Shown: positions 1 through 64,000 of the stretch, in pieces
How positions within the stretch are numbered: the stretch's first letter is position 1
Layout: each line of letters opens with the position of its first letter
Source: Promethearchaeota archaeon
GTDB lineage: Archaea; Asgardarchaeota; Lokiarchaeia; Sigyniarchaeales; SOKP01
Direction of reading: 5' to 3'
Length of the DNA: 64,000 nucleotides
NCBI GenBank assembly: GCA_030603385.1
Contig: JAUVXW010000002.1
Span: forward strand, 1-64,000
Made by a program: the position numbers and the translations under genes
Notes under the pieces: model-generated
The model's input: only the letters and a program-made list of their open reading frames with translations
What the model was told of the DNA's origin: nothing
Databases searched by the model: none

Positions 1-75
1 GGGGGGCAAATTCTAGTAGAATCTAAAGGAAGAAATAAAGGTACTGAATTCAAAATTAAACTTTTAAAAAAATAA
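1..75 (+). CDS. C-terminal end of a sensor histidine kinase (HATPase_c), partial
   Basis: Frame 1 reads GGQILVESKGRNKGTEFKIKLLKK*, a typical HATPase_c G2-box tail; the 5' part lies outside the window. Confidence 0.75.
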   Translation, partial: GGQILVESKGRNKGTEFKIKLLKK

Positions 76-247
76 TTGTATTTTAATCCTTCCAACTTAT
101 AATCCACTTATTTACCATTTCCATGAATAAAAGACGTTATAAATTTTCGTGATAAAAAATTGGTCTTGATTTGTACTAAAACTTGGAAATTCTAATAATG
201 AAATCATTAGCTTAAACCTTTTAAGTTAATGAATAAATGATAAAATT

Positions 248-1201
248 ATGAAAAAAGTATATTATATTCTGATATATACTGTCTTACTATTATTGACTCT
301 TTGGGTTCTTTATTTTTCTGGCTGGCAACAATTAATTATAATCCTAGTAATAATTAATGTGATAATATATGCTGCGAGGAAACCATTGAATGGACTAGCA
401 GCCATTTTTTTTAAGGAACGTAAGAGATATAAAGTAATAATATCGTTAACTATTAACCTAATCTGGATCATTTTTTTATTCTGGTTATTGTTAAGTATCT
501 CAACCGAACTTTTTATCGCAATCATTTCATTTTTGATAGTAGCAATTGCATTAAATTTTAGAAATGTAATAAATAATATAGTTTCAGGAATACTTTTACT
601 TGCTACTGAGCAATTTGAAATCGGTGATTTAATTGAAACAAATAAGATTCAAGGAGTTGTTACGGAAATTAATTTAAATTACTTAAAAATTAGGGAATTT
701 GATGGAATAAATGTTATTTTACCTAATAGTAGTGCATATGGATCGACAAAAATACAATTTACACATAGTAAATTCAAGATTTTTAAACCAAAGGATAAGA
801 CCGAATTCGCAAATAAAAAATATTATCGTAAATATTTAAAGACGATAAATAAGATTCTTGCAGCCAAAATAAAAACAACTAAATACGTTAAACAAATTGA
901 AATTCCCGGAAGGGTATCTCCTGATAATCTCGTTTTGAAAACATCTAAAGTTTTTGATAGGTATGAACCTATTTTTGGTAAACGTCCTGATTACTCTATA
1001 GACACCACCAGATATGGAAGAGTTCGAATCAATCTCTATATTATGTCAGATAAACCTACTATAGTAACTAATTATATAGATTCATTATTGAGAGATTTAG
1101 TTTATGAATTGTTTTCTGATGAAATATATAAAGATTGGAAAAAACCTAAAAGTAAAACTCCTGTAGAACTAAAATCTAAAAAGAAAGAGGTGAAAAAATA
1201 A
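248..1201 (+). CDS. Small-conductance mechanosensitive channel (MscS family)
   Basis: N-terminal TM helices followed by NIVSGILLL..EQFEIGDLIE..GVVTEINL..IREFDG..LPNS. Confidence 0.85.
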   Translation: MKKVYYILIYTVLLLLTLWVLYFSGWQQLIIILVIINVIIYAARKPLNGLAAIFFKERKRYKVIISLTINLIWIIFLFWLLLSISTELFIAIISFLIVAIALNFRNVINNIVSGILLLATEQFEIGDLIETNKIQGVVTEINLNYLKIREFDGINVILPNSSAYGSTKIQFTHSKFKIFKPKDKTEFANKKYYRKYLKTINKILAAKIKTTKYVKQIEIPGRVSPDNLVLKTSKVFDRYEPIFGKRPDYSIDTTRYGRVRINLYIMSDKPTIVTNYIDSLLRDLVYELFSDEIYKDWKKPKSKTPVELKSKKKEVKK

Positions 1202-2103
1202 TGGCGTTATTTAGAACCGATCTCGAAGCATTATTGTTTGTAATTATTATTGGTGGTAGTCTCTATCTTATAAATTTCATTATGGGCTTTTTGATTGGCA
1301 GAATTAAGAAAATTCTTCCAGCAAATAAGAATAAAATAAAGTTTATAATAAGATTGGTTTCAATTATCTTGTTTTTATATTTTTTAATCGAAGGATTTCC
1401 CTCTTTTACTACAATTCCTCCTGAATATACGGTGTTAATTACGGGAGCAGCAAGCACGGCTTTAGCCTTTGCAACAAGCGAAATTTTTTCCAATTTTATC
1501 TGTGGGATTTTGATTTGGTTAGTGGATCCATTTGATCTAGGAGATATTGTCAATATCAAGGGTTATCAAGGAATCATAAAATCAACTACTCTTACAAATA
1601 TTACAATTGAGACTTTCGATAGAATTATTGTGCAAATATCCAATTCTGACGTATTATCTTCCCCTATTCTAAATTATACAATTAAATTGAAAAGGAAGAA
1701 AAATTTCTTCCGGTTTAAAAGACAAATTCAATTTCCTCAAGATATTGGACACGCACGACTTGATATTGATGAATATAATGAAGAAATGCGTAAAAAAGAA
1801 GAGAATGAATTAAGAGAATTTCATCATTTAGTTTTAGAAAAAGACCAATCAGAGATTTTTTCATTTACATTTTCAATGCGTGTACCCTATGAACGATTTA
1901 GGATTAAAGTAGATAAAATAGAAAAAATCTGCATAAAATATAAAGAAATTTTTGACTATACCCCAAAATTTCATATATTTAATTTCAGTAATGAAATCTC
2001 TGTGAAATTTCGTATTTTAACTCTAGATTCTGATAAGTTACTCAATTATCAAGCAGAATTTGTAGATAATTTGTACAAGATAATTCTAAGTAAAGAATCA
2101 TAA
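1201..2103 (+). CDS. Small-conductance mechanosensitive channel (MscS family)
   Basis: FSNFICGILIWLVDPFDLGDIVNIKGYQGII..TFD..ISNS; overlaps the previous stop (TAATG). Confidence 0.85.
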   Translation: MALFRTDLEALLFVIIIGGSLYLINFIMGFLIGRIKKILPANKNKIKFIIRLVSIILFLYFLIEGFPSFTTIPPEYTVLITGAASTALAFATSEIFSNFICGILIWLVDPFDLGDIVNIKGYQGIIKSTTLTNITIETFDRIIVQISNSDVLSSPILNYTIKLKRKKNFFRFKRQIQFPQDIGHARLDIDEYNEEMRKKEENELREFHHLVLEKDQSEIFSFTFSMRVPYERFRIKVDKIEKICIKYKEIFDYTPKFHIFNFSNEISVKFRILTLDSDKLLNYQAEFVDNLYKIILSKES

Positions 2104-2245
2104 ATTTAAATTTTCTTTTTTCCAGTATCACTTTTAAATAATTAATTCAGAACATCAATTAGCAAATATATCTTTATATGATTGTTTTAGTGATTTAATT
2201 AAATTAAATCAAATTGGCTTTGATGGTGATAAATACTACTTAAAC

Positions 2246-2989
2246 GTGAATTTTGATTATAGAAACTTGAATTCTCAAATAATTAATGAAGCTTTAAAGT
2301 CAAATAAAAGTATTAATCAATATGATGATATTGAAGTAGTAAAGAAATCAATCAAAAAAATAAACTGGGATAGCATTTCCAATTGGACGGTAGAGTATAG
2401 ACAGAACCAATTTGCTGATTATACTTATTTTGATGTAAATCCTAGACTTGACTGTTCAAAATCAAATCCTCTATATCTACATAAAAAATGGATTGAACAT
2501 ATTATAAAAGATAGTAGATTTAATTTAACAGACTCAAGATTAGGAAAATTATGTGGGATCTCAAGAGATTCAGTCAGGTATTATCGTAGAAAATTCAATA
2601 TTAAAGGAAAGGAAGATTGGGGCTATAAACGATTTATTAACAATGGTAAGTGGTGGATCAAAGTCCCTGAAGATTACGGAAATCCAATTGCAGAGAGAGA
2701 AAAAGGATATCTGTTAGAACACAGATATATCATTGAGTGTTATTTGCGAGAACATCGTGAATTAGAAATTTCAAAAAGATCCTTAAATAGTGACGGATAC
2801 TTGTATTCTGATTGTGTAATTCACCATATTAATTTTGATCCATTAGATAATAGGTTAGAGAATTTATGGATTTGTGAGAATGAAAGTGAACATAAATTAA
2901 TTGAGGGAACATTATTGAAATTAGTTGAAGAACTAATGAAATTAGACCTTATTTTTTTTTCTGATGGTAAATATTATCTAAATTGTTGA
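2246..2989 (+). CDS. HNH endonuclease with an HTH-like segment (free-standing, homing-endonuclease-like)
   Basis: GYLLEHRYI…VIHHINFDPLDNRLENLWICENESEH (HNH motif); LTDSRLGKLCGISRDSVRYYRRKFNI (HTH-like). Confidence 0.8.
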   Translation: MNFDYRNLNSQIINEALKSNKSINQYDDIEVVKKSIKKINWDSISNWTVEYRQNQFADYTYFDVNPRLDCSKSNPLYLHKKWIEHIIKDSRFNLTDSRLGKLCGISRDSVRYYRRKFNIKGKEDWGYKRFINNGKWWIKVPEDYGNPIAEREKGYLLEHRYIIECYLREHRELEISKRSLNSDGYLYSDCVIHHINFDPLDNRLENLWICENESEHKLIEGTLLKLVEELMKLDLIFFSDGKYYLNC

Positions 2990-3076
2990 AATTATAATAA
3001 ACCTTCACAATTTCCTATTTTAATCTAAGAAAATTTAATTCTATTATTAATAGCTTTCCACGGTGCTAAAGAAACT

Positions 3077-3244
3077 ATGTCACGAGATGAGATCAAAAAT
3101 ACTACGGGAATCGGAGGTGCTTTCGTACTCCGTTCTGTTCAGGAATTAGATAAGGTTGGACTATTGGAATATGATATGGATACTAGTACTGCTAAATTAA
3201 AAGAACGCTTATTTCCCAAAAAAGCATTGGAAGAAAAAAAGTAG
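3077..3244 (+). pseudogene. Winged-helix fragment, probably the 3' remnant of a larger gene, or a 55-aa wHTH microprotein
   Basis: MSRDEIKNTTGIGGAFVLRSVQELDKVGLLEYDMDTSTAKLKERLFPKKALEEKK*; the frame is already open upstream (…AFHGAKET). Confidence 0.55.
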
Positions 3245-3268
3245 AATTTCTTATAATTTACTATATTT

Positions 3269-4333
3269 TTATTTAGTAATAACCATCTCGTGAAGTGTGT
3301 TTCCTTTTTCTATGTAAGATTTCCCATCAATATGAATATTAAGTTGAAATTTAGAATTTAATCGAAAATAACCTGGTTTTAATTTTAAGAGATTTTTTGC
3401 TAAGAAACGTGTAATGGGGCCTAATTCGTAAAGTAAATTAGTAGCGTCGATTATCTCTTGAACATTGAGGATTATTTTATTACTATCACCAAAATTAAAG
3501 GTCAAAACTTTAGGATATTTATTTCCAGCTTTTTCATTATATTCAAAATCATCTTGAAACATTTCATATTCACCTGTACTAAGGATTACGTTTTCGTTTT
3601 TAGCAATCATAAGAATTTGTATTGGATAATTATCCATTTTTTTATTGCATTTAATATAGGCAAAAATGACTGTAAAATTATCTGAATATATCCTTCCCCA
3701 ATACCAATAATCAATTATCAAAGCAAAATTAAAATTTAGCCAATTATGATCATGATATCCAATACCTTTTACTTGAATAGTATCGTTGTTAACCTTTATA
3801 GTTCCTTCAACATCTGCTCGAGGTAGAGCTATAACCCAACCAAATTGATTTGACTTTCCAAACTCAATATAGCCTTTTCCTGGCTTCCAACCATGAACTT
3901 TAGCAGTATATTTTAGATGAAACCCATATTCACCTTCATCTAAGAAAACTTCATACGTTGGAAATTCATTGTTAGAATAATCAACTTTTATATAATTTTT
4001 ACCAATTTGTACATTGGATAAATCATGAGAAGCTTTAAGATCAGAATGAAGAAAATCGATTACTTTCTGTATTTTCTCTCCATTGGGCTTATAAATCGTA
4101 ATCTCTATACCTGTTTTCCCTGTTCGTTCGTGTTTTGCTCGAAAAAATCCTACTACGGTATATCCATTATCAAGACGGGCATCAAAATACCACCATTCTC
4201 TGGTTCCTTTCTTGTCCATATCGATGTGTAATGCATCATCTTTTGGTTTGATTGGTTTAATTTGGTCATCCTTTCTACCTGGTCCTAACCAGGCTTCTTT
4301 AATTTTTGTACTCATAATAAATCTTTTTCTCAA
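3269..4333 (-). CDS. CrtC/AttH/tocopherol-cyclase-like (lipocalin-fold) protein
   Basis: EWWYFDA, GIGYHDHNW and WYWGR motifs; the real start is probably MSTK. Confidence 0.7.
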   Translation of the reverse strand: MRKRFIMSTKIKEAWLGPGRKDDQIKPIKPKDDALHIDMDKKGTREWWYFDARLDNGYTVVGFFRAKHERTGKTGIEITIYKPNGEKIQKVIDFLHSDLKASHDLSNVQIGKNYIKVDYSNNEFPTYEVFLDEGEYGFHLKYTAKVHGWKPGKGYIEFGKSNQFGWVIALPRADVEGTIKVNNDTIQVKGIGYHDHNWLNFNFALIIDYWYWGRIYSDNFTVIFAYIKCNKKMDNYPIQILMIAKNENVILSTGEYEMFQDDFEYNEKAGNKYPKVLTFNFGDSNKIILNVQEIIDATNLLYELGPITRFLAKNLLKLKPGYFRLNSKFQLNIHIDGKSYIEKGNTLHEMVITK

Positions 4334-4358
4334 AACTTATTTTTAATTAATATAAAAT

Positions 4359-4763
4359 CTACGTTAAAAATTTAAATATTTTCAATAATATAAGCAATTT
4401 TCTGATTCCACGCATTTTTATTTTACGGGTTAACCACTTTTTAGCGACTCCAAATAGTGAAAGTCGATTCATAGCAATAGCAAGGAAAGTTTGGGTATCC
4501 ATCTCTAAAAAAGCGTCCCACCCTACCTTTCGCTTTTTCAAATTTTCTTTTGGTTTATTTGGAACGCTCTCAACTCTTACTAATCCCTTATCAACTATAA
4601 TAATTGCTGCATGATTTAAGTTCAAAGCATTTAAGAGAATTTTAACTTTAAGATTTTTAAATTTTTCTTGAAACTTCTTGTTTTCATTTAGAGGTGTTAG
4701 GATGCTATTGATTAGGACTGCGAAACCCCTTATTTTTTTATTTTCTTGGTTTGATTCTACCAT
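4359..4763 (-). CDS. SCP2 sterol/lipid-binding domain protein
   Basis: WDAFLEMDTQTFLAIAMNRLSLFGVAKKWLTRKIKMRG fits the SCP2 pattern; start moved to MVESNQ to avoid overlap with the upstream gene. Confidence 0.65.
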   Translation of the reverse strand: MVESNQENKKIRGFAVLINSILTPLNENKKFQEKFKNLKVKILLNALNLNHAAIIIVDKGLVRVESVPNKPKENLKKRKVGWDAFLEMDTQTFLAIAMNRLSLFGVAKKWLTRKIKMRGIRKLLILLKIFKFLT

Positions 4764-4788
4764 GCTAATGCTCTTGATCTCATTGTTT

Positions 4789-6357
4789 TTATTTGTTTTG
4801 TGGTGAAATATAAAATCCAGAATCAGAAATATTATTTGGGTCAAATACTTCCTTAATCTTTCTTAACCATATATGATAATTTGACATGTGGGGTCCAAAA
4901 AGTTCATGCATTCGGTTTCCCTCAACAAAAAAGGGAGCACCAAGATGTCTGACTAAATCCAATTGATTACTTCTATCCATATATTCAGCCATTCCTTCAA
5001 CACTCTGTTCATCTGTTTGATCAAACATCGTCGGGGATTCCATATGAAAATAATGCCCTGATTCGTATGAAGTCATCCATGTACCCTCACCAAAATCGTT
5101 AGCAATTACGCCTTTCTTAATATACTCCTGTTTTAAAGAGATATTTGATTTTGTGCTTCGAAGGCATACGGCTGCTGTATCAGCAACTCCCTTTGAAGAT
5201 TGAAAACCTCCTGTTGCGATAAAACCATGTAATCCTAAATTTGAACGAAGGGCTTCAGCATAAAATATTGGATTGGGGGTATAAATTTTTCCGATAATAT
5301 TTTTTAAGTTTAATTCTTCTAGTAAGAGATCCATTACTTTCTGTTTATATCCAAATTCTCGTTTTGTACGAGCAACTATTAATACAACTAACGGTGTTTT
5401 CATCCTTCCTATTGCCATTTTATCCATTAAACTTTCAATTGAATTGGAAAATATTGCCATAACCGCAAAACCAGATAAATAACTACACATAAATGAAATT
5501 TCTTCCTCTTCAACACTCAACATTGTAGATTCGAGTTTCTTAAAATTTCCACAATCCATAACGTATAATTTCATAAAATCTGGGATTTCAAAATCATAGT
5601 TAGGGGAATATCCTTTAACCTTAAAATCTATTTTACAAGGATACGGAAACAGCTTTACTGCAACTTTAGTAAAAACTCCGAGCCCAGATTTAGTGCCTGC
5701 CCATCCTCTCATGATACCTCTTAATGATGGACCAGGACCATCTCCATGATACCAATCAGGATTATTTTTTAGACCATAAGACCCTAGTCTCATAATCTCA
5801 CTATCGGGTAATACCCATTCTACAGCTAAGACGTTTCTTGCACTATGTCCTGTAGAAGGAGAAGTAAACCCTGGACCATTCATGCTCGTAGCGCTAGCTA
5901 ATGGAGAAACCATTGGACCTGCACCAGGCATATGGCAATTAAGGCCATATTTCATTATTTCAACTTGAAGCTGGGCCCCACTCACATATGGTTCAATAAC
6001 TGCATAGAGGTTTTTCTCATCAATTTTAATAATTTTATTCATACGGCGGAGATCTATAATGATAGAATTATCTGAAGATGGCTGATTCCAAGGTCCTAAA
6101 CCAGTAGATTGTGCTTTAAAAATTATACTATACTTATTACATAATTTCACTATGCCTTGGACTTCTTCTGTAGATGATGGTAAGACGACCGCTTTAGGTA
6201 TCGGGGAGAATGGTATTGGTTCTTTACCATCTATATAATTAAAAATTTCCATACACCAATTATAGGCATAGACATTAGTTATAACATCACCATCATCAAT
6301 ATTTTCCACGCCAACAACTGCTTCAAATTCTTTAAGAATTTCTTTCTCCAGGACCAT
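4789..6357 (-). CDS. FAD-binding oxidoreductase (GlcD/VAO superfamily)
   Basis: PKAVVLPSSTEEVQ, IDLRRMNKIIKID, VIEPYV, GLGVFTK, KIKEVFDPNNI. Confidence 0.9.
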   Translation of the reverse strand: MVLEKEILKEFEAVVGVENIDDGDVITNVYAYNWCMEIFNYIDGKEPIPFSPIPKAVVLPSSTEEVQGIVKLCNKYSIIFKAQSTGLGPWNQPSSDNSIIIDLRRMNKIIKIDEKNLYAVIEPYVSGAQLQVEIMKYGLNCHMPGAGPMVSPLASATSMNGPGFTSPSTGHSARNVLAVEWVLPDSEIMRLGSYGLKNNPDWYHGDGPGPSLRGIMRGWAGTKSGLGVFTKVAVKLFPYPCKIDFKVKGYSPNYDFEIPDFMKLYVMDCGNFKKLESTMLSVEEEEISFMCSYLSGFAVMAIFSNSIESLMDKMAIGRMKTPLVVLIVARTKREFGYKQKVMDLLLEELNLKNIIGKIYTPNPIFYAEALRSNLGLHGFIATGGFQSSKGVADTAAVCLRSTKSNISLKQEYIKKGVIANDFGEGTWMTSYESGHYFHMESPTMFDQTDEQSVEGMAEYMDRSNQLDLVRHLGAPFFVEGNRMHELFGPHMSNYHIWLRKIKEVFDPNNISDSGFYISPQNK

Positions 6358-7662
6358 TTATGTAACCTCCGTTGATGATTCTTTAACAGTTTTAGGTGGC
6401 GAATCAAGTGCCATTAATAATAACTCACTTATATCATAAAATCTTAAACTAGAACCTCTTTCATTTATTCCATCTTTTAAATTTGTTGAACAAAAAGGAC
6501 ATGCGGAAGCTATTATTTCTGCTCCAGTATCTTCGGCTTCTTCAATCCGAGTTACTGCTGTCTTAATGGCAAACTCTGGAAATGCTGATTTTACACCACC
6601 CCCAGCACCGCAACAATATGAAAATTCTTTGTTCCTTTCCATTTCAACAAATTTTAACCCCGGTATTTTCTTTAACACTTCTCTTGGAACTTCATAAATT
6701 CCATTTGTTCCACATCTTTTAGGTTTTTCAGGTATATTAATGGATATTAAAGGCATTAATTCTAAAACTTCCCCATCCCATCCATCATATTGTTCCGAAT
6801 TACGCCCTAAATGACAAGGATCGTGATATGTCACGGTATAAGGAACTTGGTTATTTAATTGTAATTTAGAACTTGCGATTAAATCATTATACAATTCAGT
6901 AGTGTGAAATACTTTAAAATTGTAATCCCTTTCTAAAGGATAATTTACTTTAAAGGTATTATAACAACCCGCACAACTAAAAACAACAGTTTCAATTCCT
7001 TCCTTCTCAATAATATCAATGTTCTTGTTTAATTGTCCTATAAATGAATCTTTATCTCCAGTTCTTAGAACAGGACTGCCACAGCAAAATTCATCACCAT
7101 CAAGAATTTTAAATGAATAATTAGCAGCATTCAATACACGAGCAGTCGCAATTGCTATTTCTTTTCTCCTGTAAGAAGAAGTGCATCCTACAAAATATAG
7201 TGTCTTTGCATTAGGATCAATCTTTATATCTTTTGGGAGCCAATCTATTCTTTTTTCATGAGGTTCATTATATGGATTATGATTATTCTTCACAGCTTCA
7301 ATATATTGTTGCTGTTTTGGCATTGGTCCATATCCCAAAGAAACTAGCTTTTCTCTGAGTTTGATTATAATTTCAAGTGGTTCTAAAGTGTTTAAAAACT
7401 TACAAGATACTGCACAACCCCCACATTCGGTACATTTATATACTATATCCCGTAATTCTTCGGAAGGTTGAATTCTTCCCATTTCTAAAGCAAGGGCTAA
7501 AATAATACGTCCACCTCCACTATATACATGATAATTAAATAGATCTATAGATGGACATATAGTAGCGTATTTTTGACTTTTAATTTGTAGTTGCGGAATC
7601 CACTTACATATTGAGCAGCGGAGACAGCGTTTTATCATTTCCTGATATTCTTGTTCTTTCAC
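6358..7662 (-). CDS. Fe-S oxidoreductase with 4Fe-4S and CCG domains (GlpC/GlcF/HdrD-like)
   Basis: CLRCSIC, CTECGGCAVSC, FCCGSP, YHDPCHLGR, CCGAGGG, SACPFC. Confidence 0.9.
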   Translation of the reverse strand: MKEQEYQEMIKRCLRCSICKWIPQLQIKSQKYATICPSIDLFNYHVYSGGGRIILALALEMGRIQPSEELRDIVYKCTECGGCAVSCKFLNTLEPLEIIIKLREKLVSLGYGPMPKQQQYIEAVKNNHNPYNEPHEKRIDWLPKDIKIDPNAKTLYFVGCTSSYRRKEIAIATARVLNAANYSFKILDGDEFCCGSPVLRTGDKDSFIGQLNKNIDIIEKEGIETVVFSCAGCYNTFKVNYPLERDYNFKVFHTTELYNDLIASSKLQLNNQVPYTVTYHDPCHLGRNSEQYDGWDGEVLELMPLISINIPEKPKRCGTNGIYEVPREVLKKIPGLKFVEMERNKEFSYCCGAGGGVKSAFPEFAIKTAVTRIEEAEDTGAEIIASACPFCSTNLKDGINERGSSLRFYDISELLLMALDSPPKTVKESSTEVT

Positions 7663-7833
7663 TGAGGTAGAAACTCCCCTAATATTTCTCAGAGATCATT
7701 AATTTTAAATGGTAAATGACTCAATTTTAATGAAATAATGTAATTATTAATTGAATAAAATAGTATCTATTAACCATTTCAAGTACGATTTTTAAATAAG
7801 TATTAATTCAGATTGAGATTAATTTCAAGAAAT

Positions 7834-8706
7834 CTATTCAATTTCTAATAATTGCTCCCAATATTCTTTTACATTCCACTCTTTATTTACCTTTATTTTA
7901 GATGCGATTTTGCTAAGAACATCTCTAATCATTTTCGATTGTAAATAATGAGAATTGGGAGTAATTGCACAAAGCATAAATGTTCCTGCTTCGTCTTGCG
8001 AATTATCCCCCATTTTATCCACTAATGCATAAGCATCTACTAAATCTCTTACCACTCTGAGTGTAAATTGGCTTGATTCTGACAGTTCTTCGAATTTATA
8101 CATTTTTATTAGTGTAGAATATAATTGAGAAGTGAGATCTTTGAGATTAAGTGAAGGAATTTCATTTTTTGGATAATAATCCTTTAATACTGGTTCAGAT
8201 TCGTTATTCCAAGTCATATAAAAGATATAAAAGAAATCAGCTCTCCTATGTTTCTTTAGAGATGGTTCTTCAAATTTCAATATTTCTTTTAATTCCTCTT
8301 CTAAAATCTTGGAATCTTTACTAATTTTAATGTGTTTTTTTAAAGTTTTTTTGATTCTTTTCAATAATTCTTTAGCTTTAAATGGTTTGGTGATGTAATC
8401 ATCTGCTCCAAGCATTTTACCGAATCTTACGTCATCAGGTTCAGCTTTACCTGATAAAAAGAAGAAAGGAATCCTTGACCATTCAGAATTTTCAGCTACC
8501 TTCATGTAGAAGTCATAACCATCCATTTCTGGCATTAATATATCACTTATTATAAGATCTGGTAGAAATTCAATATTCGAGAGAATTTCTAATCCTTCTT
8601 TCCCATTGAAAGCAGAAATTAATTTAAAATCATTCATTTCCATGAATATTTTTAAATTTTGGACAAGCACATCATCAGCTTCGACTAAAAAGACAGTAGG
8701 TTCCAT
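7834..8706 (-). CDS. Response regulator: receiver domain plus uncharacterised C-terminal domain
   Basis: PDLIISDILMPEMDG, FLSGK, GADDYITKPF; the C-terminal ~130 aa are not an HTH. Confidence 0.85.
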   Translation of the reverse strand: MEPTVFLVEADDVLVQNLKIFMEMNDFKLISAFNGKEGLEILSNIEFLPDLIISDILMPEMDGYDFYMKVAENSEWSRIPFFFLSGKAEPDDVRFGKMLGADDYITKPFKAKELLKRIKKTLKKHIKISKDSKILEEELKEILKFEEPSLKKHRRADFFYIFYMTWNNESEPVLKDYYPKNEIPSLNLKDLTSQLYSTLIKMYKFEELSESSQFTLRVVRDLVDAYALVDKMGDNSQDEAGTFMLCAITPNSHYLQSKMIRDVLSKIASKIKVNKEWNVKEYWEQLLEIE

Positions 8707-8835
8707 AATTAATAACTCTGTTATTTAAAATTGCAATAATAAGACTCCTCTATAATAAAAGAATAAATATTTAACATTTGTGAAAATGAAAATCTTTTAA
8801 ATACTAATGGTTTAAATTTGGATCAAATCTCCAAA

Positions 8836-10347
8836 TTAATCGTCAAAACATAAAACTCCGGGATTTAATATATTATTAGGGTCAAATATCTTTTTTACCT
8901 TTTTTAAAGCTATTTGCGTTGAATCCATATGTCTTTTAAACACTTCTTTTGCCCATAAACCGTAAGGTCTATTAAAAAAAGCACCTTCATTCATGAGTTT
9001 AATACTTAGGTCCATAAATTTTTTATTTACACTTTTTAATGCCTCTTCATCTTTATGATCGTAGTAAATGTCAAATTCACAATGATAAGACGTTCCTTGA
9101 TTGATAGCTTGGATATAAACACCAAGATCTTCAGACACTTCGTTTTCTACTAAAGTGATAAATTCTGAAATCTTTTCAAAATTAGTAATAAAGAAAATAT
9201 CTTGAAAGCTTCCTTTTAATCTTTCTCTCCATGGATAAGAAGCTGAGCTATTTAAAGCATGAATAATCTCACTTTCACTTATAACACTTTCTCTTTTCAA
9301 ATGATCAAGTTTGAGATCGCTCAAAATTTCACTTAGATCTCCCTCTTGGTATGCGATTTTGTCGTTTGCTAAGTTACCACGACCTGCCAAAACAAATATT
9401 AAATTCCACTTAGTCAAAGAATTACTTAACTCTTTTATATCCTCAGATAATTGTTTAACCAAACAGGCTAAATTAATATTATTCAAAATTAACAATTCAT
9501 TACCTAACCGAAATTTTAACAATTGATGTTGAAGATTCAATAGATCTTGAATATTTTCTGCTTGGAAATGGATAACTTTTTGAACTGTAGGCATTAACTC
9601 TAACTTAAGAGTAACCCATGTTACTATTCCTAAGCTTCCTTGAGCTCCTTGTATTAATCTAAAGGGACTAAATTGAGTTGGTCCCATTGGATTTGTTTGT
9701 GCTTGACCGGATTTTTTTTGTTGCTTTATTGTTCCAGGACCGGCCGCAGTGCCAGTTCTAAAAAGATCTCCTGTTCCAAAAATCACTTCAGTGCATAATA
9801 AAGGATCAGAACTATCCCATTGATAACGAGGGATTGTCGTTGGTACTCTTTCAAGCGCTGTCGTAAGAACAGATTTACTATCTCTAGGATAAAGAGGTTG
9901 TAATATCTTTAAACCTTTTTTTTCAAGGATTGGAGTTAATTGACCAAATACAACTCCGGGTTCAACCATAATGACTCTATTTTTTCTATCAATATTTAAG
10001 ATTTTGTTCATTTTAGAAAGATCAACAATAATAGAATTGTCTTGTAGTGGAATTGTATCCCCATGATAACGTATAGGTGAACTTGAACTTATTGGAATTA
10101 CTGAAAATCCAAGCGAATTTGCTAATTTTAAGATTTTTTCAATTTGTTTGGCTTTATTTAACCACACAACATATTTTGGTATTTTCCCTTTAACAAAACT
10201 TAAATCTGTAGAATAACTTTCTAATACTTCAGGATCATTTGAAATAGATTTCGAACCACAGATTTTAACTAGTTTTTGGAATATCTGTTCTTCACTCATA
10301 ATTAATTTACTCTTATTGAAACCCTTTGCTTCATAAAATATTTCCAT
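8836..10347 (-). CDS. FAD-binding oxidoreductase (GlcD/VAO superfamily), second copy
   Basis: VDLSKMNKILNID, VEPGV, GAQGSLGIVT, KIFDPNNILNPG; the start may be MSEEQ at 10299. Confidence 0.9.
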   Translation of the reverse strand: MEIFYEAKGFNKSKLIMSEEQIFQKLVKICGSKSISNDPEVLESYSTDLSFVKGKIPKYVVWLNKAKQIEKILKLANSLGFSVIPISSSSPIRYHGDTIPLQDNSIIVDLSKMNKILNIDRKNRVIMVEPGVVFGQLTPILEKKGLKILQPLYPRDSKSVLTTALERVPTTIPRYQWDSSDPLLCTEVIFGTGDLFRTGTAAGPGTIKQQKKSGQAQTNPMGPTQFSPFRLIQGAQGSLGIVTWVTLKLELMPTVQKVIHFQAENIQDLLNLQHQLLKFRLGNELLILNNINLACLVKQLSEDIKELSNSLTKWNLIFVLAGRGNLANDKIAYQEGDLSEILSDLKLDHLKRESVISESEIIHALNSSASYPWRERLKGSFQDIFFITNFEKISEFITLVENEVSEDLGVYIQAINQGTSYHCEFDIYYDHKDEEALKSVNKKFMDLSIKLMNEGAFFNRPYGLWAKEVFKRHMDSTQIALKKVKKIFDPNNILNPGVLCFDD

Positions 10348-10441
10348 CTATTAAGATATTTTCATAAAAAATTTTATATAATTGAAACGTACTATTTAAC
10401 AATTATATTTTCCAAAAACAAATTAATAAAATGAAATTCAA

Positions 10442-11851
10442 ATGAATACATACGATTTAATTATAGTCGGTGCTGGACCTGGAGGGTCTGTAGCAGCAAA
10501 AATCGCAGCAGAAAAAGGTTTGAAAACAGTTTTTTTTGAGCGTGGTCGTAAGCCAGGTGAAAAAAATTCTTCGGGGTGCGGATTAGGACCAAGAATGTTC
10601 AGAGATTTTCCTGAAATGATGAAAAAATTAACACCAGAAAAATGTCCTTCTATGAGAGCAGGAGTTGCTGCTCGAAACTATTTTGTAAATAAAGATGACA
10701 TCGTTGCAGGATATGTCATGGCCCGTCCAACTGAATCTGTCTCATATGAGCCAGCAAAAAGTTGGATTACGATGAACGTGTATCGTAGTGAATTTGACCC
10801 TTGGATTGCTGAGTTTGCAACTGATGCTGGAGCTGAATTAAAAACTTCTACTTTAATTATAGATTTATTAAAAGAAAATGGAAAGGTATCTGGTGTCATT
10901 GATGATAAAGGTGAGAAGTATAAGGCTCCAATAGTTATTGGCGCAGATGGTGCCGTCTCAACTGTTGCACAGAGATCAGGATTAAGATCTAAATGGTCTC
11001 AAAATCAAGTAACACTTACTCTTCAATATGATTTTCAGGCACCTTCAGAAAAAATTGATGATATTATGGGGGATGAAACACTTGCGGTCTGGTGGGGTTC
11101 AAACTTTCCAGCTTCTTATCAAGTTTTCTTTAACGATGGCTTTCACCAAGGTTTGGGCAATTGGATGACGTGGTGGGATAAAAATCCATTATTTTACTTG
11201 AATAGGGTTATAAATTTAAAATATTACCAAAGATTGTTAAGAATCCTTGACGCTAAGCCACGTGAACTTCAAGCACATTTACTTCCTTGGTTAGATTACC
11301 CTTATAATACCCATACTGATGGAATTATTTTGATTGGTGATGCTGGGGGTTTTCCGTGTCCCCTCGAAGCAGAAGGCATATATCCTGCTATGGTAACAGG
11401 TAAAATTGCGGCGGAAGTAGCAGCTGAAGCAGTATCATCTGGAGATTTTTCTAAAGATTCGTTAAAAAAGTTTGACGAAGGGTGGAAAAAAACTAGTATA
11501 GGAGAAGAATTTGAAGCAGGGGCTGAGTTATGGAATATTTGGAAAGCGTTACCTTTTAGCCCAAAAGAAACAATGTCGTGGTTTATACCAATGATTATGG
11601 AAATTCTTGGGGGGATATTCGATTGGTCTCAACCGCATACTAAGCGAGTTAGACAAATACTAAGTCATGTGAAATCATATATGCCAAAAGCAACACCCTT
11701 CATAATGAAAAATGTATTTCCTTTAGTTGCCAAGGTTTTTGAAGATGATTTAGATAAAATTATGGATCCAAAGAAAATTATGAGAATTCTCCCCAAACTT
11801 TTAGACATGCTTCCTCAAAAAAAGAAAAGAAGAGGTGGTCAAGAAAAATGA
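10442..11851 (+). CDS. FixC/geranylgeranyl-reductase family flavoprotein
   Basis: IVGAGPGG, ERGRKPGEKNSSG, RSEFDPW, GADG, LIGDAGG…EGI. Confidence 0.85.
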   Translation: MNTYDLIIVGAGPGGSVAAKIAAEKGLKTVFFERGRKPGEKNSSGCGLGPRMFRDFPEMMKKLTPEKCPSMRAGVAARNYFVNKDDIVAGYVMARPTESVSYEPAKSWITMNVYRSEFDPWIAEFATDAGAELKTSTLIIDLLKENGKVSGVIDDKGEKYKAPIVIGADGAVSTVAQRSGLRSKWSQNQVTLTLQYDFQAPSEKIDDIMGDETLAVWWGSNFPASYQVFFNDGFHQGLGNWMTWWDKNPLFYLNRVINLKYYQRLLRILDAKPRELQAHLLPWLDYPYNTHTDGIILIGDAGGFPCPLEAEGIYPAMVTGKIAAEVAAEAVSSGDFSKDSLKKFDEGWKKTSIGEEFEAGAELWNIWKALPFSPKETMSWFIPMIMEILGGIFDWSQPHTKRVRQILSHVKSYMPKATPFIMKNVFPLVAKVFEDDLDKIMDPKKIMRILPKLLDMLPQKKKRRGGQEK

Positions 11852-12117
11852 AAATCGAACTTGAAGGCCTAACTAAAAGAATTCCTGGAACTGGAGATTT
11901 TATTTCAATTGATAATCTAAAATGTAATAATTGTGAGCGTTGTTTATTTGTATGTGTGATGAGTCTATGGCGAAAAAAAGAGGGTAAAGTATATCTTGCT
12001 GAGGATTATCAATCAAAATGTTTAGAATGTGCTGCTTGTTTTCAAGTATGTGATCCTGGTGCAATAATGTTTAAATATCCTGTTGGAGGTACTGGTATAG
12101 TAATTGAAAAAGGATAA
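11848..12117 (+). CDS. FixX-like ferredoxin
   Basis: CNNCERCLFVC, CLECAACFQVC, FKYPVGGTGI; ATGA overlap with the FixC-like gene. Confidence 0.85.
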   Translation: MKIELEGLTKRIPGTGDFISIDNLKCNNCERCLFVCVMSLWRKKEGKVYLAEDYQSKCLECAACFQVCDPGAIMFKYPVGGTGIVIEKG

Positions 12118-12211
12118 TAATTATTTATTATCTTTTCAGAACCCCTAAATGATACTAAGATATATTCTTTAAGATAAATAAAGAAAACCGGAAAAAAAAC
12201 TATGAAATTCT

Positions 12212-13093
12212 TTAAATTTTAATTTTTAACTTATTCTTCAATTCTTTATATCTCGAGCGAAGTGTAACTTCTGTCACCCCGATTGAATTGACAATTTGTT
12301 GTTGAGTGAGTTCTAAATCTTTAATCCTACACGCTAAATAGATTGCTCCAGCACATAATCCTTTTGGGTCTTTTCCGCTGATTGAAAAATTAGAGATATA
12401 AGTTGTTAAAATTTTTTTTGTTAAGATCTCAATTTCTGAATCTAATCCCAAATCTGATATATATCGTGGAATAAGTGCCACTGGATCGGTAGATTGGGTT
12501 TTAAAGTTCAATTCTCGTATTAATATACTAATACTCCTTCTTACATCCTTTGCCGTAACTGAGGCTTCTTCTAAAATTTCTTGAAGGGTTCTAGGGATAT
12601 CTTTTTTTCTACATGCTAAATATAAGCACGCAGCAACCATAGCATTTATAGATCTCCCTCGAAGTAATTTTCTCTTAAATGCTTCGATATATAGTCGCAT
12701 ACCTTCTTCTTTAACATGATTAGGCAAATTTAGATTACTGCTTATTCTTTTTAATTCAGTGGACGCAATTAATAAATTCCGTTTTTGCCAAGTTATTCGT
12801 GTGTTCCACTTTGCAGCTCTTTTTAAATCAGGATTATTGATTTTTTGTTTATCTATTACTGTACTTAAACCCATATCAGGCAATAAAATTGAGATTGGGG
12901 CTCCTGTCTGTTCTCGGTTATTTTTTTCTTGATTTGTATAAGCTCTTTTCCCACTGTGAGAATAATCAACTAATCGTTCGTTAATTATTAAACCGCATTG
13001 ATTACATACAGTTTCTCCCTTTTCCTCAATAAAAATGATTGAGCCCCTACATTCTGGGCAAAAATTTGATTGCTTACTTATATTTGCAATCAT
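12212..13093 (-). CDS. tfb: Transcription initiation factor IIB (TFB paralogue)
   Basis: Zn ribbon CPEC…CNQCG; LLRGRSI..AACLYLACR; GKDPKGLCAGAIY; GVTEVTLRSRYKEL. Confidence 0.95.
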   Translation of the reverse strand: MIANISKQSNFCPECRGSIIFIEEKGETVCNQCGLIINERLVDYSHSGKRAYTNQEKNNREQTGAPISILLPDMGLSTVIDKQKINNPDLKRAAKWNTRITWQKRNLLIASTELKRISSNLNLPNHVKEEGMRLYIEAFKRKLLRGRSINAMVAACLYLACRKKDIPRTLQEILEEASVTAKDVRRSISILIRELNFKTQSTDPVALIPRYISDLGLDSEIEILTKKILTTYISNFSISGKDPKGLCAGAIYLACRIKDLELTQQQIVNSIGVTEVTLRSRYKELKNKLKIKI

Positions 13094-13126
13094 TCTATAA
13101 TTCTACCTCCTTAATTTTCATCTTTT

Positions 13127-14155
13127 TTACACACCTACAGCTTGTAATTTTACTAATAACTCCTTTTGGTTTATGTTCAATTTTTTAGGAACTCTTATTT
13201 TAATTTTAACTAATAAATTACCTCTTTGTTCTGAATTAATTTTATAAAACCCTTGATTTTTTAGCCTTAATAATGATGAGTCATTAGTTCCCGGAGGAAT
13301 TGATACATTCAAAGTTTTTTCTATCCCCTTTACTTGAATTTTTCCACCAAGTACAGCAGTTGTAAAGGGAATTTCTTGCTCAATATAAATATCATCATCT
13401 TTTCTTTCAAAATTTGGATGCTTTTTAACATGAATTGCTATATATAGATCACCAGAGCTTCCTCCATTTTCCCCTGGCATTCCTTTTCCTTTTAGACGTA
13501 ATTTTTGATTGTCTTTAATTCCTCTCGGAATATTTACATTTAAATTTTTCATCTGTCCAGATACTGGATCTTTATACTGAACTTTCTTCTTACCCCCATA
13601 AAACGCATCCACAAAATCAATTTCCATATCATACCTTAAATCATCTCCCTCCCTTGGGAGATTACTATAAGGTGATGACCTTGCTCTTGTACTTCCTCCC
13701 CCTCTTCTGTTAAAAACATCAAAAATATCTCCTAAATCATTAAAAAAATCAGATCCTCCATTTCCTCCTCTTGAATTTCTACTATTACCAAAAATCTCAT
13801 TAAAATCAAATCCTCCAGGTGAACCAGATGTAGAATAATAATATGTTGTACCATCTGGGCTTCGATATGTTCTTCCTCCTCCAGTGCTACCAAAACCTCC
13901 AGGACTACCAGTCCGTTGTCGATATGTTGATGGATCTCCTTCTACAACACCGAATTTATCATACATTTCTCTTTTCTTATCATCACTCAAGATACTATTA
14001 GCTTCATTGATTTCTTTAAATTTTTCTCCTGATTTAGACTCATCGGGATTAACGTCTGGATGATACTTTCGAGCCATCTTGCGGAATGCTCTTTTAATTT
14101 CTTCCTTTGATGCTCCTTTTGTAATTCCTAATACCTTATAATAATCCTTAGCCAT
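13127..14155 (-). CDS. dnaJ: DnaJ-class chaperone, type II (no Zn finger; CbpA-like)
   Basis: J domain with HPD, G/F-rich linker, DnaJ_C domain; no CxxCxGxG repeats. Confidence 0.9.
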
Positions 14156-14234
14156 CTTTTAACCCCATCTTTTAATATTATTTGTGTAAATTTTAATTAA
14201 AATAAATAAAAAAATAAATAAAAAAAAATCAGAC

Positions 14235-16145
14235 TTATTCATACTCGGCATCCACTACTTCATCTTGACCAGTTGCTCTTCTGAATTGCTCTTCTTCAAT
14301 CTCATCTTGAGTTCTTCCTTGATTCCCATAATTAACTCCACCTGGCATATCTCCCATACCTCCGGGTGGTGCTCCTTGATAAGCTCCTTGAGTAGGTCCT
14401 TGTTGTTGTCCATAGATTCTCGTCGAAACTTCGTGTAATGAATTCTGTAATGCTTCACTTGTACTCTGTATCCTTCCTACATCTTCAGATTCCATTGCGC
14501 TTCTCAGATCAGATATCTTTTCAAGTATATTTGACTTCAAATCTCCAATAACAGCTTCATTCTCTTTCAATAATTTTTCAGTTTGATAGATTAATGCTTC
14601 TCCTTGATTCTTTGCTTCTGTGAGTTCCTTAAATTTCCTATCCTCTTCAGCATTTCTCTCAGCTTCCCGAACTTTTTGCTCAATCTCATCATCAGACATC
14701 TTAGTTGATGCAGTAATTGTTATTGTTTGACTTTTACCAGTACCAAGATCTTTTGCTGAAACATTTATAATTCCATTTTGATCGATATCAAATGATACCT
14801 CAATCTGTGGTACACCCCTTGGCGCAGGTGGAATTCCGGTTAAATGAAATCTGCCTAATGTAATGTTATCCCCGGCTCGTGATCTTTCACCTTGTAATAC
14901 ATGAATTTCTACTGCTGGCTGATTATCTGCTGCTGTTGAGAATATCTGAGTCTTGTTCGTAGGGATTGTTGTGTTTCTCTCAATTAGTTTAGTGAAAACT
15001 GAACCTAATGTTTCAACACCTAATGATAATGGAGTCACATCAAGCAACAGTAAATCTTCAACTTCACCAGTTAACACACCACCTTGAACTGAAGCACCCA
15101 TCGCAACACATTCCATTGGATCAATACTACGTTCTGGAGTTTTACCTAATAGATCTTCGAATTTCTTCTGAATTGTTGGCATTCTGGTTGGTCCACCGAC
15201 TAATATAATTTTATCAAGTTCACCTCTCGCAATCCCTGCATCTCTCAAAGCCTTTAAAATTGGTGCATCTAATCTCTTTGTAACTGGATCAATTAATTGC
15301 TCTAGTTTAGCCCTTGTAAGCTTCATGTTAAGATGTTTTGGACCATCATTTGTAGCAGTTATATAAGGCAAATTAATATCCGTTGTTACTGAGGTTGATA
15401 ATTCTATCTTAGCTTTTTCAGCAGCTTCCCGAACTCTTTGTAATGCCATTGAATCACTTCTTAAATCAACCCCTTCATCTTTCTGAAATTCATTCACTAA
15501 GTAATCTACTAAGATTTTATCCATGTCAGTACCACCTAATTGTGTATCTCCTGCAGTCGAAATCACTTCAAATACTTGATTATCCATCTCCATAATTGTG
15601 ACATCAAAAGTACCACCACCTAAATCCAATATAGCAATTTTTAAGCTCGCATTCTTCTTGTCCAAACCATAAGCCACTGCCGCGGCTGTTGGTTCGTTAA
15701 TTAAACGCTTCACATTTAATCCCGCGATCCTTCCCGCATCCTTAGTAGCTTGTCTTTGATTATCGTTAAAGTAGGCTGGAACTGTAATTATTACATCAGT
15801 AACCTCTTCTCCTAAATACGCACTCGCGTCTTCTTTAATTTTCCTAAGAATCATTGCTGAAATCTCCTGAGGCGTGTAATCTTTACCATCTATCTTTACC
15901 GTATAACTTGTACCCATCTTACGCTTTATCGCTGTAATCGTACGATCTGGATTTGAAATCGCTTGTCTTCTCGCTGGCTCTCCAATAAGTCTCTGCCCAT
16001 CCTTCGTAAATGCTACCACCGATGGAAAAGCTTTGCCTCCTAATGTTAAACCTTCAGCACTCGGAATTATTGTAGGCTTACCACCTATCAATACCGCTGC
16101 TGCTGAGTTTGAAGTTCCTAAGTCAATTCCTATTATTTTTCCCAT
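14235..16145 (-). CDS. dnaK: Chaperone DnaK (Hsp70)
   Basis: [50 protein letters not shown]. Confidence 0.98.
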
Positions 16146-16165
16146 ATTACATCACTCCTATTTTT

Positions 16166-16933
16166 TTAAATTTTAATTTCATTATCTTGATTTATACCTA
16201 TTTTTTCGTTTAAATTTTGTAATTTTGATTTTTTTGAAATCTTGACCTTCGCAGGCCTTAAAACCTTGTTATTTAAAAAATAACCCTTATCTAATACTTC
16301 TATTATTGAATTCTCAGGGAGATCACCTCGACCCTCCTCGACTAATAGTGCTTCGTGCTTATATGGATCGAATATCTTGCCATCTGAATCCATCGGTCGA
16401 ACCCCTTCCTCCTCCATTACCTTCTCAAAATTTTTAACAATGATCTCAAACCCTTTCTGGATTCCTTCCGCACCCTCAAGCATCTTCATAAGATTCAATG
16501 CGCGTATGAGGTCGTCGTAATGACAGACTAACTTCTTCAAAACACCCTCTAAAACATATTGTTTGTAATTTGAGTTTTCACGCTCCTGACGCTTCTTGTA
16601 ATTCTCAAAATCCGCTCGCACCTGTAAAAGTGACCGCAGGAATTTCTCTTTCTCCTCCTGTAATTCCTTAAAACCACGCGCATCATCCTTCATGTCGTCG
16701 AGTTCTTTCATCAATTGATCGTTCCACGTCTTTACCTTCTTATGTTCCTCTACCAACGCCTCGTACTTTTCTGCCCTCGCCTTGAGGTTTTGATATTCTT
16801 TTTTTGTTATTGCGATGTTTTCTGATGATCTCTGACGATCGTTAGATCCCCGTTGATCGATAAAGCTGTCAAAAATATCCTCAAACATCAAGGATCTTCC
16901 ATCTCCCTTACTTTTTCTTGACATATGCATCAT
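16166..16933 (-). CDS. grpE: Nucleotide exchange factor GrpE
   Basis: ADFENYKKR, FDPYKHEA, KGYFLNNKVLRPAKVKI. Confidence 0.95.
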   Translation of the reverse strand: MMHMSRKSKGDGRSLMFEDIFDSFIDQRGSNDRQRSSENIAITKKEYQNLKARAEKYEALVEEHKKVKTWNDQLMKELDDMKDDARGFKELQEEKEKFLRSLLQVRADFENYKKRQERENSNYKQYVLEGVLKKLVCHYDDLIRALNLMKMLEGAEGIQKGFEIIVKNFEKVMEEEGVRPMDSDGKIFDPYKHEALLVEEGRGDLPENSIIEVLDKGYFLNNKVLRPAKVKISKKSKLQNLNEKIGINQDNEIKI

Positions 16934-16979
16934 TTTTTTATTTTTTGATTATTTAATCTCATATTTTTTTTATAAACTG

Positions 16980-17056
16980 TTCTTGACAATCGTTTGTTTG
17001 TTGTCAATTCTTTCTTGACGTAAGTTAATAAATAAGTATTAACTCAACTATTTAAA
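16980..17056 (-). promoter_or_regulatory. Putative grpE-dnaK-dnaJ-tfb promoter with an inverted-repeat operator
   Basis: Minus-strand TTTAAATA at 17049-17056; TTGACAA-N11-TTGTCAA at 16983-17007; TTCTTGAC at 16980 and 17012, with a third copy at 16915 inside grpE. Confidence 0.45.
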
Positions 17057-17268
17057 GGTTATGTTTTTATATAATAAGGGAAAAAGGGGAGAAAGTATAG
17101 TTTAATTAGAAAAATGATATTTTTTTTTTTTAAAAATAAACAAAAGAATTGTATTTGTATTGTTGAAAAAGAGTATAGAATAGTTGGTATATTAAAGATT
17201 TTTATCGACAAATTAGAAATTCATCGATTTGGGTACATTTAAATATGAAAAAAGCGTATTGATTTAAT

Positions 17269-17439
17269 GTGGAAGGAGAGAAAAATCCGAATGTTCTCTT
17301 TGAGCGCTTTCAAAGTGGAAAACTTGATAACAAAACTTTTTTTGATTCATTAATTTCATTGATTGAGAATAGCGAGGACAGAATTGTGAGAGTTGAGAGT
17401 ATTGAGTTGTTACATGAAAAATTCAATGGATCTCAGTAA
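17269..17439 (+). pseudogene. Truncated N-terminal fragment of a HEAT-like helical-repeat protein
   Basis: GTG start; (M)EGEKNPNVLFERFQSGKLDNKTFFDSLISLIENSEDRIVRVESIELLHEKFNGSQ*. Confidence 0.4.
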
Positions 17440-17549
17440 AATTTATTCAAGAAATAAAAATCAAATTAGGTTTTTAAAAAATTATTAAAAAGTATTGAAT
17501 ATATAATATTATCTCATATTTGAGAGAGAAAAAATGAAGGAGAAAAAGA

Positions 17550-17756
17550 ATGAAAGTTGAAACAATTGCATTAAATATTCTTGCCCATACTTTGAGTCAT
17601 GCGAGTTCTTCTGGTGTGAAAACGACGAAATTTGATAAAAAGGAATATTTTCCAAATGCGTTGGCATATATCGAAGATTATATTACAAAAAATGGATTTG
17701 ATATTATTAATGTTCATAGTTCTAATATTAGGGTTTACCACCTTATCAAGCGATAG
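17550..17756 (+). CDS. Small hypothetical protein
   Basis: 68-aa ORF with AAGGAG upstream. Confidence 0.55.
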   Translation: MKVETIALNILAHTLSHASSSGVKTTKFDKKEYFPNALAYIEDYITKNGFDIINVHSSNIRVYHLIKR

Positions 17757-17958
17757 CCGAACTAAGTTAAGTGTATAAATTCCTTTTTATATTTTATTTT
17801 TTTAAATTAGAAATTATTTATCTCTACTAATGTTTTCAAGGGACTTTTGTAAGTTGTTTATGTAAATTTATTAAAGGAAATACATAGATATTTATTTCTA
17901 TATGCTATTAATTAATTAAATAATAAATTAATAAATTAATTAAATCATATAATCTAAA

Positions 17959-18210
17959 ATGACATTTACTACAATATCAATTAAGGAGAAAACAAAAAAG
18001 GAATTAAAAAAACTGCAGGAAATGTATGAAGTAAAGTCAATGGATGAGTTAATCAAAAAATTAATTATTCAAGCTAAAAAAGAGTATATTAACGGGTTTA
18101 CTAAGGATTTTAAGAGTAGATTAGAAGAAAAAGGGTTAACCTTGGAGGATATAGTGAAATCTGGTGAAAAAATAAGAGAAGAGATCTTAAAAGAAAGGGG
18201 TCTACTGTAA
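17959..18210 (+). CDS. VapB-like antitoxin (RHH-type N-terminus)
   Basis: TTISIKEKTKKELKKL..SMDELIKKLI; directly upstream of the PIN gene. Confidence 0.7.
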   Translation: MTFTTISIKEKTKKELKKLQEMYEVKSMDELIKKLIIQAKKEYINGFTKDFKSRLEEKGLTLEDIVKSGEKIREEILKERGLL

Positions 18211-18219
18211 CATAAGATA

Positions 18220-18669
18220 ATGATAACCTTTGTTATAGATTCTAATATTTTTTTCTCAGCGATATATAATGAAGAAGGACTTGAGAGAAAAATTCTTGAC
18301 ATCTCAATTGAGAAAGATGAAATTCAAATTTTTGCTCCTGATATATTTTGGGAGGAAATAAAAAGAATTCTACACAGAAAATTAGGTTATAATGAGGAAG
18401 AAATAGATCAACTCATTTCTAAATTTGATATAATTGAAATACCACAAAATAAGTATGAAAACTTTAAGGATCAAGCAGAGACGATGATATCTCACAAAAG
18501 TGATGCAGCATTTGTAAGCACGTCTTTATTTCTTAACTGTCCAATTTGGTCTGGAAATGTCAAACATTTTCAACATATAAGAAATTCAAAAGAGATAATC
18601 TGGTTAACGTCAAGAGAATTATTGGATTATCTAAAAAAGCGAGAGATAATAAGTAATAACTTTGTATAA
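18220..18669 (+). CDS. PIN-domain toxin (VapC-like)
   Basis: FVIDSNIFFSA, EE, SDAAFV, IWSGNVKHF. Confidence 0.85.
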   Translation: MITFVIDSNIFFSAIYNEEGLERKILDISIEKDEIQIFAPDIFWEEIKRILHRKLGYNEEEIDQLISKFDIIEIPQNKYENFKDQAETMISHKSDAAFVSTSLFLNCPIWSGNVKHFQHIRNSKEIIWLTSRELLDYLKKREIISNNFV

Positions 18670-18783
18670 TTTTTTTGAATTAATTAAAGAAGTCTCAATA
18701 GCGGAACTTATAATCAGTGATATAATTTAACTTTTACAGCTGGATTGATAATAGTATATTGAATTTTCATAACTGAAGATAAT

Positions 18784-19425
18784 TTATTCATTCTGTTTCA
18801 AATCTTCAGGATATGGATAATTCTTATATGTCCCTCTTTTTTTAGTATATCTCTTAACTTCATTCCCATAAACCCATTCAGGATGGAGTTGATATTCATT
18901 TACAGGACCATTGAGACAGAAGAAATCGGGAGGAAATTTCTCAACGCCAGCCATGCCAGCGCAGAGATATAAACCTTTCCGTATCTTTCGGACTTCATCA
19001 GTCATATCCACTATTCCACCATCATTCTTAAAAGAAGCATACTTCAATCGAAAGGTAGGTTTTTCATCAATTAGTGATTCGCTTATATCTGTGAGGAATC
19101 GCATATGATGCTCTTCTTTCCCTTCGATCTTCCATCGATTGTATCCCTCTCCTCTTAGTTCTTGCTTATTTGAAGAAGGAGTAAAAGCTTTTCCTAACCA
19201 AAATCCTTTCTCAGTATCGTAAAGCCACCATCTAGAAGTCTTTTCGGTTTTTTCTGATGTAAATCCTACCATAGCACTATCATATTCTCCATCTATTTCC
19301 TCAAAATCTGCTGATGGTAATGATTTATACAAATCCATAATTTCTTGGTAGCTAAGCTCTTTTATCTTTTCTATGGTCAAATCCTTAATAGAATTATCAT
19401 TATGATTAGTCATTTTAACCACCAT
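18784..19425 (-). CDS. Hypothetical protein (WLGKAF…GYN…DEVR family)
   Basis: Clean ORF with conserved-looking motifs; function not recognised. Confidence 0.6.
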   Translation of the reverse strand: MVVKMTNHNDNSIKDLTIEKIKELSYQEIMDLYKSLPSADFEEIDGEYDSAMVGFTSEKTEKTSRWWLYDTEKGFWLGKAFTPSSNKQELRGEGYNRWKIEGKEEHHMRFLTDISESLIDEKPTFRLKYASFKNDGGIVDMTDEVRKIRKGLYLCAGMAGVEKFPPDFFCLNGPVNEYQLHPEWVYGNEVKRYTKKRGTYKNYPYPEDLKQNE

Positions 19426-19464
19426 ATAATAGTTTCATCTAATGATTAAATAATTTTTTCATAA

Positions 19465-19581
19465 TCAACATAAGGTCGAAACTTTCCTTGTTCTTCTGCC
19501 TTTTATAATGCCTTCTTGGATTTTGGAAGCAATTTTTTCTGTACCGCCTGTTTGAGAGAATAGTATTAGCAAAATGTTCAT
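19465..19581 (-). pseudogene. Truncated flavodoxin-domain gene
   Basis: MNILLILFSQTGGTEKIASKIQEG… matches the flavodoxin phosphate-binding loop, then stops after 38 aa. Confidence 0.6.
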
Positions 19582-19806
19582 AGATCTTACCCTTTGAATT
19601 TTACTTTACTTATTAATTATAATAAGATAATAAGTCTTTTTGAGATTTAAATTGTCACCATTAGAAAGGTTAGGATAATGAATGCTTAGAATATAATATT
19701 TTAAAAATCTAGTTTTAGTCTCGAAGTCTAAGGAAAGTTCGCAAAATAAAACTATATATTAAACTCTGATCTAATATTAATTAATACAGAAAGGAGTGAT
19801 AATAAA

Positions 19807-20208
19807 ATGATTGCTAGTTCAGAATTCAAGAATAAGAATTTCCAAGACTCAGTTAATTGTGGAATTTGTCGCAGGGAAATCATACAAGAAGCCGCAATTT
19901 TTCAAGAGGGGCTTCATTTTGGCGTTATATGTTCTAAATGTTATATTAATAATTCAGAGGAAGATATTGAACTCATGTCTAACATGTTTTTAGCATTTGG
20001 TGGGTACTTTGGCATGTTAAGAGATCCTGATTATTCCATCTATGAGATGTTAAAGGATTTAGTTAGTAAGATTCACGATAACAAAAATACAATGTCATCA
20101 GTAGAAATGAAAATTAGATTATTTCATACTGCTTTATTACATGGAATTACTCCCCGGGAGTTTGCTGAGTTAGATGATAGTCTTTTAAAGTTTATGTACC
20201 AGTTTTAA
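19807..20208 (+). CDS. Hypothetical protein with N-terminal CxxC…CxxC Zn finger
   Basis: CGIC…CSKC; SD-like AAGGAGTGA upstream. Confidence 0.7.
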   Translation: MIASSEFKNKNFQDSVNCGICRREIIQEAAIFQEGLHFGVICSKCYINNSEEDIELMSNMFLAFGGYFGMLRDPDYSIYEMLKDLVSKIHDNKNTMSSVEMKIRLFHTALLHGITPREFAELDDSLLKFMYQF

Positions 20209-20236
20209 CAACTAAGTAGTTAAAGGAGGGTGAAAA

Positions 20237-20410
20237 ATGATAAATAACTATGCACTTCAGGAATCGTTCGCATGTAGATATCGTCATTGTAACAAATGTG
20301 AGGGAGAATTAGATATTTCTAAGGATGAGGAAATTGTTTGTGCCTTATGTGGAGAAACCTTTTGTTCTCACTGTATTTATTTACATCAGAAATCTTGTTA
20401 TGGCATATAA
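20237..20410 (+). CDS. 57-aa binuclear Zn-finger microprotein (B-box/AN1-like spacing); not in the ORF track
   Basis: MINNYALQESFACRYRHCNKCEGELDISKDEEIVCALCGETFCSHCIYLHQKSCYGI*; strong SD AAGGAGGGTG. Confidence 0.75.
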   Translation: MINNYALQESFACRYRHCNKCEGELDISKDEEIVCALCGETFCSHCIYLHQKSCYGI

Positions 20411-20440
20411 AGACATAAAACTTAATTAATAAATATCCTA

Positions 20441-20677
20441 TTATATTCTCATTTTGAGACGATTATTATAATTAAATCTTCTACGCCGTCTGTAAGGTTT
20501 TTCAGGTCTTTTTAAAAAGCATTCAGGACAATATGGGATGATAAACGGATCTTCCCATAGATCATGAGCCCTTTCCATAGATATTGTTGGATTATCTCTT
20601 AAAAATATTTGAAAAGGTATTAATTTTCCACAATCTCCACATTCTCTCGTTTTTCCTTGTTCCATGTGTGAACACAT
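20441..20677 (-). CDS. Small Zn-finger protein (RECxxCGK…W…YCxxC family)
   Basis: RECGDCGKLIPFQIF…DLWEDPFIIPYCPECF, with an Arg-rich tail. Confidence 0.7.
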   Translation of the reverse strand: MCSHMEQGKTRECGDCGKLIPFQIFLRDNPTISMERAHDLWEDPFIIPYCPECFLKRPEKPYRRRRRFNYNNRLKMRI

Positions 20678-20844
20678 AATATATTTATAACTTATTGGCT
20701 AGGTGTAGAAATAATTAAATGATAAGAGAGTTAATAATTTTCAAAAAATTATAATTCAAATTCTATACTATAGTCTATTTCTTTCCCTTTTGTTTATCAT
20801 TTCGATGAATAGGTATTTAATATTTGCTAGGAGATAGGGATGAA

Positions 20845-22623
20845 TTAAAATTTTAAAGTGCCATTCATTAGATTTTGATATTTATCTCTATCAAATATTT
20901 TGTATCGATTTGATGTAGAATCCCAGACGTAGAGTTGATCTTTTATTGTATTGATATCATAACCTTGTTTTCTGAGATTAACTTTTCTTAATTTATGTGT
21001 TCCTGTAAATTCGAGTTCATCTTTAATACGAATAAAGACTGGAATTGAGTATTTTGGGAGGTTCTCTGCAACAAAATGCGAAAATGAGTCAGTATCATAG
21101 GATTTTTTATCATACAATTTAATACATATCATACCAGCCTTTCCATCTGTATTTGGAATTTCCACCCCATATACATTACACATCTCAAAACTACCAAATG
21201 AATTTAAAATAGATTCAACTTCCATTGTAGATACATTTTCTCCTTTCCAGCGGAAAGTATCTCCATATCTATCGGCAAAAGAGACCCAGTTATCGTCATG
21301 AAGATTCACAAGATCACCGGTATTAAAATAGACATCACCCTCTTCAAGCACATTCCTTAATACTCTCTGATTGGTTTTCTTTTCATCCTTGTAACCCAAA
21401 AACGCTGAATTTTCTTCAATTTTTGCCAGCATCATTCCCGTTTCCCCTGAATTACATTCAATTAGAAAACCTCTATCATCCTTGTAGAATTCCCCTGTTT
21501 CCTCATCAACATTCACGGCAATGATTAATCCAGGTATATAACTTCTACCAATCATACCAGGTACTTCCTCAACATTAAAAAGCCCCGCAGCACCCTCAGT
21601 AGCTCCATAAAACTCAAGGATGTGTTCTATATGGAATCGAGATTTAAATTCTTCCCATATGTCCTTTCGGAAGCCCACTCCTAACATTTTCTTAAGTGTT
21701 TTGTTTTCTACATACTCCGATTCAGGACGATTAATAAGGTATCTTGGTAATTCTCCTATATACATAAAACAAGTTGCTCCAAATTTTTTGATATCTTTCC
21801 AGAATTCTGAGGCTGAAAACCGTTTTCTAAAGGCAAAAGTAGCACCTACTTGTATAGCACCAGCCCATCCTACCACCAGCGCAAGAGAGTGATACAATGG
21901 TAATGGACTATAAACGACATCTTTATTTGTTGATTCAAATGCCAACCATCCAAATGGATTAAGTATACGTCTGTTATCTTGTAAAGCCGCTTTTGGAAGT
22001 CCAGTAGTTCCAGAAGTGAAAATGTATACTGACATATCAGTCAACTGTGATCTAAAGGTTGTTATAGGATTATCGATTGAAACTTTGTCAAGTTCTTTAT
22101 GAAAATCAATAAAATCATGATCGTATTTATGAAGGTTATTTATGACAAAGACCTTGCTCCTTTCGAAATTAAGATCCGAGAACACTTCAGTAAAAGCAGG
22201 TAAACTATCACCATCAACAATAATCCATAGTGGTTCACTAATTTTAAAAGAATATATAAGTGCTTGCTTTCTTTGATTTACATTAATTAATGAACTAATT
22301 CCCTGTATTTTATTAATACCAGTTATAATTGAAATGAATTCGGGAGAATTTTCCATCATCACCGCTACAGTATCACCGAATTTGAGCCCTATTTTAAGAT
22401 AATAATTTGCTATTTTATTACTCTCTTGATTTAAAGTTTTCCAAGTCAATGAAATATCTCCATAAAGAAGGGATCTTTCATTCGGGTCTTTTTCAGCATG
22501 TCGTTCTATTATGATTCCGAAGCTTAAATTCGGATTTTCTGTTCTTTCTTCAATTATCTTATTAAGACGCACAAAATAATCTGCTTCCTTAGATGTTAAT
22601 TGAACTTCTGAAGGAATTTCCAC
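20845..22623 (-). CDS. Long-chain acyl-CoA synthetase (FATP/FACVL type)
   Basis: YIFTSGTTGLPKA, YIGELPRYL, EFYGATEG, DRYGDTFRWKGENVST. Confidence 0.92.
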   Translation of the reverse strand: MEIPSEVQLTSKEADYFVRLNKIIEERTENPNLSFGIIIERHAEKDPNERSLLYGDISLTWKTLNQESNKIANYYLKIGLKFGDTVAVMMENSPEFISIITGINKIQGISSLINVNQRKQALIYSFKISEPLWIIVDGDSLPAFTEVFSDLNFERSKVFVINNLHKYDHDFIDFHKELDKVSIDNPITTFRSQLTDMSVYIFTSGTTGLPKAALQDNRRILNPFGWLAFESTNKDVVYSPLPLYHSLALVVGWAGAIQVGATFAFRKRFSASEFWKDIKKFGATCFMYIGELPRYLINRPESEYVENKTLKKMLGVGFRKDIWEEFKSRFHIEHILEFYGATEGAAGLFNVEEVPGMIGRSYIPGLIIAVNVDEETGEFYKDDRGFLIECNSGETGMMLAKIEENSAFLGYKDEKKTNQRVLRNVLEEGDVYFNTGDLVNLHDDNWVSFADRYGDTFRWKGENVSTMEVESILNSFGSFEMCNVYGVEIPNTDGKAGMICIKLYDKKSYDTDSFSHFVAENLPKYSIPVFIRIKDELEFTGTHKLRKVNLRKQGYDINTIKDQLYVWDSTSNRYKIFDRDKYQNLMNGTLKF

Positions 22624-22840
22624 TAGTTGACACTTTATATTTTTTATTTTAAGATGTTTATTCTTATCTGAGTGAAATTATATTAGATAAAATGATATAT
22701 AAATTTTCAACTAAAAGACATAAAAGATTAAAAACCAGATTCTTCAACTAAGAACTTATTTAAAAAGTAACAATCCACATTTTATTAAATCTCCTCTAGC
22801 AAATAGTAAAAATTATAACATTTTCAATAATGAATCATTT

Positions 22841-23416
22841 ATGATAACTCGCATTGATCACGTTTCATTAGCAGTACAAGATTATGAGGGAGCTGTCGAA
22901 TTCTACACTAAAATACTCGGAGCTGTTTCACAATATAATGGTACAGATAATAATCTAAAATACTATTGGGAAACTTTTGCGTTAGGAGATCTTTCTCGAT
23001 TTGAAATAATAAAACCAACTGGAAAAGGTAGTTTTCTAGAAAATTTTTTAAAAGATAAAGAAGGGGGTATTCACCACCTCGTTTTACAGACTCCCGATAT
23101 TGAAATGATGAGAGAAATCCTTGAAAAAAATGATATCCCATATTTTGGATTCCAAAATTATGGTGATCGGTGGAAAGAGCTTTTCATCCATCCAAAAGAT
23201 GCTTTTGGTGTATTACTCCAGATTGCGGAATTTAAGGCTTCAGATTGGCTTTCTCCTTCGTATAGCATGCCTGAAGACGAAAAATGGTCTGTAGAAAGAA
23301 ATAATAAGAAATATAATCTCACTTTTGCTCATCCAGGCGGAGGTAAAGTAAAATTAAGCTTAGAGAGAGAAGAAATCAATAAGTTAATTGAGGATCTTAA
23401 TAAAATATTAAAATAA
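22841..23416 (+). CDS. VOC family protein (methylmalonyl-CoA epimerase-like) with C-terminal extension
   Basis: IDHVSLAV, GGIHHL, FIHPKDAFGVLLQIAE. Confidence 0.8.
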   Translation: MITRIDHVSLAVQDYEGAVEFYTKILGAVSQYNGTDNNLKYYWETFALGDLSRFEIIKPTGKGSFLENFLKDKEGGIHHLVLQTPDIEMMREILEKNDIPYFGFQNYGDRWKELFIHPKDAFGVLLQIAEFKASDWLSPSYSMPEDEKWSVERNNKKYNLTFAHPGGGKVKLSLEREEINKLIEDLNKILK

Positions 23417-23450
23417 ATTTGATTCTGTTGTTATATCTTCTTTATAATAT

Positions 23451-24341
23451 TCATTCTGAGAGTTTTTCTTTTATTTGAAGAACTAATTTTTCAGCTTCCT
23501 CAGAATCAGTTATAAATTCAATTTCATTAGGAGATGTTATTCCTACTCCTAGTTCTACAGCTCTTTTAATTTGTTCTTGCTCAAAGATTGGACCCTTTGT
23601 TACTTCGGGAGTTGTACCAAGAATACGTAATAATGCAACTCCAACAGCATCAATTGCAACCTTATCTGTACCTGCAACAAAGACATTTGCTTCTTTTCGG
23701 GTACCTTCCATTGGGCCACGATCTACAAAAGTTATAAGACCGTCCATGATGATTAAATCAGGTTTGTATACAGCATTAATTTCAGCAATCATTTTCCTTT
23801 GATTTTTGGAAGAGTGTAACTCCCCCATATATTTCTTATGCACTAATCCTACTGCGTTCTTAAGTGATAAGGTAAAGTGACCCCCGTACATATGAGTTTT
23901 TAAACAACAAGTTTCAACAATGCATTCAGCATCATCATAAATTTTGGCAAAAAGGAATCCATCTTTCCAATGACAGTCTTCGGTTTTTTTAAGGACATAA
24001 CCATCTTTAGGAACATCAGTTAAATCAACTATCTTTAAATCTAATTCTTCTGCTAATGTATATAATCCTTTTTTCTCAAATGTTTCAGCTGTTTTAGCGG
24101 GACCACTCCGTTCTGCAACTGTGATAGATCTTGCACCCATTTCTTTTATTTTGATGAGAAGTTGCTTAATAGTGTCCATTGAACTTGATGCAGGGGGTGG
24201 ATCAGCAGTATTGAAATTTGGTTTGAATACCACATTTTTATCTTTAACAGGATTTATTCCTAATAATTCTAGGGACTTATTTACACCGTAAATAGGATTC
24301 TTTGTAGAAGTAATTGTCAATTTGGTCATATTAAACACCAC
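23451..24341 (-). CDS. DUF362 family protein
   Basis: VFKPNFN, LKTH, TLSLKNAVG, PDLIIMDG, DKVAIDA. Confidence 0.85.
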   Translation of the reverse strand: MVFNMTKLTITSTKNPIYGVNKSLELLGINPVKDKNVVFKPNFNTADPPPASSSMDTIKQLLIKIKEMGARSITVAERSGPAKTAETFEKKGLYTLAEELDLKIVDLTDVPKDGYVLKKTEDCHWKDGFLFAKIYDDAECIVETCCLKTHMYGGHFTLSLKNAVGLVHKKYMGELHSSKNQRKMIAEINAVYKPDLIIMDGLITFVDRGPMEGTRKEANVFVAGTDKVAIDAVGVALLRILGTTPEVTKGPIFEQEQIKRAVELGVGITSPNEIEFITDSEEAEKLVLQIKEKLSE

Positions 24342-24732
24342 ACATTAGGTAGTAAATTGTATGTAAAAATTTAAGATTTGCTCATTTAAAAATAAAGAAT
24401 TTTAATATGTGTGACCTACTTTTTGGAATTAATTAGAAGCGTGAAATAAAAGATTTTACCCTCCAAAAGAATCATCATTAAGACTTTTTTAATCACTTTT
24501 TCAAGGTTTATCGTATTTGTAGTAATTCGTCGCTTTAAAATGATTTTTCTCCCTCTTTAAAATCTATTGATAAAATGTTAAATAATTAATTATTGAACCA
24601 AGTTCCTAAACTTATGCACACATATAGCTGTAATTGCAATAGAAATTTAATTATCCTCATTTCATGACATTAAAGTTAATCTATTTTATATTGATCATCA
24701 AAGTATTAATAAATAATTCATTCTGAATAACT

Positions 24733-25713
24733 ATGGGAAAATTAGATGGGAAAGTAGCACTGATAACAGGTGCTGCTGGTGGGATAGGAAGAGCGACCTC
24801 AAAGCTTTTTATTAAAGAAGGGGCTAAAGGAGTTGTAATGGGTGATATTTGGGATGAAATGGGAGAAAAAACTGCGATAAAACTCGGCCCAAATGCGATA
24901 TATCTCCATACTGACGTATCTCAAGAGTCCAATATAAAAGCAGCTATAGATCTTGCTGTTGAAAAATTTGGACGTCTTGATGTCGTGTTTTCAAACGCAG
25001 GCAATCCCGGTCCAGGGGGAGCAATTGAAGATGTTCCTACTGATGAGTTTGATAAGACTGTGGCAATCCATCTTCGAGCCGCATTTTTATGCATGAAACA
25101 TTCTATCCCAATAATGAAAAAACAAGGATCAGGATGCTTTATAACTACGAGTTCTGTAGCAGCTTTTCAACATGGAATGGGTACATTACCCTATTCTCTT
25201 TCCAAAGCAGGAATTATTCAACTTACTCGAATTGCTGCTGTTGAATTAGGTATCTATGGAATTAGGGCTAATGCAATTGCACCAGGTGGTATAGCTACGG
25301 GAATATTCGGACAAGCTTTTGGCATATCTCGAAATGGGGCTGAGAAAGTGGCAGAATTAATGAAGGGAACTCTTGCTGAGATGCAAGCTATTAGGCGTGC
25401 GGGTTTACCGGAAGATGTCGCAAATGCAGCATTATTTTTAGCGTCTGATTCTAGTAGTTTCATCACGGGAGTAACACTTAAGGTAGACGGAGGACTTTTA
25501 TCAGGAAGAATTCCACAGGATCCTGAAGAATCTCAAGAGAGATGGCTTGAAATGATACAAGCATTAGATCCTGAAGATCAAAAAATAATTACTGAAAGAG
25601 CACAAGAAGGTATTAAAAAAATTATGGAAGACCTGAAATATATAAAACCAGAGATTCGTGAAAAGATAATAAAAAGGATGCAAAGATTCGCAGCAAGAAG
25701 GAATGAAACTTAG
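24733..25713 (+). CDS. SDR family oxidoreductase with C-terminal helical extension
   Basis: TGAAGGIG, NAG, YSLSK, IRANAIAPG, ITGVTLKVDGG. Confidence 0.92.
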   Translation: MGKLDGKVALITGAAGGIGRATSKLFIKEGAKGVVMGDIWDEMGEKTAIKLGPNAIYLHTDVSQESNIKAAIDLAVEKFGRLDVVFSNAGNPGPGGAIEDVPTDEFDKTVAIHLRAAFLCMKHSIPIMKKQGSGCFITTSSVAAFQHGMGTLPYSLSKAGIIQLTRIAAVELGIYGIRANAIAPGGIATGIFGQAFGISRNGAEKVAELMKGTLAEMQAIRRAGLPEDVANAALFLASDSSSFITGVTLKVDGGLLSGRIPQDPEESQERWLEMIQALDPEDQKIITERAQEGIKKIMEDLKYIKPEIREKIIKRMQRFAARRNET

Positions 25714-25745
25714 AATAAAAATAGATAACATTTTTAATGATAACT

Positions 25746-26741
25746 ATGGGAAAATTAGATGGGAAAGTAGCACTGATAACTGGTGCTGCTGGTGGGATAG
25801 GAAGAGCGACCTCAAAGCTTTTTATTGAAGAAGGGGCTAAAGGAGTCGTAATGGTGGATATTTGGGATGAAATGGGTCGAAAAACTGCTAATGATCTCGG
25901 CCCAAATGCAGTATATATCCATACTGATGTATCACAGGAATCCGATATAAAGAAATCAATTGATTTAGCTATTGAAAAATTCGGTCGCCTTGATGTTATA
26001 TTCTCAAACGCAGGTAATCCAGGTCTTGGCGGAAGGATTGAAGAAATTCCTACGGATGAATTTGACCACACAGTTGCTATTCACCTACGGGCTGCGTTCT
26101 TATATATGAAATACTCCATTCCAATAATGAAAAAACAGGGATCAGGATGTTTCATTTGTACGAGCTCAGTTGCGGGCTTTCAGCAAGGAATGGGATCATT
26201 ACCTTATTCACTTTCCAAAGCAGGACTTATTCATCTTGTTCGAATTGCTGCTGTAGAATTAGGAATTTTTGGAATTAGAGCAAATGCGATAGCCCCAGGA
26301 TTTATAGCAACAGGAATTTTCGGGCAAGGATATGGTTTAACACGAGAAGGGGCTGAAAAATTGGCAGATTTAATGAAAAATGCTCCTTCTGATGGACAAC
26401 CAATTAGGCGTGCAGGGTTACCAGAAGATATTGCCAATGCTGCCTTATTTTTAGCAAGTGATTCTAATGGTTTTATAACAGGAGTTACACTTAAAGTTGA
26501 CGGGGGTCTTTTATCTGGAAGAATTCCGCAAGATCCTGAAGAATCTATGGAACGATGGTATAAAATGATAAGTCAATTAGATCCCGAAGAGCAGAAAATA
26601 ATAAATAGTAGGATACAAGAAGGCGCTCAAAAGGCTATTGAAGATTTGAAATATTTGAAACCGGAAATTCGGGAAAGAATTATGAAAAGGATGCAGAAAA
26701 TGGCTGAAAGAAGACAACAATACTTAAATCCTACAAAATGA
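25746..26741 (+). CDS. SDR family oxidoreductase, tandem paralogue
   Basis: Same motifs; 5' end near-identical to the gene at 24733 (MGKLDGKVALITGAAGGIG). Confidence 0.92.
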   Translation: MGKLDGKVALITGAAGGIGRATSKLFIEEGAKGVVMVDIWDEMGRKTANDLGPNAVYIHTDVSQESDIKKSIDLAIEKFGRLDVIFSNAGNPGLGGRIEEIPTDEFDHTVAIHLRAAFLYMKYSIPIMKKQGSGCFICTSSVAGFQQGMGSLPYSLSKAGLIHLVRIAAVELGIFGIRANAIAPGFIATGIFGQGYGLTREGAEKLADLMKNAPSDGQPIRRAGLPEDIANAALFLASDSNGFITGVTLKVDGGLLSGRIPQDPEESMERWYKMISQLDPEEQKIINSRIQEGAQKAIEDLKYLKPEIRERIMKRMQKMAERRQQYLNPTK

Positions 26742-26806
26742 AATGAATTATACTTTTTTTTACTAACAAAACAAATTAAAAAATAATTAAGAATAAGATA
26801 AGTTGT

Positions 26807-28096
26807 TTATACAAATGGCAAAAAGATTCCTCCATTATTCCTGCATTCCATGATTAGTTGTAGGAATCTTTCGATTGGAATTGGCATTTCTTCAGAAAGA
26901 TCGGAAAGTTTGATTCTCCCTGCTTCCATTGCGTATTTATATGCTTTTTGTAAATTTACGTGTTCATCTATATAATAAACTTTAGTTTTTTGAGTCTCTT
27001 GTCTTCCATCGAAGTAATCTTTCAATTCTGAGACAGCACAAGGTCCATTTACGATAAAGGGTCCTGGGTGTTTATCTAATTCTTTAGTGTTATGCCCTTT
27101 TCCATAAACTAAAGCATATGGTCTAATCTTTTGTTCAGGTTGAGCACGAGCTGATTCAAAAGCTAAACATCCGGTTTTGCAGGCTTTCTCTGTCCCTCTA
27201 AAGTATGTTCTGGATGGATGCTTGGGAATTGGAATCTCATCAACATCGTGCTTCAATTCGATTTTATATTGATCAATTAAGTTTTTCGAGGGAATCACAT
27301 TAATTTCTTCAAAGTTATTAGTTCCAAATCCTTTCTTAGCTGCCATTTCGATATGTACAGCATCGTCAATACCTATGAGTCTGCTCCCAATTGTATCAAC
27401 AGCAACAAGATCAGTTCCACTAAGAAGAAGCCCCATTGGCTTTTCAAATGTCTTATCAATTAATGATGGTCCAAAGTCTATAACTGTGGTTGCATCTACG
27501 ATATTAAAATCAGGTTTAAATACATTCAATGCATCAACTATCTTCTCATTTATAAGGTGATGATTATAAATTTTTTCCGCATCATAAAAAAGCCCATGTT
27601 GATTTTTGATACAAATTGTAACACCACATTGGATATGTGATTTTAATTTTGGAAGATTAATATAGGTGTTTTCTCCTTTATGTTCAACTAAGTTTTCATA
27701 TAAGATTTTTGGCATAGGAATTGGTTTATCTAATGCGATGCCGTTGAAGTCAACATCAATTGGTTCTTGTTCGTCTAGATAAAGAGGTTTTGCCCCGAGT
27801 TCTTCTATTCTTTTTGCAAGATTATCAATTTCAAAAGATAACCTAGTACAAAAACCAACAGCTGAATTTTCCATTACATAAATATTTTCAGGATTAATAG
27901 CTTCTTTTACAACTTCTACTGTTGATAAAATAACTTCACGATTAGTCATAATCTCGGGAATAGGACCTGTACCATTCCATTTAATAAACACATTTCCCTT
28001 ACAAATTGACTCAACGCCACCAAATTTTTCGAAACATTCTCTGATACAATCTGTCATTTCGCCCTCTATAGGTTTAATAAATACTGTGGATGTCAT
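26807..28096 (-). CDS. DUF362 family protein with C-terminal Cys-containing domain
   Basis: VFIKWNG, NLPKLKSH, TICIKNQHG, PDFNIVDA, DLVAVD; ACKTGC…GPCA. Confidence 0.8.
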   Translation of the reverse strand: MTSTVFIKPIEGEMTDCIRECFEKFGGVESICKGNVFIKWNGTGPIPEIMTNREVILSTVEVVKEAINPENIYVMENSAVGFCTRLSFEIDNLAKRIEELGAKPLYLDEQEPIDVDFNGIALDKPIPMPKILYENLVEHKGENTYINLPKLKSHIQCGVTICIKNQHGLFYDAEKIYNHHLINEKIVDALNVFKPDFNIVDATTVIDFGPSLIDKTFEKPMGLLLSGTDLVAVDTIGSRLIGIDDAVHIEMAAKKGFGTNNFEEINVIPSKNLIDQYKIELKHDVDEIPIPKHPSRTYFRGTEKACKTGCLAFESARAQPEQKIRPYALVYGKGHNTKELDKHPGPFIVNGPCAVSELKDYFDGRQETQKTKVYYIDEHVNLQKAYKYAMEAGRIKLSDLSEEMPIPIERFLQLIMECRNNGGIFLPFV

Positions 28097-28388
28097 AATT
28101 TTTACACTCTTAAAATTTTGATTCTATTAAGTTGCTAATTTTGAATTAGATATTACAGAAATATTATAGCGATACATAAAAATGTTAGTATAAGAGTAAG
28201 ATTTTTATACAGAATTGTTAAATTAATCAAAATTTCAAATATTGGTTTTTTTATAGTTTAAATATTTTCTAACAATCCCAACTCAGCAACTCAATAAAAA
28301 CTCTTAAAATATTTTTAAACTATTAATAAAAAATTTTTAACATTCAAATTATTCTCAAAAATAGAAGATTTCTATAAGGTTAATAATA

Positions 28389-29621
28389 ATGTCAAAGGAA
28401 CAAAAAGTCAGAAACCGTTGGATTGTTGTTATTGGTGCGATCATGATTCAATTAGCGTTAGGGTCAATTTATTCATGGGGAACCCTTACGGTATTTATTA
28501 GTCCCTATTTAAGCGAAATTAAGGAGTTAACTGTTTTTATTTTTGGAATTGGGTTATTATCATTTGCGATAACTATGATTTTTGCCGGAAAGCTACAACA
28601 AAAGTATGGACCAAGAAATATTGCCATTCTTGGAGGTGTGTTAATGGGTGGTGGTGTTATTATCTCTGCATTCATGACTACTTTTATCGGTTTACTCATC
28701 ACATATGGTATTATTTTTGGTGCGGGAATAGGATTTGGATATGTGTGTCCTATAGCTGCTGCAGGTAAATGGTTTCCAGATAAAAAAGGATTCATAAATG
28801 GGATTGCGGTTGCAGGATTTGGAGCAGGATCTTTTATTTTTAACTATGTAATAAAAGCATTATCTAATAATATTCCTTTAATGTTTATTATTCTAGGAAT
28901 AGTTTATTTAATTCTTATAATTGGTGGAGCATTCACCTTAAGTATTCCTCCTGAGGGTTGGAAACCAGAAGGTTGGATTCCACCAGTTCCTTCTGAAAAA
29001 AGTGGTATTTCAGGACTTGAATTTGAACGTAGTCAAACGATAAAACTGCCCCAATTCTGGATGCTATGGGCAACTTTTATACTAAGTGCGATTTCTGGAT
29101 TAATGGTAATTGGGTCGTATGCAGCTTTCGCAAAAACAGTTGATGCTGTTGACGATTTTATTTATGTTATTGGAACAGCGGATTTCGTGTTGATTGGAAG
29201 TCTGGCTGCGCTATTTAATGGTTTAGGAAGAATAATATGGGGAAAGATGGCGGATATTATAGCATACAAAAGAGCGATGCTACTGATGTTTATTACACAG
29301 GCAATTTTATTGTTTATTTACTTTACTACGAGATTTAATGAGATTTATTTCTTATTAATGACGTGTGCCATCTATTTCTGCTTTGGAGGAAATTTCAGTT
29401 TATTTCCCACAGCTACTACTGACTTATTCGGTTCAAAAAATTTAGGACCTAATTATGGAATGGTGTTTACTGCATATGGTATTGCAGGATTTATAGGCGC
29501 AACTATGGTAAACGCTTTTGTTTCTATATTTGGAAGCTATTTAATACTTTTTATAGTAATGGGATTGATGTCAGTTGGAGCTGCTGTTTTAGCTTATTTA
29601 ACTAAACCACCTAAACGTTAA
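28389..29621 (+). CDS. MFS transporter, oxalate/formate antiporter (OFA)-like
   Basis: LGSIYSW, KWFPDKKG, NGLGRIIWG, FGSKNLGPNYG. Confidence 0.88.
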   Translation: MSKEQKVRNRWIVVIGAIMIQLALGSIYSWGTLTVFISPYLSEIKELTVFIFGIGLLSFAITMIFAGKLQQKYGPRNIAILGGVLMGGGVIISAFMTTFIGLLITYGIIFGAGIGFGYVCPIAAAGKWFPDKKGFINGIAVAGFGAGSFIFNYVIKALSNNIPLMFIILGIVYLILIIGGAFTLSIPPEGWKPEGWIPPVPSEKSGISGLEFERSQTIKLPQFWMLWATFILSAISGLMVIGSYAAFAKTVDAVDDFIYVIGTADFVLIGSLAALFNGLGRIIWGKMADIIAYKRAMLLMFITQAILLFIYFTTRFNEIYFLLMTCAIYFCFGGNFSLFPTATTDLFGSKNLGPNYGMVFTAYGIAGFIGATMVNAFVSIFGSYLILFIVMGLMSVGAAVLAYLTKPPKR

Positions 29622-29716
29622 TGAAAATTTATTTATTTTTCATATTTTTTTTCTTTTTTTAAGACTTTAGAAGAGTGTTAATAATAAAAAGGAAAATATA
29701 CTAGATTTTTCTAATT

Positions 29717-30877
29717 TCATCTATTAGAAAATTCTTCCTTGGTAAAAAATTCGTTCTCGGTTGGAGGATAATATGTAATTTCATTTCCATTTTTATCATC
29801 TTTTTTCACAAACTCTCGTCCTTCTTTATCAATATATACTTTTCCTGAATTAATAAGCATATTATAAAGTTCTTTCCTTTTTTTAGGATCAGCTATGCAG
29901 ATGAAGTTACAATTTCCACATCGGGGATTTGTATCTGTAAAAGGGCGGAGTCCTACATTTTCAAGCGCTGCCACTTTTCCAAAAGATCGGGCAATTACTT
30001 GATTGAATTTTCTTATATTTTCAGGTATAGTATTGTCTGCAAGGATTTTATTAAATAGATTTCTGCGAAAATCATGATTACTCCAATCTTTTTCAGAAAA
30101 TTCTTTCAAACATAAATGACCTGGTGTCCAAGTGCTCCAAGTTCCATCTTCTGATAAACCGTACCATCCAGCACAACCAATTCCACATTGAGAAAATGTC
30201 CCTCTTTTTGCATAGGTTTCTTTAAATCCACCAATAATAACTGGTTGCATATCTTCTTGTTCATTTTCAGAAAAATATCCTGTTGTGCATACCTTAGAGC
30301 AAATTTTGCATTTATTACAATGATTTTCTTTAGCCATTGGGTCGGATTCAAGAGGTGCTGTAGTTAATACTCCACCCAGATAAAGTGACCCCCCATATTC
30401 TTTGGTTACTAAATTACCTGACCATCCTAGATGACCTAATCCTGCGGCTACAGCACCATATCTCAATGAAAAGTCAGGATATCGTATATCTCCTTTAATA
30501 TAATCAGGGATATCTTCTCTTGGTCTATATTTCGCATTTGGAATCACTGGAAACGCCTTATGATCCGAATTTTTTTCGATGAATTCTGAAATAATTAAAG
30601 CTGTCCGCCATGCACCAGCATATCCAATCTGTTGTGCTTTTTTAATACTCATCCTTTCTTTTTTAGAAAAATAATTCTCAAGAGCTTCAATAGGGTTCGG
30701 ATATGCCCATATTATACAACTTTGAGCGCCCGGTAAACAATAATCCATATTTCCAGATGGAGGTGCATCCTTTAGTCGTTCTTGGTTCCCAACACCTACT
30801 AATTTTGCCCCTTCATCAAGCACGATTTGCTTTATTTTATCTTTAAGGTTATTTAGATTCATTTTTTCCATAGACAA
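29717..30877 (-). CDS. QueG/reductive-dehalogenase-like cobalamin Fe-S protein
   Basis: GAKLVG, FSLRYGAVAAGLGHLGWSGNLVTKEYG, CNKCKICSKVC, CGNCNFIC. Confidence 0.75.
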   Translation of the reverse strand: MSMEKMNLNNLKDKIKQIVLDEGAKLVGVGNQERLKDAPPSGNMDYCLPGAQSCIIWAYPNPIEALENYFSKKERMSIKKAQQIGYAGAWRTALIISEFIEKNSDHKAFPVIPNAKYRPREDIPDYIKGDIRYPDFSLRYGAVAAGLGHLGWSGNLVTKEYGGSLYLGGVLTTAPLESDPMAKENHCNKCKICSKVCTTGYFSENEQEDMQPVIIGGFKETYAKRGTFSQCGIGCAGWYGLSEDGTWSTWTPGHLCLKEFSEKDWSNHDFRRNLFNKILADNTIPENIRKFNQVIARSFGKVAALENVGLRPFTDTNPRCGNCNFICIADPKKRKELYNMLINSGKVYIDKEGREFVKKDDKNGNEITYYPPTENEFFTKEEFSNR

Positions 30878-30989
30878 ATATCAATTTTATATGTTAAATA
30901 TTTATTATCTTAAAATTTTTAATTTATTGCTTAATTTGAGTAAATATTGTTATTAAATTCTATTTCGATATTTAGGTGGATAAATTTAT

Positions 30990-32156
30990 ATGAATTTCAT
31001 ATCAAAAAGTTTAGATTTTTTTCAAGAATCTGTAATTAGAGAAATGACGAGAAAAGCTATCGAAAATAATGCAATTAATCTTTCTCAGGGAATGCCTGAT
31101 TTTTCTCCTCCTTTAGAGCTTATAGAGGGCATAAAAAAAGGAGTAGAGGAAGAGGAACATCAATACTCCGTTACATACGGTAGAGCAGATTTAAGAGAAA
31201 AAATAGCTAAGAAACTTCAAAAGTACAATAAAATAGTGGTTGATCCATATAATGAAATTACAATAACATGTGGCGCGAGTGAAGCAATTGCTTCAAGCAT
31301 TCTAGCAATAACAAATCCAGGAGATGAGATAGTAATTCTTGAGCCTTGGTATGAAAACTATGTCCCTATAACATATCTAGCTCAAGGTAAACCTGTTTTT
31401 GTCCCCCTAGAAGAAGATATTTATAATGTTGATGAAGAACGATTAAAAAATAGCATCACTAGAAATACAAAAGCGATAATTGTGAATTCACCTCATAATC
31501 CTACGGGTAAGGTGTTCTCTTCAAGTGATTTTAAAACGATTTCAGATTTATGTATAGACCATGATATAATTGCTATAACCGATGAAATATATGAATATAT
31601 TATATTTGATAACCTAAAGCATCAAAGTATTGGAAGTTTTGATTCTATGCAAGATAAAACCATTACAATAAGTGGTTTTAGTAAAACTTTTTCAGTAACA
31701 GGGTGGAGGATTGGTTATGTAGCAGCAAGTAAAGATTTAATGGGTGGTATCAGAAAAGTTCATGATTATCTTACTGTTTGCGCTCCCTCGTTGTTGCAAC
31801 TTGCATCTTTAAATGCATTTAATTTGGATTCTTCATATTTCAATACCCTTAGGAATAGGTATCAAGCAAATAGAGATTATTTTTATGATCAGCTTAAAAA
31901 TTTAGGAATGAAAGTGTTTAAACCCGAAGGAGCATATTATATGTTTGCTAACATCTCTCAATTTGATATGGATGACGTAGAATTTGCTGATTTTTTAGTA
32001 AAAGATGAGGGTGTTGCGGTGGTTCCAGGATCTAGTTTCTATAATAACAAAAACAATAATAAAAATCCGGGATCTGATTATGTTAGATTCTCAATTTCAC
32101 AAAAATTAGAAACATTAAAACAAGCTATAGAACGAATTAAGAGAAAACTAATTTGA
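30990..32156 (+). CDS. PLP-dependent aminotransferase class I/II
   Basis: NLSQGMPD, NSPHNPTG, DEIY, SKTFSVTGWRIG. Confidence 0.93.
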   Translation: MNFISKSLDFFQESVIREMTRKAIENNAINLSQGMPDFSPPLELIEGIKKGVEEEEHQYSVTYGRADLREKIAKKLQKYNKIVVDPYNEITITCGASEAIASSILAITNPGDEIVILEPWYENYVPITYLAQGKPVFVPLEEDIYNVDEERLKNSITRNTKAIIVNSPHNPTGKVFSSSDFKTISDLCIDHDIIAITDEIYEYIIFDNLKHQSIGSFDSMQDKTITISGFSKTFSVTGWRIGYVAASKDLMGGIRKVHDYLTVCAPSLLQLASLNAFNLDSSYFNTLRNRYQANRDYFYDQLKNLGMKVFKPEGAYYMFANISQFDMDDVEFADFLVKDEGVAVVPGSSFYNNKNNNKNPGSDYVRFSISQKLETLKQAIERIKRKLI

Positions 32157-32206
32157 AAATTGATTGACTATTCTTATTTTTATAAATTCATATTATTTTA
32201 TCTCAT

Positions 32207-32347
32207 ATGCCAGAAGAGGCAATTAATAACGAGAAAAAGTATAGAATCATAATATATCATGGTCACCTTCACAAAATTCCTATAGATAAAAATAGAGAAG
32301 AACTTCAAGAGAAAGAAGTGGTAATAAAAAAAGAATCATTTAAATGA
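32207..32347 (+). CDS. Possible 46-aa microprotein (HGHLH motif)
   Basis: MPEEAINNEKKYRIIIYHGHLHKIPIDKNREELQEKEVVIKKESFK*. Confidence 0.35.
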   Translation: MPEEAINNEKKYRIIIYHGHLHKIPIDKNREELQEKEVVIKKESFK

Positions 32348-32529
32348 GAGACTATCTAAAAAATTTCAGTATCTTTTTATTTATTAGAAGATCCATATAA
32401 ATTAATCATTTTTACTTCTAAATTGATTTATAAGAGGTTAAGGAATTAAAGAAGTTGAAAAGGATTAAATGAAATCTTTCATTTTTTGGGATTACTTAAA
32501 TTGAATTAAAACATATGAGGATTTTTTAA

Positions 32530-33027
32530 ATGGGTGAACAGATTAAATTGTTAAAAGAAAGAAGAAGTATAAGAAGTTATGATTCAAAGCCAATTGAAGA
32601 TGAAATATTAACTCAAATTCTTGAAACAGCGCGGTGGTGTATGAGTGCCAGAAATAAGCAACCGTGGACATTTTATGTCATTAGAAATAAAGATTTAATT
32701 CAGAGAATTGCAAAGGAATGTACTACTGGTCCCTTTGCTTCAGGAGCTCCTCTATTGATAGCAATTGTTGGAGATAAGGAATTATCACCAAATTGGTATC
32801 TTCATGATACCTGTTTTGTTTCATTACAATTAGCTTTAGCTGCGTGGTCATATGGTATTGGAACATGTTGGATTGGGAGAATAAATAGAGATAATGTAAA
32901 AAATCTATTAAACCTTAAAGAAAGCGATGATTTATTAACCGTCCTACCATTAGGATATCCAAAGGGAAAGATTCCTAAACCAATACCTCGAAAATCATTA
33001 GAAGAAATCGTAAAATATATAGATTAG
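32530..33027 (+). CDS. Nitroreductase family protein
   Basis: RRSIRSY, SARNKQPW, GIGTCWIG, LGYP. Confidence 0.9.
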   Translation: MGEQIKLLKERRSIRSYDSKPIEDEILTQILETARWCMSARNKQPWTFYVIRNKDLIQRIAKECTTGPFASGAPLLIAIVGDKELSPNWYLHDTCFVSLQLALAAWSYGIGTCWIGRINRDNVKNLLNLKESDDLLTVLPLGYPKGKIPKPIPRKSLEEIVKYID

Positions 33028-33066
33028 TTTCTAATTCTCTATATTTTTTTCTAAAAACATATAAAA

Positions 33067-34029
33067 CTAGCTATTTTTCAAAATTTCTTTGAATAATGAA
33101 TTATTAATATTTCCTCCACTTATTACCGCTACTACATTTTTATTTCTCAACTTCTTTTTTTCCTCAAGAATATAAGCAACAACCGTAGCTCCTGCTCCTT
33201 CAACGATTTGACCTTCTATTTTCCACAGGAGACTGATTGCTTTCTTGACACTTTCCTCGTCTACCAAAACAATTTCATCTACATATTTTTGTATTATTTC
33301 AAAAGTAATAGCATCAGATTCAAGTCCACCTAACAAACCCTCTGCTATAGTATTAAATTCTTCGATATCTACGATTTTACCCGCTTTCCAAGATTCATAC
33401 ATAGTTGAAGCCCCTTTAGTTTGAACACCAATTATTTTAATATTTGGATTTAGCGATTTGGCGGCAAAGGCTATCCCTGAGATTAAACCACCCCCTCCGA
33501 TGGGAACAATTATTATATTCGCATTTTTAAGTTCCTTATAGATTTCAAGAGCGATTGTTCCCTGACCCGCTATAATGTTAATATCATTGTATGGACTGAT
33601 ATATGTTAGATTCTCTCGTACAGATAAATTTCTTGCTTTCGTCTCAATTTCATCGAAATCTCCATCTTGAATAATTATAACATCGTATTGTTTGATTCTA
33701 TTTAATTTAACTTCAGAAATATTAATAGGGACTACAATTTTAGCAGGAATTCCTAAATGTTTTGCTGCTAAAGCTATTCCTTGAGCATGGTTTCCCGATG
33801 AGGCTGTAATAATTCCACGAGTCTTTTCCTCTGAACTCAATTGTAACATTCGGTTCAAAGCTCCACGAATTTTAAAGGCATTAGTGAGTTGTAAATTCTC
33901 CAGCTTCAAATAAACATTATTATGGCATAATTCACTGAGATATGCTGAACGAATGAGAGGCGTCTTTCTAACAAATCCTTTAATCTTATGATATGCTTCT
34001 TTTATTACTTCTAAATGCAAACTGTTCAT
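33067..34029 (-). CDS. ilvA: Threonine/serine dehydratase (PLP, fold type II)
   Basis: KLENLQLTNAFKIRGA, ASSGNHAQG, PIGGGGLISG, VISGGN. Confidence 0.85.
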   Translation of the reverse strand: MNSLHLEVIKEAYHKIKGFVRKTPLIRSAYLSELCHNNVYLKLENLQLTNAFKIRGALNRMLQLSSEEKTRGIITASSGNHAQGIALAAKHLGIPAKIVVPINISEVKLNRIKQYDVIIIQDGDFDEIETKARNLSVRENLTYISPYNDINIIAGQGTIALEIYKELKNANIIIVPIGGGGLISGIAFAAKSLNPNIKIIGVQTKGASTMYESWKAGKIVDIEEFNTIAEGLLGGLESDAITFEIIQKYVDEIVLVDEESVKKAISLLWKIEGQIVEGAGATVVAYILEEKKKLRNKNVVAVISGGNINNSLFKEILKNS

Positions 34030-34225
34030 TTTTACACTTTCCGATCTCCTTCAATTTTCAAACATAAAATCACATTATTTAAGAATGGATTTAATAATAA
34101 TGATATCACATTGAAAAAAGATAAAAATTTTTAGGATCCAATTAAAATTTAAAAATTGGGATAAAAAATTAATATTTTTAAAATCTTGATTAATTGTAGA
34201 AAGAACTAAAACCATAAAAATCGAA

Positions 34226-35023
34226 TTGAATGGTGAAAATAACAATATGTTAGAAAAGATATTGAATCTTCGTGATTATGTTCAAAAACTTGAAGATATT
34301 TCAGAGAATATAATAAATCACTTAAACTCCCTCAAAGATTTGGATGATTCAACTAGAAACATATGGACCTCAGATGTTAAGGAATTTTTCCATAATACCG
34401 TTTCTGCTTGGGAAGTGTTAACAACAATCACAGAAGGAGAACCTAATTTGAAAAATATTGACAATTCAAAAAGTTTCTTATATGCTGCTAGAAATCATTT
34501 ATCTAAAATAATAAGTGAACTTAAAATTTTTCCTAGTCTAAAAACATCAATCCTTATTGAAAAAGCTTTCAAAGAATGTTGGGATGCATTTTGGATTGTG
34601 CTTAAAAATCTATTACTTGAAAAGGAAATTGTGAAACCTACTAAAAGAGTTATTAAAGTCTCTGATTTAGAATATCACCTACCTTGTTCTGTGTGTGGTA
34701 AAAGTGCTGTCGAATTTAGAATTGGATATGGAAGATTAGATGAGAAAGAATCACTAGTTTTTAGAGGTATTACTCTTGAAACGTCTCTAAATGTTAAATT
34801 GGCAAATATGTTATTTAAGATTCTGCAGAAAAAAGACCTGCTAGGTGTTCATAATTTTATGAAAAAGTATCATTCATTTGAAGGAGTGGATGCGTATTGT
34901 CCCGAATGTGATAAGATCTATTGTTGGGAGCATTACAATGCAAGAGAAGAATATGATGATGGTTTCTATGATTGTACTTATGGTGAATGCCCAAAGGGTC
35001 ATAAAAGGATGATTGATGATTAA
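34226..35023 (+). CDS. Hypothetical protein: helical N-terminus, Cys/His-rich C-terminus
   Basis: CSVC…CPECDKIYCWEH…CPKGH. Confidence 0.7.
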   Translation: MNGENNNMLEKILNLRDYVQKLEDISENIINHLNSLKDLDDSTRNIWTSDVKEFFHNTVSAWEVLTTITEGEPNLKNIDNSKSFLYAARNHLSKIISELKIFPSLKTSILIEKAFKECWDAFWIVLKNLLLEKEIVKPTKRVIKVSDLEYHLPCSVCGKSAVEFRIGYGRLDEKESLVFRGITLETSLNVKLANMLFKILQKKDLLGVHNFMKKYHSFEGVDAYCPECDKIYCWEHYNAREEYDDGFYDCTYGECPKGHKRMIDD

Positions 35024-35119
35024 ACCTTCTAATTAACAAATGGAATTTAATGATAAAGTTAAAATTTTGTTAATACTTAAACTTATCAAGTTTTTAAAAT
35101 AAAACTGAGAGATAATATT

Positions 35120-35635
35120 ATGGATTTTTATGAAGTAGTTAAAATGAGAAGAAGTTTTCGGGTCTATAAACCAGATATGCCTGAAAAAGAAAAGATTGAA
35201 AGAATTTTAGAGGCTGCTCGTTTAGGACCTACTTGGGCTAATGGTCAACCTTGCTCGTACATTGTAGTTCAAGAACCAGAGAATGTTAAAGCAATATGGG
35301 AAGCAGTCGGACAAATGCAAAAGTTTGCTGAAGCACCCATGTTTATAGTCGGAGTTGTTTCTGAAAAAGCTTCTGGAACTAACTCAAATGGCGAGAAATA
35401 TTATGGTGTAGATTTTGGTATTTGTTTTGAACATTTAATATTAGCCGCTACAGCTGAAGGTTTAGCAACGTGCTGGATTGGATGGTTTAATGAAAAGAAA
35501 GTAAAAGAAGCATTAACTATTCCGGATAAATACAGAGTTATGGGTTTAACACCACTGGGATATTCTGTAAAGTCTAAAGGTGAAATCACCGATCGTAAAC
35601 CTTTGGAAAAAATAGTACATTACGAAAAATTCTAA
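35120..35635 (+). CDS. Nitroreductase family protein
   Basis: RRSFRVY, PTWANGQP, GLATCWIG, LGY. Confidence 0.9.
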   Translation: MDFYEVVKMRRSFRVYKPDMPEKEKIERILEAARLGPTWANGQPCSYIVVQEPENVKAIWEAVGQMQKFAEAPMFIVGVVSEKASGTNSNGEKYYGVDFGICFEHLILAATAEGLATCWIGWFNEKKVKEALTIPDKYRVMGLTPLGYSVKSKGEITDRKPLEKIVHYEKF

Positions 35636-35673
35636 TAAATATTTTTTTTATTTGAATTTAAGGTAAGAATAAT

Positions 35674-35871
35674 TTGAGAGAACGAGAATGCTTTAAGTGT
35701 GGAAAAGTGCTGGATTTTGAAAGTTTTATTAAAAATGTCAGTCCAAATGATACAGAAAAATTAACGAATATTTGGGATAGTAATTATGTTGAATTCTATT
35801 GTTGTCGTTGTTATAGTTTTAAGATTAAATACCAACCTCACAACGATATAGACGAATTTTCTTATTATTAG
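35674..35871 (+). CDS. Small Zn-finger protein (RECxxCGK…W…YCxxC family)
   Basis: RECFKCGKVLDFESF…NIWDSNYVEFYCCRCY. Confidence 0.65.
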   Translation: MRERECFKCGKVLDFESFIKNVSPNDTEKLTNIWDSNYVEFYCCRCYSFKIKYQPHNDIDEFSYY

Positions 35872-35895
35872 CAACTCGTTTTATTGAAAAAAATA

Positions 35896-36303
35896 CTAGG
35901 TTGTCTTGAGTTCTTTTAGTATTTCTTCTAATATTTGTATAACACGTTCTTTATGCGTATATAACGCATTAGGATAGTTATAGCTAAACGTGCGCCAATA
36001 CGGACGCTTATGACCGATTTTAAACTTGACTCCTTTCATTGAGGTTATATAAGAGTTCTCATCAATTTTAGTAGCTATTTGATCAGCGATAATATACCAA
36101 TGAAATTTCGTTTTTCTGGTAGCTCCTGTATTCTTAGGAGCAGGTGTTATTCTTGTTTTAAGACTGTCAAATGTAAAGGTCCATTTGTCAGGAGCTTTTT
36201 TGGTTTCAAACCATTTTCCATTATTGTAATTCCAAGAATGAGAGCCTCCAACTTTCATTCCTGTATAAATTTTCTTATCGTGAATCTTAAAAGTATCATA
36301 CAT
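35896..36303 (-). CDS. Conserved hypothetical, aromatic- and Lys-rich protein
   Basis: YTGMKVGGSHSWNY..GKWFETK…HWYIIADQ…GHKRPYW. Confidence 0.7.
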   Translation of the reverse strand: MYDTFKIHDKKIYTGMKVGGSHSWNYNNGKWFETKKAPDKWTFTFDSLKTRITPAPKNTGATRKTKFHWYIIADQIATKIDENSYITSMKGVKFKIGHKRPYWRTFSYNYPNALYTHKERVIQILEEILKELKTT

Positions 36304-36471
36304 TTTAGTTTCTTAATTACATTACTTTTATTAAAATATCATGAATCAAAAAATTAGCACTGTTTAAATACACTTAAAGACTAATGATTTTTTGTTTACA
36401 TCTGAAATTGAATTATCCTTGAATCTCCAACTAAAAATAATAAATGAAAAAATTGAATTTGTAGTTTAAGG

Positions 36472-36912
36472 CTATTGCTTGGTACTCCACTCATACTTTT
36501 TTGGACCAGCAAATAACAAAAGTATTGCAGGGATTAATATTGGTAAACCGCCCCACCATGTGAATATTTCAAGGATTATTCCCCAAAAAAGCATCCATGG
36601 AAATCTTAAACTTCCCATATCAATTACCCAATTCAATAGAAAATCCCAATCTTTATCTACACATTTATCTGAAAAATTCGGTTTAATAATCGTATATGAT
36701 ATTAAAACAGTAATAATTCCACCTATAATCATCCAAATAAAATATCCTATTCCAAATCCAAATAAAAAAGTTCCAACCGTTACAGCACCCCAAATTCCCC
36801 ATATAACATAGATAACGCCACTTAAAATTCCGATAATCCATGCCCATTTCCCAAGATCAGAAACGGATTTTTCGTATTTTGACCAATTAGGATTTCCTTC
36901 TTCAGTTCCCAT
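36472..36912 (-). CDS. Hypothetical membrane protein
   Basis: 3-4 Gly/Trp-rich TM segments. Confidence 0.7.
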   Translation of the reverse strand: MGTEEGNPNWSKYEKSVSDLGKWAWIIGILSGVIYVIWGIWGAVTVGTFLFGFGIGYFIWMIIGGIITVLISYTIIKPNFSDKCVDKDWDFLLNWVIDMGSLRFPWMLFWGIILEIFTWWGGLPILIPAILLLFAGPKKYEWSTKQ

Positions 36913-37059
36913 ATTCTTATCACCTTTTTTTGTACTTAACTATCTTAACGAATTAGTTACAATATATTAAGCATGTAAATATTTAAAGAATGTTAAGGAA
37001 TTGGTGATGAGGAAATTCAACTTGCTTTTAATTTCGAATCCGTCAAAATAATAATTCCT

Positions 37060-38547
37060 TTAAGAACTTGTTTCTAATATCTCTCCTACATAATAAAAGC
37101 CAACTAAATTACCCCTTCTTTCAAATTTCCGCGAAACTAATAAGATAATTACATGTTCATTTTCATCAAGCAAATTAATATCAACAGCGTGTTTTACAGA
37201 TTGTTCTATTATTTCTTCAGCATCCATATTGAAAAAATTAATTTTTTCTATATAGACCGGCTGCACTCCCCAAACAAGCCCTAATTCTCGCGCTGTTCTG
37301 ATTGATGGAGTAATTGCAACAATTGGTAAAGGGGGGCGATATTTAGCTATCATTCGTGCACCATACCCCCTCCTAGTAATTACTAAAATTTTCCCTCGAA
37401 AATTTAATTCTTGCATTTCTGCTGCTAAAGAATAAATTGCATGTCCTAAAGTTTGTGTATGTGTTAGCCTATCAGAGTCAAATTCATCTGGAACCCTCAG
37501 GGGCATATTCTCAGTTGCAGTTTTAGCAATCTGATTCATGTATTGTACCGCGTTAATGGGAAATTTACCGACAGCCGTTTCACCCGAGAGCATCACAGCA
37601 TCACTCCCATCAAAAACGGCATTAAATACATCATTGGCTTCTGCACGAGTAGGGATAGGTGTGTTAATCATAGATTCGAGCATTTGAGTTGCAACAATGA
37701 CAGGTTTTCCTTCCCTATTACATTTGTAAATCATATCTTTTTGTACTAAGGGTACTTTATCAGGGGCAATTTCCACACCTAAATCGCCTCGAGCCACCAT
37801 TATTCCATCACTTACTTCCAGTATCGAATCAAAATTATCTAAAGCAATAGGTCTTTCAATTTTAGAAATGAGTTTAATATTTTCATTACCATAATTTTCA
37901 AGTATTTTTTTCACATGAAGGATATCACTACTGTCTGAGACAAAAGAAATTGCTACATATTCTGGATCTAATTCAGCAATAAGTTTTAAATCTTTAATAT
38001 CTTTTTCTGTAGGAACTCTTTGCTGTAATTCTCCTTTTGGTATATTAACACCTTTTCTATTGCTAATTATTCCACCTGCTAAGACTTCTCCGATAATATG
38101 ATCTTCTGCTTTATTTTTTACAATAATCTTGATAATCCCATCATTTATAAAAAATACATTTCCAACTCTCATAGACCTTAAAAATCCATCTAATGGTATC
38201 GAGAACTGATCTTGATCTCCTTCAATTTCTTTCTCAAAGACTTTTACTTCTTGGCCAATGTTTAAATTATAGGCATTCTCATCTTTGAATACCCCAACTC
38301 TTATTTTTGGGCCTTGGATATCGGTTAAAATCCCAACATAATTATCAATCTCTCTAATTTTTTTAACCAATTCTCTTTTCTCGTCATGTGTCCCATGTGA
38401 GAAGTTTAAACGGAATATATCTACTCCAGCATCAGATAACTTTTTTAGCATTTGTTTAGAGCTGGAGGCAGGCCCAAGCGTACTAACAATTTTGACTGTA
38501 TTCTCTCTAAACGACATTTTGATACATTTCCTTGATTTTATTAACAC
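37060..38547 (-). CDS. pyk: Pyruvate kinase
   Basis: KIVSTLGPAS, RLNFSHG, MVARGDLGVE, ATQMLESM, MLSGETA; start probably MSFREN. Confidence 0.97.
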   Translation of the reverse strand: MLIKSRKCIKMSFRENTVKIVSTLGPASSSKQMLKKLSDAGVDIFRLNFSHGTHDEKRELVKKIREIDNYVGILTDIQGPKIRVGVFKDENAYNLNIGQEVKVFEKEIEGDQDQFSIPLDGFLRSMRVGNVFFINDGIIKIIVKNKAEDHIIGEVLAGGIISNRKGVNIPKGELQQRVPTEKDIKDLKLIAELDPEYVAISFVSDSSDILHVKKILENYGNENIKLISKIERPIALDNFDSILEVSDGIMVARGDLGVEIAPDKVPLVQKDMIYKCNREGKPVIVATQMLESMINTPIPTRAEANDVFNAVFDGSDAVMLSGETAVGKFPINAVQYMNQIAKTATENMPLRVPDEFDSDRLTHTQTLGHAIYSLAAEMQELNFRGKILVITRRGYGARMIAKYRPPLPIVAITPSIRTARELGLVWGVQPVYIEKINFFNMDAEEIIEQSVKHAVDINLLDENEHVIILLVSRKFERRGNLVGFYYVGEILETSS

Positions 38548-38596
38548 TTTAGGATATAAAAATAATTAATATTATTATTGTGTTTACCCTTAAAAA

Positions 38597-39067
38597 TTAT
38601 TCATTTTCTACAAGTTTTTTTAATCTTACTAATTTTTCTCGAAAGTCTTTCCTAAATGCTTTTAATACTTCAATAGAATTGCTATAATCTGTTGGGTTTT
38701 TAATTTCTTTCATAGATAATAATTGAGTTCTTAAGGTTTTAGGATAAATAGAATACTGAATTAACTTTAATCCATTTTTAATAGCAAATTCTTTTGCAAG
38801 CTGGACTAATAAATCAGAACTATTACCGGCAAGTGTAATCGTTAAAAAATATCGTAATTTTGGTTGTTTTAAATGATTTTGTACGATAAAAAAGTAAAAT
38901 TTCTTAATAACTTCATTCATATCATATATTGATTTTACTGGTAAAGCAAGAAGGGTATTGCCAACGATTTCAGCTATTGGTGCTTTTTTTCCCCTAATTT
39001 TTTTAATATCTTTTATTACTTCGCTCTCAACAAAAGATTTTAATTCTTTTTCACTGAAGATTGGCAT
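38597..39067 (-). CDS. Hypothetical protein
   Basis: Clean 156-aa ORF; no motif recognised. Confidence 0.65.
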   Translation of the reverse strand: MPIFSEKELKSFVESEVIKDIKKIRGKKAPIAEIVGNTLLALPVKSIYDMNEVIKKFYFFIVQNHLKQPKLRYFLTITLAGNSSDLLVQLAKEFAIKNGLKLIQYSIYPKTLRTQLLSMKEIKNPTDYSNSIEVLKAFRKDFREKLVRLKKLVENE

Positions 39068-39368
39068 ATTTTTTGTAGTTATTTTTTAGTATATATCAAT
39101 ATCTTAATTATTTTTTTAAAACTTCTTTTTAATTAAAAAATAGACTGTTTTCTTTAAATACTTTAAATATAAAGTTCGAATTTGTAATGTAAAGATATAA
39201 ATATGTAAAATTGTTACTAACTAACTGATATCAATATTTACCGACAATAAACAACAATTCTCTATTAGAGAATTCAGAGCAATATAAAGCACATTAATAG
39301 TTTCTATATTTGAGGGTTTCATTCATTTTAGTTTTTAACAAATTTACATAAAATATTGTTGTAAAAAT

Positions 39369-39581
39369 ATGGCAGTAATCCCCGCAGTAGAAGAAGATCA
39401 TATAGCAATACAGAAATTTATCGATTGGGATAAATGTCGGAATACATTTTACAACAACATGTACTTAGATAACTGGAAAATTGTAATAAAGATGCCACTT
39501 ATTCCAAGAGAAGACTCAGAAGATAATTTAAAAATAAAAAAATTTGACCTTGAGAAGTACATTTTTTTGTGCTCTTACTGA
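39369..39581 (+). CDS. Small hypothetical protein
   Basis: 70-aa ATG ORF in an intergenic position. Confidence 0.45.
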   Translation: MAVIPAVEEDHIAIQKFIDWDKCRNTFYNNMYLDNWKIVIKMPLIPREDSEDNLKIKKFDLEKYIFLCSY

Positions 39582-39582
39582 T

Positions 39583-39720
39583 TTATTTCTTAGATTTTTC
39601 CTTTTTGTCTTTAATGTAATTATTCCAGCACTTAAAACACATATATGAACTACCATCTTCTCCTAAGACTAAATCTTTGGTAGATCGAATCATTCCACAA
39701 ATATTACATTTTTTCAACAT
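39583..39720 (-). CDS. 45-aa Zn-ribbon microprotein; not in the ORF track
   Basis: MLKKCNICGMIRSTKDLVLGEDGSSYMCFKCWNNYIKDKKEKSKK*. Confidence 0.6.
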   Translation of the reverse strand: MLKKCNICGMIRSTKDLVLGEDGSSYMCFKCWNNYIKDKKEKSKK

Positions 39721-39771
39721 AACTAATAAAAATTTTATGGTGATTAACCTTACTGAAAAATAAAGAATAAA

Positions 39772-40413
39772 TTAAGTAAACTTTATCCATGCTTCGCAAG
39801 TCCGAAGAGCTGTATACTTTTGAAGTTTTTCGGTTGCAGAATCAATCTCTTCTTGAGTCATAAAATATTTTTTAATTCCTTGTTTTTTGAGATCTTCAAT
39901 TTTTTTGTCAATAGCACTCACTATCATACTTGAAAGTTTTTTTGAATATTTAGCACTTTTATCTTTAAGGGTGGTATCATTAATTTCAAGAGATTTTAAC
40001 TCATCAATATATCCTTGTTTATCCAGGTTATCTAATTTATATTGTAAGAAACTAATGCTTTGCTCACGCAATTGTAAAGCTTCATTTACAAAACGGCCAT
40101 GATCTCTCGACCTACCTCTGAAAACCTGGATGGTATCCCAAGTTATTATTATCAAAATCAATAAAGCGAAAATGTCTGTGAAAAAGATATAAATTCTAAA
40201 TTCTGTAAAACTGCTAGAAAATGCCGTAAAAATTAATGAGCTTGCAGCAATAAAGCTTAAAATTAACATTAGCAATATTTTAATCTTCCGGTTTTTATCA
40301 GATTTATCCCATAATATTAAATGGGTAGCTTCTACATCAATTGAGCGATTATACGCAACTTTAATTTTAGCTATAGAAAGTTCTTTCAATTCTTCTAACT
40401 CATTTTCCATCAT
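39772..40413 (-). CDS. 2-TM protein, SLATT-like architecture
   Basis: N-terminal helix, two adjacent TM segments, then a His and a helical cytoplasmic tail. Confidence 0.5.
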   Translation of the reverse strand: MMENELEELKELSIAKIKVAYNRSIDVEATHLILWDKSDKNRKIKILLMLILSFIAASSLIFTAFSSSFTEFRIYIFFTDIFALLILIIITWDTIQVFRGRSRDHGRFVNEALQLREQSISFLQYKLDNLDKQGYIDELKSLEINDTTLKDKSAKYSKKLSSMIVSAIDKKIEDLKKQGIKKYFMTQEEIDSATEKLQKYTALRTCEAWIKFT

Positions 40414-40586
40414 TATACCCCCATATTTCGTGTGAGGTTAGATATTAATTCAAGATAAAATTTGTTGCTTTTATTTATTATAAAGATTTATTCTTATTCT
40501 ATTAAAAATTTTAACTCAAGAATCATTGCATATATTTATAATAAAAAATATTTCAATTTAATAATATAAAGAGGTAAGAAATCAAT

Positions 40587-40802
40587 ATAGATATTGGAAG
40601 TATTGAATCAGGTAATATCGTGTTGAAAGTTTTGACTACCAATGAAGTAAGTCTTACTATTTTACCCAAGGCGAATTTAGTAGATAAAATTAAATATCCT
40701 GGGGCAGCTGCAAATAGAGCCAAGGGAGAACATGGTTTATCTATGATGGCGCGACATCCATCTCATACTATAGGAGTTACTGGGACAGAATTTCATTTAT
40801 AG
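40587..40802 (+). pseudogene. 5' remnant of an MBL-fold metallo-hydrolase
   Basis: IDIGSIESGNIVLKVLTTNEV…AKGEHGLSM (EHG[LF]S motif), then divergence and an early stop; GAGGT SD present but no ATG. Confidence 0.5.
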
Positions 40803-40904
40803 CTATAAAGTAAGAAGTAAATGAAAAAGATTAACAAATTTTATTATTATTTTTCTAATCTCGAAAGCCATAGTAAGTTTCATATTTTATTTATATCAAG
40901 CTCT

Positions 40905-41795
40905 TTAAATTAGGGCTGACATGTCTTTACAATTCTGAATGATACGAAGCAGATCCCTAATTTTGTCTTTATCGTTATGTCCTAAGTTCTCCATTATTTC
41001 GTTAGCTTTTACCACTAGTTTGTCTTTTTTCAACCAACTATAAAATGCTAATTTATCATTTTTATTTAAAAAAGCATCCATTACTTCTTTATAATATTGT
41101 TCAGCTTCTTTATAGAAGCCAAGAACTCCTTTACTTAAGCGGAATTGTTTTAAGGTTTCAGCTAACTCAACTGCTTTCTCAGAAAACATACGATAATCCA
41201 TTGCTTCAAGAGGGGTAAATTCGCTATTTGACGAAATATAAACTCCCGTTCTGAGATAAGTTCTAATATGAATGACTAATATGAAGTAAAACCTTTTTAA
41301 TTGCTCGAAATTATCGTCTAAATCATCTATTGATTTGTTTTCTAGATCTTCAAACATATTGGCTACTAAATATAATAAACGTTGAACTAATTTTTTAGTG
41401 GGAATCTCCTTATAACCAAAATTTTGAATAATTATCCTTTGGTTAGTTTCTTCAATAATTTCAGTATTTGGGAGTCTATTGACATATTTCCTAATATATT
41501 TTTTCAAGACCTTATTAATTTCTGTATCCGATATTATAGTTATGTTTGTTTGACCCGCAAGACTTTTTTTTAATATTTCCCAAATCACAAATTCATTCGC
41601 TTCTAAAACAATCTCATCTTTTATGACCTCACTTGCGTGTTCCATTTTTGGCATAATTAATAATGTCCCATCATTTTGCACTTCCATACCAATCGATGAA
41701 CCCGCGTTTAATTCATAGTTCTCAGTCCATTTTTTGGGTAAACTGATGACTAGCGAACCCCCTATTTTTTGTAGTTTTCTATAAATTCTTTCCAT
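40905..41795 (-). CDS. AbrB-N/PhoU-type phosphate uptake regulator
   Basis: RKLQKIGGSLVISLPKKW (AbrB domain) plus PhoU-like helices; start reassigned to MERIYRK. Confidence 0.8.
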   Translation of the reverse strand: MERIYRKLQKIGGSLVISLPKKWTENYELNAGSSIGMEVQNDGTLLIMPKMEHASEVIKDEIVLEANEFVIWEILKKSLAGQTNITIISDTEINKVLKKYIRKYVNRLPNTEIIEETNQRIIIQNFGYKEIPTKKLVQRLLYLVANMFEDLENKSIDDLDDNFEQLKRFYFILVIHIRTYLRTGVYISSNSEFTPLEAMDYRMFSEKAVELAETLKQFRLSKGVLGFYKEAEQYYKEVMDAFLNKNDKLAFYSWLKKDKLVVKANEIMENLGHNDKDKIRDLLRIIQNCKDMSALI

Positions 41796-42175
41796 AATAA
41801 TATAATAAATTAAAATAATATATACTTTTTTATCTAGTATATATATTATATACCATAAGTTTATACATGAGTTTATATTTTTATAACTTAGAAAATAAAA
41901 AAAGATGTGATTAAACAAAATGTCATTATTTGATATATTTAACCCCAAAAAAAGTAAGAAAAAGTTAGAAGAGCTCAAAATAACGCTTCAATTTAACCCA
42001 CTCTATTTTAAGGAAATGGAAGCGCTTAAATTAAATAGAGATCTTAAAGCTTATGCGTAAATAACTTTTTTTCCTTATATTTTTAATTTACTTATTTTGA
42101 ACTTATAACTGAGTTAATTTTGAAAGTAGTTTCAATATTCAAAATTGAAGAATAAAATTGAAAATAAAGGAATAT

Positions 42176-43456
42176 TTAGACTTTCCCTAAAATATGTACA
42201 CAAAGTGCTGCTTCTCCAGGACCTAAATTACCTCCTCCATTATGAGCTAGAGCTATTTTAGCATTCTTAATCTGTCTTTTACCAGCTTCACCACGTAATT
42301 GTGTGACCAATTCATACAATTGTGCAAGTCCAGATGCTCCAATAGGATGTCCTCGAGCTAAAAGACCACCACTAGGGTTAACAGCTACTTTTCCATCGAG
42401 TTGTGTAGCACCACTTTCAATAAATGGTCCACCTTGTCCAACAGGGCAGAAGCCTAACTTTTCAATTATATCAAGTTCTGCGTACGCAGTTGCATCATGA
42501 ACCTCTGCTACATCAATATCTTCTGGACCAAGCCCAGCCATTTCATAAGCAGCAGTAGAAGCAACCCCAATTGCATTATATGGTTTCAATGAACCTGATC
42601 TTAATATTGAGGCTCGCACTATAATTGCTCTTTTCTTTAATTCTGGGGTTTTTTCTAAGTATTTCTCTGAACAAAGTATCGCTGCAGCAGACCCATCTCC
42701 GATTGGAGCACACATTGCTCTTGTTAATGGATAAGCAACAACGTAATCTTCCATAACTTGCTCTACAGTCTGAGGAAATGTATACTGAGCTAAAGGATTC
42801 ATTGTAGAATTATTATGATTTTTTGCTGCGATCATAGCAATTTGCTTTTGGGTGGTTCCATACCTCTTCATGTGAGCTCGAGCCCCCATTGCATAAAAAT
42901 CCATAAATATGCTGTGATCCTTATTTTTTGGCTTATCTCCTTTACCCTTTTCCTTTGTCGCTTGTTTATTTCCCTCTGCAATTTGCTTTTTCAATTGATC
43001 TATCATGTTAAGAGTAGCTTCAACATCTGTACCAGATATAAAGCCTGACATTCTACCAAGTCCAGGTATCCCCCCGCCAGACACTCGGGGGGGTTTATCG
43101 AAATACATTTTTTCAGTACCAACTGCTAATGCAACATCATACATCCCAGCTTTAACAGAGATGAATGCATTATTAAAGGCAGTGCTACCGCCAGCGCATG
43201 CATTTTCTACATTTGTAATGGGGATTTTATCAATACCATGTGCACTTAGTGCTACTTGGCCTCGAATACAATGTTGATATTCAGATTGACCCCAACCTGA
43301 ATTACTAAACCAAGCGGCGTCTAAATCACTTTTATTTAGACCACAATCCTTTATGGCTAACTCAACAGATTCACCAGTCATACTTTTCATGGTTTTATCA
43401 GGATTCTTGCCGAATTTGATGTGTCCAACCCCAATAACATATATTTTTTCACTCAT
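42176..43456 (-). CDS. Thiolase, SCP2/SCP-x type
   Basis: VENACAGG, AEVHDA, GHPIGASG, HNGGG. Confidence 0.9.
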   Translation of the reverse strand: MSEKIYVIGVGHIKFGKNPDKTMKSMTGESVELAIKDCGLNKSDLDAAWFSNSGWGQSEYQHCIRGQVALSAHGIDKIPITNVENACAGGSTAFNNAFISVKAGMYDVALAVGTEKMYFDKPPRVSGGGIPGLGRMSGFISGTDVEATLNMIDQLKKQIAEGNKQATKEKGKGDKPKNKDHSIFMDFYAMGARAHMKRYGTTQKQIAMIAAKNHNNSTMNPLAQYTFPQTVEQVMEDYVVAYPLTRAMCAPIGDGSAAAILCSEKYLEKTPELKKRAIIVRASILRSGSLKPYNAIGVASTAAYEMAGLGPEDIDVAEVHDATAYAELDIIEKLGFCPVGQGGPFIESGATQLDGKVAVNPSGGLLARGHPIGASGLAQLYELVTQLRGEAGKRQIKNAKIALAHNGGGNLGPGEAALCVHILGKV

Positions 43457-43633
43457 TTGTAATTATCACTTATTTTTACTTTGTTTTATCAAAATTAATA
43501 AGAAAATAAGAATCTTCTCTTTAAGACAATTAAAGATGTGCTTGATAATACATTTAGTTACATGAATATACTTAGAATAATAAATCAGAAATTAAAAAAA
43601 AATTAATTAAAATAAGAAAAAGAATTAATAAAT

Positions 43634-44143
43634 TTAACAACATCCACCATCGTGGCTATGCTCATGTCCAGATCCACAACCACATGCGGTAGGTGGATCA
43701 GGTTCACAATCTGTTTCGACAATCTTGATTTTAAAATTTAGAACTTTACCTGCCATAGGATGATTTAAATCGATAATTACCTCATCCTCTTCAATTGATT
43801 TTATTGAAGCGGGCATTTGACCCTGTGGTCCCATAACCATCAACATTAAACCAGGTTGGAGGTCAACTCCCTTAGGAAATTGTGCTTTTGGAACTCTTTG
43901 AGTTATTCCTTCCTTAAGTTCACCGTATGCTTCGGAAGGCTCGAGTTTGATTGTATATTCATCGCCAATATTCTTATCTATAACAGAGTCATCGAATCCC
44001 TTAACAAGTTGCCCCATTCCTACTTGAAATTTTAAGGGGGCCCCTCCATTTACTTCTGTACTATCAAAAACCGTTCCATCGTTAAAAGTCCCTATGTATT
44101 CGACTTTAATCCATTCTCCTTTTTTTACTGCCATTCTTATCAA
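43634..44143 (-). CDS. slyD: FKBP-type peptidyl-prolyl isomerase SlyD with His/Cys metal-binding tail
   Basis: DGTVFDST, EAYG, DLNHPMAGKVLNF; tail CGCGSGHEHSHDGGCC. Confidence 0.9.
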   Translation of the reverse strand: MIRMAVKKGEWIKVEYIGTFNDGTVFDSTEVNGGAPLKFQVGMGQLVKGFDDSVIDKNIGDEYTIKLEPSEAYGELKEGITQRVPKAQFPKGVDLQPGLMLMVMGPQGQMPASIKSIEEDEVIIDLNHPMAGKVLNFKIKIVETDCEPDPPTACGCGSGHEHSHDGGCC

Positions 44144-44218
44144 ATTTTTAAGTATTAAGAAGATAATCGAATGATGACTTAAGAGTTAATTGATTATAAT
44201 TTAATAATATTGAACTAT

Positions 44219-44241
44219 TAATGGTGCCACGTGCACCATTA
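44219..44241. repeat. Perfect 9-bp inverted repeat (hairpin or operator)
   Basis: TAATGGTGC-CACGT-GCACCATTA in AT-rich intergenic DNA upstream of slyD. Confidence 0.6.
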
Positions 44242-44344
44242 GATGTGGAAGGCTTAGAATAAATTAAATACATATTATTCAAGGTGTCTATGATCGCTGT
44301 AGATAAGGAAATTTAAGCAATTAGATTAGAAAATTAGTTAATTC

Positions 44345-44890
44345 TCACAATTTTTTTATAGCTTCTAATCCCGCATTATAAGCTTTTGTCATCAAATTAC
44401 CATTGTTTTTAACTTCACCCCGTCGGTTAAAACCTGGTGCAAGTACGGTTTCAATTAACTCTATACTTAAGTAATTTAAAACATCTGTAAGAAGCCCAGT
44501 TGTGTGTCGTGCGTACCTTTCATGACCTCCACCTAATGGGATTACAAGTATAACATGTTTTCCCTTGAAGGTTTGGTGTTTTGGGTGATACCATCTATCT
44601 AAAAAGGTTTTAAATTGCGCTGTCGGACCCCACCAATATATAGGGGTACCTAAAATCCACAACTCACTTTGTTCCATTTTATCTAGTAGTGCTGGCATAT
44701 CATCTTTATGCATGCAATTTCCTGTTTTATGACAAGTATTACATGCCTGACAAGGTTTAATGTCTAATTTATTCAATATAACTTTTTCAATTGATGCTCC
44801 CGCTTCTTTTGCTCCAGCCAATACTTCATCTACTAATATTTCAGTGTTTCCACCAAGTCGAGGACTCCCAACAATTCCTAAAACTTGCAT
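44345..44890 (-). CDS. Iron-sulfur flavoprotein / flavodoxin family (Isf-like)
   Basis: GSPRLGGNT, CQACNTC…C, GTPIYW, FLDR. Confidence 0.88.
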   Translation of the reverse strand: MQVLGIVGSPRLGGNTEILVDEVLAGAKEAGASIEKVILNKLDIKPCQACNTCHKTGNCMHKDDMPALLDKMEQSELWILGTPIYWWGPTAQFKTFLDRWYHPKHQTFKGKHVILVIPLGGGHERYARHTTGLLTDVLNYLSIELIETVLAPGFNRRGEVKNNGNLMTKAYNAGLEAIKKL

Positions 44891-45020
44891 AATTATACTA
44901 TTATAATTAGCTTAAAATAGTTATCGATTAGTCAAGGAGTAGGTCTGAAGCATTTTAAAATGGAGAAAAAAATAGAAAAATAAAAAAAAATGTCTTTTTA
45001 TCTGTTTTAAAATAAATTTA

Positions 45021-45971
45021 TTATGAAATATCACGTTTTTTCAAGTATAGTGCCCCAACAACTAAAAAGACCACCGCAATCACAATTAAATAAATAAACG
45101 AAACCAGAGGATCATAGTAATTAGTTCTCTCATAGTCACCCCCACCTTCCCAATCAATTGTAGTAATACCAAACATCCAAAAAATTTGGCCAAAATAATC
45201 CAAAATTTCCGGAACAAATGATTCTCCGATCCATAAAAAAATATTAGCAAAATGATAACCAAGGTCGAAATTATACAGTAAGTATTTTTCATACCAATTT
45301 TTTCCTCCGGGCATAAATAAGAGTGGCTTAAACATCATCATAACAAGAAACGAAAAGATTACCAACGCAAGCGGGAGCATTAAGACATTTCGAGGCCTTC
45401 TAAATATCGATGAGAAACCCATAGTTACTCCTCCAAAGAACAATGTAATAACTAAGGAATAGAGAAGGAATATCCCAAAATATTCACCAATATCAGCGAA
45501 AGGAAATTTTATTACTGCGAATAAGGAAATTATAGATAAACTCAGAAAACTTACTACTATTCCAAATACATAAAGAGCGATAAATTTACTCAGTACTATT
45601 CTTGTTCGATTAATTGGTTTGCTTACTAGAAATAACAATGTTCCCGATCTTAATTCTTCAGAAATTAAGGGTCCTGTAGCACCTATAATAATAATTGGAA
45701 ACATAATAGCAAAATTATAATACCATGTAGTAAATCCTAATAATTGTACTACATATTCATCCCCAGAAAGTACATCAGATGGTGTGAAAGCTAATATTAA
45801 TGCAGGAACTAGCACCATAAAAACAACAGACATTATAAGTCTTTTTACAGTACATAAATCAAAAATTAGCGTCTTTTTGAACAATGCGAAAGAGGGTGTT
45901 GAGCTTATTCCGGGAAATGGATTTATTTCTCTAAGTTTTGGTTTAACTGGATTGGATTCGGTAGCATTCAT
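45021..45971 (-). CDS. ABC-2 type transporter permease
   Basis: ISEELRSGTLLFLVSKPINRTRIVLSKF; ends KKRDIS. Confidence 0.88.
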   Translation of the reverse strand: MNATESNPVKPKLREINPFPGISSTPSFALFKKTLIFDLCTVKRLIMSVVFMVLVPALILAFTPSDVLSGDEYVVQLLGFTTWYYNFAIMFPIIIIGATGPLISEELRSGTLLFLVSKPINRTRIVLSKFIALYVFGIVVSFLSLSIISLFAVIKFPFADIGEYFGIFLLYSLVITLFFGGVTMGFSSIFRRPRNVLMLPLALVIFSFLVMMMFKPLLFMPGGKNWYEKYLLYNFDLGYHFANIFLWIGESFVPEILDYFGQIFWMFGITTIDWEGGGDYERTNYYDPLVSFIYLIVIAVVFLVVGALYLKKRDIS

Positions 45972-46954
45972 TCATTATTCACCTCCTCTTCCATTATTTC
46001 GATAAATATATCCTGTAAAGACGTTTCAGGTTGATGAAACTCTCGTAAAATTACGTTATTATCTATAATCATTTTAGGAATAGCCTTCTGAAGCATTTCG
46101 ATATCTTTTGATAATATGTATATTTTTTTATCATTCTCATCAATCCAGGTATTAGTAACAAAATCCTTTTCCTTCAATTGTTGAATTACTCTTTCATTTG
46201 AACTTGTGTCTAAAATAATGATGTTGCGACCCCCTTTGATAGAATGCATCTTTTTAATATTCTTAATAGTATCTGCTAGGACTATTTTTCCTTTATTAAT
46301 CATCGTGACGTTTACGCACATTTGTTCTATTTCAGATAATATATGGCTTGAAACAAAAACACTCACTTCTTTTGATAATGTTTTAATATCACCTATAACC
46401 TTTTTTCGTCCTATAGGATCTAAATTCGATGTTGGTTCATCCAATATTAATATCTCGGGTTCATGTATGAGAGCTGCTGCAATACCGACTCGTTGTTTCA
46501 TTCCTTCTGAATATTTTTCAATTCTTCTTTCTCGAGCACCCATTAATTCTAATTTCTCTAGCAATTCAAGAGTTCTTTTCTTAGCTTCACTGCTTCTCAA
46601 TCCACTTAGTTCTCCTATATAATTTAAATATTGTTCTCCACTCATATTATCATAAAATGCGGGATCCTGAGGTAAAAATCCTATTATTCGGCGCGCTCTT
46701 AAAGAACCAGCATCTTTACCTTTAATACTTGCTTTACCTTCTGTAATTGAAATTGCCCCTATTAGCATATTGATTGTTGAAGTTTTTCCTGCACCGTTTG
46801 GACCTAAAAAACCATGAACTCCTGGTTCCGTAGAAATATCAATTTTATTCACTGCCTTTAAACTAGTTTCTCCCCGTCCATAAATTTTGGTCAGTTTATG
46901 AGTCCAAATTTCTGGTGTTGAAGATTTTTCTTCGATCATTTTTTTTTGCACCAA
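45968..46954 (-). CDS. ABC transporter ATP-binding protein
   Basis: GPNGAGKT, YSEGMKQR, ILDEP, SSH. Confidence 0.92.
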   Translation of the reverse strand: MVQKKMIEEKSSTPEIWTHKLTKIYGRGETSLKAVNKIDISTEPGVHGFLGPNGAGKTSTINMLIGAISITEGKASIKGKDAGSLRARRIIGFLPQDPAFYDNMSGEQYLNYIGELSGLRSSEAKKRTLELLEKLELMGARERRIEKYSEGMKQRVGIAAALIHEPEILILDEPTSNLDPIGRKKVIGDIKTLSKEVSVFVSSHILSEIEQMCVNVTMINKGKIVLADTIKNIKKMHSIKGGRNIIILDTSSNERVIQQLKEKDFVTNTWIDENDKKIYILSKDIEMLQKAIPKMIIDNNVILREFHQPETSLQDIFIEIMEEEVNNE

Positions 46955-47112
46955 AATTTAAAAATTTATTTTTAAAAAATGGATAATTCGTATGGTTTTT
47001 TAATATGCGTTATATTAAATGTTTTCTGATTTACAACTTATTCAAGAAAAATTTTATTGATATTAGCATTAAAAGCTATTTTTACTTCCTGTTTGGTCTT
47101 TTTTAAAGAAAA

Positions 47113-47811
47113 CTAAAGATCATAAAGATAAGCTCTTCCTCTTTTTCCAATTACTTTAAGCATTCCCATTTTTCTTAAGCAATAGCTCATTTTTCGAGCT
47201 AATCTTAAAGGTTTCTTAAGTGAATGTGCTAATTCAAAATTAGTAAAAGGAGGTTCTAAACTTTTAGGAATGAAATTTAAGAAGTCAGATGGATTTCTAA
47301 ATTCCTTCCTTTCTAACACACTTATTAATTTTTTATCATAAATACTCCAACCTTTTCTTCTCCAACTCCCGTTGCCACTATTTTCACGAACTTCTTCTAT
47401 TTGAACCAAAATTATTTCAATTTCGAAATTTGGATGAGAAATCATATCTGGGATTCTAATCAATTCCTCAAAAATATCTATATAAGAACAATGTTTTGGA
47501 GATAATCTTCTTCGAATAGTTTTATCCAATTGAGTATCTATATTAATAATCCATTTATCCTGAACAATAGGATGAACTAAACGAACTTTATGATTTTGTA
47601 CTAGTTTTTCAAGCTTTCTTCTAATATTGGAAAAATTAGCTGTTTGTATCTCAATTAAAAAATCATCTCGGACAATATCTATTACAAAATTTTCAACCCG
47701 CTTTTCTAGTTGATCATGAGATTCACTAAGTAACCATTTTAAATCAGCATGAAGAGTACTTTCGTGTAATGTTCCAATGTTATGTGGTTTACTTAAAATT
47801 AGTTCTTTCAC
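47113..47811 (-). CDS. Putative PD-(D/E)xK-fold nuclease-like protein with C-terminal wHTH
   Basis: IGTLHESTLHADLK…IDIVRDDFLIEIQT; C-terminal LARKMSYCLRKMG..GKRGRAYLY. Confidence 0.55.
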   Translation of the reverse strand: MKELILSKPHNIGTLHESTLHADLKWLLSESHDQLEKRVENFVIDIVRDDFLIEIQTANFSNIRRKLEKLVQNHKVRLVHPIVQDKWIINIDTQLDKTIRRRLSPKHCSYIDIFEELIRIPDMISHPNFEIEIILVQIEEVRENSGNGSWRRKGWSIYDKKLISVLERKEFRNPSDFLNFIPKSLEPPFTNFELAHSLKKPLRLARKMSYCLRKMGMLKVIGKRGRAYLYDL

Positions 47812-47942
47812 TTTATCATTGATATAAAAATTTTAAATTAAAATGGACATAATATCGAAATGTTCTCAATAAAAAATGGTCTATTCAAATTATTATTATG
47901 ATTAATTGTGATTTTTTAATCTAAAATCTTATCTCTTGATTC

Positions 47943-48761
47943 TTATAAACCAATCAAATCTTTTAATTTGTTAAATTCATCTTCTTGAGCTTTTTCCATT
48001 TCATTTTTTTCAAAATCTACTTCTTGTTTCCAATTCATCTTTTTTAATTTTTCATCAGCCATCAAACCAAGCTCAGTTATATAATAACTTTTAGCAGGCG
48101 AAAATTCTCTAAGAAATCCCTTTTTTTTTAGTTCGGTGAAAAGATGCCATCCTTTCGTACCTTTGGTACATTTATTTAAATAATTAAGAATTTTTTTATG
48201 AATAACTCCATTAATATCTTCAGTTCTTTTATTAAAAATAATTTCTTTATCATTCCGAACATATAATAGAAAATCATGAAGTGGATCATTTTGCTTTTTC
48301 TCTTGTAATTCTCCAACTATATTATTATAGTCTTCCTTTTCGATCTCCATGTCATCTAGTTCCCCTATTGACTGTTTAGCAAATTCAAGGCAAATGCGTA
48401 GCTTTTCTTCGTAATCATTGCATCCTTCTTCTGGGGTTATACTTTCTGTTAGTTCTATGAGTTCATTTTTCTTTCTTTTCCTTCTCCGGATCTCAACTTT
48501 TAGAAAATCTATTTTTTCTTGATATTTCTCATAAAAATAATTCTCAAATTTGTCAAGATAAAAGATATAGGTTTTTACAGCATTCTGATCAATTATTAAT
48601 CCTTTATCTATTAGAGGTCGAATTTCAGCATATTTTCTGTTAATATCCCCCAAAAACACCGAAGTTCTCTTTGTAGATCTCTTAAAATAACTAATTAATT
48701 CAATATTTTTTACATTATCATCAAATATCATCTCTATTCGTTGTTCAAGAGATTTTTCCAT
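47943..48761 (-). CDS. Hypothetical protein with possible C-terminal winged helix
   Basis: ELKKKGFL…YYITELG near the C-terminus. Confidence 0.55.
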   Translation of the reverse strand: MEKSLEQRIEMIFDDNVKNIELISYFKRSTKRTSVFLGDINRKYAEIRPLIDKGLIIDQNAVKTYIFYLDKFENYFYEKYQEKIDFLKVEIRRRKRKKNELIELTESITPEEGCNDYEEKLRICLEFAKQSIGELDDMEIEKEDYNNIVGELQEKKQNDPLHDFLLYVRNDKEIIFNKRTEDINGVIHKKILNYLNKCTKGTKGWHLFTELKKKGFLREFSPAKSYYITELGLMADEKLKKMNWKQEVDFEKNEMEKAQEDEFNKLKDLIGL

Positions 48762-48863
48762 AATCTATTGTATAGTGTCACTACAATTTTAAAATATTAT
48801 TTAATTCGATAGTAATTTCGTTATCAAAGTTTCTTAATATATTAGAATATAATTGGATTTACT

Positions 48864-50285
48864 CTAGAATTGAATGGGTTTGTATTTGATTTGTGATTCT
48901 TTACCACGTTCTATATAAAAAAAGTCAGATTTCTCTGGTTTAAACTCATTATTTAAGAATTCAATTACTTTCAACCCTTTCGAATAATCATCACAAATAA
49001 AAATATCTATGCTAATATACCCATGTTCTGGCCACGTATGAATTGCAGCATGACTGGTTTCTAAAACTGCAATAGCACTATATCCATGAGGTTTGTAATA
49101 ATGATTGTAGATATCAAGAATTTTTAAATCAGCATTAATAAGAGAATCTAGAAATATTTTTTGAATTATTTCATTTTCCAACAAGAATTCTTGGTTATTA
49201 AAATACATTTCTCCTACAAAATGATATCCTACAGGACGAAAAGGAGATTTAATTATATTTTTTACTTCAGAGGTATATATAGGGAGAGAGGATAAACTAA
49301 TATTGAACTTGTTTTGTGGAGTTATTACTGATTGTAGGTAGTAAAGATGACTAAATTTTCCAATTATACTTGCACCCTCATAATGATTGAAATCAGGTAT
49401 CATTTCATTAATAATGAATCCATGATCTAATATTGATAATTGTAATTTCTGCATCTGTTCTGGAGGTTTATTTCCAAAACTAAGAAAACACTTCTTTCCT
49501 ACTACCGGATGATCTTTACCATCGATATTGATTGTGGATTTTAACACTTGCTTTGCTCTTTTCAAAAATAATCTTAATCCTTCATTAGTATAAGGAGGGT
49601 CCGTTACAACTATATCGTATTTATTAACTATCTCATTTGGGCACGGTTTTCTTAAATCATGGGAGAGAACGTTAGAATTCTTTAATGAGAGTTTTTCTGC
49701 TGATTGCGAGAGAAAATCTAAGATTCTATCATCAATATCAACAATTGTGATTTCTTTTGCTAATTTGGTTAATCCTATGGCTAATGAGATAATATCATCA
49801 TCACCTAAGAAAATCAGCTTTCTTCCCTCGATATCTCCTTTCTTTAGCAAGTACAGCGTCTTTTTTATCACTGTCGAGAAATCAGCATGGGATTGGTCAA
49901 GGGCATATTCAGGAGTTGGTCGATTCTTAAGAAACTCTTTGATTTTATTTAGATAAGCAAATTCTTTTGGTAGTTCTTTTATAGTACTATCGAAATTATC
50001 CGGAACAGGATCATAATCAAAGTTCAGATTTAATTTTGATTTTACCCATTCTCTACCCTTTTCGCCAAGGAAGTTCCTTTTCTCAATAATTCCAGCTTTT
50101 ACTAACTCATTTCTTACAGCAGCAAGTGTAGGAATTGCAATTCCTGTTTTCTGCGATAATATTTTATTTTTAAGGGAAGGAAATCGATACATAAATAACA
50201 AAATTGAGCGAACTCCTTCAACACTTTCAGCTAAATGAGCTCTTTCAGCCACCAATGTCAGTACTTTTTCTGCTTCTTCAACCAT
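48864..50285 (-). CDS. Fusion: HTH + branched-chain polyamine synthase (BpsA-like) + pyruvoyl-dependent AdoMet decarboxylase (SpeD-like)
   Basis: LDQ, GDIEGRKLIFLGDDD, VDIDDR, TDPPYT (BpsA); PHGYSAIAVLETSHAAIHTWPEHGYISIDIFIC (SpeD). Confidence 0.85.
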   Translation of the reverse strand: MVEEAEKVLTLVAERAHLAESVEGVRSILLFMYRFPSLKNKILSQKTGIAIPTLAAVRNELVKAGIIEKRNFLGEKGREWVKSKLNLNFDYDPVPDNFDSTIKELPKEFAYLNKIKEFLKNRPTPEYALDQSHADFSTVIKKTLYLLKKGDIEGRKLIFLGDDDIISLAIGLTKLAKEITIVDIDDRILDFLSQSAEKLSLKNSNVLSHDLRKPCPNEIVNKYDIVVTDPPYTNEGLRLFLKRAKQVLKSTINIDGKDHPVVGKKCFLSFGNKPPEQMQKLQLSILDHGFIINEMIPDFNHYEGASIIGKFSHLYYLQSVITPQNKFNISLSSLPIYTSEVKNIIKSPFRPVGYHFVGEMYFNNQEFLLENEIIQKIFLDSLINADLKILDIYNHYYKPHGYSAIAVLETSHAAIHTWPEHGYISIDIFICDDYSKGLKVIEFLNNEFKPEKSDFFYIERGKESQIKYKPIQF

Positions 50286-50534
50286 TATCTATTTGCTTTA
50301 ATGATTATAATTTCAATTCCATGAATTATAGTTTCTTTTCTTTTTTCTTTTTTATGATTATATAATAAATTAATATAAAAAAATAGATATTCCTCTAAAA
50401 GATCCGAAGCCATTGAAATTAGTTTTTAAAAAAGTAAATATTTATGAGCTACAAGACATAACATTCTATATCCTTTTTAGAGAAGAGGAGTTATTCAAGA
50501 TATTATCAAACATAAAGATTTAAATGATGTTAGG

Positions 50535-50963
50535 ATGGTAGATAATAATTTAGTAGCTCCATGTGGAATATATTGTGGAGCTTGTAGACAATATCTTCTC
50601 TGGAAAAAGGATTTACTTGAAGAGAGAGGTTATAAAATAGGATGTAAGGGATGTAGAATCAGAAATAAAAACTGTGCTTTTATCAGAAGAGATTGCTCAG
50701 CGCTTAGAAAGAAGGAAATTGAGTTTTGCTATGAATGCAATAAATTTCCTTGTCAAAATTTAAAAAAAATTGATTCTCATTATCAAGAAAGGTATAATGT
50801 TAATATGATTAATAACTTAAAAAGAATTGAAGAGATAGGAGCCGAAAATTGGCTAAAAGAGCAAGTGGATCTCTATACTTGTCCTGAATGTCAGGGTGAA
50901 ATTTGCGTTCACGATGCGGAATGCTATGATTGTGGTAAGAAAATTAATCCAAATAAAACATAA
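50535..50963 (+). CDS. DUF3795-like Cys-rich protein
   Basis: APCGIYCGAC, CKGC, FCYECNKFPC, CPEC…CYDC. Confidence 0.8.
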   Translation: MVDNNLVAPCGIYCGACRQYLLWKKDLLEERGYKIGCKGCRIRNKNCAFIRRDCSALRKKEIEFCYECNKFPCQNLKKIDSHYQERYNVNMINNLKRIEEIGAENWLKEQVDLYTCPECQGEICVHDAECYDCGKKINPNKT

Positions 50964-51028
50964 TGATGTAAAGACTGTCTTGTACGGGTGGAAATATTAT
51001 AAAAATATAATGGAGGAATGAAGAGGAA

Positions 51029-51700
51029 ATGTCTGAAGAAATATTAAGGGCACTGGATGCCGATGGACTACGATCAGTTTTTCTCAAGTATACGAGAAAA
51101 GCATTTGAAAGTATTCCAGAGATGGATAAACCTCGTATCCTCGACATTGGATGCGGCACGGGAATGCCCACTTTAGAGTTAGCGAAGTTAAGTAATGGTG
51201 AGGTAACTGGAATTGACATTGATCAGGGAGCCCTGGATAAATTAAATCTTAAGATTAAGCAAGAAGGTCTTTCAGGCATGATTAAAGTGTATAATCGTTC
51301 AGTATATGATACAAATTTTGAGGATGAGACGTTTGATATCGTTTGGGAGGAAGGAGTCATACATTTGCTTGATCTCACGAAAGCCTTAACAGAATGTAAT
51401 AGAGTGCTGAAACTGAATGGCTTCATGGTTACAGGTGAAGCGACTAACTGGGCAAATAGGAAGCTCAAATATTTCCCTAAATTTGGCTTTAAACTCATCA
51501 AGCAAATACCTTGGGAAAAAGAATGTTGGTGGACACAATATTATTCCCCCTTGGAGGAAAAGATTAATATTTTACGTAAAAAATATGATAATTTCGATGA
51601 TATTGAAGAAATTAAACGTCATGTAATGGAAATCGAGATGGTCAAGAAAGATCCTACGGGATTTGATTGTGTAACTTATATAATGCAAAAAATCAATTAG
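51029..51700 (+). CDS. Class I SAM-dependent methyltransferase
   Basis: ILDIGCGTG, GIDID, FDIVWEEG. Confidence 0.88.
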   Translation: MSEEILRALDADGLRSVFLKYTRKAFESIPEMDKPRILDIGCGTGMPTLELAKLSNGEVTGIDIDQGALDKLNLKIKQEGLSGMIKVYNRSVYDTNFEDETFDIVWEEGVIHLLDLTKALTECNRVLKLNGFMVTGEATNWANRKLKYFPKFGFKLIKQIPWEKECWWTQYYSPLEEKINILRKKYDNFDDIEEIKRHVMEIEMVKKDPTGFDCVTYIMQKIN

Positions 51701-51772
51701 AAAAAGAAATGAGTTAAAAAACGGATGATAAAAGTTGTTGGAGCGACTATTATCCAAAGAAATTTAGTCCAT

Positions 51773-52366
51773 TTAATATCTTTCTTTTATTATTTTATTA
51801 TAAAAATCTAAAATCATTTGATGTCTCTCAACTGCCATTTGTTTTGAGACATCCAAATATAATTGATCTTTAAGTTTCATAATTTTATCTTCCAGGTGTT
51901 CAATAACTTGTTCAAGTCCTCCTTGATTTTTTACTGTAAAACCTATAGTGCGATACAGTCCAACTGCTCCCAGAGCAACCATTTTATCAGCATCTGATAA
52001 GATTTTTGCTTCAAGAGTTCTGGAAACTACATTATTAGAAAAAGAATGTGCCCTTATGCAATGAATGATATTTTCAATATCATTCTGAGTTATGTTAAAA
52101 TCTTCAGATTTTAAGAAATCTAACGCCATATCAGCAGATATTTCAGCATGATTCTTATTAAAAATCGCTTGATTCTCATTACTTCTACCAATATCGTGTA
52201 ATAATGCTGCAATTTTAAGTAATAACAGATTTGCTCCTAGTTCTTTTCCTAACTGGAGACACAAATTAAAAACACGTTCTACATGTGGGAAACCATGAAT
52301 ATCATCTTTTTCTGATTTCTTTAGTGCGTAATCTCTAACAATTGATACTATATCTTTTTCTAACAT
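51773..52366 (-). CDS. HD-domain phosphohydrolase
   Basis: HGFPHVERV, LLHDIGR, HSFS, DADK. Confidence 0.88.
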   Translation of the reverse strand: MLEKDIVSIVRDYALKKSEKDDIHGFPHVERVFNLCLQLGKELGANLLLLKIAALLHDIGRSNENQAIFNKNHAEISADMALDFLKSEDFNITQNDIENIIHCIRAHSFSNNVVSRTLEAKILSDADKMVALGAVGLYRTIGFTVKNQGGLEQVIEHLEDKIMKLKDQLYLDVSKQMAVERHQMILDFYNKIIKERY

Positions 52367-52375
52367 AGTTTTTTA

Positions 52376-53371
52376 TCATGTTTTATTTTTCCATTTGTTA
52401 AAAGAGCCAAATCCCTCGACTTTTGAAATAACTTGTTTTGTATTTTTATTAAAATTAATTGAGAGAAAATAGGAAGATTTGTTTCGTTTTAGGGATTTAT
52501 GTTGTATACCGTGTGAATAACTTTCAGCCAAAATTAGAACAACATTAATTAAATCTTCACTTTCATGAATAAAAGGAATTATTAGACTCCACTTATGAAA
52601 GAACCTATATTCAGAACTAATTCTTTTAGCTAATTCATAAAAAATCATTTGATTTGAGTCTTTTAAAATAGTCTGATTTACGATGTCTTGCTTTTTCAAG
52701 GAAAAAATAAATCTCTTTTTTAATTTAAATGTGAGGTTGTTATTAGTATTATCATTCTCATAAATTAAATAGAAGAATGGCAAAAAACCAGGGATGTATT
52801 GCTGATTCTTAGGTAAGCTTACTTGAATTATGATTCTTAGTAAAGTTCGAATTCCAAAATAAATAAGGTAAATATATAAGTAGAAAAAAGCAAGATCCAT
52901 AAATACATTATAATAGGGTTTTGTATAGTAATATATAATTAGAACTAAAAGATTTAAACCAGAAAAAGCAGCTAATAATGGGTTGACTGCTCTATCAGCA
53001 AAAAAGCGATACTCTTTTTTGGAAATGGGGTAAATAATCGGTATTTTTGAAGCAGCAAAGAAATCTAAGGAGATATGAATACTATAACCTATAAATCCTG
53101 CGAGCCAGACCTCAGAAAATGAAATATTTCTTAATAGAGATACAACAAAACCAACTATTCCCGTAAAAAATATTCCGACGATATATGAATGGGAACCTGC
53201 TTTATGGGAAAAAAAGTACATTTTCCGTATTTTTTGAAGTGGTTCTAAGAATACATCAAAATCCGGCAGAAATGTCATTATCCATAATAGGATAATCGCT
53301 TCTGGACTAAAAGTAGTTAATGTGAATAATCCCGCTAATACTCCCATAAATATATGTGTGAAAATATCCAT
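52376..53371 (-). CDS. Membrane metal-dependent hydrolase (YdjM-like)
   Basis: MDIFTH, LPDFD, HKAGSHS, HISLD. Confidence 0.8.
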   Translation of the reverse strand: MDIFTHIFMGVLAGLFTLTTFSPEAIILLWIMTFLPDFDVFLEPLQKIRKMYFFSHKAGSHSYIVGIFFTGIVGFVVSLLRNISFSEVWLAGFIGYSIHISLDFFAASKIPIIYPISKKEYRFFADRAVNPLLAAFSGLNLLVLIIYYYTKPYYNVFMDLAFFYLYIYLIYFGIRTLLRIIIQVSLPKNQQYIPGFLPFFYLIYENDNTNNNLTFKLKKRFIFSLKKQDIVNQTILKDSNQMIFYELAKRISSEYRFFHKWSLIIPFIHESEDLINVVLILAESYSHGIQHKSLKRNKSSYFLSINFNKNTKQVISKVEGFGSFNKWKNKT

Positions 53372-53426
53372 ATAAGGTTTAAAAATAAGACGATATATTT
53401 ATACAATTCTATTAAATTTATAATTT

Positions 53427-53443
53427 ATAGGAGGCTTTCCTAT
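53427..53443 (-). terminator. Short hairpin immediately 3' of the SECIS (possible terminator or stabiliser)
   Basis: Minus strand AUAGGA-AAGCC-UCCUAU. Confidence 0.35.
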
Positions 53444-53444
53444 T

Positions 53445-53480
53445 GTCAATCTTTCACTAGCGTTTATTGAAAGACTTCAT
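53445..53480 (-). promoter_or_regulatory. Eukaryote/Loki-type SECIS element in the 3' UTR
   Basis: Minus strand AUGAA-GUCUUUCA-AUAAACGCUAG-UGAAAGAU-UGAC: AUGA…GA kink-turn core, paired helix II, apical AAA; begins 9 nt after the TAA stop. Confidence 0.8.
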
Positions 53481-53488
53481 TCAAATTA

Positions 53489-53965
53489 TTATATGTTTCT
53501 TTTGAGTTCAAAATAATGAGTAAAAGTTTCATTGTTTTTTCCATAGTTTTGCTTAATGATTTTTTTAAATGTACCATAATCTAATCGTTCTTTCATAACA
53601 TCAGCTCATCAATCTGCATGGACTACAATAGTAATATTACTATTGGGATATAATTTAGTTTTAATATCTTCTTGTAAGTTCATAAATTCTCTATTTGGAC
53701 CATATGCGTTTACAGCACAGTCCTCATAAATTCTATCCTCCGCTCCATCCCAAATCAACTGCAAATAGCTATGAATCAAACCCTTATATACGGGGAATAG
53801 AGAACCTTCAGGATTCATATAGATTTGTTTATCTATAGCGCTTAGCGCGTTAACAATAGTTCCATTGTCATCTATATTTATCTCATATTCTCGTCCCTTT
53901 GACAACTTTTTTTCAGGGTCGGGAGCAAAAATTGTTATGTTCACTTTCTTAATTTTAATAATCAC
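53489..53965 (-). CDS. Putative selenoprotein: MoaD/SAMP-like beta-grasp protein with tandem Sec-Sec (158 aa with readthrough; 118 aa if UGA is a stop)
   Basis: …LYPNSNITIVVHAD-TGA(53609-11)-TGA(53606-08)-ADVMKERLDYGTFKKIIKQNYGKNNETFTHYFELKRNI-TAA TAA, followed by the SECIS; exact start codon uncertain. Confidence 0.72.
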
Positions 53966-53988
53966 CTCTAAATAATAATAAAAATAAA

Positions 53989-54396
53989 TTAAATAAGCCC
54001 TTTAGCTTTCAAGAGCCTTGGTAATTCTCTCTTTAGAGTAAATGAAGAAGAAAACTTTTTCTCTCCATCAACTACAATACATTTATTATGTAAATTAAGA
54101 TTTCTTGCTTCTACTGAATTAAGATTCTTAGTATCATAATCGATGTGTTTAATATAGGGTGTAAGTTCGACAAATACTCGATTCATAAACTTGTCCCACT
54201 CACAAGTGCATGCATCTAATGGAACGTAAATGTCAACTTTCAATTTTCCATTATTTTCTTCATTATCTGAGCTACATTTATTTTGAGAACATTGCGTATC
54301 TGAGTGAGCACTACAAGAGTGTCCTGAATAATCTGGCGATGCACGAATTTCTTTCATAACTTCCTCTATTGTTTTATCTATTTCATCATCAGACAT
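53989..54396 (-). CDS. Cys-rich thioredoxin-fold/ArsD-like protein in the acr3 operon
   Basis: His/Cys-rich linker (HSCSAHSDTQCSQNKC), then KVDIYVPLDACTCEW…CIVVDGEK. Confidence 0.6.
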   Translation of the reverse strand: MSDDEIDKTIEEVMKEIRASPDYSGHSCSAHSDTQCSQNKCSSDNEENNGKLKVDIYVPLDACTCEWDKFMNRVFVELTPYIKHIDYDTKNLNSVEARNLNLHNKCIVVDGEKKFSSSFTLKRELPRLLKAKGLI

Positions 54397-54468
54397 ATCT
54401 TAGTGTTTCCTCTTTTTTATTTATTAATAACTCTTCTAAAAAATATATTTTTTAGGTATTTTTATTTA

Positions 54469-55503
54469 TTATGATTCCCAAAAACCTCGTTTTCTGAGAT
54501 ATCGTCCTAAATAGACAATTGAAAGCATCACAGGTATCTCCCAAAAAAGCCCCATTGTAGTCCCTAAAGCTGCCCATGATCCAATTCCATAAATGGCAAT
54601 AGCAGTAGCAATCGCAATTTCAAAATGACTAGAAGAACCGATTATGACCGTGATAATTGCCTCTCTATACTTCAATTTAATGAGTTTTGTAATTAAAATA
54701 TTGTACCCAACAACAATAACAAACCCTACTAAGAGAGGAATTGATATTATTAACAATAAATCAGGATTACGTATCAGAACATCACCATTTAATGAAAATA
54801 AGACAACTAAAGTTGTTAGTAAGGCAATAATTGATATATTTCCTACAATTGGACGATAAGCGTTATTAAACCAATCTTCACCTTTAGAAGATACAATCAA
54901 TCTTTTACTGATTAATCCCCCTAATAACGGAAGTCCTATAAAAATGAATGTCGAAATTAATAAAAGAAACCAATTAATTGGTATATTTTGAATACCTGTT
55001 AGCAGCATTACCATAGGAGCATAACCAAATATAATTGTTATGGTATTTAGGCTTGTATTAATCACATTTTGCTCTTGGTTACCTTTTGCCATCCAACCCC
55101 ACACTAAAACCATTGCAGTGCAAGGAGAACTGGAGAGTAAAATAATTGCAACAGTTAACTGTCTCATAGTTTCAGAACTACCAGGTAAAAAGATATTCAC
55201 CATCGCCAAGCCAACAAACGGAGCAATAATCCAATTAGAAATAATTGTTAAAATTATTGGTTTAGGATTTCTACCTAATTTTTTCAACTCAGAAGCTTGA
55301 AGATTCAGCATTGCTGGATACATCATTAAAAATAAACAAATCCCAACAGGTACAGAAATTCCACCAATCTGTAAAGAATCAATAGCTTCACTGATACCGG
55401 GGATAATTTGAGAAAAGATAATTCCGATAAGTATACATAGAGCAACCCAAAGGGGCAAGAATTTCTCAAAAAAACTGATTGTGCGACCTTCTTCTTCGCT
55501 CAT
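54469..55503 (-). CDS. acr3: Arsenite efflux transporter Acr3
   Basis: FFEKFLPLWV, LMMYP, NWIIAP, PCTAMVLVW, SSHFEIAIA, EIPVML. Confidence 0.93.
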   Translation of the reverse strand: MSEEEGRTISFFEKFLPLWVALCILIGIIFSQIIPGISEAIDSLQIGGISVPVGICLFLMMYPAMLNLQASELKKLGRNPKPIILTIISNWIIAPFVGLAMVNIFLPGSSETMRQLTVAIILLSSSPCTAMVLVWGWMAKGNQEQNVINTSLNTITIIFGYAPMVMLLTGIQNIPINWFLLLISTFIFIGLPLLGGLISKRLIVSSKGEDWFNNAYRPIVGNISIIALLTTLVVLFSLNGDVLIRNPDLLLIISIPLLVGFVIVVGYNILITKLIKLKYREAIITVIIGSSSHFEIAIATAIAIYGIGSWAALGTTMGLFWEIPVMLSIVYLGRYLRKRGFWES

Positions 55504-55559
55504 GTTATCACGTTTTATTGATGTAATTTAATAGTAAATTTATATATTTAAAAAAATAA

Positions 55560-55583
55560 ATAGACAAATTTAAATTTATCTAT
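55560..55583. promoter_or_regulatory. Candidate ArsR operator palindrome between divergent acr3 and arsR
   Basis: ATAGACAAATTTAAATTTATCTAT; 22 of 24 positions palindromic. Confidence 0.5.
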
Positions 55584-55624
55584 ATGATATTATATAGCAT
55601 ATATAGACAGATTTTACAATAATT

Positions 55625-55975
55625 ATGGTTGAACAGAATAAAGACGATATTAAAACACTAATCGAATGTATTGGATTAGATGTAGATGTTCATGAATATA
55701 TAAAAAGTCTAGAAAAAAGCCGTAATGAGATTTTATCAAGAAAAGATTTTAAAGAAAAAGTGATTTCTCATAAAGCACTTGGTCATGGGTCAAGATATTT
55801 AATCTATAATCTAATTAAGAAAAAAGAAATGTGTATATGTGAACTTTCTATGATTATAGATTTAACTCAACCAACTATCTCTCATCATGTAAAAATATTG
55901 GAACAGGCTGGGTTGATAAATGGAGTAAAAAGTGGAAAGTTTATTCATTATCAAGTAAAAAAAAATATCGATTAA
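55625..55975 (+). CDS. arsR: ArsR/SmtB transcriptional regulator
   Basis: KALGHGSR, EMCICEL (alpha3 As-binding motif), TQPTISHHVKIL. Confidence 0.88.
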   Translation: MVEQNKDDIKTLIECIGLDVDVHEYIKSLEKSRNEILSRKDFKEKVISHKALGHGSRYLIYNLIKKKEMCICELSMIIDLTQPTISHHVKILEQAGLINGVKSGKFIHYQVKKNID

Positions 55976-56123
55976 TGATAATCTAAAAGTTGAATTTTTA
56001 TTTCCTTACTGTAGGAACTAATAGTTTATAATTATTAAATTTAAAAGCTAACTTGCTTATTTTGATCGTAATCTAAAATTTAGGTTTACTTGACATGGAA
56101 TTTTATATAAATCAACAAAAAAT

Positions 56124-56387
56124 GTGAAAATAATGGCGAAACTGGTTCCAGATACCGAAGAAAGCATGAATGAATGCAGAAAATTCTGCGGACCTTGTCC
56201 CTCGTTTAAACCAAACAAACTCAATGAGTTTGAGCCACACGCCCTGTTTTGTTCCAGAGGACAAACTGAAAAACCTATGGATCAAGTAGAAGATAAAGGT
56301 TGTAGTTGTTTTGGATGTGGATTATTCTCTCAATATGAGTTAAAGGGTGGATATTTCTGCATGCACGGAATTGAGGGAAGAAAATAA
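56124..56387 (+). CDS. DUF2769-like Cys-rich small protein
   Basis: CRKFCGPCPSF, LFCSRG, GCSCFGC, YFCMHG; followed by a T14 tract at 56407-56420. Confidence 0.75.
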   Translation: MKIMAKLVPDTEESMNECRKFCGPCPSFKPNKLNEFEPHALFCSRGQTEKPMDQVEDKGCSCFGCGLFSQYELKGGYFCMHGIEGRK

Positions 56388-56454
56388 AGATTAAAAAATT
56401 CTTTCATTTTTTTTTTTTTTATTTGATGAATAAGAATTTTTATTAAATATCACC

Positions 56455-56562
56455 ATGAATATTTTAAATGAACAAGTATTTCAAAAATTAATGAGAATTA
56501 ATAATCAGAACCAGGTAGGATTTCTTACCTTTAATTGCTGTATTTTTGGTTGTTGTTGTTAA
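56455..56562 (+). CDS. Cys-rich leader peptide (uORF) upstream of cysteine synthase
   Basis: MNILNEQVFQKLMRINNQNQVGFLTFNCCIFGCCC*; 5 Cys in the last 8 codons; alternative ATG at 56491. Confidence 0.65.
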   Translation: MNILNEQVFQKLMRINNQNQVGFLTFNCCIFGCCC

Positions 56563-56648
56563 ACAACAGTTTCATTAATTCTCACTTAACCATCAAAATT
56601 TATTCTCTCAAATAACACTTGTTTGGTTAAAATTGTAGAATTTTAATT

Positions 56649-57665
56649 ATGAATACTAAAATTAGGGATGTCAAAATGAAGTCAGCATCATATAATAATA
56701 GAAAAGGGAAAATAGGGATAAATAACAAATTACGAGTATATGAAAGAATTGAAGATTTAATTTCAAATAGAGAAAATCCTTCACCGTTAGTTAAATTGAA
56801 TGAAAGAATTAATCCGAATAAAAGATTTCCAATTTACATCAAATTGGAACGTTATAATCCTTTTGGATCAATTAAAGATAGGGTTGCTTATGCTATGCTT
56901 AAAGATGTTATATTTAAGGAGGGACAACGTATCATAGAGCCTTCATCTGGAAACACAGGAATAGCATTAGCTTCTTTAGCGAACGCAAGAGGGATTCCTA
57001 TTGAAATTGCTGTACCAAGTAGAATTCCAGAAGAAAAAAAAATACTTTTAAAATTACTTGGTGTGAAAGAATTATGGGAAGCTGATGATAACCTATGCCC
57101 TAAATTCCCTAACGAAGGCGCAAGAGGTGTAGTAAATGGAATTTTAATTAGTAAGGGAGGAGAACGATATTTTAATCCAGATCAATATGGAAATGACTTA
57201 AATGTAGAGGCTCATTATAGAACCACAGGTCCGGAAATCTGGGAGCAAACCAATGGAGAAATTGATTATTTTTTCGCAGCTACAGGTACAGGTGGCACTA
57301 TTACGGGAGTTGGGAAATATTTAAAAGAAAAAAAGCCGTCTATTAAAATTTTAGGGGTAGAACCATCAAATACAATACATAATATACCTGGTTTGAAGAG
57401 AATAACTGACCTTGATGATGAATTAATTCCGAAAATTTTAGATAAATCGGTAATTGATGAAATCTTAGAGGTAAGTGATGATAGAGCATATCAAACTGGT
57501 ATTGAATTGGCAAGGAAAAATGGTATCCTGGTAGGCCCTTCTACAGGTGCGATTTTAGCTGCCGCTCTGAAATTTGCTAAATCTCATGTCGGGTTAGCTG
57601 TTATTATTGCACCTGATGATGCTGCCAAATATATTAGTTCTTATGCGCCGTACATTAAAAAATAA
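56649..57665 (+). CDS. cysK: Cysteine synthase family (CysK/CysM, PLP)
   Basis: KLERYNPFGSIKDR, EPSSGNTG, TTGPEIWEQT, GTGGT, GPSTG. Confidence 0.88.
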   Translation: MNTKIRDVKMKSASYNNRKGKIGINNKLRVYERIEDLISNRENPSPLVKLNERINPNKRFPIYIKLERYNPFGSIKDRVAYAMLKDVIFKEGQRIIEPSSGNTGIALASLANARGIPIEIAVPSRIPEEKKILLKLLGVKELWEADDNLCPKFPNEGARGVVNGILISKGGERYFNPDQYGNDLNVEAHYRTTGPEIWEQTNGEIDYFFAATGTGGTITGVGKYLKEKKPSIKILGVEPSNTIHNIPGLKRITDLDDELIPKILDKSVIDEILEVSDDRAYQTGIELARKNGILVGPSTGAILAAALKFAKSHVGLAVIIAPDDAAKYISSYAPYIKK

Positions 57666-57723
57666 GCGAAAAAGTACTTTTAAATCAAAATATTGATATG
57701 GGTTTTATCTATCTTGTTATCAA

Positions 57724-59127
57724 TTAGGAAGTTTTCTTCTTTAATTTTAGTTTTCTAAGGAAGTATAAACTAATTAAATAGAATATACCCATAGATGATA
57801 AAGTTAAAGTTATTATCGTTGAGTTCTCTGCATTAGCTCCCGTGAGGATAAAGCCAATCATAAGGGACGTAAATGATTGACCTATAGATAAAATAAAAGA
57901 GCTTATACCAAAATAGGCACCGGATATATTAGACACTGCGATATCTAAAGTATGCACATTGCTATTTTCAGCAGCTTCATATACTAATGTGCTAGCTAGT
58001 GGAGGGTTAAAAAGACCGAAACCATACATAGAGCCTAAAATTGTACCAATAGTTACTACAAATAAAAATATTTTAAGAATAGTTGGTAAGCCATCAATTA
58101 AAAAGATTAAATCTAACAATGCAGAAACAGCTGAAGCTAAAATGCAAATTGTATAGGTCTTAATTACAGCATGTTTTTTGAGGATTCTTCGCCAAATAAT
58201 AAATCCTATAAACTTGCTAGTTGCTGAAATTATTATATAAATGTAAAATGCTCCTCCCGTGAAAAGAAGAGTAAATGTGAGAAACGGTATAACCATCATT
58301 CCTAATATTCTGCCTGACATTGCATTAAAAAGTCTTACTGAGAGAAATTTTCGATATTTCTTATCTTTTAAAGGTTCGATCATTTGTGGAAAAAATGATT
58401 TGAAACTTACTTTTTTGGTTATAGATGAAGATTTGTCATGAAAATTCTCATCAATTGAGAAAAAAGTAATGATTACCGCAATTAATCCAAAAAGTGTGAA
58501 ACTTATTCCTACCCATGGTATATACCTAAGAATTATTCTTCCTGAAGGTTCCCACCATTTAACATTTCCAGGATCTGGTAAAATACTCTGCACCATCAAG
58601 GGTAATAGGAGGGAAAAAATAGAAGAGATAATACGAAAAAAAGTAGTTACAGCGGCTATTTTTTCTCTGTTTTTATGTGTTTGTGATTGTTCTGTTAACA
58701 TAGAAAGATGTACAGTTAATATCGAAGAACCTGATATTGTTTTTAAAATTAAAATTCCCCATAAAAAAACGGCTGTAGGTAAATACAATTGATTGTTCTG
58801 AGGACATTTGGGTGGAAACCAGATTATAATACTTGTGAAAATCCAAAGGGGTAACCCATAAAGCATAAAAGGTCTGCGTTTACCAAATCTTCCTGGTTTC
58901 TTATTATCTGCAACTACCCCAAAAAATATGGAGGAGAATGCCGAAACAATAAGCTGTATGGAAATCCCTACTGAAGTGAGTATTGAATCTAAATTGATAG
59001 TGTAAACATAAAATTGGAAAACAAACACTCCAGCAAACATATTTGTCAGAATTATACCAAATTGACCCCAAGCATAACCTAATAGTCGTTTTCCATGTAG
59101 TTCACGTGGTGAAATATCATTACCCAT
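57724..59127 (-). CDS. MFS transporter, GPH (glycoside-pentoside-hexuronide) family
   Basis: GVVADNKKPGRFGKRRPF; about 12 TM segments. Confidence 0.85.
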   Translation of the reverse strand: MGNDISPRELHGKRLLGYAWGQFGIILTNMFAGVFVFQFYVYTINLDSILTSVGISIQLIVSAFSSIFFGVVADNKKPGRFGKRRPFMLYGLPLWIFTSIIIWFPPKCPQNNQLYLPTAVFLWGILILKTISGSSILTVHLSMLTEQSQTHKNREKIAAVTTFFRIISSIFSLLLPLMVQSILPDPGNVKWWEPSGRIILRYIPWVGISFTLFGLIAVIITFFSIDENFHDKSSSITKKVSFKSFFPQMIEPLKDKKYRKFLSVRLFNAMSGRILGMMVIPFLTFTLLFTGGAFYIYIIISATSKFIGFIIWRRILKKHAVIKTYTICILASAVSALLDLIFLIDGLPTILKIFLFVVTIGTILGSMYGFGLFNPPLASTLVYEAAENSNVHTLDIAVSNISGAYFGISSFILSIGQSFTSLMIGFILTGANAENSTIITLTLSSMGIFYLISLYFLRKLKLKKKTS

Positions 59128-59456
59128 AATAAAATAATTAATTAATCTAAAAATAAAATTATGATTTTTATTTAGAGAAGATTTTCAAGGAATATTTTTG
59201 GTAGAACATTATACAGTAAATTAGAAAATATCTTTTCTCTAATTATTTTATTTATACCTCATGGATAATGACTTAACAAGAAGCAATATAGAAGAAATAA
59301 AAACTCATAAAATATTTTAGAGTTTATGAAATAGATTACTATTATATAAATTTAATGGTTTTTGTCGGGGATGTATTTACCACTAAATATAATTAACGCT
59401 AAATATATATGTGTAAATGGTCTTTAAAATAGTGTTCATAAAAATCAATGTAAGTA

Positions 59457-60737
59457 TTGTTGAAATTTCCTATGAAAGATTTAAGCGAGATTCCAGAATT
59501 TTCAAGGTATTTTCGAGTGATTTTACCATCTAAACTTGAAGTTAATAGAGAGGAGATCTTTTATCGGGACAAATATAATGATATAATCAATTATATTAAG
59601 ACAATGTCCACATTTAATAGTGAAAATGTCTTAAAAGAGTATATTTCACCTAAAGGTGCTGTGTTAATAAATGTTAATCCTGGAACGGATATATTAGAAT
59701 TTATAAAGTTAATCTCGATGAATTACTCGTTAGAGTTAATTGAGTTTAACGATAATGAGATAAAAAAGGCTCCAGATAAGTTTATAAAAAGCTTTACGCC
59801 AATTTTAAAAGCAATTAGAGAAAATTCTGATAAAGAAACCGATCTAAAATCTGAAAAAGAAGAAACAAATAAGAATTTGGTTGATTCTGACGATATACTT
59901 GAAAAAAAATTATTGGTAATTAATCAACAATTAAATTTCAAGACCTTATTAAAAGAAACCAATTTGCTTGAAGTTTTCACAACCTCACAAAAAGAGGTTA
60001 TTTTCAATTTTATTGAAACTAATGTAATTTTAATATGGATTAATTATGATATTCGAGATATTATAGAAATCTCATCAAAGGTTTATGATTCTTTTGATTT
60101 ATTTATAAAAGTTCAGTTATTAAATAAGATCGAAAGGGAAACTGTATTTAGAGATTTTTTGGAGAAGAATCCAAAAATAGTTTTTGATATAAATGCGTTG
60201 GTCAATTATACTGATAATTGGGAAGTAAAGGATATAAAACAATTACTAAAGGTTGGCATTTTTAAACACTTTTTAAATTCAGAACTAAATGAAACAAGTA
60301 ATGAGATTACTCATATTCTACTTGATTTGATAGATTCTGGTGAGTTTTTACCTTCTATCATACCAAAGATTTCAAATGATAAACAAGTTGCAGGAGAAGA
60401 TAAAAAAAATAAACATGTAATAAAAAATATAGCAAAAATAGAAGAGGAACAATTTAATAAAACTAATAATGTAAAAGATTATATTTATAGTATTCGAGAA
60501 TCACGCATATCAGAATTTATGTTAAGTCAGCTATATGAAAATGCTGCTTTTATGAATTACAATGAACTTTTGCTCATAATTGATAAAATTGACAAGAAAG
60601 AGTTATTGGAAGACAATGATAGGAAATTACTAGCAAGGTATCCTTTTATTTTAAATGAATCCCCCAATAAGGCACTAATTAATTTGGAAAAGGCTAAAAA
60701 GAGAGTTGATCGCATAAAACAAGCCTTTGGTAAATGA
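59457..60737 (+). CDS. Degenerate (probably inactive) AAA+ ATPase-like protein
   Basis: PKGAVLINVNPGTD (eroded Walker A), FDLFIKV..LNKIERETVF, LVNYTDNWEVKDIKQL (AAA lid pattern). Confidence 0.55.
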   Translation: MLKFPMKDLSEIPEFSRYFRVILPSKLEVNREEIFYRDKYNDIINYIKTMSTFNSENVLKEYISPKGAVLINVNPGTDILEFIKLISMNYSLELIEFNDNEIKKAPDKFIKSFTPILKAIRENSDKETDLKSEKEETNKNLVDSDDILEKKLLVINQQLNFKTLLKETNLLEVFTTSQKEVIFNFIETNVILIWINYDIRDIIEISSKVYDSFDLFIKVQLLNKIERETVFRDFLEKNPKIVFDINALVNYTDNWEVKDIKQLLKVGIFKHFLNSELNETSNEITHILLDLIDSGEFLPSIIPKISNDKQVAGEDKKNKHVIKNIAKIEEEQFNKTNNVKDYIYSIRESRISEFMLSQLYENAAFMNYNELLLIIDKIDKKELLEDNDRKLLARYPFILNESPNKALINLEKAKKRVDRIKQAFGK

Positions 60738-60759
60738 AATGTAATAGGATGAGGTAAAG

Positions 60760-63700
60760 TTGGCTTCTCAAATACAACCTAAGAATAAGGAAAATGAAAA
60801 TCTAGGGAAACAAAATAGGAACCCCTTTATTAAGAAAGTTATCTTAGAAAATTTCTTATCGTTTCAAAAAGATGAGGTTGATTTTGGGGAAGCTAAGTTT
60901 GTTATTATTGTAGGCCCAAATTGGAGTGGAAAAACATCAATTTTTCAGGCTATTAAATTTGCATTAGGTAGTAATGAAAGAGATAATCGCTATACAAAAT
61001 GGTCTAATTTTATTAGAAATAGTCAGAATCATGCAATGGTTGAAATTCATATTCAAAACGGGGATGATATAATACAACTTAGGAGATATGTTATCAGAGG
61101 GCAATCTCCATTTTTTAAAATAAAAGGTAAGAATGAAAAAGAATTTCATAAAGTCCAAGCTCATGATGTCCAGAAAGTAATTACAGATTTAAATATAAAT
61201 CCTGATAATCAGTTTGCTTTCGTCAGTCAAGGAAAAATTGATGCTATTAAAAGCTTAAAACCAACAGAGTTATGTTCTTTTCTTGAAAAAGGTATTGGAT
61301 TAAAACTTCTTCGAGATGAGATATTAAACCAAAAAAGAAACGTGCTTACTTTGGATAATGATTTAAAGTCATTAACAAGTCGAAGAAACACCTTGAACAT
61401 TAGCTTAGAGCTTTTAACACCGAAATTGAAACGCTTGGAACAAAAAAAAAAGTTGTTAGAAATTAGAGAAAAATACAATGATGAATTTTTATGGGCAAAT
61501 CGAGATAAATTGGAAAAGGACATAAACAAAATTGAAGAACTCATTGAAAACCTTAAATTAGTCATAGATGGGATTAAGAAAAGAAAAAATAAATATGATA
61601 ATGAAATCGCAGAATTAATTAATAAAATTTCTATTGAGGAACAGAATATAAATAGGTTGTCAAAGAAACTCGGTGAACTTGATTATGAGAAAACAGATTT
61701 AATTGCAAAAATACAGAATTGGCAAAAAGAAAAGATATTAGCTAAACAGGAATTAGATGTACTGTCTAATAAAGTAAGAGAAATCGAAAAAATTATTACT
61801 AATTTTGAAAAACAAAAGGAAAGTTTAGATAGTGAATTAATAATAATTAAGAGGGAACAAAAGAAATTAGACGTTCAAATTACAAGCCTAATAAAGGAAC
61901 AAGATCAGTTAGTAAAGAAAATTAAACAAAATAAGGCTCTATTGGATGAGTATAATAAAATTATTAATGAAAAGGAAGTGAAACAATCAAAAATTCAAGA
62001 TAATAAGAAAACAATTAATGCCATAAATGACGAAATCAACCAACTATTTCAAAGTTTTAAGGATATAGAACATAAATTAGAAAAAAATAAATGGTTTCTA
62101 GAAAATCCTTCAAAAGATTTATTACAAGAAATCGATAGAGATCTCAGAAAAATTACTTTGAAAATTTATGAGATTGATTCAGAAATCAAAAAATTGGAAT
62201 TTGAAAAGTCAAAAAAGATAAATAAGTTAAAAATTCTACAGATATCACTAAGAGAACGACGAGTTGTTCTTCCTTCAAGTATTTCTATTCTTAAGGATGA
62301 GATTAATAGAAGAGATTTGAAAGTTAAGGGCCCCTTAATTGAATATTTAAAGTATGGTGATGAATTAAGCTATGCTATCGAATCTGTGCTAGGGGAAAAA
62401 TTATTATATAGTTTTGTAGCGGAAGATTGGGATACTTTAACTCTATTAAAAAGATTGAAAGAAAAATATGGTGCCTATTGTAATATATATCTTCCCAAAA
62501 AATTAGGTATTCAACCTTTAATAGATATTTCTGCTAATGGGGTTCTCGGTTATCTAGCTGAGCTTGTTAAAATCGTCGATTACGATTTAGATATTAAGAA
62601 AGTTATATATTCTAAAGTAAAGAATTGTTTAGTTGTTAAGGATTACCATTCTGGAAGAGAACTTTATAATAAACTTGGTTTCAAGGGTAAATGTGTAACT
62701 TTAGCAGGGGAACAAATTATATCCTATAAATATGTTTATGAAACCCCTTATGTAAAAAGATTAAAGGGTTTATTAAGCGCAGCAACTCAAAAAGAACAAT
62801 CTAACGTATTAGAATCAGAAATTAAATCAACGAATGATTCGATTTCAGAATTAAGGGTTGAACAATCCAAATTAGATATTATCCAAAAAGAATTATTCAA
62901 TAAAAAGGAATCTTTTAGCGATCTTTTATATAATTTTAACCAAAAACAGAGGATCACAACGAAAAAAAATCAATTATATAAACAGATGCATGACTTAGAA
63001 AAAGACAATTCTGAAATTAAAGATAAACTTAAAGATTTAGAATTTAAAATTAAAAATTTAAAGACACAAACTGACCCGGATTTTTTTAAATGGAATGATA
63101 GATTCAATGAGATCCCAAATGAATTGACTTCTTCAAATGAGGAAAAGAAAAAATGGGATTTGAAATTAGATGAAACTTCAGATATCCTAAAGGAAGTGAA
63201 AGTGGAGTTAAATAAGCAAAAAAATAAATTAAATATTAACAAATTAGATTACGAAAAAAAGAAAGAAGGGTTTCAAAAAGCAGACAAATCTGCTTTTGAA
63301 ACTTATCGACAATTAGAAAATGTAGAAGATAAACTTGAGAATATCGAGAAAGATATCACAAATTTGAAAGAAAATAAACTTCAATATCAAAACAGGAAGA
63401 ATGAAATCGATAAAAGAAGTATACAAATTACTATAAATTTGGAACAAGAAAATGTTAAATTAAATGCATTTAACCAAGAAATAGAAGCAAAAAGAAGGGA
63501 TTATGAACGAATTAATTCAGAGATAGGTCCCTTAATTTCTGAACAAATTATAGAAATTCGTCCAATAGAATTGATAAATGAAGATATTTCAAAAATCGAT
63601 AAGCAATTACTCAGTTATCTAGATGTCGATGATTCACTTCTAGTTGAGAAAGACCAAATAATAGCATCTCTTAAAGAAATTAATAGAAATCAAAACGATT

Positions 63701-64000
63701 TAGAAAAAGATATAAAAGCTGCAATAAAAACTGAACGTAAACTAGAAAAAACATACTATGATAAATTTAGTGTTGTACTTGAAAATCTACAATCTAAAGT
63801 TAATCAAAAGTTTGATGATTCTCAAATAAAGTCATATTGTTCTCTTGAACTGACTGGAAAATTTGAAGATCTTGGTGTTGATATAAAAGCAGCAACCTCT
63901 AAAGAACAATTAAAATCTTTTACTGCACTAAGCGGGGGGCAAGTTTCTCTTATATCAATTTGTTTGATCTTATCACTACAAGAGATTAAACCATCTCCAC
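60760..64000 (+). CDS. SMC-family ATPase, Smc5/6-like; partial, runs off the window and is absent from the ORF track
   Basis: TTG start after a GAGGT SD; IKKVILENFLSF, Walker A GPNWSGKT, LNINPDNQFAFVSQG, long coiled coils with a hinge, signature LSGGQ…LSLQEIKPSP. Confidence 0.88.
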   Translation, partial: MASQIQPKNKENENLGKQNRNPFIKKVILENFLSFQKDEVDFGEAKFVIIVGPNWSGKTSIFQAIKFALGSNERDNRYTKWSNFIRNSQNHAMVEIHIQNGDDIIQLRRYVIRGQSPFFKIKGKNEKEFHKVQAHDVQKVITDLNINPDNQFAFVSQGKIDAIKSLKPTELCSFLEKGIGLKLLRDEILNQKRNVLTLDNDLKSLTSRRNTLNISLELLTPKLKRLEQKKKLLEIREKYNDEFLWANRDKLEKDINKIEELIENLKLVIDGIKKRKNKYDNEIAELINKISIEEQNINRLSKKLGELDYEKTDLIAKIQNWQKEKILAKQELDVLSNKVREIEKIITNFEKQKESLDSELIIIKREQKKLDVQITSLIKEQDQLVKKIKQNKALLDEYNKIINEKEVKQSKIQDNKKTINAINDEINQLFQSFKDIEHKLEKNKWFLENPSKDLLQEIDRDLRKITLKIYEIDSEIKKLEFEKSKKINKLKILQISLRERRVVLPSSISILKDEINRRDLKVKGPLIEYLKYGDELSYAIESVLGEKLLYSFVAEDWDTLTLLKRLKEKYGAYCNIYLPKKLGIQPLIDISANGVLGYLAELVKIVDYDLDIKKVIYSKVKNCLVVKDYHSGRELYNKLGFKGKCVTLAGEQIISYKYVYETPYVKRLKGLLSAATQKEQSNVLESEIKSTNDSISELRVEQSKLDIIQKELFNKKESFSDLLYNFNQKQRITTKKNQLYKQMHDLEKDNSEIKDKLKDLEFKIKNLKTQTDPDFFKWNDRFNEIPNELTSSNEEKKKWDLKLDETSDILKEVKVELNKQKNKLNINKLDYEKKKEGFQKADKSAFETYRQLENVEDKLENIEKDITNLKENKLQYQNRKNEIDKRSIQITINLEQENVKLNAFNQEIEAKRRDYERINSEIGPLISEQIIEIRPIELINEDISKIDKQLLSYLDVDDSLLVEKDQIIASLKEINRNQNDLEKDIKAAIKTERKLEKTYYDKFSVVLENLQSKVNQKFDDSQIKSYCSLELTGKFEDLGVDIKAATSKEQLKSFTALSGGQVSLISICLILSLQEIKPSP

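Follow-up and report, generated by a model that had tools for sequence, protein, structure and literature searches.

Several described systems resemble parts of the locus analysed here. In arsRDABC operons, As(III) is chaperoned by ArsD, a small protein of the cytosol that adopts the thioredoxin fold, binds As(III) through three cysteines (Cys12-Cys13-Cys18) and hands it off for efflux to its partner, the ArsA ATPase. The MoaD, ThiS, CysO, Urm1 and SAMP carriers share a beta-grasp fold, at the last-strand end of which they bear a Gly-Gly thiocarboxylate as the reactive group. In thioredoxin reductase, the C-terminal Gly-Cys-Sec-Gly sequence is a redox centre, in which vicinal chalcogens are placed on a flexible segment.

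As far as selenocysteine (Sec) is concerned, Lokiarchaeal-type SECIS elements (lokiSECIS) have been described in genes for HdrA, VhuD, VhuU, PrxL and SPS, where the decoding signal lies just after the stop codon and, for PrxL.1 and HdrA-VhuD, a single SECIS serves multiple UGAs (PMC4989117). Seven Asgard selenoprotein families have been reported in one study (PMC11227280); the published counts range from five to seven, and all these families are redox enzymes or SelD (PMC4989117, PMC11227280). In bacteria, predicted metal-binding selenoproteins include MbdU (with a CU motif), SaoB/SaoC and the Sec forms of MerP and MerT, whose Sec is proposed to bind metal(loid)s in the context of resistance or efflux, and not to serve as a redox catalyst (PMC13188914).

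Here we describe an arsenic-type locus of a Promethearchaeota archaeon, contained in a window of 64,000 nucleotides (the whole stretch of DNA that was analysed), which includes a gene with two adjacent in-frame UGA codons. The corresponding protein family is not among the selenoproteins in the three studies cited above (PMC4989117, PMC11227280, PMC13188914), and we found no paper on a Sec-Sec, ubiquitin-like or arsenic-linked Asgard selenoprotein in a literature search outside which about 1.7 million PubMed Central articles and the subscription-only papers lay.

Organisation of the locus

The genes arsR, acr3, TRXL (thioredoxin-fold accessory) and UU (beta-grasp protein with the UGA-UGA pair), at positions 53445-55975, form a real and conserved unit, in which arsR is divergent from acr3. 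The features are as follows.

56124-56387, + strand: DUF2769 gene, Cys-rich, downstream of arsR on the same strand
55625-55975, + strand: arsR, 116 aa, ArsR/SmtB metalloregulator with C70-x-C72 in helix alpha3
55504-55624, no strand: arsR-acr3 intergenic region, 121-nt divergent spacer, candidate operator and promoters
54469-55503, - strand: acr3, 344 aa, ACR3-family arsenite efflux permease
53989-54396, - strand: TRXL, 135 aa, Cys-rich thioredoxin fold with D61-A-C63-T-C65-E-W67
53489-53965, - strand: UU gene, 158 codons, predicted beta-grasp (MoaD/Urm1/SAMP-like) selenoprotein
53606-53611, - strand: UGA-UGA pair in the UU gene, adjacent in-frame codons, predicted Sec119-Sec120
53446-53480, - strand: lokiSECIS after the UU gene
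53427-53443, - strand: second conserved hairpin directly 3' of the SECIS, AUAGGA / UCCUAU with a 5-nt loop

This layout bears out the initial annotation, which had described a CxC-bearing ArsR (here C70-I-C72) divergent from acr3 and, downstream of acr3, a DACTCEW thioredoxin-fold gene and a UGA-UGA beta-grasp gene, with gaps of 72 nt (54397-54468) and 23 nt (53966-53988), respectively.

ArsR, whose gene is present in most related loci, matches the winged-helix family HTH_5 of Pfam (PF01022, E 4e-13) and HTH_metalloreg of NCBIfam (NF033788, 70 bits versus a cut-off of 55). In an alignment with ArsR from an E. coli plasmid (36% identity across 67 aa, E 5e-15), its C70-I-C72 sequence falls on the C-V-C site for As(III), and the third Cys of the ELCVCDL-type motif is replaced by Ser. 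Acr3 matches Pfam SBF (E 5e-37) and scores 273.1 bits with TIGR00832, slightly below the cut-off of 282.8; a paralogue on contig C10 reaches 285 bits with the same model. The Acr3 translation contains an SSPCTAMV motif, with the Cys that is conserved in the P-C-T-A-M-V segment of this family. Together, the match of the CxC motif to the E. coli ArsR site and the assignment of Acr3 point to arsenic as the substrate of the locus.

The arsR-acr3 spacer holds imperfect AT-rich palindromes, for instance 55572-55585 / 55601-55614, retrieved from an inverted-repeat listing of this single sequence. As the spacer DNA is AT-rich, they are weak evidence for a candidate operator. A T6 run and an AT-rich box in the 72-nt spacer between acr3 and TRXL could be an internal terminator and promoter; a scan of the locus for bacterial-type promoters and terminators, a scan type ill-suited to an archaeon, returned no more matches than were obtained in shuffles. 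On the other side of arsR, the DUF2769 gene (Pfam DUF2769, 43.6 bits) adjoins arsR in at least 11 related loci and is a possible further member of the arsenic locus.

Decoding of the UGA-UGA pair

The UU gene starts at position 53965 on the - strand and comprises 118 codons, the TGA TGA pair (53611-53606), 38 further in-frame codons and a TAA stop codon (53491-53489). The prediction, made at the outset, that the pair is read as Sec-Sec is strongly supported, because the TGA-TGA is invariant, the tail evolves as coding sequence, a lokiSECIS is present and the genome contains both tRNA-Sec and SepSecS. Specifically, TGA-TGA is kept in 57 out of 57 loci of the HAD-type subfamily and in all 84 distinct UU members, while the true terminal stops of these genes vary among TAA, TGA and TAG. 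Likewise, at least two TGA codons occur in every one of the full-length UU matches listed in 400 Asgard genomes. The 38-codon tail has a codon periodicity of 0.18/0.15/0.37, and public translations in which TGA is read as W align through it; nearly all public records, following the gene callers, stop the protein at Asp118.

The SECIS is made up of AUGA (53480-53477), a 9-bp stem (53476-53468 with 53456-53448), an 11-nt loop (53467-53457), A-rich at its start and with AG at its end, and a closing GA (53447-53446), matching every published lokiSECIS feature (PMC4989117). It was found in 58/58 UU loci having sequence at that place. The structure is 93% paired and shows compensatory changes, a result reached by none of 500 shuffles, and the covariance model built on it matches the 64-kb window only once, with 87.5 bits (E 6e-16). 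An Rfam scan of positions 53300-54000 at E up to 10 returned no SECIS family match, which does not weigh against the element, as Lokiarchaeal-type SECIS lie outside the scope of the Rfam models. The second hairpin has six pairs, four of which show changes on both sides (93.8% paired), and may belong to the Sec signal or to the transcript 3' end. With regard to the decoding machinery, the tRNA-Sec gene (63 bits, anticodon TCA) is adjoined by the gene for SepSecS (391 bits).

The UU gene shares with the described lokiSECIS genes an identical decoding signal just after the stop codon and the use of one SECIS for more than one UGA (PMC4989117). Unlike the known Asgard selenoproteins (PMC4989117, PMC11227280), it has two adjacent predicted Sec residues and a second hairpin after the SECIS, and no Cys-for-Sec homologue was found either in 400 Asgard genomes or in a search of 5.8 billion proteins.

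Fold and conserved residues of the UU protein

The beta-grasp fold that the initial annotation had assigned to UU is supported by an AF2 model (pLDDT 88, pTM 0.86). VIA-align gave fold matches of middling Z (5.7-7.1), namely CysO (7.1), SAMP1 (6.8) and MoaD (5.7-6.2), and the top Foldseek matches were Urm1 and SAMP1 (E 2e-3). Residues 1-81 of E. coli MoaD align to residues 7-120 of the model, therefore the Sec-Sec pair would sit on the exposed, flexible terminus used by sulfur carriers, in the place of their thiocarboxylate at the last-strand end. In contrast to the MoaD/ThiS/CysO/Urm1/SAMP proteins, UU has no Gly-Gly and no E1-like enzyme encoded nearby, and there is no free C-terminus at the Sec-Sec because 38 residues follow. 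At the sequence level, searches with the single sequence and with profiles gave no meaningful Pfam, NCBIfam or PDB match, including none to MoaD, and none of 49 UU members matched Pfam ThiS or Urm1 at E up to 10.

The key residues are Cys83 and His116-Ala-Asp-Sec119-Sec120, after which a 38-residue helical tail follows. All of the 84 members considered combine Cys with Sec and Sec: Cys83 is present in all 58 HAD-UU members, 23 GC-UU members lack it but carry a Cys immediately before the Sec-Sec (some of them reading Gly-Cys-Sec-Sec), three members have both Cys positions, and none has neither. Strand pairing in the model suggests that Cys83 is close to Sec119/120. Vicinal selenols are equally possible as a redox centre, which speaks against a binding role; a Sec-Sec diselenide would be hard to reduce.

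The thioredoxin-fold protein TRXL

TRXL consists of a disordered, Cys/His-rich N-terminal peptide (residues ~1-50) fused to a thioredoxin-fold core (residues 51-135), modelled by AF2 with a pLDDT above 90. Many relatives encode these parts as two genes, split by TAA or TAG, and Cys-pair-rich tails occur among the relatives. Residues 51-130 of the core match thioredoxins with Z up to 10.3 (VIA-align). Across the alignment, VPLxxCxCxW, which includes C63-x-C65, is invariant and Cys107 is mostly conserved; each of the 35 aligned members has CxC, not CxxC, at the position of the thioredoxin active site.

No Pfam, NCBIfam or PDB sequence match was obtained in single-sequence and profile searches, and an ESM Atlas search yielded only hypothetical archaeal clusters and a weak lead to PF13192 (Thioredoxin_3, score 0.86), unconfirmed by Pfam. 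TRXL had been labelled ArsD-like at first; the thioredoxin fold behind this label stands, while kinship in sequence was rejected, since TRXL has no match to Pfam ArsD (PF06953) at E up to 10 and hhalign against E. coli ArsD gave a probability of 0.2%. ArsD is also absent among the best 50 VIA-align fold matches of TRXL, an absence that does not exclude ArsD.

Genomic linkage of UU, TRXL and transporter genes

The UU family was found in 134 of the 400 Asgard genomes sampled (116 of 134 in this genome's own family). As acr3 is present in 294 of 400 genomes, Acr3 works without the two accessory proteins in most Asgard archaea, an observation that weighs against a partner role.

Co-occurrence of acr3 and UU across Asgard neighbourhoods had been set in advance as the check on the arsenic link. 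The two genes proved to be linked: among the 53 related loci that were informative, 44 carry acr3 in the same orientation upstream of UU, and the genome contains a second acr3-UU pair, on contig C10, together with two arsR genes. In addition, there are UU copies linked to arsR/acr3 in the family f4, and the linkage persists despite inserted genes and changed downstream genes. YdjM and HD neighbours are also conserved, hence the synteny is partly due to shared descent in one genome family. TRXL is located 27-160 nt upstream of UU in most informative loci. On the other hand, there are acr3-UU loci without TRXL, and TRXL relatives are found near acr3 in lineages without UU. TRXL is thus linked to acr3 in its own right, not only via UU, and the obligate two-protein relay put forward in the initial annotation is unsupported because the link to acr3 holds for either accessory gene in the absence of the other.

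Eight UU loci whose upstream flank extends to 3 kb or more have no acr3 nearby; the neighbours of acr3-less loci, such as genes for Rce1-like membrane proteins, flavodoxin, MFS and amidohydrolase proteins, offer no functional clue. CDF cation-efflux genes immediately precede distant UU members in three loci (L073, L083 and L086), and Na_H_Exchanger+CBS genes do so in two (L076 and L080), contexts that suggest a theme of metals rather than of arsenic only. Some distant members adjoin tungstopterin AFOR genes, and ferredoxin and corrinoid genes share an operon with some relatives.

Proposed function and alternative explanations

The occurrence of Acr3, CDF and Na+/H+-type transporters as neighbours, together with Cys, Sec and Sec in every UU protein, is indicative of an efflux-pump partner that binds soft metal(loid)s. 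We propose, giving it an even chance, that the locus is an ArsR-controlled Acr3 module for As(III) efflux, which in Lokiarchaeia-type Asgard archaea has been extended by two lineage-specific cytosolic metalloid binders with soft ligands. According to this model, both UGAs would be decoded via the one lokiSECIS in the 3' UTR, yielding a MoaD/Urm1-shaped protein with Sec119-Sec120 at the Gly-Gly position of sulfur carriers and a helical tail after it. Sec119, Sec120 and one Cys (Cys83 in this protein) would build a three-ligand Se2S site, the geometry preferred by As(III); UU may then capture cytosolic As(III) or Sb(III) and hand it to Acr3, or buffer it for Acr3. TRXL, with its CxC, Cys107 and Cys/His-rich tail, could be a second As(III) binder or could keep the selenols reduced. 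The conserved gene order, the signals for Sec decoding, the folds and the Cys+Sec+Sec rule are established here; As(III) binding, the hand-off to Acr3 and any contact between TRXL and UU are inferred.

The role proposed for TRXL and, with selenium ligands, for UU is that of ArsD: a small protein in the cytosol, of thioredoxin fold in the case of TRXL, encoded in an ars operon, binding As(III) by three ligands and handing it off to efflux. It differs in the site, since CxC plus Cys107 of TRXL would take the place of Cys12-Cys13-Cys18 with no sequence kinship, and in the partner, which would be the secondary carrier Acr3 and not ArsA, no arsA being present in the locus. A similar use of Sec as ligand is proposed for MbdU, SaoB/SaoC and the Sec forms of MerP/MerT; these are, however, bacterial proteins with unrelated folds and bacterial SECIS elements (PMC13188914), and their NCBIfam models do not match UU.

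Two other functions of comparable, low probability have to be weighed. Firstly, UU might be a regulatory or gating subunit, which would respond to a soft metal(loid) or to the redox state by turning Acr3, CDF or CPA transporters on or off, without delivering a substrate. Acr3, CDF and Na_H_Exchanger+CBS, directly downstream of which UU is found, are three unrelated families that share no substrate, therefore a common regulatory logic would fit, and beta-grasp domains are commonly protein-protein adaptors. The Cys+Sec+Sec triad, however, is also what a binding or hand-off site needs, so that the two readings overlap, and a cursory look at the transporters of these loci revealed no obvious extra docking domain; overall, we consider gating unlikely.

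Secondly, and equally doubtful, TRXL and UU might constitute a redox relay, in which Sec119-Sec120 (with Cys83) would cycle between selenol and diselenide or selenenylsulfide, be recharged by the CxC of TRXL, and reduce an arsenical (for example a pentavalent organoarsenical or thioarsenate) or repair As(III)-blocked dithiols before export. The thioredoxin-fold gene directly upstream of UU, at gaps of 23-90 nt, the redox-active element on a flexible terminus and the ferredoxin and corrinoid genes in the operon of some relatives are all consistent with a relay, as is the Gly-Cys-Sec-Sec of some GC-UU members, reminiscent of the GCUG sequence of thioredoxin reductase, with which UU would share vicinal chalcogens on a flexible segment. 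Unlike thioredoxin reductase, UU has no flavoprotein domain, its motif is internal and it contains two Sec. Furthermore, the TRXL motif is CxC instead of CxxC, UU and TRXL each occur with acr3 without the other, the substrate-binding motif of any known arsenate reductase is missing, and the CDF and CPA contexts call for no reductase.

It is less probable still that UU is a MoaD-like selenium or sulfur carrier, acting for instance in cofactor or Sec metabolism and placed beside acr3 only by inherited gene order. Its nearest folds (CysO, MoaD, SAMP1 and Urm1) and the tungstopterin AFOR genes beside some distant members would agree with such a function. Against it, the protein has no free Gly-Gly terminus, the loci examined contain no E1-like gene, transporters dominate the neighbourhoods, and the acr3 linkage is shared by two paralogous loci within a single genome, is seen again in f4 and survives insertions.

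The absence of arsC, arsA and arsM from the 64-kb window, remarked upon in the initial annotation, was corroborated by profile scans of the genome. On a whole-genome scale, there are only two LMWPc genes, on contigs C8 and C30, no Grx-type ArsC, and no ArsM gene up to the cut-off; the sole full ArsA/Get3-type gene is single-domain and lies at C34:102763, 39 kb beyond the end of the window. The lack of arsC might suggest that one or both accessory proteins replace a classical ArsC, converting As(V) into As(III) for Acr3, and bacterial selenoprotein ArsC homologues are known (PMC13188914). Neither TRXL nor UU, however, contains a CX5R or P-loop motif or resembles any known arsenate reductase, whether of the LMW-PTP, Grx or Cdc25 type, an outcome that goes against the reductase role initially envisaged for them, and the two LMWPc genes lie elsewhere in the genome. 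Moreover, the missing arsC is unremarkable; the majority of the 294 Asgard genomes with acr3 have no Sec-Sec gene. In anoxic settings, where As(III) is dominant, it is usual for arsR-acr3 modules to lack arsC. We therefore regard replacement of ArsC as highly improbable.

Finally, the possibility that TGA-TGA is a tandem stop followed by a separate 35-codon gene starting from the ATG at 53596, which would accommodate the nearly invariant Met124 of the HAD-type subfamily and the protein end at Asp118 set by gene callers, is scarcely credible and was rejected, given that both stops are TGA in 84/84 members while real terminal stops vary, that the UGAs are not followed by a start codon in GC-UU and distant members, that Ala121 and Asp122, which lie after the UGAs and before Met124, show conservation at the amino-acid level, and that the lokiSECIS is found in 58/58 loci and the Sec machinery in the genome.

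In conclusion, the conserved locus, the Sec-Sec pair, the beta-grasp fold and the linkage to acr3 survive from the earlier interpretation, while ArsD kinship, a reductase and an obligate relay do not. A selenium-based role in As(III) binding seems to us the best reading of these data. In its wider form, which we advance tentatively and at somewhat less than even chance, UU would represent an undescribed selenoprotein class of Asgard archaea, a ubiquitin fold with Sec-Sec at the Gly-Gly position, which would bind As(III) and other soft metal ions at a Se2S site formed with one Cys and serve as a dedicated cytosolic partner of Acr3, CDF and CPA transporters.

UU would add to the Asgard selenoproteome a widespread family with two adjacent Sec residues and no detected Cys form, and it provides a test case for one SECIS serving back-to-back UGA codons. 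There is also a consequence for annotation, as nearly all public records cut the protein at residue 118, and the four-gene locus is a compact system for heterologous arsenic-resistance assays. If UU is indeed an As(III) binder, Acr3, otherwise regarded as acting alone, would have a partner of the chaperone type, and UU would be a case of selenium employed as a metal(loid) ligand.

Organisation of the arsenic-resistance locus

The arrangement proposed in the initial annotation, in which arsR is divergent from acr3 and acr3 is followed on the same strand by a thioredoxin-fold gene and a UGA-UGA gene, was recovered as stated. The spacers are 72 nt between acr3 and the Cys-rich thioredoxin-fold gene (TRXL, motif DACTCEW) and 23 nt between TRXL and the beta-grasp gene carrying the in-frame TGA-TGA (hereafter the UU gene).

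55625-55975, divergent from acr3: arsR
54469-55503, minus strand: acr3
53989-54396, minus strand: TRXL, 135 codons, Cys-rich
Start 53965, minus strand: UU gene; 118 codons, TGA TGA (53611-53606), 38 codons, TAA (53491-53489)
53480-53446: SECIS; AUGA, 9-bp stem, 11-nt loop (A-rich start, AG end), GA

The reported absence of arsC, arsA and arsM from the window was likewise confirmed by whole-genome scans, in which two LMWPc genes mapped to contigs other than that of the window, an ArsA/Get3-type single-domain gene lay 39 kb beyond the window, and nothing reached the ArsM cut-off.

The arsR product received a clear ArsR/SmtB metalloregulator assignment (Pfam, NCBIfam), and its C70-I-C72 aligns to the C-V-C arsenite site of an E. 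coli plasmid ArsR. Acr3, in which a PCTAMV segment is visible, scored 273 bits against TIGR00832, just below the curated cut-off of 282.8, and also matched Pfam SBF. The divergent spacer between the two genes is 121 nt long, AT-rich, and contains imperfect palindromes. Both arsR and acr3 are ordinary.

Downstream of arsR, on the same strand, lies a Cys-rich DUF2769 gene (56124-56387, plus strand); its pairing with arsR is found again in 11 or more related loci, which makes this gene a possible additional component of the arsenic locus. In addition, a small ORF (56455-56562, plus strand) located just 5' of a cysteine-synthase-like gene (56649-57665) ends in a run of cysteine codons (..NCCIFGCCC).

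Decoding of the tandem UGA codons

A search of 5.8 billion proteins returned 177 relatives of the UU protein, all of them Asgard where named. Nearly all these records are annotated as 118 residues with the C-terminus VHAD. The seven longer ones are translations with TGA read as W, and in these the conserved tail aligns throughout. At the DNA level, TGA-TGA was found in 59 of 59 genome loci, where the terminal stop varies (TAA, TGA or TAG), and in all 84 distinct members from all loci fetched. Among the matches listed from 400 Asgard genomes, every full-length one has two or three TGAs and none is a Cys-Cys form. Coding periodicity extends over the 32 codons past the UGAs: members compared in pairs differ at codon positions 1/2/3 by 0.18/0.15/0.37, and upstream of the UGAs by 0.19/0.10/0.47. 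The genome also encodes a tRNA-Sec (anticodon TCA), adjoined by SepSecS. A tandem stop followed by a separate 35-codon gene fails as an explanation: both stops are invariably TGA, and in divergent members the UGAs are not followed by a start codon.

The AUGA of the 3' element begins 6 nt past the stop codon, and the element has exactly the Lokiarchaeal SECIS features described by Mariotti et al. (PMC4989117); it is a standard lokiSECIS. It is kept in all 58 loci with sequence at that place, being 93% paired with compensatory changes in 8 of 15 pairs, a level of covariation reached by none of 500 shuffles. The corresponding covariance model matched the window once (87.5 bits), once behind each paralogue and more weakly behind distant homologues, with no further match in 282 kb. 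Judging from these sequence data, the UGA-UGA gene is almost certainly a selenoprotein gene. Directly after the SECIS we observed a second conserved hairpin (53427-53443, minus strand; compensatory changes in 4 of 6 pairs), which the lokiSECIS description does not include.

Predicted fold and candidate ligands of the UU protein

A high-confidence structure prediction (pLDDT 88, pTM 0.86) yielded a beta-grasp domain spanning residues 1-118, plus helices. The best Foldseek matches of the model were Urm1, SAMP1, HVO_2177 and MoaD (E about 2e-3), and a full VIA-align scan gave CysO (Z 7.1), SAMP1 (Z 6.8) and MoaD (Z 5.7-6.2), together with a transcobalamin beta domain (Z 7.3). These Z values are middling, yet they point to one and the same fold, in support of the beta-grasp assignment first made for the gene. 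Since model residues 7-120 align with residues 1-81 of E. coli MoaD, Sec119-Sec120 would occupy the position of the Gly-Gly terminus. No Pfam, NCBIfam or PDB sequence model matched the protein.

As(III) takes three soft ligands in ArsR, ArsD and ArsA. In the UU family, the candidate third ligand of the HAD-UU subfamily is Cys83 (D-C-A motif), present in 58 of 58 members. In the 23 members of the GC-UU subfamily, position 83 is Val, Ile or Leu, and a Cys directly precedes Sec-Sec; both cysteines occur in 3 of the 84 members, and no member lacks both. In the model, the strand beginning at Cys83 pairs with the last strand preceding Sec119, so that Cys83 should lie near the selenols. This Cys + Sec + Sec rule is suggestive rather than statistical, because the subfamilies represent few independent events.

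The thioredoxin-fold protein

TRXL combines a disordered, Cys/His-rich N-terminus with a core of thioredoxin fold that is predicted well (Z up to 10.3) and in which VPLxxCxCxW is invariant and a third cysteine is mostly conserved. Of the initial label, Trx-ArsD-like, the thioredoxin fold holds and the kinship with ArsD does not: at the sequence level ArsD is ruled out, with an hhalign probability of 0.2% against real ArsD. No Pfam, NCBIfam or PDB sequence model matched TRXL. The core and the Cys/His-rich part, fused in the window, are in many relatives two genes split by TAA or TAG. The free-standing gene for the Cys/His-rich peptide of such relatives (59-72 residues, e.g. locus L005:7418-7633) showed no family match.

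Linkage to acr3

The proximity to acr3 seen in the window recurs among UU homologues, mostly upstream and on the same strand.

Position of acr3 relative to the UU gene in 59 genome loci
Upstream, same strand, within 1.4 kb: 31/59
Upstream, same strand, with an insert of 2.4-4 kb: 13/59
Otherwise arranged: 1/59
No acr3 despite an upstream flank of 3 kb or more: 8/59
Too short to tell: 6/59

TRXL precedes the UU gene by 27-160 nt in most loci. The usual insert after acr3 encodes a CpaM-HgcA-like corrinoid fusion protein and an HgcB-like ferredoxin, located between acr3 and TRXL in L025 (5507-7162 and 7215-7577) and also found in L035, L040 and L047. The L025-type fusion (550 aa) is made up of a CpaM-like methyltransferase and an HgcA-like corrinoid protein and scores 173 bits with NF043039 and 165 bits with NF040863, both under cut-off. 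The two genes possibly form a corrinoid-dependent metalloid methylation module inside the ars operon. The HgcAB-like inserts of these relatives are in keeping with a connection of hgcAB to ArsR and arsenic that has been suggested in bacteria (bioRxiv 10.1101/2022.10.17.512643).

The same genome carries a second arsenic locus (L063, contig C10:94000-111000; genes 5851-8633 and 10259-11366), with two arsR, an acr3 that exceeds the TIGR00832 cut-off and, directly behind it, a GC-UU paralogue that has a SECIS of its own. At a distance of 2.5 kb, a separate unit groups a TRXL paralogue with a third ArsR and a DGC-domain gene. HAD-UU and GC-UU paralogues occur together, at most 2 kb apart and each served by a separate SECIS, in many arsenic loci (L064:6538-7677, L065:6315-8568 and some ten others).

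Transporter contexts and possible function

The locus is best read as an ArsR-controlled As(III) efflux module in which both accessory proteins would bind the metalloid, the most likely of the readings considered, to which we give an even chance. Specifically, TRXL would bind As(III) via its CxC (plus a further Cys) and its Cys/His-rich tails, and the beta-grasp protein via a Cys + Sec-Sec site on an exposed segment; the two would buffer As(III) or transfer it to Acr3.

Distant members in other Asgard families retain TGA-TGA and SECIS, and their neighbours differ: CDF cation-efflux genes lie directly upstream in f3 and 2 kb off in f7, Na_H_Exchanger+CBS genes directly upstream in f5, arsR and acr3 are neighbours in f4, and AFOR and ferredoxin in f2. 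Distant UU genes with the motif PDAGC-UU and CDF or Na_H_Exchanger+CBS directly upstream occur in L073 (7806-10033), L083, L086, L076 and L080; the last two loci continue with genes for a ferredoxin and a tungsten-type aldehyde:ferredoxin oxidoreductase. A role in gating or regulating the adjoining transporters, which would account for the CDF and CPA contexts just as well, appears unlikely to us.

Among the 400 Asgard genomes, acr3 is present in 294 and the Sec-Sec family in 134, all within f1-f7, a range also covered by the strong TRXL matches. In lineages that lack a UU gene, weaker relatives of TRXL are found no more than a few kb from acr3, and acr3-UU occurs in some genomes that have no TRXL. 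Therefore, each accessory gene is linked to acr3 in its own right, and their pairing is not obligatory. This independent distribution, as well as the CxC motif of TRXL, makes it less likely that TRXL and the UU protein act as a redox relay, a reading which we regard as improbable. A selenium or sulfur carrier without arsenic role suits the fold and is at odds with the repeated transporter linkage, leaving it a slim chance. An ArsC-like reductase is very improbable, the arsenate reductase activity once suggested for the accessory proteins having found no support.

As far as our search reached, the Sec-Sec beta-grasp family is absent from three compilations of selenoproteins: the five Lokiarchaeal families in PMC4989117, the seven Asgard ones in PMC11227280 and the table of a 2026 review (PMC13188914). 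Bacterial selenoproteins in which Sec is predicted to bind metal are known (MbdU, SaoB/C) and are unrelated to the family. In conclusion, we regard the locus as an ars operon whose accessory genes are new; one of these belongs to a new family of selenoproteins.

Follow-up and report, generated by a model that had tools for sequence, protein, structure and literature searches.

The question raised by this locus is whether an archaeon can use a short, cysteine-rich open reading frame as a leader whose translation controls the cysteine synthase-like gene that follows it. Leader-peptide attenuation is a textbook bacterial mechanism that needs coupled transcription and translation. The initial annotation of the window (the whole stretch of 64,000 nucleotides of an Asgard (Promethearchaeota) contig analysed here) had proposed a Cys-tRNA-sensing attenuator upstream of cysK and had called such a mechanism little documented in archaea. 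This agrees with our full-text literature search, of incomplete journal coverage, in which no archaeal leader-peptide control was found; as far as the literature found goes, this type of control has been demonstrated so far only in bacteria. If the proposal is true, the lineage closest to eukaryotes also uses leader-peptide attenuation, and an element of about 200 nt would let archaeal cis-regulation by ribosome stalling be tested, including the termination or initiation machinery that it uses.

The leader ORF and its promoter

The following features define the promoter, the upstream ORF (uORF) and the cysK gene.

about 56446-56463, + strand: imperfect palindrome (AATAT, 8 nt, ATATT) overlapping the upstream edge of the TATA box, recognised by reading the sequence
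56462-56469, + strand: TATA box of the leader promoter, which starts 29 nt and ends 21 nt before ATG 56491
56491-56562, + strand: uORF, predicted to be leaderless, 23 codons, MRINNQNQVGFLTFNCCIFGCCC, defined by its open reading frame and by conservation
56664-56678, + strand: Shine-Dalgarno-like site (56664-56670) and likely true cysK start codon (56676), from orthologue comparison
56676-57665, + strand: monocistronic gene of a CysK/CysM-family PLP enzyme (Pfam PALP)

The uORF is located 3' of a DUF2769 gene (56124-56387), in the intergenic region before the PALP-family gene, and was unannotated at this locus. The Cys-run ORF described in the initial annotation was confirmed at its position: the Cys codons (56536-56541 and 56551-56559) occupy codon positions 16, 17 and 21-23, five of the last eight codons are Cys, and the frame is closed by TAA at 56560-56562. 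Given the genomic Cys frequency of 1.19% among long-ORF codons, five Cys in 23 codons has a probability of about 7e-6 per ORF. A longer form of the same frame begins at ATG 56455 and shares this stop codon. Because ATG 56455 is situated 5' of the TATA box and several orthologues lack it, we take the 23-codon form as the real uORF.

To place the TATA box in its genomic context, TATA-like motifs were counted upstream of long-ORF ATGs; they peak genome-wide at -30/-29 (45-52 counts, against a background of about 20), and the start of the uORF TATA box at -29 matches this peak. A TATA-like element is present 21-22 nt 5' of the ATG in eight genomes and is placed similarly in the later contigs, as judged by reading the sequences. 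The sequence between box and AUG is variable, and conservation resumes exactly at the uORF AUG. The comparison thus bears out both the TATA-like box at 56462-56469 upstream of the in-frame ATG 56491 and, as far as promoter position and conservation can indicate it, the placement of a leaderless 23-aa peptide, both of which had been proposed from the window alone. The cysK transcript most likely begins at the uORF start codon, i.e. it would be leaderless, a reading that is coherent and rests on indirect evidence.

The palindrome at the TATA box is kept in most, not all, orthologous promoters, especially in those with an ArsR-family gene just upstream. It could be the operator of a DNA-binding repressor, a candidate for a second, transcriptional control of cysK. 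A run of 14 T at 56404-56420, directly 3' of the DUF2769 gene, looks like an oligo-T terminator that separates this gene from the leader promoter.

The downstream gene, its start and its setting

The protein encoded downstream of the uORF matches Pfam PALP with E = 5.7e-62 and the NCBIfam models cysKM, cysK and cysM below their cut-offs (for cysKM, 265 bits versus a cut-off of 344 bits), and its closest solved relatives are O-acetylserine sulfhydrylases. These matches place the probable target of the uORF in cysteine or sulfur metabolism. The gene is considered monocistronic, since the next gene on its 3' side, an MFS transporter, is on the opposite strand.

The longest ORF of cysK starts at ATG 56649, a codon that is replaced by GTG or ATA, or is out of frame, in the orthologues. 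Every orthologue retains ATG 56676, preceded at 5-7 nt by a purine-rich site. Since ATG 56649 is not conserved, the true start of cysK is most likely ATG 56676, and the spacer between the uORF stop codon and cysK therefore measures 113 nt. The distance of 86 nt from the uORF stop to the first cysK ATG, given in the initial annotation, is correct for 56649 and does not hold for the likely start. The locus annotation was corrected by adding the uORF and moving the cysK start to 56676.

The upstream neighbours of the module include ArsR, an Acr3/SBF transporter and DUF2769, which suggests a link between the supply of cysteine and the adjacent genes for arsenic and thiol stress. Regarding the charging of tRNA-Cys, CysRS is complete in the genome, so that free cysteine feeds tRNA-Cys. 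We also detected a SepRS-like match, cut by a contig end (G000:C13:4-870), and cysE was not detected in the genome at 94% completeness. Both routes to Cys-tRNA may operate in this organism, with O-phosphoserine as a possible substrate of its cysteine synthase. A Cys-tRNA supply through SepRS could bypass free cysteine, a point that counts against a cysteine sensor.

Another PALP gene of the genome, 45% identical and located outside the window (G000:C33:41581-42766), has one in-frame TAG near its 5' end, and a 27-codon ORF with the pattern CxxCxxC...C lies ahead of the gene. This arrangement may reflect a split N-terminus, read-through, or a small gene of its own.

Distribution of the leader

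To determine how widely the leader occurs, we searched genomes by DNA similarity and by motif. The DNA search recovered it in 8 of 135 genomes of the family, 7 of 54 from the genus of the window and 1 of 42 from another genus. A motif scan of all species-representative genomes returned seven archaeal records, which are the seven genomes of the DNA search besides the window's own; at NCBI they are labelled Promethearchaeota or Promethearchaeia, one Hodarchaeota and one 'uncultured archaeon'. In four genomes of the same genus the same leader accompanies orthologues of 83-89% protein identity, and metagenome contigs contributed five more copies. Nine further distinct leaders (L208, L209, L211, L213, L216, L218, L219, L220 and L223) precede orthologues that are 70-82% identical, three of them also being represented by the duplicates L210, L212 and L217. 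The same module is thus present in 21 distinct full leaders (alignment A4), drawn from eight species genomes and from metagenome contigs, with CysK proteins 70-100% identical.

Orthologues that are 68-73% identical were found in other contexts without the uORF. One adjoins genes for PAPS reductase and sulfite reductase, the context of the other contains DsrE, TusA and Rrf2, and the orthologue of genome G022 also lacks the uORF. Upstream of a 69%-identical orthologue in the DsrE/TusA/Rrf2 context there is a different, 34-codon ORF (L221:1317-1421) with Cys at positions 7, 8 and 11 (ICCIFC, which recalls the CCIF of the window), and this ORF may represent a leader that is degenerate or of an alternative kind. 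Proteins sharing about 70% identity with this archaeal cysteine synthase (P0067-P0120) carry the labels Deltaproteobacteria and Planctomycetota in public records. These bacterial-labelled relatives, together with the patchy presence of the gene (7 of the 54 genomes of the genus), suggest that cysK was horizontally transferred.

No uORF was found at the loci of paralogues about 40% identical. No other intergenic poly-Cys sORF was detected in the genome, where no Trp-rich or His-rich leader stood out either, which indicates that the element is single-copy per genome and has no regulon. A regulon of poly-Cys leaders was considered and rejected on the basis of this single locus and of the paralogues without uORF. 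A class-wide search for CCC-x-CCC returned only the cysK leader family and an unrelated protein motif or out-of-frame repeats. Among the loci read, a large share of the class-wide poly-Cys matches came from a family of Fer4-type proteins of about 375 aa, with Cys clusters typical of 4Fe-4S ferredoxin-like domains (G000:C40:10031-11152); its motif CCCC-D/G-CCC recurs at the same position in ORFs of similar length in many genomes of the class.

Three RNA-Seq runs yielded only contigs of relatives (90-95% alike), which cover parts of cysK and leave the leader itself uncovered. One contig of 348 nt from run X7, derived from a relative, covers 56649-56972, and the 24 bases before 56649 in it are the reverse complement of the leader segment 56576-56599. 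These inverted bases could have arisen as a cDNA artefact, by fold-back at a structured RNA, or through a rearrangement in the relative.

Conservation of the uORF and of the leader

Across the 21 sequences the uORF frame is open for 21-28 codons from the conserved AUG, its stop codon is always TAA, and 4-7 Cys codons are present within the last 8-13 codons in every case, with interchange of TGT and TGC. The other two frames contain 1-6 stops each. Insertions and deletions keep the frame, the length of the TGT run differs between sequences by whole repeat units, and the number and spacing of the Cys residues are variable. The first Cys cluster is located outside every conserved helix described below, yet it stays Cys. 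The alignment of cysK upstream regions therefore shows a Cys-codon uORF kept in 21 of 21 sequences through synonymous TGT/TGC changes, and not the mere microsatellite that the initial annotation had named as the contrary outcome.

Conservation does not extend to the rest of the peptide. Amino acids other than Cys are not conserved, and the variability of the uORF by codon position is 0.69, 0.64 and 0.54 bits; because third positions vary no more than the others, there appears to be no constraint on the peptide apart from its Cys codons. The non-coding leader is 69-87% identical in pairwise comparisons, against 36-58% at the four-fold sites of cysK. This higher conservation indicates that the leader RNA is under purifying selection. 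The 113 nt after the uORF are as conserved as the uORF itself.

These data bear on the possibility that the small ORF, intact in all 21 sequences, encodes a working Cys-rich micropeptide, e.g. one that binds arsenite or metals as a thiol ligand, produced alongside the cysteine synthase and involving no sensor. The module often adjoins ArsR and Acr3-type genes and the Cys-rich DUF2769 gene, as would suit such a ligand, but it also occurs without arsenic genes, beside HdrA-like, DsrE and histone-fold genes. Moreover, a functional peptide is at variance with a sequence that is conserved only in its Cys codons, with third positions that vary no more than the others and with Cys residues that change in number (4-7) and spacing, and a peptide gene does not account for 113 untranslated nucleotides that are conserved as well as the ORF. 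We consider a micropeptide quite unlikely.

Structure of the leader RNA

The leader of 176 nt folds at -32.5 kcal/mol, with z = -2.29 against dinucleotide shuffles, 3 of 200 of which fold as well. Consensus folds of 8 and of 20 sequences gave the same four helices (A:A', H1, B:B' and C:C'), which, with one additional motif, are located as follows.

56492-56502, + strand: helix arm A in the uORF start-codon region, 11/11 complementary to 56574-56584 (-11.5 kcal/mol)
56513-56530, + strand: hairpin H1 inside the uORF, from folding and the consensus fold
56551-56568, + strand: hairpin B:B', in which the terminal Cys codons (56551-56557) pair with post-stop bases (56562-56568) and the stop codon is in the loop, from folding
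56574-56584, + strand: helix arm A', candidate switch strand with partners A and, more weakly, D, from conservation
56586-56630, + strand: hairpin C:C' (56586-56592 with 56624-56630), a 7/7 repeat with a variable U-rich loop
56637-56644, + strand: motif D (AGAATT) running into a T run, from conservation

The pairings on which the initial annotation was built, i.e. 56492-56502 with 56574-56584, the UGU run with post-stop bases, the hairpin at 56513-56530 and 56586-56592 with 56624-56630, are all present. Over the 21 sequences, A:A' is paired in 94% of cells, H1 in 86%, B:B' in 98% and C:C' in 98%, and the four helices together pair in 93.7% of cells. The changes seen in B:B' are G-U changes only, and in C:C' a C-G pair became U-G in two sequences. 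Two pairs of H1 changed on both sides; the same bases encode the conserved Val..Leu-Thr, so that an RNA cause and a coding cause are inseparable for this hairpin. Compensatory base changes, for which the initial annotation had suggested looking, were too few: 3 of 30 helix pairs change on both sides, a count reached by 53 of 500 shuffles. For this reason the helices rest on invariance under saturated neutral divergence and not on covariation. The terminal UGU run could have been conserved as a helix arm instead of as codons, which would count against a sensor.

The strand A' has a core (56579-56583) that is invariant in 21 of 21 sequences, and the remainder is unchanged in 20 of 21. It has two possible partners, 56492-56502 or 56637-56645, and each of the two pairings is kept in more than 90% of cells. 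The second is possible in 91.6% of cells and is absent from the consensus fold; motif D pairs with 56577-56582 of A' at -4.5 kcal/mol, versus -11.5 kcal/mol for A:A'. The AGAATT of motif D does not vary among the 13 closest sequences, and 5 of the full set of 21 carry changes in it. When the region from 56586-56630 through motif D to cysK was folded without the 5' part, only the hairpin 56586-56592:56624-56630 was obtained. T runs of 4-6 occur at motif D in 11 of 12 leaders, and T runs of 4-8 occur in the C:C' loop in 9 of 12.

A TGT microsatellite combined with AT-rich inverted repeats and no function would explain part of this picture. In a genome with 31% G+C inverted repeats are common (17 were counted in 261 nt), a perfect inverted repeat of at least 11 nt, such as A:A', appears in 3.9% of dinucleotide shuffles, and the TGT run does vary by whole repeat units. 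Chance does not, however, explain a leader far more conserved than synonymous sites, nor one architecture maintained across 21 sequences down to 70% CysK identity. Such an origin is very improbable and is already contradicted by the conservation data in the 21 aligned sequences, which weigh more heavily against chance than the shuffling statistics or the Cys-codon probability.

Response of the leader to ribosome position in folding models

To explore how a ribosome could change the structure, the 21 leaders were folded with the ribosome-covered stretch forced open. The masks represented a stall at the first Cys codon, a stall at the last Cys codon, a ribosome at the stop codon and a queue extending back to the start codon; an extra state, with the start region alone masked, was added for the nine later leaders. 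In these models, which make the comparison with and without the ribosome-covered segment suggested in the initial annotation, H1 or B:B' is lost when the Cys codons or the stop region are masked, and the downstream structure stays unchanged. Only masking of the start region frees A', which then pairs with motif D and lengthens C:C' to a long hairpin that ends in the T run.

No consistent change in access to the cysK ribosome-binding site was observed across mask states in the 21 leaders modelled. Masking of the Shine-Dalgarno site or start codon was rejected as a read-out, the unpaired probability of the cysK start being about the same in five mask states for 12 sequences. Access to the cysK start falls only in the subgroup of L209, L211 and L223, with the uORF start masked. 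The divergent leader L216 keeps the design, and in every model an anti-SD hexamer located 8-13 nt after its stop codon pairs with its own SD.

Three other candidate mechanisms were also examined and rejected. A model in which the post-stop segment acts as an 'anti-start' was discarded since the duplex of 56563-56586 with the cysK start ranks 920 of 2203 when compared with the long-ORF starts of the genome, and is thus unspecific. A bacterial-type terminator was not supported, with 0 terminator-like sites in 56300-56800, where T runs of 4-8 occur without a G+C-rich hairpin. The alternative pairing of 56586-56592 with the UGGUU over the Gly-Cys codons (56547-56551), which was to serve as the switch in the initial annotation, fails as a conserved element, given that the GGT codon is found in only 5 of 21 sequences (G000, G019, G002, L090 and L208). 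Archaeal RNA polymerase terminates at oligo-U without hairpins, and any transcriptional read-out would therefore be wired differently from the trp type.

The Cys-tRNA-sensing attenuator of the initial annotation is thus sustained in one part only. The idea of sensing stands, with a conserved uORF, a leader under selection and a gene of the cysteine synthase family; the attenuator mechanism as it was drawn is unsupported, because the GGT pairing is not conserved, there is no terminator hairpin and masking the Cys codons has no downstream effect.

That Cys-codon masking gives no ribosome-dependent switch in the models is what would be seen if the leader were a structured cis-regulatory RNA, acting through protein or metabolite binding or through stability of the 5' end, with the open frame as a by-product of a UGU-rich helix arm. 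Its four conserved helices, the unpaired motifs 56655-56661 (invariant) and 56637-56642 (invariant in the 13 closest sequences) and a 5'-end helix that could protect the transcript are in line with such a function. The leader has no Rfam match, as only chance-level hits were obtained (E above 3, far below gathering scores). Furthermore, a by-product frame is difficult to reconcile with a first Cys cluster that stays Cys outside the helices via TGT/TGC changes, with frame-keeping indels, with start and stop codons that never vary across the 21 sequences, whose other frames are closed, and with the location of a Cys run before a cysteine synthase, which at P of about 7e-6 per ORF is an unlikely coincidence. 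We regard a structured RNA without translated leader as unlikely.

A ribosome-read cysteine sensor as the proposed explanation

Taken together, the sequence comparisons make it moderately probable that the leader is a leaderless, ribosome-read cysteine sensor that controls cysK. This interpretation is favoured because the uORF, its Cys codons and its TAA are kept in 21 of 21 sequences in which the other frames are closed, and because the leader precedes a gene of the cysteine synthase family, of which one orthologue lacking the leader adjoins PAPS reductase and sulfite reductase. It is also favoured by the helices kept in 86-98% of cells together with the TATA placement at the uORF, and by the fact that the principle of a leaderless poly-Cys sORF is proven in mycobacteria.

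According to the proposed mechanism, the cysK transcript would start at or beside the AUG of the 23-codon uORF, and a ribosome would load directly on its 5' end. Passage of this ribosome over the 4-7 terminal Cys codons would depend on charged tRNA-Cys; since passage needs the charged tRNA, ribosome occupancy of the leader would report cysteine supply and set cysK in cis. The ribosome would open or cover two structures, the 11-bp helix by which the 5' AUG is locked to a segment 14 nt beyond the stop codon, and the hairpin formed by the last Cys codons and the post-stop bases. We infer that the 5' helix may restrict uORF translation to a co-transcriptional window, and that the place reached by the pioneer ribosome, or by ribosomes queuing behind it, may select the partner of A' (56574-56584). 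This choice would in turn alter read-through of the U tracts or how the cysK start is used. If the element behaves like all known amino-acid leaders, stalling at low cysteine would be expected to raise cysK expression.

More tentatively, and as a possibility somewhat short of probable, we propose a specifically archaeal form of the sensor. A pioneer ribosome would be admitted until the 11-bp helix shuts the AUG and would report the charging of tRNA-Cys, and the read-out would be archaeal (oligo-U or factor-dependent termination, or start access), unlike both the trp-type and the mycobacterial ones.

Comparison with known attenuators

The classical amino-acid leader attenuators are trpL, hisL, pheL, thrL and ilvL, which are also cited in bioRxiv 10.1101/834739. 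The archaeal element has in common with them a short ORF in which codons for the product amino acid of the downstream gene are clustered, regulatory codons that pair with a post-stop segment (as in regions 1:2) and one strand with two possible partners. It differs from the trp type in having no G+C-rich terminator hairpin with a U tract (56300-56800), and its candidate switch strand responds in the models to occupancy of the start codon and not of the regulatory codons, unlike in the classical systems.

The actinobacterial precedent cited in the initial annotation is real. Leaderless poly-Cys sORFs of mycobacteria (Ms5788A / Rv0815A and further loci, together called the 'Cys ribulon') were shown by mutation to be cysteine-responsive attenuators, whose Cys tract base-pairs with the SD region of the following gene unless stalled ribosomes block it (bioRxiv 10.1101/834739). 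Common to these attenuators and the archaeal element are a predicted leaderless short ORF with a C-terminal Cys run directly before the stop codon, a position upstream of cysteine or sulfur genes, a strongly folded leader and a ribosome as the proposed sensor of tRNA-Cys.

The differences concern both origin and wiring. The archaeal element belongs to Archaea, has a TATA-box promoter and shows no sequence relationship with the mycobacterial leaders; it is a single locus per genome, whereas the mycobacterial sORFs form a regulon. Its Cys tract pairs with 56562-56568 after its own stop codon and not with the SD of the next gene. The archaeal SD is not masked in the models, in which masking of the Cys codons leaves SD access unchanged, and only the archaeal element locks its 5' AUG in an extra helix. 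Closest to the mycobacterial arrangement comes the L216 leader, whose anti-SD is situated after the stop codon and not in the Cys tract.
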